Assembly: GCA_963765895.1 (NCBI GenBank)
Contig: CAVXZB010000075.1
Coordinates: 1 to 23,393, forward strand
Direction of reading: 5' to 3'
Source: an uncultured Nitrososphaeraceae archaeon
Lineage (GTDB): Archaea; Thermoproteota; Nitrososphaeria; Nitrososphaerales; Nitrososphaeraceae
DNA: 23,393 nucleotides
Shown here: positions 1 to 23,393 of the stretch, piece after piece
How positions within the stretch are numbered: the stretch's first letter is position 1
Layout: the number at the start of each line of letters is the position of its first letter
Notes under the pieces: model-generated
The model's input: the letters and a program-made list of their open reading frames with translations, nothing else
Databases searched by the model: none
Told to the model about the DNA's origin: nothing
Position numbers and translations under genes: made by a program

Positions 1-239
1 CTGCGAAGTTATTACAAATATTGAAGTAGAATATTGACACACACTTATTCCCTCGTCTGCTTTTGATAATTGGATTAATACTCATTTCTGAATCCGCTTT
101 GTTTACCTCTAAGTCTTAGGACTAGGTTGGGAGAGGTAAAGTGCTTTGCCAATATGGTTCGTATTTTCAGATTCCACTGGACATTCAACCTTGAGTTCTA
201 TTATATTTTCCTGTAGGCCACCTAATCTGTTCATATTCA

Positions 240-300
240 TTCTATGTATAGATATGCAGTGTGCCAATGTTCTATGTATAGCTATATACATTTATATATA
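240..300 (+). promoter_or_regulatory. Archaeal promoter with tandem palindromic operators
   Basis: TTCTATGTATAG at 240-251 and 270-281 (30-bp spacing; core CTAT-GT-ATAG is palindromic). TATA box TTTATATA at 291-298 lies about 25 bp before ATG 316. Confidence 0.65.
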
Positions 301-315
301 ATCCTTCTGCATATT

Positions 316-564
316 ATGAACAATAACATGAATAATCAGAGAGATTCGCAAGGGACTGTTATACACTGTCCAAATTCGAACTGTGATTACACATGGCGTT
401 ATTCGGGTAGGCTTTCTTTCTATGCCACCTGTCCGTCATGCAGAAGGAACATAAAGATCGCTGAAAATCAAATAAAACCACAACTGCAATCTGTACGGGT
501 TGGTAGCCATGGTCAGACTGCGGTTGAATCCAGTGCATTAGCACGAGGGCTAAGTGATGGATAG
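316..564 (+). CDS. Small zinc-ribbon protein
   Basis: CPNSNC...CPSC motif. Start moved from 244 to ATG 316 because of the TATA position. Confidence 0.75.
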   Translation: MNNNMNNQRDSQGTVIHCPNSNCDYTWRYSGRLSFYATCPSCRRNIKIAENQIKPQLQSVRVGSHGQTAVESSALARGLSDG

Positions 565-796
565 TGATAATACATCAAACCAACATAAAGATTTTTCTGC
601 TGTAATAATCAAGAAAAAGATACATAGAATATCTGACAAGAGCATCACAGTTATCGATGAAAGTCTAGTCAAGCAACTATCAATTGACGAAGATAGTTGG
701 TGTACTCAAGAGCAGGTTTCAAATGGTATCTTGCTCAAGATCTATCGATCTGTACAGGGAGACCAGCTTTCAAATCCCATCACCGAGCAGAGGTAA
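554..796 (+). CDS. AbrB/SpoVT-like swapped-hairpin DNA-binding protein
   Basis: KKIHRISDKSITVIDESLVKQLSIDEDSWCTQEQVSNGILLK fits the AbrB beta-beta-alpha-beta-beta pattern. Start overlaps the upstream stop. Confidence 0.6.
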   Translation: MMDSDNTSNQHKDFSAVIIKKKIHRISDKSITVIDESLVKQLSIDEDSWCTQEQVSNGILLKIYRSVQGDQLSNPITEQR

Positions 797-804
797 AAAA
801 GAAA

Positions 805-1341
805 TTGACTAGAAAGGATAGATCGTCAAAAGATAAAGATAACCACTTTCAACTGATGAAGAATCACGTCAATAAATCCAAAGCATTTACGAGTTCATCT
901 GTGTCAAAGAGGTGCAGGACCAGAACAAAAGCATGCGCAATTAAATACGTCACATTGAATAAGTGCTTTAGTCTTCCTGTTAGAAGACAGTTTAAAGTCA
1001 GTCAATGGAAACTTTACAGTCTTATTGATGAGATACACATCCAGTTAGACAGCAAGTTAATAGAGGATTGTAAAGACGACTTATGGAAGAAAAAATACAG
1101 AGAGCGCGCTAAAGTGTACATGCACGATCTATATGAAGTGGGCCGCGCAGAATTCATAATAGATCCCACAGATTTGCGTGAAGAAGCGAAATCAGTATTC
1201 TATAAATTAGATGATCACTCCGCAGAATATGTTATCAGAGAAGTTATCAATAGGATAATTGCTAGCATAAGTGTCCGGGACTTTAAGCTGAGGCTCAGAG
1301 ATATTATATGCTATAGTATAGGTGCGTCCAAAGATGGTTGA
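805..1341 (+). CDS. Hypothetical protein, paralogue of 1338..1712
   Basis: Part of ORF 697..1341. TTG 805 follows GAGGT (ATG 856 is an alternative start). C-terminal ~113 aa align with the next ORF. Confidence 0.65.
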   Translation: MTRKDRSSKDKDNHFQLMKNHVNKSKAFTSSSVSKRCRTRTKACAIKYVTLNKCFSLPVRRQFKVSQWKLYSLIDEIHIQLDSKLIEDCKDDLWKKKYRERAKVYMHDLYEVGRAEFIIDPTDLREEAKSVFYKLDDHSAEYVIREVINRIIASISVRDFKLRLRDIICYSIGASKDG

Positions 1342-1712
1342 AGCCAGGTACTGTCGAAGAGAAAACCAGAGTAGTGAAGGAAGCCTGGTCCACGGGAAGG
1401 CTTATCGATGAACTATTTTTGGAGCTCGACAATGTAAGGGAAATAGATGAAAAAAGCGGCACAACCAAAAGGAAATATGAAGAGCAGGCCAAGTGGCTAA
1501 TCTACAGAATACCAGTTTATAGGCCAGTACCAGCATTTGTCATAAATCTCTCAGATTTATCGACACGGATCAAGGAAGAACTAGCAGATTTGAACGATAC
1601 TACCCTGGATTATGTGTTGAAAGAGACTATAGGTAGAATATTTGAGGGTGTTGATCAACGCTATTTTAGATTAAGTGCAAAACGGTTCCTAAGATGGGAA
1701 ATTGGTAAATAG
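1338..1712 (+). CDS. Hypothetical helical protein, paralogue of upstream gene
   Basis: TTGA start/stop overlap. Shared W...LIDE...LD...KY.E.AK...F.I...DL...YV..E.I.RI...F.L...IG pattern. Confidence 0.75.
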   Translation: MKPGTVEEKTRVVKEAWSTGRLIDELFLELDNVREIDEKSGTTKRKYEEQAKWLIYRIPVYRPVPAFVINLSDLSTRIKEELADLNDTTLDYVLKETIGRIFEGVDQRYFRLSAKRFLRWEIGK

Positions 1713-1718
1713 GACACC

Positions 1719-4077
1719 ATGAATGATTCTGATAACTTAGTAGGTAAAAAGTCTGCAGTTACCAATACCGATTACCACGATAATCCCATATCTGGAGATG
1801 ACAAGGAATCACAGGAAGATCTAGGCACACAAAAAAATAATAGTTCAGCAAATGAGGGATCGCCTCAAGGGAAGAGCTCTGAACGTAATGAGAATAAGAA
1901 GTCGAAAAATAACAAGGGACCGGATGTCATAGCTATCTTAAAAACAAATATTGTAGAACTATTTGTAGATCAGTTAGGAGATCCTTACGCTGCAGTCAGA
2001 ATTAAAGATCATGTCAAAACCATTCCAATAAATTCAAGCAGATTTAGGGATTGGATTATCAAGACTTGTTATGATTACGGAAAGCAACTTCAAAGTGATG
2101 ACTTTGAAAATGAGCGCTCAATCCCAGTTTTAAGCAATGAGCAGGCGAGCAAAGTATCAAACGATTATTAAATTCGAAGCCGAAGAGCAGTGTAATGAGA
2201 GAAGACTCGAAATTCGCGTGGCTGGAAATGTAGATTTAAACGCGCCAGATGACAGTAACGAGATATATTATGATTTAAGTAACAAAGCTGGGGACATTGC
2301 TAAAGCAACTCGAAGTGGTTGGAAAATTATAAAACATGGATGCAAAGTAGGTGAAGAACAGTCCTCACGAATTATAGTATTCAAGCAATTTCGTAACCAG
2401 TTACCACAGGTATTGCCATCCAAGCAATATCCAGAAGATATTTCTGCGCAATTTTTAGATCTTATCAATATTCCTGCAGATGATATAGAGAACAGGATTC
2501 TTACTGAGGTATATTATATTAGCCTGTATTTTCCCTCCTGAATTCCAAAGCCTATCCTTGTTACTCATGGAGAGCAAGGCTCCGCGAAGTCTACCCTGCA
2601 TGAATTTATAAAAGAACTTGTTGATCCATGCGGCGCTCTTACCTTATCTTTTCCAAAAAGCGAGGAGACGTTACTGCAACAATTATCGCATAATTATGTA
2701 GCCTATTTTGATAATATTTCCAGTCTTGATTTATCAACATCCAACAATTTATGCAGAGCTGTCACTGGCAATGGGTTCTCAAAGAGGAGGCTCTACACAG
2801 ACGATGATGATTTCATTTATTCGTTTAGGAGGTGCGTAGGATTTAATGGCATAAATATAGCCGCTACAAGAGCAGATCTTTTGGAGAGGGTTTTTACTCT
2901 ACATCAAAAACGGATTTCAGAAGATAAGAGGCGGCCGATTGTAAGATTAAGAAAGCAGTATGAGACGATTAAACCGCAGCTTTTGGGCTTTATCTTTGAT
3001 GTTATAGTTAAGGTATTGAATAGAGTTGGCATTAAATTGACTAATTTACCACGAATGGCCGATTGGGCCCAGCTTGGCGAAATCATATCTAGATGTTTAG
3101 GATACCCAGATGGCGCATTTCTTAAAGCTTATCGTAACAACCTGGCAAAACAAAACGAGCACGCATTAGATACAAGTCAAGTTGCGCAAGCAATAATTAG
3201 ACTCATGCAAAAAAGAATGTCGGAAGGAGCTCATCTATCCGAGTGTTTAGGAGGTGTCTGTTACTTTAAAGGCTCTATGACCGGCCTACTAACGACATTA
3301 AAGGAAATTGCTGGCGGCGAGCTGGGATTAGATACCAAAGATAAAAGAAGATGGCCTCAGTCCCCACAAGCCTTAGGAAATAAACTTACTGAAGCTGCTA
3401 CTAACCTAAGAGAGATCGGGATAGTAATAGAGCGGCCTGAAAATAAGGCAAGTCATTCTAAGGATGTCCTGTTGATAAAGCAAAACGTCACTGACGGGGA
3501 ACCGGGGAACTTGCCATTGGAAAGTTTCCCGCATAGTTTCCCGTTGGAAAAGACGCAGATTCACGCTCAAACTGAGCATAAAACGGGAAACGGGAAACTC
3601 TGGGACTTTCCTTCATCTGCTGAAGAAAAAAATGATAATGAAGGATCATCTATTCCCCTAGAGGTACCAACAAGTTCCCCGACTTTCCCGAGTCCCCGTT
3701 CTGGTGAAAATCACGCTCAATTCGCTAGCGATACCAACGGGAAACCTGACGGGGAAGTCGAAGGGTACGCGAGTTCATGTTCCCCGTTACACAACGCTTC
3801 GTTATCAAATACAAACAGCGAGGCAACCAAAGTCATCTCTATAACCGACTTCTTTTATGATGATCCAACTATGCCTTACGTAGCGCTACCAGATCATAAA
3901 TTGGACCAGAGTCCATGCTGTCCTATTATAGCTATAAAGAATGGATACTATTACTGTAGGTTGCATCCTGAAATAAAGAATACACATCTGGAATCCATAG
4001 AGCATCATATCAAGTACAAAGATCCAGCGACGCATAAATCAGAGTTATTAAAATTGCCCAAACTTACTCATAACTAG
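1719..4077 (+). pseudogene. SF3-type replicative helicase/ATPase of a mobile element with a C-terminal Cys/His (putative Zn-binding) motif; disrupted
   Basis: Joins ORFs 1719..2171, 2137..2541 and 2881..4077 via a frameshift near 2157 and an in-frame TGA at 2539-2541. Read-through gives Walker A THGEQGSAKST, Walker B YFDN, GFNGIN and DLLER. C-terminus reads CCPII...YYCRLHP...IEHHIKY. Confidence 0.85.
3495..3786. repeat. Iteron-like array (CGGGRAA / TTYCCCG) with two TCACGCTCAA cores; candidate origin inside the helicase ORF
   Basis: Motif at 3495, 3503, 3525, 3537, 3584, 3591, 3675, 3684, 3692 (variant), 3738, 3750 and 3780 in both orientations. TCACGCTCAA at 3561 and 3711. Confidence 0.75.
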
Positions 4078-4662
4078 CTGATCCTATTGATAGGTAAAAC
4101 TATCAGGATTTGATGAACTTAGCAGAATTGCCTATTCTATAGACTTATATCTATAGATAGTAGCAATTAGTCGATGCGAATCAACATATTTAATCATGCA
4201 ATAAGTTTAACACATCGGACAGCATCAGATTTCTTAACACGTCCATCATAATATCCCGGAAATAACTTTATAATAAGATAGGAGTGATGCCAGGTATTAA
4301 ATATTATCAAAAATGCTACGATCTAGGTGTAAACCGACGTCCCAGGATGGTGATAAAATTTATGTATGCTGAATATCATGAGGCGCATTCTAATCAGATT
4401 GTAGGTATATAGCAGAGTATGTTATCCCTAATCTAAAACATATGCTGTATCGTAATTTCCATCAGATCCCGAAGAACTAAATTGGAATAAACGGCGTATA
4501 ATACAGATGTGCGTACGTCAGATAATAAGCATTCCCTAAAAGTGATATTTGATGTATAGGCCGACTTCCAACACGAAGCTGTGTATTTCTCATGAGGTGC
4601 GCGCAGCTGGCTAAATATGCCTATATGGTCTATAGAATCAATAGACAAGAACTGTTTAGCCT

Positions 4663-5325
4663 GACCTATGGTATCCATATCTTTGGATGCATGGTGGTGA
4701 AATACTGAACACGAAGTCTGGACATCAGACAAAATAGAGTTACTGGTTTCCTGCCTTTAATATTACAGAACGTGTAAGGGCTATGAATTTTATCAAACAG
4801 CAGATCCATGCGGTCATAAAACCACAGAAAAATCATTTTTGGGGCCAGGAATTTCTTGACAGGAAGTTTGTAGTCATGATTGAAGGATCATGGCTACCTG
4901 TAACACTTCTTCAAAGGCAGTTCGAGAAATCCTTTGAACATAGGATTGGTTTTATACCAATGCTATCGGTGCCATATAAAAATAATCAAACTTCATCGTT
5001 GATGTGAGGCTATGCATTAGGCATACCTAAGGCTTCCACACATAAGGATCTCGCATGGAAGCTGATTGAACTAAAACCTGAGATATTTGGCTCTTATCTT
5101 ACCCAAACAAAAGTATTGCCGACTCAAAATCCATGGGAACAAATGATTTATTAAATTTGACAGCTTCATCTTATCCATATTATAGATAACTAGTCTCTAT
5201 GATCCCGTTTGCAGGAACAAATGATTTATTAAATTTGACAGCTTCATCTTATCCATATTATAGATAACTAGTCTCTATGATCCCGTTTGCAGGAACACGA
5301 CCATCAATTCCTGATTATCCTCAAT
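4663..5325 (+). pseudogene. Sugar ABC transporter solute-binding protein relic (C-terminal half)
   Basis: DLWYPYLWMHGGEIL...*SYWFPAFN...HFWGQEFLDRKFVVMIEGSWLP...HKDLAWKLIEL...RPSIPDYPQ, with several stops and indels. Aligns with 15035..15580. Confidence 0.85.
5136..5297 (+). repeat. Perfect 78-bp tandem duplication bounded by GGAACA microhomology
   Basis: 5136-5213 is identical to 5214-5291. GGAACA occurs at 5136, 5214 and 5292. Confidence 0.95.
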
Positions 5326-5385
5326 TTCGTTTATAATAATCCAATTATGCCATCTGTACCGCTTCCAGAACATGACTTAAGTAAG
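5326..5385 (+). pseudogene. Short relic of a paralogue of the helicase C-terminal region
   Basis: FVYNNPIMPSVPLPEHDL versus FFYDDPTMPYVALPDHKL (3850-3903); 41/54 nt identical by hand count. Confidence 0.7.
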
Positions 5386-5697
5386 CCACTACTCATATTG
5401 CCTGTTAACTAATCCTACCCGGTACTTATTTCAACTTATATAGTCAATTACAATAAAGTAAAATTATGCGCCTAACAAGCTTCACTCGCGAAAACATGTT
5501 TGAGCGCCGCACAAATCGCCGAAAGTGCCAACTACCCAAGGAATCTTGTTTGTGAGAATTTGTTTTAAAGCCATATCTGGTATAATATTTTGGTGATCCT
5601 GATGAAGGAATAATCAGCCGAATACAGTAACATTGCTGCGATCCTATCTTGTAACAAACAGCAAATAATATCTATAACTATACCCTTATTTCGAACT

Positions 5698-5970
5698 ATG
5701 AATCCAGAGCATCCAGTACCGCTACGAAAGCAGACGATATATGCGGTGATACCTGTTCTCAACTTATGGGCCTCTCATCGAATCAAACGATTAGGAAAGT
5801 TTGTACTACTTTTGATTGTTATCTTTGTAATCGACCTTGTTGTTAGGCTTTTTATTCCTTTTCCATACGATTTACCAATAGAAATAGCGATTTACGTATT
5901 TTTAGTTTATCACTATATGAAACGGTGGACGATAGAGTGGAACAATAAATTCTCTTCTTCTACTGGTTAG
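5698..5970 (+). CDS. Small membrane protein (2-3 TM)
   Basis: 90 aa with hydrophobic stretches FVLLLIVIFVIDLVV and IEIAIYVFLVYHY. Confidence 0.6.
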   Translation: MNPEHPVPLRKQTIYAVIPVLNLWASHRIKRLGKFVLLLIVIFVIDLVVRLFIPFPYDLPIEIAIYVFLVYHYMKRWTIEWNNKFSSSTG

Positions 5971-6487
5971 CCACATCAAATATGATTCTCCATGGGCTTA
6001 AAATGGGAAAAGGCTCTGTCTCTTCAAAGAGCAAGTCAATTTCCGCGTGTAAATGTTTGATCCATTTAGAATCAATATACCATGATAACCCTGTGATTAC
6101 AATCATGTAAATCACAAAGGCAGATAAAGAAATATTATTCTGACTACTAGATGAGAAACTATAGTAAAAAATATTTGAGGATGAAGACTTTCACCAATAA
6201 ACAAATCAGCCTGCTAATTTGTTCTATAATTCAAAACAAAAATCCAAAAATAAGTAACCTAATGCGCGGTAATAACTAGCATAGATGAATACCAGTCGGC
6301 TGTTAATTTATATGCCATAGCACTCATCAGATTGCCTGATTTTATATTAGAGTCTGCCTGTTCCTGTTCTTCTTTGATTTTCTGAATGAAATATTCACGT
6401 TGACGTATTTGTTTTGCTTAAATATATCGTCGATTGTTTTTTGAAATTTGCTTAAGTCAGTAGAAATTTTTTCATTAAGATATAATA
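5960..6487 (-). pseudogene. Probable degraded membrane-protein gene downstream of 6488..7009
   Basis: Protein-like segments in successive frames: LNEKISTDLSKFQKTIDDIF / KQIRQREYFIQKIKEEQEQADSNIKSG...WYSSML / ISLSAFVIYMIVITGLSWYIDSKWIKHLHAEIDLLFEE. Confidence 0.4.
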
Positions 6488-7009
6488 TTATTCCAGTTGC
6501 CTAACAGCCTCTTGAAGTTTTTGTTCGTCTACCCCTTGATATAGCATTATTTGTTCAAGCGTCGCACCTGTCTTATTCCTGATAGCTGATTCAGGATTGA
6601 GAACTGAGATACTATGTATATGTAAATCGTTCATATACCTAAGCCACTTAGCGAGCTCTTTTTTTAGCTCTTCTGTTGGTTCTTCCCTGATGCTGGCAAG
6701 TATGGCTCGCAGCTGGTTAAATCCAATTATTAGTTGCAACCTTATTGATATACATTTTTCCTTTAATCCAGGCATCTCTTTCATATCAGATATTGCAATA
6801 CACAAATGATACTGCGTATCATCTAGTGTTACTGCCGTTTCAGGAACTTGAACAAGTTCTTTTATAACATTTGAATAATTTGCCACATTTATTTTAAAGT
6901 CTCCTGCTTCTACACCTGCAGATAAATTAATTTCATTTCCAGTTCTTTTGACTAGCTTTTCGCACTTTCTTCCCCTTATCTTCTCTACCGCAGCGTGCAA
7001 TAAACTCAA
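6488..7009 (-). CDS. Hypothetical protein (173 aa) divergent from the caspase gene
   Basis: Intact ORF with a TATA-like TATTTAATA about 25-33 bp upstream on the minus strand. N-terminal beta-like segment, then helices. Confidence 0.8.
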   Translation of the reverse strand: MSLLHAAVEKIRGRKCEKLVKRTGNEINLSAGVEAGDFKINVANYSNVIKELVQVPETAVTLDDTQYHLCIAISDMKEMPGLKEKCISIRLQLIIGFNQLRAILASIREEPTEELKKELAKWLRYMNDLHIHSISVLNPESAIRNKTGATLEQIMLYQGVDEQKLQEAVRQLE

Positions 7010-7107
7010 TAAAAGTAATAAATGAATTGCATTATTAAATATTGACGATATTTATCGCAAATTGTATGAGTAATCTTTAACTGTGTATTGATTTAATAGT
7101 AAGCTAA

Positions 7108-9604
7108 TTGGCTGGAGAAGTTGGCGGCAGCCTGTATCAAGGGAAAAAGAGGGCACTTATAATTAGCATTAGCCAGTACGATAAGCTTGAGCCTTTAGAA
7201 TTCTGTGAAAAAGATGGGAATAGGATGTACGAAGTTTTAAAGCAACTTGATTACGATATTCCATTAAAGTACAGATTGATAGGAGGTAAGATAGAGTATA
7301 ATAGGATACGAGATTCGATATTAGATTTCTTTTCGGATCCTGTTATACATCCCAGAGATACGATACTCCTTTATTTCTCTGGGCATGGGGTATTAGGAGA
7401 TGATGGAGAACATTATCTCTCTACATCTGAGATAGATCCAGATAAGCCTCGTAAGCGAGGCTTTCCATTTGATGATCTGTCAAAGGCCAGAGAAGACTGC
7501 AATTCAAAAACAATATTTACAATTTTAGATTGTTGTTATGCTGGGGCAGGCAAGCCCAAGAGGGAAAGGTGAGGACGAGTCTGCCAATGAAGCAAAAAAC
7601 CTCATTGAAAATAAGTCAAAATTACTGGGTGAAGGAAACTGCATTTTAACTGCTTGTAAACCTATGCAAAAGGCATATGAATACAAAGAACATGGTCATA
7701 GTTTCTTTACTTTTTATTTAGCTGAGGCTTTAGATAAAGGAGAGTGTGTCGACAAAGACGGTGACATCACACCAGAATTAGTAAGTAGATATATCGATTA
7801 TAGAATTAGGACCTTGCCAGAAAAATTAAGACCAAAGCAAACGCCACTCCTAGATTGTCGAACTGCAGGTAAAATCATACTTGCACACTATTCAAAAGTT
7901 ACAGAGCCAGAATCAGTCAATGATGATCAAGAAGAAAAAGAATCAAAAAAGGACTTTCTGTTAAGGCTACTCTTAGACGGTAAAGTCGAGGAATTTAACA
8001 AAAAACGTAAGGAAGAAGATATGCCGCCTTATCTTCGTAAAATAAACCTTAGTGGAAAAAATCTAATAGGAGTAGATCTACATGAGGCAAACCTTACTGA
8101 AGCCAAATTAAATAATGCAAAACTCATCGGAGCAAATCTAACTGCAGCTAACCTTAAGAATTCGGATCTCAGCGGAGCTAACCTTAAAAGTGCAGATCTT
8201 TACGGAGCTAACCTTTCCGGAGCTAACCTTTCCGGAGCAGATCTGAGAAGCGCGGATTTAAAGGGAATGATAGACTTTTCCGGAGCAAACCTTACTAGGG
8301 CAGACGTTAGAGGAGTAGACCTTAATGGTATGGTAAATTTCGCAGGTGCAACACTTTATGACGTAGACTTCTCTGGATCTGTTACTGATAATGTGTTGAT
8401 AAATCTAGCAGGTGCAGATGTTCATAATGTGAGAGGTTTGCGTGTTTTGCGGGAACATAATCAATATCTAGAAGCTCTAAAGTCTTTTTCTGAAGATGTT
8501 AATCAGCAATCTAAAGCTTACAATACACCGACAGAACAAGTAAAATCAATAGAAGAGAGCGTGAAAGGACTTGTAACAGAGGTTGAAGGTATAGGGGACA
8601 AAGAAGATCTTAGTTTTATAGAGAAACAGAGCCTTCAAACGAAATTGGCCTTGGCGATAGAGAAAATTTTAAGAGTTCTTCCAAAGACGTCCCAAAGTGA
8701 AGAAGTATTCACTTCCTTAACACCCTTTAGCAAATTAATTGGGAAAAGTATCGACGAATTAGTATCAAATACACTAAAGACACAGAAAGAACAAGATAGT
8801 TTAGCTACCAATTTTGATCAACACATAACATCACCGAAGGAGGAAGTTCCCTTCACTTACAACCCATCGACCAAAATGATGACAGTAACGATGGATACAA
8901 CAGACATAAACGTAAATGAAGCTCGAGAATGGGTTGATGAACTTCAAATGGTATGCGCCGATCTGGAGATTAAAGATGTGAATATATCCGGGAATAAAAT
9001 TTCGTTTAAAGCAGGATTTTCAGGAATGGAGGATACCGAGCCTGTCGACATATCTACCAGGATTAACGAGTATCTAACTACAAATGAAGCATTTCAAGTT
9101 ACAAACATATCTATAAACGATGGTGTTGAACAGTACAATTTTCATCAAGATAGTAAGGGTAGCTATAAGACAAACGATGCTGTAGAATGGAATAATAAAG
9201 GTCGTGCCCTAGATGAGTCAGGAAAGTATAAAGAAGCTATTAAATGCTATGACAAAGCTCTAGAAATAGATCCGAATTATAAGTATGCGCTGAATAATAA
9301 AGGTCGTGCCCTCGATAAGTTAGGGAGGTATAAAGAAGCTATTAAATGCTATGACAAAGCTCTAGAAATAGATCCGAATTATATTCGTGTGTGGAATAGC
9401 AAAGGTCGTGCTTTCTATATACTAGAGAAATATAAAGAAGCTATTAAATGCTATGACAAAGCTCTAGAAATAGATCCGAATTATATTGATGCGTTGAATG
9501 ATAAAGATTTAGCTGTTGATAAGTTAGAAAAATGGAAGAATGTAAAAAAATATTACGGCAAAGCAAAACAACGACTTGGCTTTGATCCTAGTGAGACCAG
9601 ATAA
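7108..9604 (+). CDS. Caspase-like protease (peptidase C14) fused to pentapeptide repeats, a helical domain, an acidic alpha/beta domain and TPRs; one frameshift near 7545-7570
   Basis: KKRALII, catalytic YFSGHG and LDCCYAG in 7108..7572. The small-subunit half (ILTACKPMQKAYE...SFFTFYLAEAL...PKQTP), A(N/D)LxG repeats and three TPRs (WNNKGRAL...YKEAIKCYDKALEIDPNY) are in 7538..9604. Confidence 0.9.
9227..9485 (+). repeat. 102-bp TPR units with a 55-bp identical block
   Basis: TATAAAGAAG...GAATTATA is identical at 9227-9281, 9329-9383 and 9431-9485. Confidence 0.95.
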
Positions 9605-9831
9605 AATCCTTTGTAAACTCGTCTAGTTAGATCTTCTGGGAGCGTCGATTCAAAAATGTAGGCATAGTTAAAATGATACGGCTGGTAATTGAACAATCTG
9701 TCAGCGATAAATTATCGACTATGTGATTTTAGAATGTGGTTCATTAATGAGGAAATATTATAGACACTACCAATGTGTATACTGGCGCGCTGAAAGAAAA
9801 ATACGCCCTTAGTAGTCAGAAATTTGTAGAT

Positions 9832-10254
9832 GTAGAACATAACTTATGCGTTATACTATCATCTTACTAAGAGCCAAATTTCCCAAGGAATATTATGACT
9901 AAAGCTTTAGGCTATCAGAAAGAAGTGTTTAGCATACAAGAAGTCCTTGAATATTTTAGGGCATCAAACCATGAAGATTGCAGGATCAATGCATATCCAT
10001 CATTTACTTAATATGATGGTATTAATAGAACTCCACCAAGCTTCCTAACGATAGATATAGACCTAAAGGATTTTGGGTCAAAAGATAAACTCGATAGGGC
10101 AATGAACCGAATCCTGAAAATTGAAAGCAAAATGCCCGGCCATCCTACAGTGCTGTGGACTGGCAACGGTTATCACATATATCAGCCAGTGTCTGGATTT
10201 ATCCTAGAGCAAGAAGAAGTATGCACTTTCTTTGTGCCAACCTACAGTATCTAA
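9832..10254 (+). pseudogene. Archaeo-eukaryotic primase (AEP/primpol) N-terminal relic, absent from the ORF track
   Basis: One frame reads EPNFPRNIMTK...DCRINAYPSFT*YDGINRTPPSFLTIDIDLKD...PTVLWTGNGYHIYQP, giving DxD motif I and T/SGxGxH motif II. TAA stops at 9868 and 10009; truncated after about 10225. Confidence 0.85.
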
Positions 10255-10439
10255 GATAGATAGATAATATTGAACATTCTGACTAAGAGATATAGAAGAA
10301 GATTCTATCTAACCACAAAGTGCAACAGTATCACACATTATCGAATGCTGTTCCACATTCCAGTTACACATGTTAAGATTGGCAATTGGATTTTGGTCTT
10401 TTCGGCAGGACAGAAAAATGTGGTATATAACTTTTCAGA

Positions 10440-10464
10440 ATCTTCTTCTTAAAAGAATAAGTAT
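10440..10464 (+). promoter_or_regulatory. Shared upstream motif, copy 1
   Basis: ATCTTCTTCTTAAAAGAATAAGTAT, 24/25 identical to 11431-11455. Lies upstream of the TM-HNH gene. Confidence 0.6.
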
Positions 10465-10482
10465 TATTGTTATTTATTCGGT

Positions 10483-11097
10483 TTGCTGGCAAAGACATTT
10501 TATTACTTGAATATTCTGGTAATATTAGCAGTAATTTTAACTCATCCTGGACAGTACGTATATGCAATTTCCGGATATGACTCTGGATATAATCATGGGT
10601 GTGATGATGCAAAGGTACCTGATCCATCAGAAAGGTACATTAACCAACCTGGGAAAGGTCCAAATTTTCACTCTAATGCTTTTATGTAAGGATATGAATC
10701 AGGCCTTAGCTCTTGCTTTGTTGACCAACCCCCTGTTTTGCCACCCTCAAAATCCCCAAACCAGGCACCTCCATCACCCACGATGACAAACCAGGGCGAT
10801 GAAACAAGTTTTGGAGTGGCGATAATAATTGCTATACTGGTCATTATATCATCTGTAGCAGTTGCAATCAAGAAATTCATGCGGAGGGGTAAACGTAGAG
10901 AGAGACAACACTTTTCGGATTCAGTAAAGGAGAGTGTATTAAGAACACAAAATCATAAGTGCGCACACTGTAAGCGAATTCTCAACGTTGTTGATTGGGA
11001 TCATAAGAATGGGGACAGATCAAATAGTAATGAATCAAATTGTCAGGCATTATGTCCTAACTGCCATGCAATAAAAACAAGGAGTCCAAGGAAGTAG
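10483..11097 (+). pseudogene. Signal peptide - GxxxG ectodomain - Pro linker - TM helix - HNH endonuclease; one in-frame TAA
   Basis: ORFs 10483..10689 and 10738..11097 are in the same frame, separated by TAA 10687-10689. CAHC...DWDHKNGDRSNSNESNCQALCPNCH is a Zn-binding HNH. TM GVAIIIAILVIISSVAVAI is followed by KKFMRRGKRR. Confidence 0.85.
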
Positions 11098-11430
11098 TAA
11101 CGGTCGACAAGACTTTCTGAATCAAACGTTGCTGAAGGGATCAACCATCACCAGATCAAATTAGTAATACCGAAGTCTATCCATAGTCATTTTATGGTGT
11201 TTTCCTAGCCAGACTGTACATTGATGATACCGTGTGTCTTAATCCAAATAAATTCGATAATATTGTTATGCAACCTTATAGTCCTCCTTCTACCAGCATA
11301 TTCTGACTCACTCTTAAATTATTGGTGCACCGTATTATGTGTATTATTCTGAAGATTATGATTTATTCAAGGCCATAATCATTTGATCAGCCAAATGTGT
11401 AAAAATTACTAATTAGAAAAATGTGTCAGT

Positions 11431-11455
11431 ATCTTCTTTTTAAAAGAATAAGTAT
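11431..11455 (+). promoter_or_regulatory. Shared upstream motif, copy 2
   Basis: ATCTTCTTTTTAAAAGAATAAGTAT contains the inverted repeat TTCTTTT-T-AAAAGAA. Confidence 0.6.
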
Positions 11456-11482
11456 ATTTCTACTGTAGAATTAACTGAAATA

Positions 11483-11762
11483 ATGTCCGACACAGGGAAA
11501 ATTAAATCGACAATTGTAATTGCAATTATAATTGCAACGATAATACCCGTAACGTTAGCACAAACAGCACAAGCAAGACCCCACAGATCAATTTTTTCAG
11601 ATATAGGAGATGCCAGAGATCGAGGCCAATCCGATGGAATAGCAGACGTTCCAGGCTGGTCAATCAGATAGTCCTAATTGTCAAGGTGGTGCTATATACT
11701 GTGCAATATATAATGACGCCTTTCATACAGGATGGAGTAAAGCGAGCGACGTAGCTCCATAA
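11483..11762 (+). pseudogene. Small secreted GxxxG-scaffold protein, frameshifted near 11648
   Basis: Signal peptide ending AQA, then ARDRGQSDGIAD / FQAGQSDSPNCQGGAIYCAIYNDAFHTGWSKASDVAP*. Confidence 0.75.
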
Positions 11763-12120
11763 TTTTTTACATTCCTATGTTAATTTATTTTTGTGAAAAA
11801 ATAAATTGTCCATGGATTGCCTTTAGCAATTTCATTCTACGTGACTCAGTGCTTACGGTTGTCCTTTGTTTACGAATATTTGGTTATTGATACTTCTCTT
11901 CTCAAACAACTCAATTTTCGGTCAAGTTAGAACGCCCATTGTGGGTATCAAATCGTCCCACACTATCAATACTGTTTCACATTATAGTTACAAGCCTCGA
12001 CAACGAAATGGCACTTCGTTTCTAATCAACTGCAATTAGAATCTTCTTCTATATGGAAGATGCAGTAAATTCAATTACTAGCGTCAACACTATGTTAGTA
12101 GGTGTGATCAACTGATTTGA

Positions 12121-12288
12121 CTATGTTTCAACGATAGTAACAAGGGATATAAAGACGGTCTGAACCATCCCTTTAGTCAGGACAGATTCGCGCAATACGG
12201 TGATGTTTGTGAACGCGGCTTTATGGCCGGGTGTCTGTCTGTGAAGGGTAATGACATGGACGCATGCAACTCGGCGGAGGATGCGTAG
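12121..12288 (+). pseudogene. 5'-truncated member of the secreted GxxxG family
   Basis: CFNDSNKGYKDGLNHPFSQDRFAQYGDVCERGFMAGCLSVKGNDMDACNSAEDA*, whose tail matches GCLDSGRTQDDCDNQADA of the next gene. Stop is 4 bp before ATG 12293. Confidence 0.7.
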
Positions 12289-12292
12289 GTAA

Positions 12293-12574
12293 ATGAAGGT
12301 AGTAATTAGCGCAGTTGTAATCGTGGTATTACTAATCGGCGTACAGTTGACCTTTGCAAAATCAGACTATCAAAAAGCATACAAAGTAGGATATCATGAT
12401 GGAGTGACAGAAGGAGTGTATCATCACTCAACGGCAGAGGACAACAGGAGCTCATTTTGGACTAATGCATATTACAATGGTTGGAATCAAGGTTGTTTGG
12501 ACTCTGGGAGAACCCAAGACGACTGTGATAACCAAGCTGATGCTGGTACATCCCTAACTAGTAGGTGGAGTAAT
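12293..12574 (+). CDS. Small secreted GxxxG-scaffold protein; no stop, so it reads through into the next gene
   Basis: Signal MKVVISAVVIVVLLIGVQLTFA, then DYQKAYKVGYHDG...WTNAYYNGWNQGC. An out-of-frame TAA follows GTS. Confidence 0.75.
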
Positions 12575-12871
12575 TTGAAAGTCTTGGTCAGTGCAGTTGC
12601 AGTCCTAGTCCTAATGATAGGCGCACAGGGTGCGTATGCGTTAACTGAATACCAGGCAGGGTTTAAAGAAGGACAAAGGTTCTCTAACGAGCCATTCAAT
12701 AGTAAAACACTAAAGAAAGAGTCTGATATAATCGATCAACATCCACATCAGTTTTACGAGGGATGGCTCGACGGCTTCTGTATCCTAAATCCGCACACGG
12801 GAAGTGATGCAGATGAATTTACATTCAGTTGCTCTGATTCAAGATATGGTGCACATATTGGTGATCCCTAG
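12575..12871 (+). CDS. Small secreted GxxxG-scaffold protein
   Basis: Own TTG start after AGGTGGAG and own signal peptide KVLVSAVAVLVLMIGAQGAYA, then EYQAGFKEG...FYEGWLDGFC. Confidence 0.8.
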   Translation: MKVLVSAVAVLVLMIGAQGAYALTEYQAGFKEGQRFSNEPFNSKTLKKESDIIDQHPHQFYEGWLDGFCILNPHTGSDADEFTFSCSDSRYGAHIGDP

Positions 12872-12907
12872 GCACGTTGAGCTTCAGGAAGAGAAGGATG
12901 AGTTGAA

Positions 12908-13082
12908 ATGAAAGTCTTGGTTAGTGCAGTTGTAGTTCTAGTCCTAATGATAGGCGCGCCCGCTGTCTATGCAGAAACGGCCTATCAATCAGGATTTAAA
13001 CACGGTGTGGCTGACGCGAATCATAAAGATCCCGAATGTGCGCCTCATCAATTCCCATGTCCTCGCCCTACCGATTATATAT
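12908..13082 (+). pseudogene. Secreted GxxxG-scaffold protein, 3'-truncated
   Basis: MKVLVSAVVVLVLMIGAPAVYA-ETAYQSGFKHGVADA...DYIL. The second glycine helix is missing where the GC-rich segment begins. Confidence 0.75.
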
Positions 13083-13587
13083 TACTGCTGGTTACATCCA
13101 GTCTGACATCTAATTTCTTTGAAGGTTTTTCCATTGTCTTCGCGCCCTCCACCTCCACCGCCACTTGACGTTGTATCATCTTTACCAGTTACTTTGTCAA
13201 CTAGTTGTTGGAAAGGATTCTTCTGTGTATTAGCATTTTCAGTAGAGTTGGTGTCGGCCACCTTCTTGACCTGGTCTTGGTGTAACTTGCCCGTTGAGGC
13301 TGGTTTGGGCGCCTTGGCTGTTACAACTGGTGATGGGTTTTTCTTTTGGAATAGAGTTGTGGGCGCGACCGTTACAGTTCTAAATCCTGCTGGACGTACT
13401 GGTGCCACTGGCTTGGCCGCTGCCGCCGTAGCTCGTGTTGCTTACAGCATGTAGCATATGTACCGGGGCTGCCTTTGAACGGAGTTCATGCAGCAGCACA
13501 GGTCATAACGGCACAAGCTCGCGCTGTCCTTTGGCTAACGATGTGATAAACTCCTGTACCTAAAACGAACGTGTCAGTACTTGTCAT
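13082..13587 (-). other. GC-rich low-complexity coding fragment of apparently foreign origin
   Basis: ORF 13082..13408 is Ala/Pro/Lys/Thr-rich with a Gly run. Lines 13261-13320 and 13381-13440 are 35/60 and 37/60 G+C. Possible disrupted start at ATG 13587. Confidence 0.45.
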
Positions 13588-13728
13588 ACGCTAAGAATCA
13601 GCTGAAATAGGAACAGTGATTAGTCAATCTCATACAGAGAATATAATTAAGGTTGCAAAAGAATTTGTTGAATTACTAATGATAGTATCACATCGTGGGA
13701 CATTGTTCAACTATGTTTTATAGTCCAG

Positions 13729-13992
13729 CTATAATTGTTGATCTAAATCATGAATGAATCGCATTTTGTTACAGCGGCTTGGTTTGATTGCACAGAAGCC
13801 ATCGAAATACCCGTTAACGAACTTCCCTGTTTGATTATTAAGACCTAGGGCATGACACCCGTTTGGATTACACCCAGCCGATGCATCATTCATGCCGCGC
13901 TCATATCCTGATTCGTAGTCAGACATTGCAAAGGCATTCTGCGCGCCTATCATTAGACATAATGCGATTGCAGTTAGGATTATTGTCTTCAT
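13729..13992 (-). CDS. Small secreted GxxxG-scaffold protein
   Basis: MKTIILTAIALCLMIGAQNAFA-MSDYESGYERGMNDA...CNPNGC...FVNGYFDGFC. Confidence 0.85.
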   Translation of the reverse strand: MKTIILTAIALCLMIGAQNAFAMSDYESGYERGMNDASAGCNPNGCHALGLNNQTGKFVNGYFDGFCAIKPSRCNKMRFIHDLDQQL

Positions 13993-14010
13993 TTCACTAC
14001 CACCGGAAAT

Positions 14011-14365
14011 TTAAGGAGAGGAAGCTTCCGGCGGAAGAAAACAAGCCTTTATGGCTCTTCCCGCGTCGCCACATCCTGAGCTCCAACCTACTGTGTATCC
14101 CCTAACCCAAGATTCAGTAGCATTTAAGTGATGATATGCTCGTCCTGTCCATCCGTCAGCATATCCTGCTTTAAACCCTGAAAGATGATCTATATTATTT
14201 GTGGTGCCAGGGATGCTTTCGAGGTATTCAATGAGACACTGATCATGATCAGGGCCGAAAATACACGGTCTACCCTGTGCTGTATCCTTTGAATGCCTGT
14301 ATAGTTGGCGCGCCTATCATTAGGACCGAGATTGCCACTACACCAATTACTATTTTCATTTTCAT
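14011..14365 (-). pseudogene. Secreted GxxxG-scaffold protein, frameshifted near 14272; absent from the ORF track
   Basis: MKMKIVIGVVAISVLMIGAPTIQAFKGYST / GRPCIFGPDHDQC...HLSGFKAGYADGWTGRAYHHLNATESWVRGYTVGWSSGCGDAGRAIKAC. Closest to the 12293 gene. Confidence 0.8.
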
Positions 14366-14417
14366 TTCTTCTCACAATCAAAGTCAGGATTATCTGCCTT
14401 CTAACTTATTCGTCTCT

Positions 14418-14603
14418 TTACTTTGGAACTATGATTATTGTAGGATTGTTATTGTTATTAATGACACTTGGATTGTTATTATTGGTACTGCGTTGGCTTT
14501 GACTCTGACTCTGACTCTCATCCTGACTTGGTGCTTGTGAAAACGGAGGTGGTGGGTTCATAGGTTGTTGTCCATTATTATTAGCATTCGAAGCATCCCA
14601 GTT
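14418..14603 (-). pseudogene. Q/S/N-rich C-terminal gene fragment
   Basis: NWDASNANNNGQQPMNPPPPFSQAPSQDESQSQSQSQRSTNNNNPSVINNNNNPTIIIVPK*. No matching 5' part found. Confidence 0.5.
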
Positions 14604-15034
14604 TCCAGTGATATTTCACTTTCCTTTATATGATGGCAGGCAAGCGGTTTGGACATAGACGAAATGGCATCAAACAACTTGACATGCATTATTTAAGGAA
14701 TGCGCATTTGGAGATGTAGTCTAAATAACTATTATCTATAGAATATCAGATTTGGCGCGCCTTTCGATAGGCATACATATTTTTATCTAGCCAGACGACA
14801 GTCTATACATTGATCTCTCGATCCAGAAAACCTTTTTAATACGATATTTTTCATAACGTACATCGAAGACATTGTTTCCGAGCTAATCAAATCAGACTTT
14901 TTCAAGATTCTAATGTTCTTTGCCATGATAAATATTATGGTGACTGTAGACATGCCCTGTATGGGTTACTTAGTTAGTAACTAGGAGATGAGTCTGCACG
15001 TGTGCATGACCTAAGTGCCACACATGATCAGCTA

Positions 15035-15580
15035 CTACCAACCTAACACCTTAGCAGACTTCGCAGCTGCCTCTTGCAATGCTTGATTAGGATCCTTATT
15101 TTCAAATTGAACGTCGTAGATCGCCTGTCGAATATTATTTGCAATTTGAGGATATTCTGGAATTGCTGGTCGTGCTAGTCCAGATGGAACCATAGAGACT
15201 AATTGTTTATAATATGGATAGGACGAGGCAGTTGAATTTAATAATTCACTTTCACCGATAGATATCTGAGTCGGAAGAAATCCATTTTGAAGAAGAAAAG
15301 AATGAAGTAACTTTGGCGTCAGCATTAATTCAATCAGCTTCCATGCAAGTTCCTTATGACTAGAAGTCTTAGGAATGCTTAATTCCCAACCTCCCATCAA
15401 CGTTGAAGTTCTATTATTTTTATATGGTACTGGCAGCGCTGGAATAAAACCAATCTTGCCTTCAAAGTCTCTAGCAGACTGTCTTTGAAAAAAGGATTGG
15501 GGTAGCCATGAGGGTAGCCATGAACCTTCGATCATCACTGCAAACTTTCTATCAAGAAATTCCCGCCCCCAGTAGTGATT
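15035..15580 (-). pseudogene. Sugar ABC transporter solute-binding protein, C-terminal portion only
   Basis: NHYWGREFLDRKFAVMIEGSWLP...LMGGWELSIP...LAWKLIE...ARPAIPEYPQIANNIRQAI...ALQEAAAKSAKVLGW. An in-frame stop lies directly upstream. 12-bp tandem duplication at 15500-15523. Confidence 0.85.
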
Positions 15581-15679
15581 TCAGGGTCCACCGATTAGTT
15601 AGTTATCTATGAATTTATTGTGTCATATTTTCAACTATCCAAACGAATCGTTATAAAGCCGGCAGCCACAAAACATCTG

Positions 15680-16700
15680 ATGACAACTCTGGAGAGACTC
15701 ATAGGTGTGAATTTTCACGGTTACGGATCAAGTGTTTATCAAAACAGAAATACTCCAAAGCCTCCCGAGAACTACGTTAACGATTCCTTTGCAATATTTT
15801 CTAGGTATGGTATGACCTGTGTCCGGGTTACATTGTCACTGGGAGTCTTGGGAGCTCAATAAGAATCAGTTCAAGGAAGACCTACTAGCAATTGGACAAG
15901 CAGCTGATAAATACGGAATAAAGTGTATTTATGATAATCATCAGTGGGAATGTTCGTCTTGGATCGGGTCTGGAATTGGGTTTCCTAATTCATTGATGTC
16001 AAACCATTTTGAGAAAACATCCAGTCCTGAAAGTATACCTAGTTACAAGGCAAAGAAGAATTTTTGGGATGGTTGGTGGAACAGAAACTTGCAAACGGTA
16101 GATGGGATCGATGGATGGGAAGCTCAGGCAACATTTCTCATGGATGTTGTCAAGCTCTTAAACGGCAGAAAATCAACTTTTGGCTTTGAACTATTAAATG
16201 AGCCTCCAGTGTTTTCAATTTCTCACTATTTTAAGATACGAATTTATTATGACTTTCTGATAAATACCTTACGTAAAGAAACAGACAAGCCTATTATTTT
16301 CTGTTGGGCTAATCCTCAGCGCTTATTGGACATTTTACCATTGCAGGTTAGGGCAAGTCCAACTAGTAAGCAAAACGTGATTTATGATTGCCACCCTTAT
16401 CCTCCTTCTCCTATACACCTTCTTTACTTTAAACTGACGTCTATGCTAATTGAAAAGAGTATGCCTTTGTTTATTGGGGAATTTAATTCTGGTCCAGAAT
16501 TCAATGCTTCTTTAAAGGAAAATCAAGCATCAAGATACGTAAAAAGACTTGGAATGATGGGGATTATTGGATGGGCAGTATGGCGCTGGTCATACGTAAA
16601 GGATGATAATATACCTGCCTTTAATTTGGCTGCAGTTTCTGATGGTAGAATTGTTCCAGCCCCCATCTTCGAAACATTCTGGGACAGATTCAGAGATTAA
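15680..16700 (+). pseudogene. Glycoside hydrolase family 5 (clan GH-A, cellulase-like); frameshift near 15835
   Basis: IGVNFHG, CVRVTL/HWESWE, YDNHQW, acid/base ELLNEP, DCHPY, nucleophile FIGEF and GWAVW. TTATAAAG at 15651 precedes ATG 15680. Confidence 0.85.
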
Positions 16701-17130
16701 TTTACTGTTCATTATAGGTAAATTTTTGGATCATTCATGAAACACGGTCTAGTAAGATTGGTATCCCGCAGTCAAACGCGTATGTAATATGAATGAGAAA
16801 AAAGTATGCAACATCAATCAAATCCTATTTGTAGTTAATAATTATAAGATAGAACCACAATATCTAGAAAAAAGAAAATGATACGGTGAAGTATCGGGGA
16901 AATAAGCAATAAAATGACATACACTTGATACACAAATTGTATCCAGTTTTCAGGTCCGACCACTTACTACTTGTTGCGGAGATTCTTATCAAGAACCGAT
17001 GGCTCTTCATGCATCGGAATGATCAGATCAATAAGCTAATAGGAATTCGTTGATAATTAGAGAAAATTAGATTCGGTAGAACGGAACCTATAAGAATTTA
17101 CTTGGGTAATACATAGTAAGAATCTCAGTT

Positions 17131-18241
17131 ATGCCTATTGAAGAGAAATTTGAGAAATTCCTTCCCACGATACTAGACGTTATTTACGGAATCGTAATCA
17201 TTGCAGGTTTTGGTGTCGCTATAAAAATCTCATTCCCGTTGACGAATCTCATACCACACATGGATGTCAGTTATACTTTTTCAAATTATAATGGGCTGAT
17301 AACGGCCATCAGCTCTGATTTTCCTGTATGTGTTGGTTATCTCCAGCTGGATTTCACACAGGAAATCGCTCAGGGACAGAGTATACCTCGGCTTCCTCGG
17401 AAATGTAAGATTTGTGCTCGACATTATTATTCTCTTCTTTTATTCATACTTCATCACTTTTTTGAGCTCAGATGCTACGAAATACAATGGTATAGTATAT
17501 ACATACTTTGAGTATTTTGGAAACGTATTTCTTTGGGGCCTTCCAATAGTTTTCTCCCTATATGTAATATGGGATGCTATTAAGTTCCAAGAGTATAAGA
17601 ATCATTTAACTACACCTAGCCACTCAGGAAGGATTATTCCGTCAATAATCTTTTCGATACTTTTTTTAGTTCAAGCTTTACTATGGTTATATTTTTTCGG
17701 TTACGAAAGAACTCAGAACTATCTTTCCTATTTCGTTCCAATTGTTATGTCTATTATGCTAGTACTGATATTTCGGCTAATCAAATGGATGGATGAGATT
17801 TCCAAAATAACCGGCATCATAATCAATAGAGAAAAAGTATATAAAGAAAAGGACTTGGGAGAATATTGCTTAGTATTTTTGAAACCTTTGAGCATTATGC
17901 AGAGAGTAGGCCTTCCTAGAGGTGCTCTATGTTTTACAGAAGAACGGATTCTTATATTCTGGCCATCTTGGTCAAAACCCTTCTGGCTAGAAATGCATTA
18001 TGCAGACGTACTTAAGGATAATGGTAAGGTTATAGATGTAATAAAATGGCCCAATACAGAGACTAATAAATTATATAAGAACAATCAAAAAATACTTGGC
18101 GACCTGAAATACCAACAAAGGTTTGACATGTTTATTTGCGCTTTTAAAAATATTATTGAATCGTACAGGATAGGCGATACACAAAAGTATAAGAATAATC
18201 TGAATAATCTTAAACAACAGATAAAAAAGATGGGGTATTAG
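17131..18241 (+). pseudogene. Multi-pass membrane protein with soluble C-terminal domain; frameshift near 17310
   Basis: First TM is in 17131..17511. About five more TMs and a ~150-aa soluble tail are in the 17330..18241 frame. Confidence 0.7.
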
Positions 18242-18826
18242 CTATTTGTTAGTTTCCAATTAACAGAAAACATCAGACTCATGAATCGTCTAAAGATAAT
18301 GATTTAACATCTTTTTAATTGATAGTTGAGTTCACGCTATGCGTATATTCCTTCGTGAATGTTAACTTTATGCATTTCTGACCTTCGGGTTTTGGTTCGT
18401 ATTCTGACTGAAGATGTGATATCTCAGAATTGAGGTGATGGAGATAGTGCAGATATTTTATCTGTTTTTCTGTTGCCGCTCTTAAGAGAAAGCGCTACCA
18501 CAAAAATGATCTACCTATCCATAGTGCTATATTGGGTTCTACATTATGCATTAACCTGATGATATGCATTTTGCAGCATCATCTCTCGTTGCAGAATTGA
18601 ATATGTTACTATGGATACTATGGATACCATGACGGATAAAATATCACTAGTGATTTAAGCACTGATTCTCGTGAGAGATGAGTAACAAACCTAATGCGTC
18701 AGGGTTGATTTTCTATACATTAGATACGTTGAACGCGCCGTCGTTGATTAACACAATAGATCGTGTACCCCTAATTCGCCTTGTGAATTCATGCATGACT
18801 TTTGCATTTGTGGAGTATGGCGTTAT

Positions 18827-18963
18827 TGCCCTGGCTGCCCTAGTAAGTTGCAACTTATTCTCCTAACTTATTTTCTTTTTTGTACTAACTAACATTTGAC
18901 TAAATTAATAATTCTGTATTATGTGAGCAATAAGTTAACGGTATCTAAGGCAACTAGGGCAAT
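18827..18963. repeat. Inverted-iteron element, copy 2 (orphan candidate origin)
   Basis: Left arm 18827-18862 is 36/36 identical to 22158-22193. Right arm 18928-18963 is 34/36 identical to 22253-22288. AT-rich spacer is diverged. Confidence 0.9.
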
Positions 18964-19783
18964 CCCGGGGGCTTTCCAAGGCAAACATGAAGGAACTGTA
19001 ATCTGGGAAAAATAACAGAAGTATTGTTGAAAGTAACTAAATATAGATTACATTTTAGATGGTAGGCATCAGTTGTTGCATCGTTATGAGTATTGGCATT
19101 ATCAATAATACTGACATCATCCCACTGTAACCATCGAATTCCTAAACAAAGGCGCATTTTATAAGAAAGTCTAGGTAGAAGGCAATGTTAGTCTTTAAGG
19201 AAGGTAATTCTGAAAACACATCTATCAGATTCTTTACTTTGGTTTAAACATTAATAACATTATTTACAGCGGTGGTTGGAATACAATATGAGATAGAATT
19301 CTGTTGGGTAACAGATTGATTGATATTCTACTACATAAGGAGAGAACCAATCGATTAAAAATATTTAATAATAGCAATTGAATTGTGCTGCAATGTTCCA
19401 CTTTAGTTACAAGCTTTAACAACTATCCCGTCGCTGATAATTTGCCTTTAGATTGCTTCAACCTTTTAGCGATGAATTGAAGAGATTTTCCTTGCTGTTC
19501 AAGAAGTTATCGCATGGAGTTGTTTTCCACTGTATTCTGAATCTTCTTCTAGAAAGGATAAATATATTGTTATTATAAAATGCTGTATCATGTAATGGCT
19601 CGGAAAAATCACAGTATGCAACGTTATTAACGAATTGAAGAGACGATTACGAATTAAGAAAATTAATCGGTCCTATAATTAACCGTGTATTCAAAAGTAC
19701 GATACTAGTTCATGATATTACTTCTCATTCTAGGTTTGCTTATATGAAAGTTTATGCGTGAATGAGAAGTAATTTTTTCTATG

Positions 19784-20983
19784 TCAGACCTGTATATCTA
19801 TAACTACCTTCTTAAGAAACCATTTATTCTTCCATGTCAAATGATTATCAATCCCATAAGAGTCATTAGATATATCATCGTACAATCCAACCGATATGTG
19901 ATTAGAATTTCGGGCAGGAATCTTATCTTCTGTGATAAAGTGAAAAAAACGATCCTCTCCATTCCAGTTTGGATACTTTGGAAAACATCCTTGAGGCCAA
20001 CCTGCATGAATATCAACAGGCCCCCACCAGAAGCCGACATTGTGAGGATTATCATTTAGCAGGTTAACGCCGGGAAACGAGTCTGCGGTAAACAAGATAG
20101 ATGAGCTCATATGATGATCGAGATATGCGAGCATCCTGTATCCACGTATCAAAACATCTATTGCACCATACGTCTCCACCCCTAATTGTTAACCATACAT
20201 CCCATTTTCCAGTAGGATAAGTGTTCTTAACAAACCCCATAGAAGTGTCATAATTAACACGCCAATAGTCTTGCGGTGCGACATATTCACTTACATTTGC
20301 TGACTCCGCGCGATCCCCTATCATTCCAGTCATGCGATCTAAAAAGGTAATAAAGTCAGGCGATCCGTGCCCTCCCTTGTACCACCATTCCAGATACGAC
20401 CAGCTGCTATCAAAGGGAGGTGTCTTCGTAATTATTGGATTGCTCGAGTCTGTAGCTTCCACGATCTTCTTAGGGACCTTACTTTTCTCGACGACCTCAG
20501 CTAATTCCACTTTAAGGCCTCCCCCCATGGGTTTTGAGAGATCTTTAATTGCTTTTGTGTACTTTTCATGTAGCTTCATGAGTTCCTCAGAATCGACAGA
20601 GGCCTCTTTCAGGATAGCTCGTATTCTATCTCTTGTTTGATCTTTGGTGGACTGGACTTTCTTCAGAGCAGCGTCGTCTAGTGTAATATATTCATGGGGA
20701 TTAATATCTTGACGTGATTTCTCAAATGACCTAATGAGTTGAGTCACAGTTCTTCAGCTGCTTCCTCTCCTATCTTATTCTTAACTTCCTCTCCAAGCTG
20801 GTATAGAAGCTTTTCCACTTCCGGAGTTAGCCGCTGAAAGAATTTACTACGTTCAGTACTCTCCGTTGTCAGTTTTTCCAAAGCAGCTAAATACTCAGAA
20901 TTATTTGGGAAAGCTTCTGGATTTAGATACCAATCTCCTCGGATCGAACCACTCCGGAACAAACCATCAGATTCTCCTGACAC
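19784..20983 (-). pseudogene. Probable single ~400-aa hypothetical gene split into three ORFs (helical N-terminus, aromatic beta-rich C-terminus)
   Basis: ORFs 20744..20983, 20064..20747 and 19784..20179 abut or overlap. TTAAATA lies about 25 bp before GTG 20983. The 20744-20747 junction could instead be true GTGA translational coupling. Confidence 0.55.
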
Positions 20984-21131
20984 TTACCCAGATAGATAAA
21001 TAGAAGTATTTAAGTATGGTGGAAATTCGTATCCCTGTATTCATACTTGATACATTCCAGTCTAGAAATCTAGATGCTAGTAATTGTTTCATCTCATCGA
21101 AATTACAGTGACTTTCCATATGTTCCAGATT

Positions 21132-21419
21132 TTATCTGTAGTAATGATCTATGATGGGACTATTTATACCATTTAATGACTGCTCGTTTTCATAGGCCAA
21201 TAATCCATCATGATAATCATCTAGTAATTGTTCTATTATATCGCGCAAAAGTGCAGATCAAGTAAAACTTTCAGATAATCAGTTTTCAAAAAGATATTCA
21301 GCTAGTAAATTGAATCTATTATGGAGGTCTACCGATACTTTGGTTGAGAGTACTTTATTTCGCCGGTGAACTATGTGATCATTACTATCCTTAAATTGAT
21401 TATCGAGTCTAGCAGCCAA
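21132..21419 (-). pseudogene. Ribbon-helix-helix (CopG/Arc-like) regulator with two in-frame TGA; absent from the ORF track
   Basis: RNKVLSTKVSVDLHNRFNLLAEYLFEN*LSESFT*SALLRDIIEQLL shows a strand-helix-helix pattern with SxLLR. TGA at 21279-21281 and 21258-21260. Confidence 0.65.
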
Positions 21420-21808
21420 TAATAGGTCTACCAAGATCAAAACTATAAGTATTTAGAAAATCCCATATGATGTTCGTTTTACTGGTAGGCCCGGGGAGAT
21501 ACCTTTAGTGATAGTGTTAAGCAAAATGGTATCATTACCTCGTCTAGATGGTGCTTACTCATGTTATTACCCACAAATCAATATTTCTCCATTAGCGGCA
21601 TTCGGAGGAAGATAGTTATGTATTCGCCGCTACTACAACGTCTAGGTAGACCAGTGCAATAAATATGTGATATACCAAATTAAATCGTGAGGCTTATAAT
21701 CATCTGCAAGGTGTGTCGGCACCTCGTCTTATGTTTAAATCGTGATTCCAATTTAGTATATTACTTTAAGATATTATGATACACAATTAATGGTCTAGTT
21801 GTAGACCA
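21326..21808. promoter_or_regulatory. Cluster of GTAGACC half-sites and palindromes (putative operators)
   Basis: TGGTCTA-GTTG-TAGACCA at 21791-21808, GTCTA-GG-TAGAC at 21640-21651, and GGTCTAC at 21425 and 21326. Confidence 0.5.
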
Positions 21809-22157
21809 ATGTGTTGACATTCCTTTTTTTATGAGTTATTATAGTTTGGATTCAGCGCTTCACCTAACACTACCTCAGCTAACTCTAAATTGGATTAGAT
21901 ACAATTTCCTAATCCCGAGCGATGGTAATATGAACAATATTCTTTTCGTTCTGATCGACAGTCTTCCACCTATTCTCTTGCAATTTGAATCCCAGACAAT
22001 TTACATAGCGTCTTCGCTTCGATTCTTCATGAGGTCTGATTTAGTTATAAGATAGGTACACATGATTAGACTGCACGATCTCCTTTTGATTGCGAGAATC
22101 ATTTCTTACAATTGGTAAAAATCCGAATTCTGGCTTCTAGCATTTGTCGCCTGGCAC

Positions 22158-22288
22158 TGCCCTGGCTGCCCTAGTAAGTTGCAACTTATTCTCTTACTTT
22201 CTTCTTAATTGTAATAGTATCTTGTCATATAAAGTACATTCTATTGAATTGACAATAAGTTAACAGCATCTAAGGCAACTAGGGCAAT
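22158..22288. repeat. Inverted-iteron element, copy 1; candidate replication origin
   Basis: TGCCCT(A/G)G 9-bp-period repeats on the left and inverted on the right, palindrome AAGTTGCAACTT, AT-rich core. Lies about 85 bp downstream of the primase-helicase stop. Confidence 0.85.
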
Positions 22289-22371
22289 ATCCTACAACTG
22301 ACGAAAAATGGCCTGCTCGAAATGCGATCCGGAGAATTTCAAAAGTCCTATGAATGAGCCCAAATATTACA

Positions 22372-23393
22372 CTAGATGGTAGTAGACGTAGGGATCAACG
22401 TCTCATTTTCACCTCTTAATGCCTGCTTGGTTGTAATCCCCAAATAGTAATATTCCCGTTTCTTGTTCTTCATCACACGATCCTTTAGTATGCCTAGTTG
22501 TGCCAACTCTTTTCCTAAAATATTTTCTTCTAACACTTTAGTATGCCTTGTCCGACAAAATTCTTGAAACGAATCCCGCAACGTGGTTGCCATAATGCAG
22601 ATGTCCGGTTTATTTAGATCAATAACGCATTGCTCCTCAATAAACTGCTCTACTATACTGGCATTACGCTCATACTGCTGCTTTATTTTTTCCACGGGTG
22701 TATCTTTGAAACCACCTTCCTTAATGAGTTTAGTCAAGCCCTTCTGTGCCAGGTTCAGAAGACCTGACAATTCTTCTTCGGTGATTAGTTTACTTATCAA
22801 ATCCGCATCTTCTTCTTCACCTTCAAAAATTCTGTCGAAAGGCAATATCACCCATCTACGATAATAGGCATAACTGTTATCCATAGATTCAGGTATCTTA
22901 TTCGTGCTGAAAATCAGTTTGGCGTAGTTTCTAAAACTAAAGGCTTGCTGGTGTTTCCGTTGTGCCCGGATACTATCACCAGAAACAAGGGCTTTGAACC
23001 TACCAGTGTTTACTAGTTTATCCGCTTCAAGGTCAGCGAAGACGTTGACAAGTTTACAATTGAGATCTGCACTTGCGAACCTATCTCCTAACAATTCCTG
23101 TAAGCTTGCATGACTTACATTCTGCTTTCCTACTAAAGCTTCAATTAGTTTGATGAGGACGCTTTTGCCGTTTCTGCCGGGACCAACTAACATAATTGCT
23201 TTCTCGTAACGCGGGCTCCTGTATAGACAATACCCAAATAATCTTACAAGAGTTGAAATCCCATCTCTTGTTTGTACTTCCAGTTAGGAACTTGATTACT
23301 CGGGGACAGGTAGCGCGAGGATCGTACGTTACTGGCGACTGGATAATCGACAAATAATCATGCTTGTGTGGCCTAATTTCTCCAGTCGTTATA
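22372..23393 (-). CDS. P4-family/D5-like primase-helicase, C-terminal part (runs off the window; frameshift near 23280)
   Basis: D5_N-like HDYLSIIQSPVTYDPRATCPRVIKFL / LFGYCL, Walker A GPGRNGKS, Walker B VNVFAD, motif C LIFSTN, YYRRW and a winged-helix-like tail. Confidence 0.9.

Follow-up and report, generated by a model that had tools for sequence, protein, structure and literature searches.

What do the small genes packed into the middle of this archaeal contig encode, do they form one family, and what might such a family do? The stretch analysed (the window, 23,393 nucleotides from an uncultured Nitrososphaeraceae archaeon) had been read from its letters alone as carrying an array of polymorphic small secreted proteins on one glycine-zipper scaffold. 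Among archaea, Nitrososphaeraceae are the chief ammonia oxidisers in soil, and to our knowledge almost nothing is known about their interactions with surfaces, neighbours or viruses.

Organisation of the array

The region at 10.4–14.6 kb of the window is one of about 25 clusters of the family in this genome, and comprises the following pieces, which are referred to below by position.

10437–10458, +: 22-nt promoter-like element 5' of the 10483 gene; two mismatches to the consensus, start codon 25 nt further on
10483–11097, +: 10483 gene, with signal/anchor, 'NHGC' staple-type family domain, Pro-rich linker, transmembrane (TM) helix and HNH-like motif
11428–11449, +: 22-nt promoter-like element upstream of 11483
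11483–11759, +: 11483, small signal-peptide protein with no demonstrable family membership; assembly frame break at 11646
12038–12059, +: 22-nt promoter-like element heading the 12121–13168 gene block
12130–12288, +: 12121 piece, subtype-B domain without signal peptide
12293–12556, +: 12293, subtype-C member, 87 aa after removal of an extra base at 12550
12575–12871, +: 12575, canonical member, 98 aa, TTG start, intact
12908–13081, +: 12908, canonical member cut short by a deletion, of which the 5' part remains (signal peptide, helix 1, loop)
13082–13408, −: N-terminal third of a 301-aa Gly-rich protein outside the family (L004 6912–7817)
13729–13992, −: 13992, canonical member, 87 aa, both helices retained
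14013–14365, −: 14365, subtype-C member, with signal peptide (14270–14365) and domain (14014–14199) in different frames
14418–14608, −: Q/N/P-rich C-terminal tail of a subtype-D member, domain absent

All the genes and fragments of the original reading are found as ORFs or fragments at their positions, in two convergent blocks. Neither tRNA genes nor Rfam families were found within the window. The 10483 gene was not part of the original list. It is a single frame interrupted by one in-frame stop (TAA at 10687–10689); its G002 orthologue is intact (209 aa) with Gln at that codon, and a contig from a related strain has C at position 10687. Its HNH motif is a weak match (E 0.033). In the 12121 piece the mature part is fused straight to promoter and leader, a layout that recurs at paralogous loci on C25 and C76 (82–83 % DNA identity); no metagenome contig covers 12128–12415.

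Membership of the pieces in one family

Membership was assessed with profile HMMs, run over the complete set of 23,170 ORFs in the genome. The canonical profile (24 mature domains, with 12575 and 13992 in its seed) gave E-values of 1e-25 for 12575, 4e-16 for 13992, 7e-9 for the previously unlisted 10483 and 6e-5 for 12908. The profiles for subtypes C, B and D were built from 6–9 sequences each, all from this one genome. Subtype C, to which 12293 and the downstream part of 14365 belong, aligned with the canonical profile at a hhalign probability of 94.7 % (E 6e-8, 59 columns), and as judged by these profiles its kinship to the canonical domain is convincing. Subtype B, represented by 12121, reached 65.6 % with C and 6.7 % with the canonical profile, so that it appears weakly tied to the rest, through C and not directly to the canonical type; 12121 itself matched the B profile at E 1e-31, but was part of its training set. 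Subtype D aligned with the canonical type (A–D) at 75.6 %, and the window contains a D tail alone. This tail, previously noted as Q/N-rich, proved to be the C-terminal remnant of a D member: 14418–14608 shares 87.5 % DNA identity with the tail of the intact D genes carried by C12 and C19, and 14522–14600 is 83–89 % identical to D-gene tails on C12, C19 and C27.

A common superfamily was thus recovered by HMM and hhalign. The proposal that seven pieces form one family holds for 12575, 12908 and 13992, convincingly by profile comparison for 12293 and 14365 and more weakly for 12121, and it fails for 11483, which was rejected as a member (best HMM E 0.46, hhalign probability 0.65 %). The latter is a distinct 92-aa secreted protein bearing the same promoter element.

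Conserved motif, predicted fold and export

The domain is 60–80 residues long. The repeated glycine/aromatic motif that had been picked out by eye is real, since it recurs as conserved columns in both helices across 274 domains: G7 (89 %), G11 (96 %) and D14 (95 %) in helix 1, and F43 (95 %), Y47 (90 %) and G50 (97 %) in helix 2. The positions conserved in every subtype are structural ones (Gly, Asp, aromatic) and hence give no hint of a ligand. Cysteines at columns 52 and 69 were found in 91 of these domains, the same pair together with 19 and 25 in 38, and the pair 12 and 54 in 88. The two layouts almost never occur together in one domain, and this near mutual exclusion suggests that they are alternative disulfide staples, either of which may lock the domain.

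AlphaFold modelled the canonical domain with a pLDDT of 93.2 and a pTM of 0.84, placing helices at 3–17 and 41–54 and strands at 59–62 and 65–68. The predicted fold consists of two antiparallel helices that pack through conserved small-residue motifs, GxxxGxxD (helix 1) and GYxxG (helix 2), with a variable loop between them, and a short beta-hairpin usually follows. A common helical hairpin, which the sequence-only reading had suggested looking for, was also predicted for 13992 (overall pLDDT 81.6; both helices about 90, tail 51–65). A homodimer prediction for the canonical domain scored 0.00, below the mark. With regard to export, an N-terminal hydrophobic segment is present in 42 of 59 family ORFs, and a consensus leader bears out the claim of similar leaders; the family is probably synthesised with a Sec-type signal peptide and secreted. 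The notion of small secreted proteins on a common scaffold hence fits what AlphaFold, HMM and hhalign describe as a Sec-exported helical-hairpin family. The loops, which had been called unrelated, are so between subtypes but are conserved within a subtype.

No match to the domain was found in the PDB by sequence (E ≤ 10), the best Foldseek hit had an E-value of 4.4, and VIA-align against 48,161 PDB chains gave a best Z of 4.2 (none at Z ≥ 5), which does not in itself prove the fold to be novel. Neither the canonical protein (best 0.83) nor the relative P0045 had a usable match in the ESM Atlas, and none of the small proteins was named by Pfam, NCBIfam or PHROGs. P0045 does carry a precomputed Pfam label, PF28394, and this exported domain may thus be in a recent Pfam release already; otherwise it has neither an entry in the libraries searched nor a solved look-alike.

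Probable assembly errors and real rearrangements

The rapid gene birth and death ascribed to the array is probably in part an artefact. Base 11646 is absent from contigs of two runs in two studies, and its removal turns 11483 into a 92-aa ORF; its homologues P0266 and P0268 are intact at the same length. Base 12550, with which 12293 runs on into the following gene as a 192-aa ORF, is absent in all three covering runs. Both the frameshift at 11646 and the lost stop at 12550 probably stem from errors of the assembly, which also breaks housekeeping genes. Since both frame breaks vanish in independent metagenome contigs and housekeeping genes are broken too, the case for gene death is weakened. 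It should be underlined that indel errors of assembly may account for some of the seeming gene death in arrays of this kind, as they probably did here.

In contrast, independent contigs support three other changes, namely a truncation at 13081, another at 13772 and a deletion at about 14280. The junction at 13081 is bridged by an X1 contig (100 % identical, covering 12875–13144). C25 is colinear with 12908 up to this point and has an intact paralogue of 126 aa, while the 12908 ORF continues to 13168 through unrelated sequence; the same deletion cuts the Gly-rich protein. The 13772 junction, bridged by an X2 contig, is where foreign sequence replaces the C-terminal hairpin and fourth Cys of 13992. 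The orthologues P0034, P0040 and P0042 have a different continuation, and 13614–13772 is common to the window, C25 and C76. In 14365, about 200 bp are gone between signal peptide and domain; the C27 paralogue retains the middle part, and metagenome contigs contain both the deleted form and forms with the middle part. Single-base variants at 13559 and 14284 in metagenome contigs restore no reading frame. From 14608 onward the window is 98 % identical to C49, and this junction is bridged by none of the metagenome contigs compared.

Distribution, architectures and promoter element

An iterative HMM search found 59 family ORFs in this genome and a six-frame search 51 matches, amounting to about 50 copies. 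A word-indexed search gave 127 relatives, and 559 cluster representatives were obtained at E ≤ 1e-3 among 1.84 billion proteins; a profile scan of genome contigs gave one named relative, a Nitrososphaeraceae MAG. The domain is present in 62 of 201 Nitrososphaeraceae genomes, including all six other genomes of the same genus; a search of 261 genomes representing 14 further families of the class found it in none. Among the genomes searched it is found only in Nitrososphaeraceae, that is, in soil ammonia-oxidising archaea. It is also embedded in large surface proteins of about 370–555 aa with PKD, Cys-rich and beta-rich parts, and the protein joining the domain to a TM helix and an HNH motif has orthologues.

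The 22-nt element, with the core TTCTAGAA, occurs at 21 sites in the genome compared to 3 in a shuffled genome, and 10 of these immediately precede a family ORF. Across the genus there are 26 sites (none for the reversed control), distributed over all seven genomes, and in the other species a superfamily gene follows within 1.5 kb at 9 of 14 sites. As far as these counts go, arrays appear to be headed by a common promoter-like element, conserved across the genus, which would define a candidate regulon.

Gene content differs between species, which supports the original reading: the genes lie in arrays whose content turns over, and the 4.3-kb array of the window is colinear in no genome of the same genus (longest match elsewhere 698 bp). 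Ongoing hypervariation found no support in the five closest, least saturated paralogue pairs, in which dN/dS is 0.19–0.27; recent paralogues are under purifying selection. A separate estimate for loop and scaffold, which was proposed as a check, agreed with purifying selection overall and showed the loop to be less constrained in one pair; with 13–23 codons per region the values are too noisy for any further claim.

What the domain may do

We favour, with moderate confidence, the view that this is an exported hairpin domain restricted to Nitrososphaeraceae, arrayed in the genome and serving as an extracellular binding or docking module. An uncatalogued domain would be exported through a Sec-type signal peptide and fold into a two-helix hairpin held by either of two disulfide layouts. 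In this genus it would have given rise to many single-domain proteins, encoded in dense arrays under a shared 22-nt element, while doubling as a module in large extracellular proteins, beside PKD and Cys-rich modules, and forming the outer part of a membrane protein with a cytoplasmic HNH-like motif. Our best guess is thus a small, stable module of the cell envelope or of the matrix outside the cell, with the loop setting specificity. This picture includes the confidently predicted fold, the two interchangeable disulfide layouts, the striking expansion in one genus and the candidate regulon.

It is doubtful that the single-domain proteins are instead archaeocin-like peptides, secreted as antimicrobials or for competition and diversified by duplication. 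The proteins are small, exported, disulfide-containing, multi-copy and lineage-specific, as such peptides would be, and 3 of 123 members give sub-threshold matches to Lactocin 705, a GxxxG-rich bacteriocin (best E 0.008). However, Pfam, PHROGs and NCBIfam revealed no immunity, processing or dedicated transporter gene among window ORFs of at least 90 aa, a screen that left out several of the 25 ORFs and could pass over unrecognised small ones. Moreover, being built into surface proteins of 370–555 aa is unusual for bacteriocins, and selection on recent copies is purifying, not diversifying.

The first proposal for this locus, in which archaeal mobile elements carry and spread a polymorphic repertoire whose genes are quickly born and lost, seems unlikely. 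The contig does carry a primase/helicase fragment at 22372–23193 (phrog_864, E 7e-63) and, as we read the sequence, the tail of a second one at 2881–4077; a dispersed non-coding repeat lies within 3 kb of 11 of the 25 clusters (random mean 2.3), and both the differing array content and the real truncations would suit such a history. Against this, only 1 of the 25 clusters has a primase-like gene within 10 kb (random mean 0.4), two scans of viral contigs, limited to patterns, found no relative, and neither an integrase, an att site nor a tRNA gene was seen. Purifying selection (dN/dS 0.2–0.3) and the two supposedly dead genes that are intact in other contigs also speak against it.

We regard it as improbable that the domain binds a metal such as copper beneath the S-layer of these copper-dependent ammonia oxidisers. 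Histidine is frequent (85 % at column 39, 68 % at column 10), Asp14 is conserved and Cys residues are present, but none of the His and Cys positions is invariant, entire subtypes having other residues there, the Cys co-vary pairwise as disulfides do, and no Pfam metal-binding family matched.

Several copies in the window are truncated and this array may therefore be partly non-functional. There is little to recommend the stronger view that it is mostly decaying duplicate DNA without present function, whatever the family does elsewhere: 12908 has lost its 3' part, 13992 its original C-terminus and 14365 an internal segment, 12121 has no signal peptide, 14418 is a mere tail and 10483 has its stop codon at 10687, but 12293, 12575 and 11483 are intact once the assembly is corrected, 12575 shows a dN/dS of 0.23 against its 81 % identical paralogue C25_56203, and the promoter elements are intact.

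Highly improbable, in our estimation, is a bolder extension in which the hairpin does the recognising in a sensing system of the cell surface peculiar to soil ammonia-oxidising archaea, with some 50 co-regulated secreted binders under one promoter/operator element beside receptor-like versions (domain outside the membrane, one TM helix, cytoplasmic HNH nuclease inside); if true, surface recognition of virus, neighbour or kin would be coupled to DNA cleavage inside the cell.

Comparison with known families and systems

The scaffold had been likened to DUF2799 (PF10973), for which we know of no function. This kinship found no confirmation: none of nine window ORFs matches at E ≤ 1, and the matches in 3 of 123 relatives (E ≤ 0.1) all remain below the gathering cut-off of 25 bits, the best at 16.9 bits (E 0.0089). 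Both are short exported proteins with repeated motifs of the aromatic-xx-G-xx-DG type, and P0045 aligns to positions 4–84 of the 86 in the DUF2799 profile, but DUF2799 proteins are bacterial lipoproteins whereas this family is archaeal. In the texts accessible to a full-text literature search nothing was found on the family, DUF2799 or PF28394, and a mention in supplementary files is possible.

GX3-motif helical hairpins such as Yae1_N (PF09811) and GxxxG-rich class II bacteriocins such as Lactocin 705 (PF08109) share with the family a GxxxG spacing on helices, which permits close helix packing. Each gave weak matches in 3 of 123 members, all sub-threshold, which probably reflect the motif alone; their proteins are cytosolic or act on membranes, and neither the co-varying Cys pairs nor the beta-hairpin is present in them. 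The membrane glycine-zipper families of Pfam (Gly-zipper_Omp, Gly-zipper_YMGG, Rick_17kDa_Anti) resemble the domain in their GxxxGxxxG spacing. Assignment to them was rejected, since none was among the 25 families listed of 26 matched by the 123 members (E ≤ 0.1), and since their helices are hydrophobic and membrane-bound whereas those of the family are polar (Y, Q, S, N, H, D) and modelled as a soluble hairpin.

The closest general parallel may be the small secreted cysteine-rich proteins of fungi, which, in the portion of the literature available to us, likewise combine a signal peptide and small size with a conserved Cys framework and variable loops, tandem arrays and lineage restriction. 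Compared to that generic class, as far as the same sources describe it, the present family has another fold and belongs to another domain of life, its domain is reused in large surface proteins and in the TM-HNH protein, and its arrays share a conserved promoter element.

Composition of the array

Read in six frames, the region resolves into two convergent blocks, one on the plus strand (10483-13168) and one on the minus strand (14608-13729). Two alignments, one of 20 full-length paralogues (A1) and one of 24 mature domains (A3), together with small profiles for the divergent subtypes B, C and D of the predicted hairpin domain, gave profiles that were run on the genome's full set of 23,170 ORFs. 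The pieces were assigned as follows.

10483, plus strand: match to the canonical profile (E 7e-9), outside the range 11483-14603
12121, plus strand: subtype B, probable member
12293, plus strand: subtype C
12575, plus strand: canonical member (E 1e-25)
12908, plus strand: canonical member (E 6e-5)
13992, minus strand: canonical member (E 4e-16)
14365, minus strand: subtype C in its downstream half
14418-14608, minus strand: Q/N-rich subtype-D tail, whose DNA matches the tails of complete D genes on contigs C12, C19 and C27

In profile-profile comparison without signal peptides, subtype C scored 94.7 % against the canonical type (E 6e-8, 59 columns), and its profile also matched the canonical member 13992 (E 1.6e-4). 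Subtype B scored 65.6 % against C and just 6.7 % against the canonical type; judged by these profiles, 12121 is probably, but not securely, a member of the family. The D remnant lacks the hairpin domain itself, and 11483 was rejected as a member (best HMM E 0.46, hhalign probability 0.65 %). The sequence-only reading had placed all listed pieces on one scaffold, which holds for 12575, 13992, 12908 and the subtype C pieces 12293 and 14365, is weaker for 12121 and fails for 11483.

Predicted fold and cysteine layouts

The AlphaFold model obtained from the 24-sequence domain alignment (pLDDT 93.2, pTM 0.84) places a helix at residues 3-17, a loop, a second helix at 41-54 and a hairpin of 59-62 and 65-68. 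In the model of 13992 both helices are retained (pLDDT blocks 94, 88, 71, 92 and 91), and the foreign C-terminal tail is predicted with low confidence (pLDDT 65, 51). In 274 domains taken from 259 proteins, conservation is highest at G7, G11 and D14 of helix 1, at Y28, I29, G35 and H39 ahead of helix 2 and at F43, Y47 and G50 of helix 2, and the inter-helix loop is 12-31 residues long. 'GxxxG helical hairpin' is therefore a fair description.

The cysteines of these domains fall into two nearly exclusive layouts, 52+69 (91 domains, with an additional 19+25 pair in 38) and 12+54 (88 domains); mixed layouts are rare (5 domains). This co-occurrence, rather than geometry, suggests that the layouts may be alternative disulfide staples on one scaffold.

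Family size, host range and export

An iterative HMM search yielded 59 family ORFs on 19 contigs, at least one of which (on C11) looks doubtful; a six-frame search gave 51 matches. The ORFs form 25 clusters; several of these comprise 3-8 genes. A word-indexed search found 127 relatives beyond the genome, nearly all unnamed or 'hypothetical', and an exhaustive profile search of 1.84 billion sequences returned 559 cluster representatives at E<=1e-3, 129 at 1e-10 and 3 at 1e-30. Relatives of the assembly's proteins (P0033, P0266 and locus L015) are labelled Nitrososphaeraceae. Within the sampled genomes, to which the range applies, the domain was matched in 62 of 201 Nitrososphaeraceae (all 6 other genomes of the own genus, 29/34 of a second genus, and 0/37, 1/38 and 1/25 of three further genera) and in none of 261 genomes spread over 14 further families of the same class. 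That the family is real is strongly indicated.

Stand-alone members have the leader consensus MK..I......LMIGA.SA, and 42 of the 59 ORFs carry an N-terminal hydrophobic segment; a signal peptide is strongly indicated. The domain also occurs in two-domain tandem proteins (P0001-P0005) and, in other genera, within proteins of ~370-555 aa, between Cys-rich segments or PKD domains and a beta-rich C-terminal part. Leaders and embedding in larger proteins place the domain outside the cell, and its occurrence in extracellular protein contexts is strongly indicated. A further architecture joins the domain, a Pro-rich linker, a TM helix and an HNH-like motif. This architecture recurs across the genus; P0088, P0091 and a 209-aa ORF of genome G002 are intact orthologues, and the predicted topology of its single TM helix would put the hairpin domain outside and the HNH-like motif in the cytoplasm. 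The window copy (10483-11097) has an in-frame TAA at 10687, where relatives have Gln or His. A ~170-aa secreted protein family without a Pfam match (L005 5061-5576, corresponding to C76 12060-12578) is fused behind a 13992-type hairpin domain in P0034 and P0042 and stands alone after a signal peptide in this genome.

A shared promoter-like element

Many arrays have a 22-nt promoter-like element with the core TTCTAGAA located 8-234 nt upstream of their first gene. At up to 4 mismatches the genome contains 21 sites, compared with 3 when shuffled; a family ORF follows directly at 10 of the 21, and most of the remaining sites precede other small signal-peptide ORFs. The copies in the window are:

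10437-10458: 22-nt element
11428-11449: 22-nt element
12038-12059: 22-nt element
19538-19559: 22-nt element

The element is present in 7/7 genomes of the genus (26 sites, versus 0 for the reversed pattern), and in other species a superfamily gene lies within 1.5 kb downstream at 9 of 14 sites. Genes inside the arrays are tightly packed or overlapping, which fits operons. That the arrays share the element is strongly indicated, and is a new observation of this analysis.

Broken copies and the assembly

The assembly (4.9 Mb, 88 contigs; completeness 88 %, contamination 2.4 %) includes the 23.4-kb contig C75, which the window spans in full, a patchwork whose sequence recurs elsewhere in the genome. 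We compared the array region with contigs of four soil-metagenome runs (X1, X2, X3 and X5) from two studies. Base 11646 is missing in the X3 and X5 contigs, and its removal makes 11483 a 92-aa ORF, matching homologues P0266 and P0268 in length. Base 12550 is missing in all three covering runs; without it 12293 stops after 87 aa, like its C18 homologue, and 12575 is a separate gene. Both breaks look like assembly errors. Indel errors are their likeliest cause because housekeeping genes are split as well: the genes for an aminoacyl-tRNA synthetase (C84:96617-98411) and for a thermosome protein (C88:123252-124726) each occupy two open frames, and these, with the four indels by which the metagenome contigs differ from the window within the 4.3 kb, point to such errors.

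Three other breaks have support from independent contigs. An X1 contig of identical sequence spans the deletion junction at 13081, which truncates both 12908 and a convergent 301-aa gene; the junction at 13772, bridged by an X2 contig and with an alternative join also in X1, replaces the C-terminus of 13992; and 14365 has ~200 bp fewer than forms with the middle part, both forms occurring among the runs. A 1-nt variant of this last gene does not restore the frame. At the TAA at 10687 the metagenome coverage comes from a 97.5 %-identical strain alone, which reads CAA, and no contig covers the two joins, one near 12100 and the other at 14608.

The 301-aa protein, Gly-rich and Cys-containing without a family match, is found beside the paralogous C25 array (L004 6912-7817, minus strand), and its first third remains at 13082-13408 (minus strand). 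Elsewhere in the window, an ORF with a caspase domain (7108-7572) and a 688-aa ORF with pentapeptide repeats and TPRs (7538-9604) overlap, and the two may be a single gene divided by a frame error. An 84-nt exact direct repeat lies at 5136-5297 (copies 5136-5219 and 5214-5297, offset 78 nt). The C-terminal fragment of a solute-binding protein (14608-15581) belongs to a stretch that shares 98 % identity with C49:10964-11938. After it comes a GH5 cellulase-like ORF (15819-16700; Pfam E 1.4e-8), an enzyme unexpected in an ammonia oxidiser.

Selection, turnover and mobile elements

Among the paralogue pairs with the least saturation, dN/dS is 0.19-0.27; recent copies are therefore kept by selection, and purifying selection on the family is strongly indicated. 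For 12575 and C25_56203 (dN 0.106, dS 0.451), dN is 0.29 in the loop versus 0.06-0.08 in the helices, over just 15-19 codons per region. Large loop differences are old and lie between subtypes; ongoing hypervariation is unsupported. Decay of the array, a rival explanation with specific evidence against it, is less probable. The 4.3-kb array is not found colinear in any genome of the same genus, where matches reach at most 700 bp; its nearest relative is the paralogous locus on C25 (55.4-58.2 kb, 81-83 % identity).

The window contains a D5-like primase/helicase fragment (22372-23193, minus strand; phrog_864, E 7e-63; DUF5906), of which a copy at C24:214965-216197 is 95 % identical. The ORF at 2881-4077 (plus strand), which gave no match in family scans, looks to us like the tail of another; its 3' part and the region downstream are repeated across many contigs. 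Carriage on mobile elements, as the sequence-only reading had it, is less probable and has specific evidence against it: genome-wide, a primase-like gene lies within 10 kb of just 1 of the 25 clusters, and two pattern-limited scans of viral contigs found no relatives. A dispersed non-coding repeat of ~250-320 nt (77 copies, 70-90 % identity; window copy ~4070-4385), without an Rfam match, has a sharp right end and stops in all six frames. The clusters are enriched near it, with 11 of the 25 no more than 3 kb from a copy (random mean 2.3, maximum 7 in 1000 trials), so the arrays sit in repeat-rich, rearranging regions.

Putative function and comparison with known families

The residues conserved across all subtypes are structural, the loop is variable and surface proteins reuse the domain as a module; on these grounds we propose, only tentatively, that it serves outside the cell in binding or docking, putatively in the envelope or matrix. 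Antimicrobial peptides and metal binding, the rival functions, each have specific evidence against them and are less probable. The statement as a whole, a lineage-limited family of exported hairpin-domain proteins with a putative extracellular binding or docking module, seems to us slightly more probable than its negation.

No paper on the family was found in the literature, and the PDB, searched by fold and by sequence, held no structure resembling the model, which for so small a domain is weak evidence of fold novelty. The suspected kinship with DUF2799 was unsupported in Pfam profile comparison, and weak matches to Yae1_N and Lactocin 705 were ascribed to the GxxxG motif alone. One relative, P0045, carries the precomputed label PF28394.
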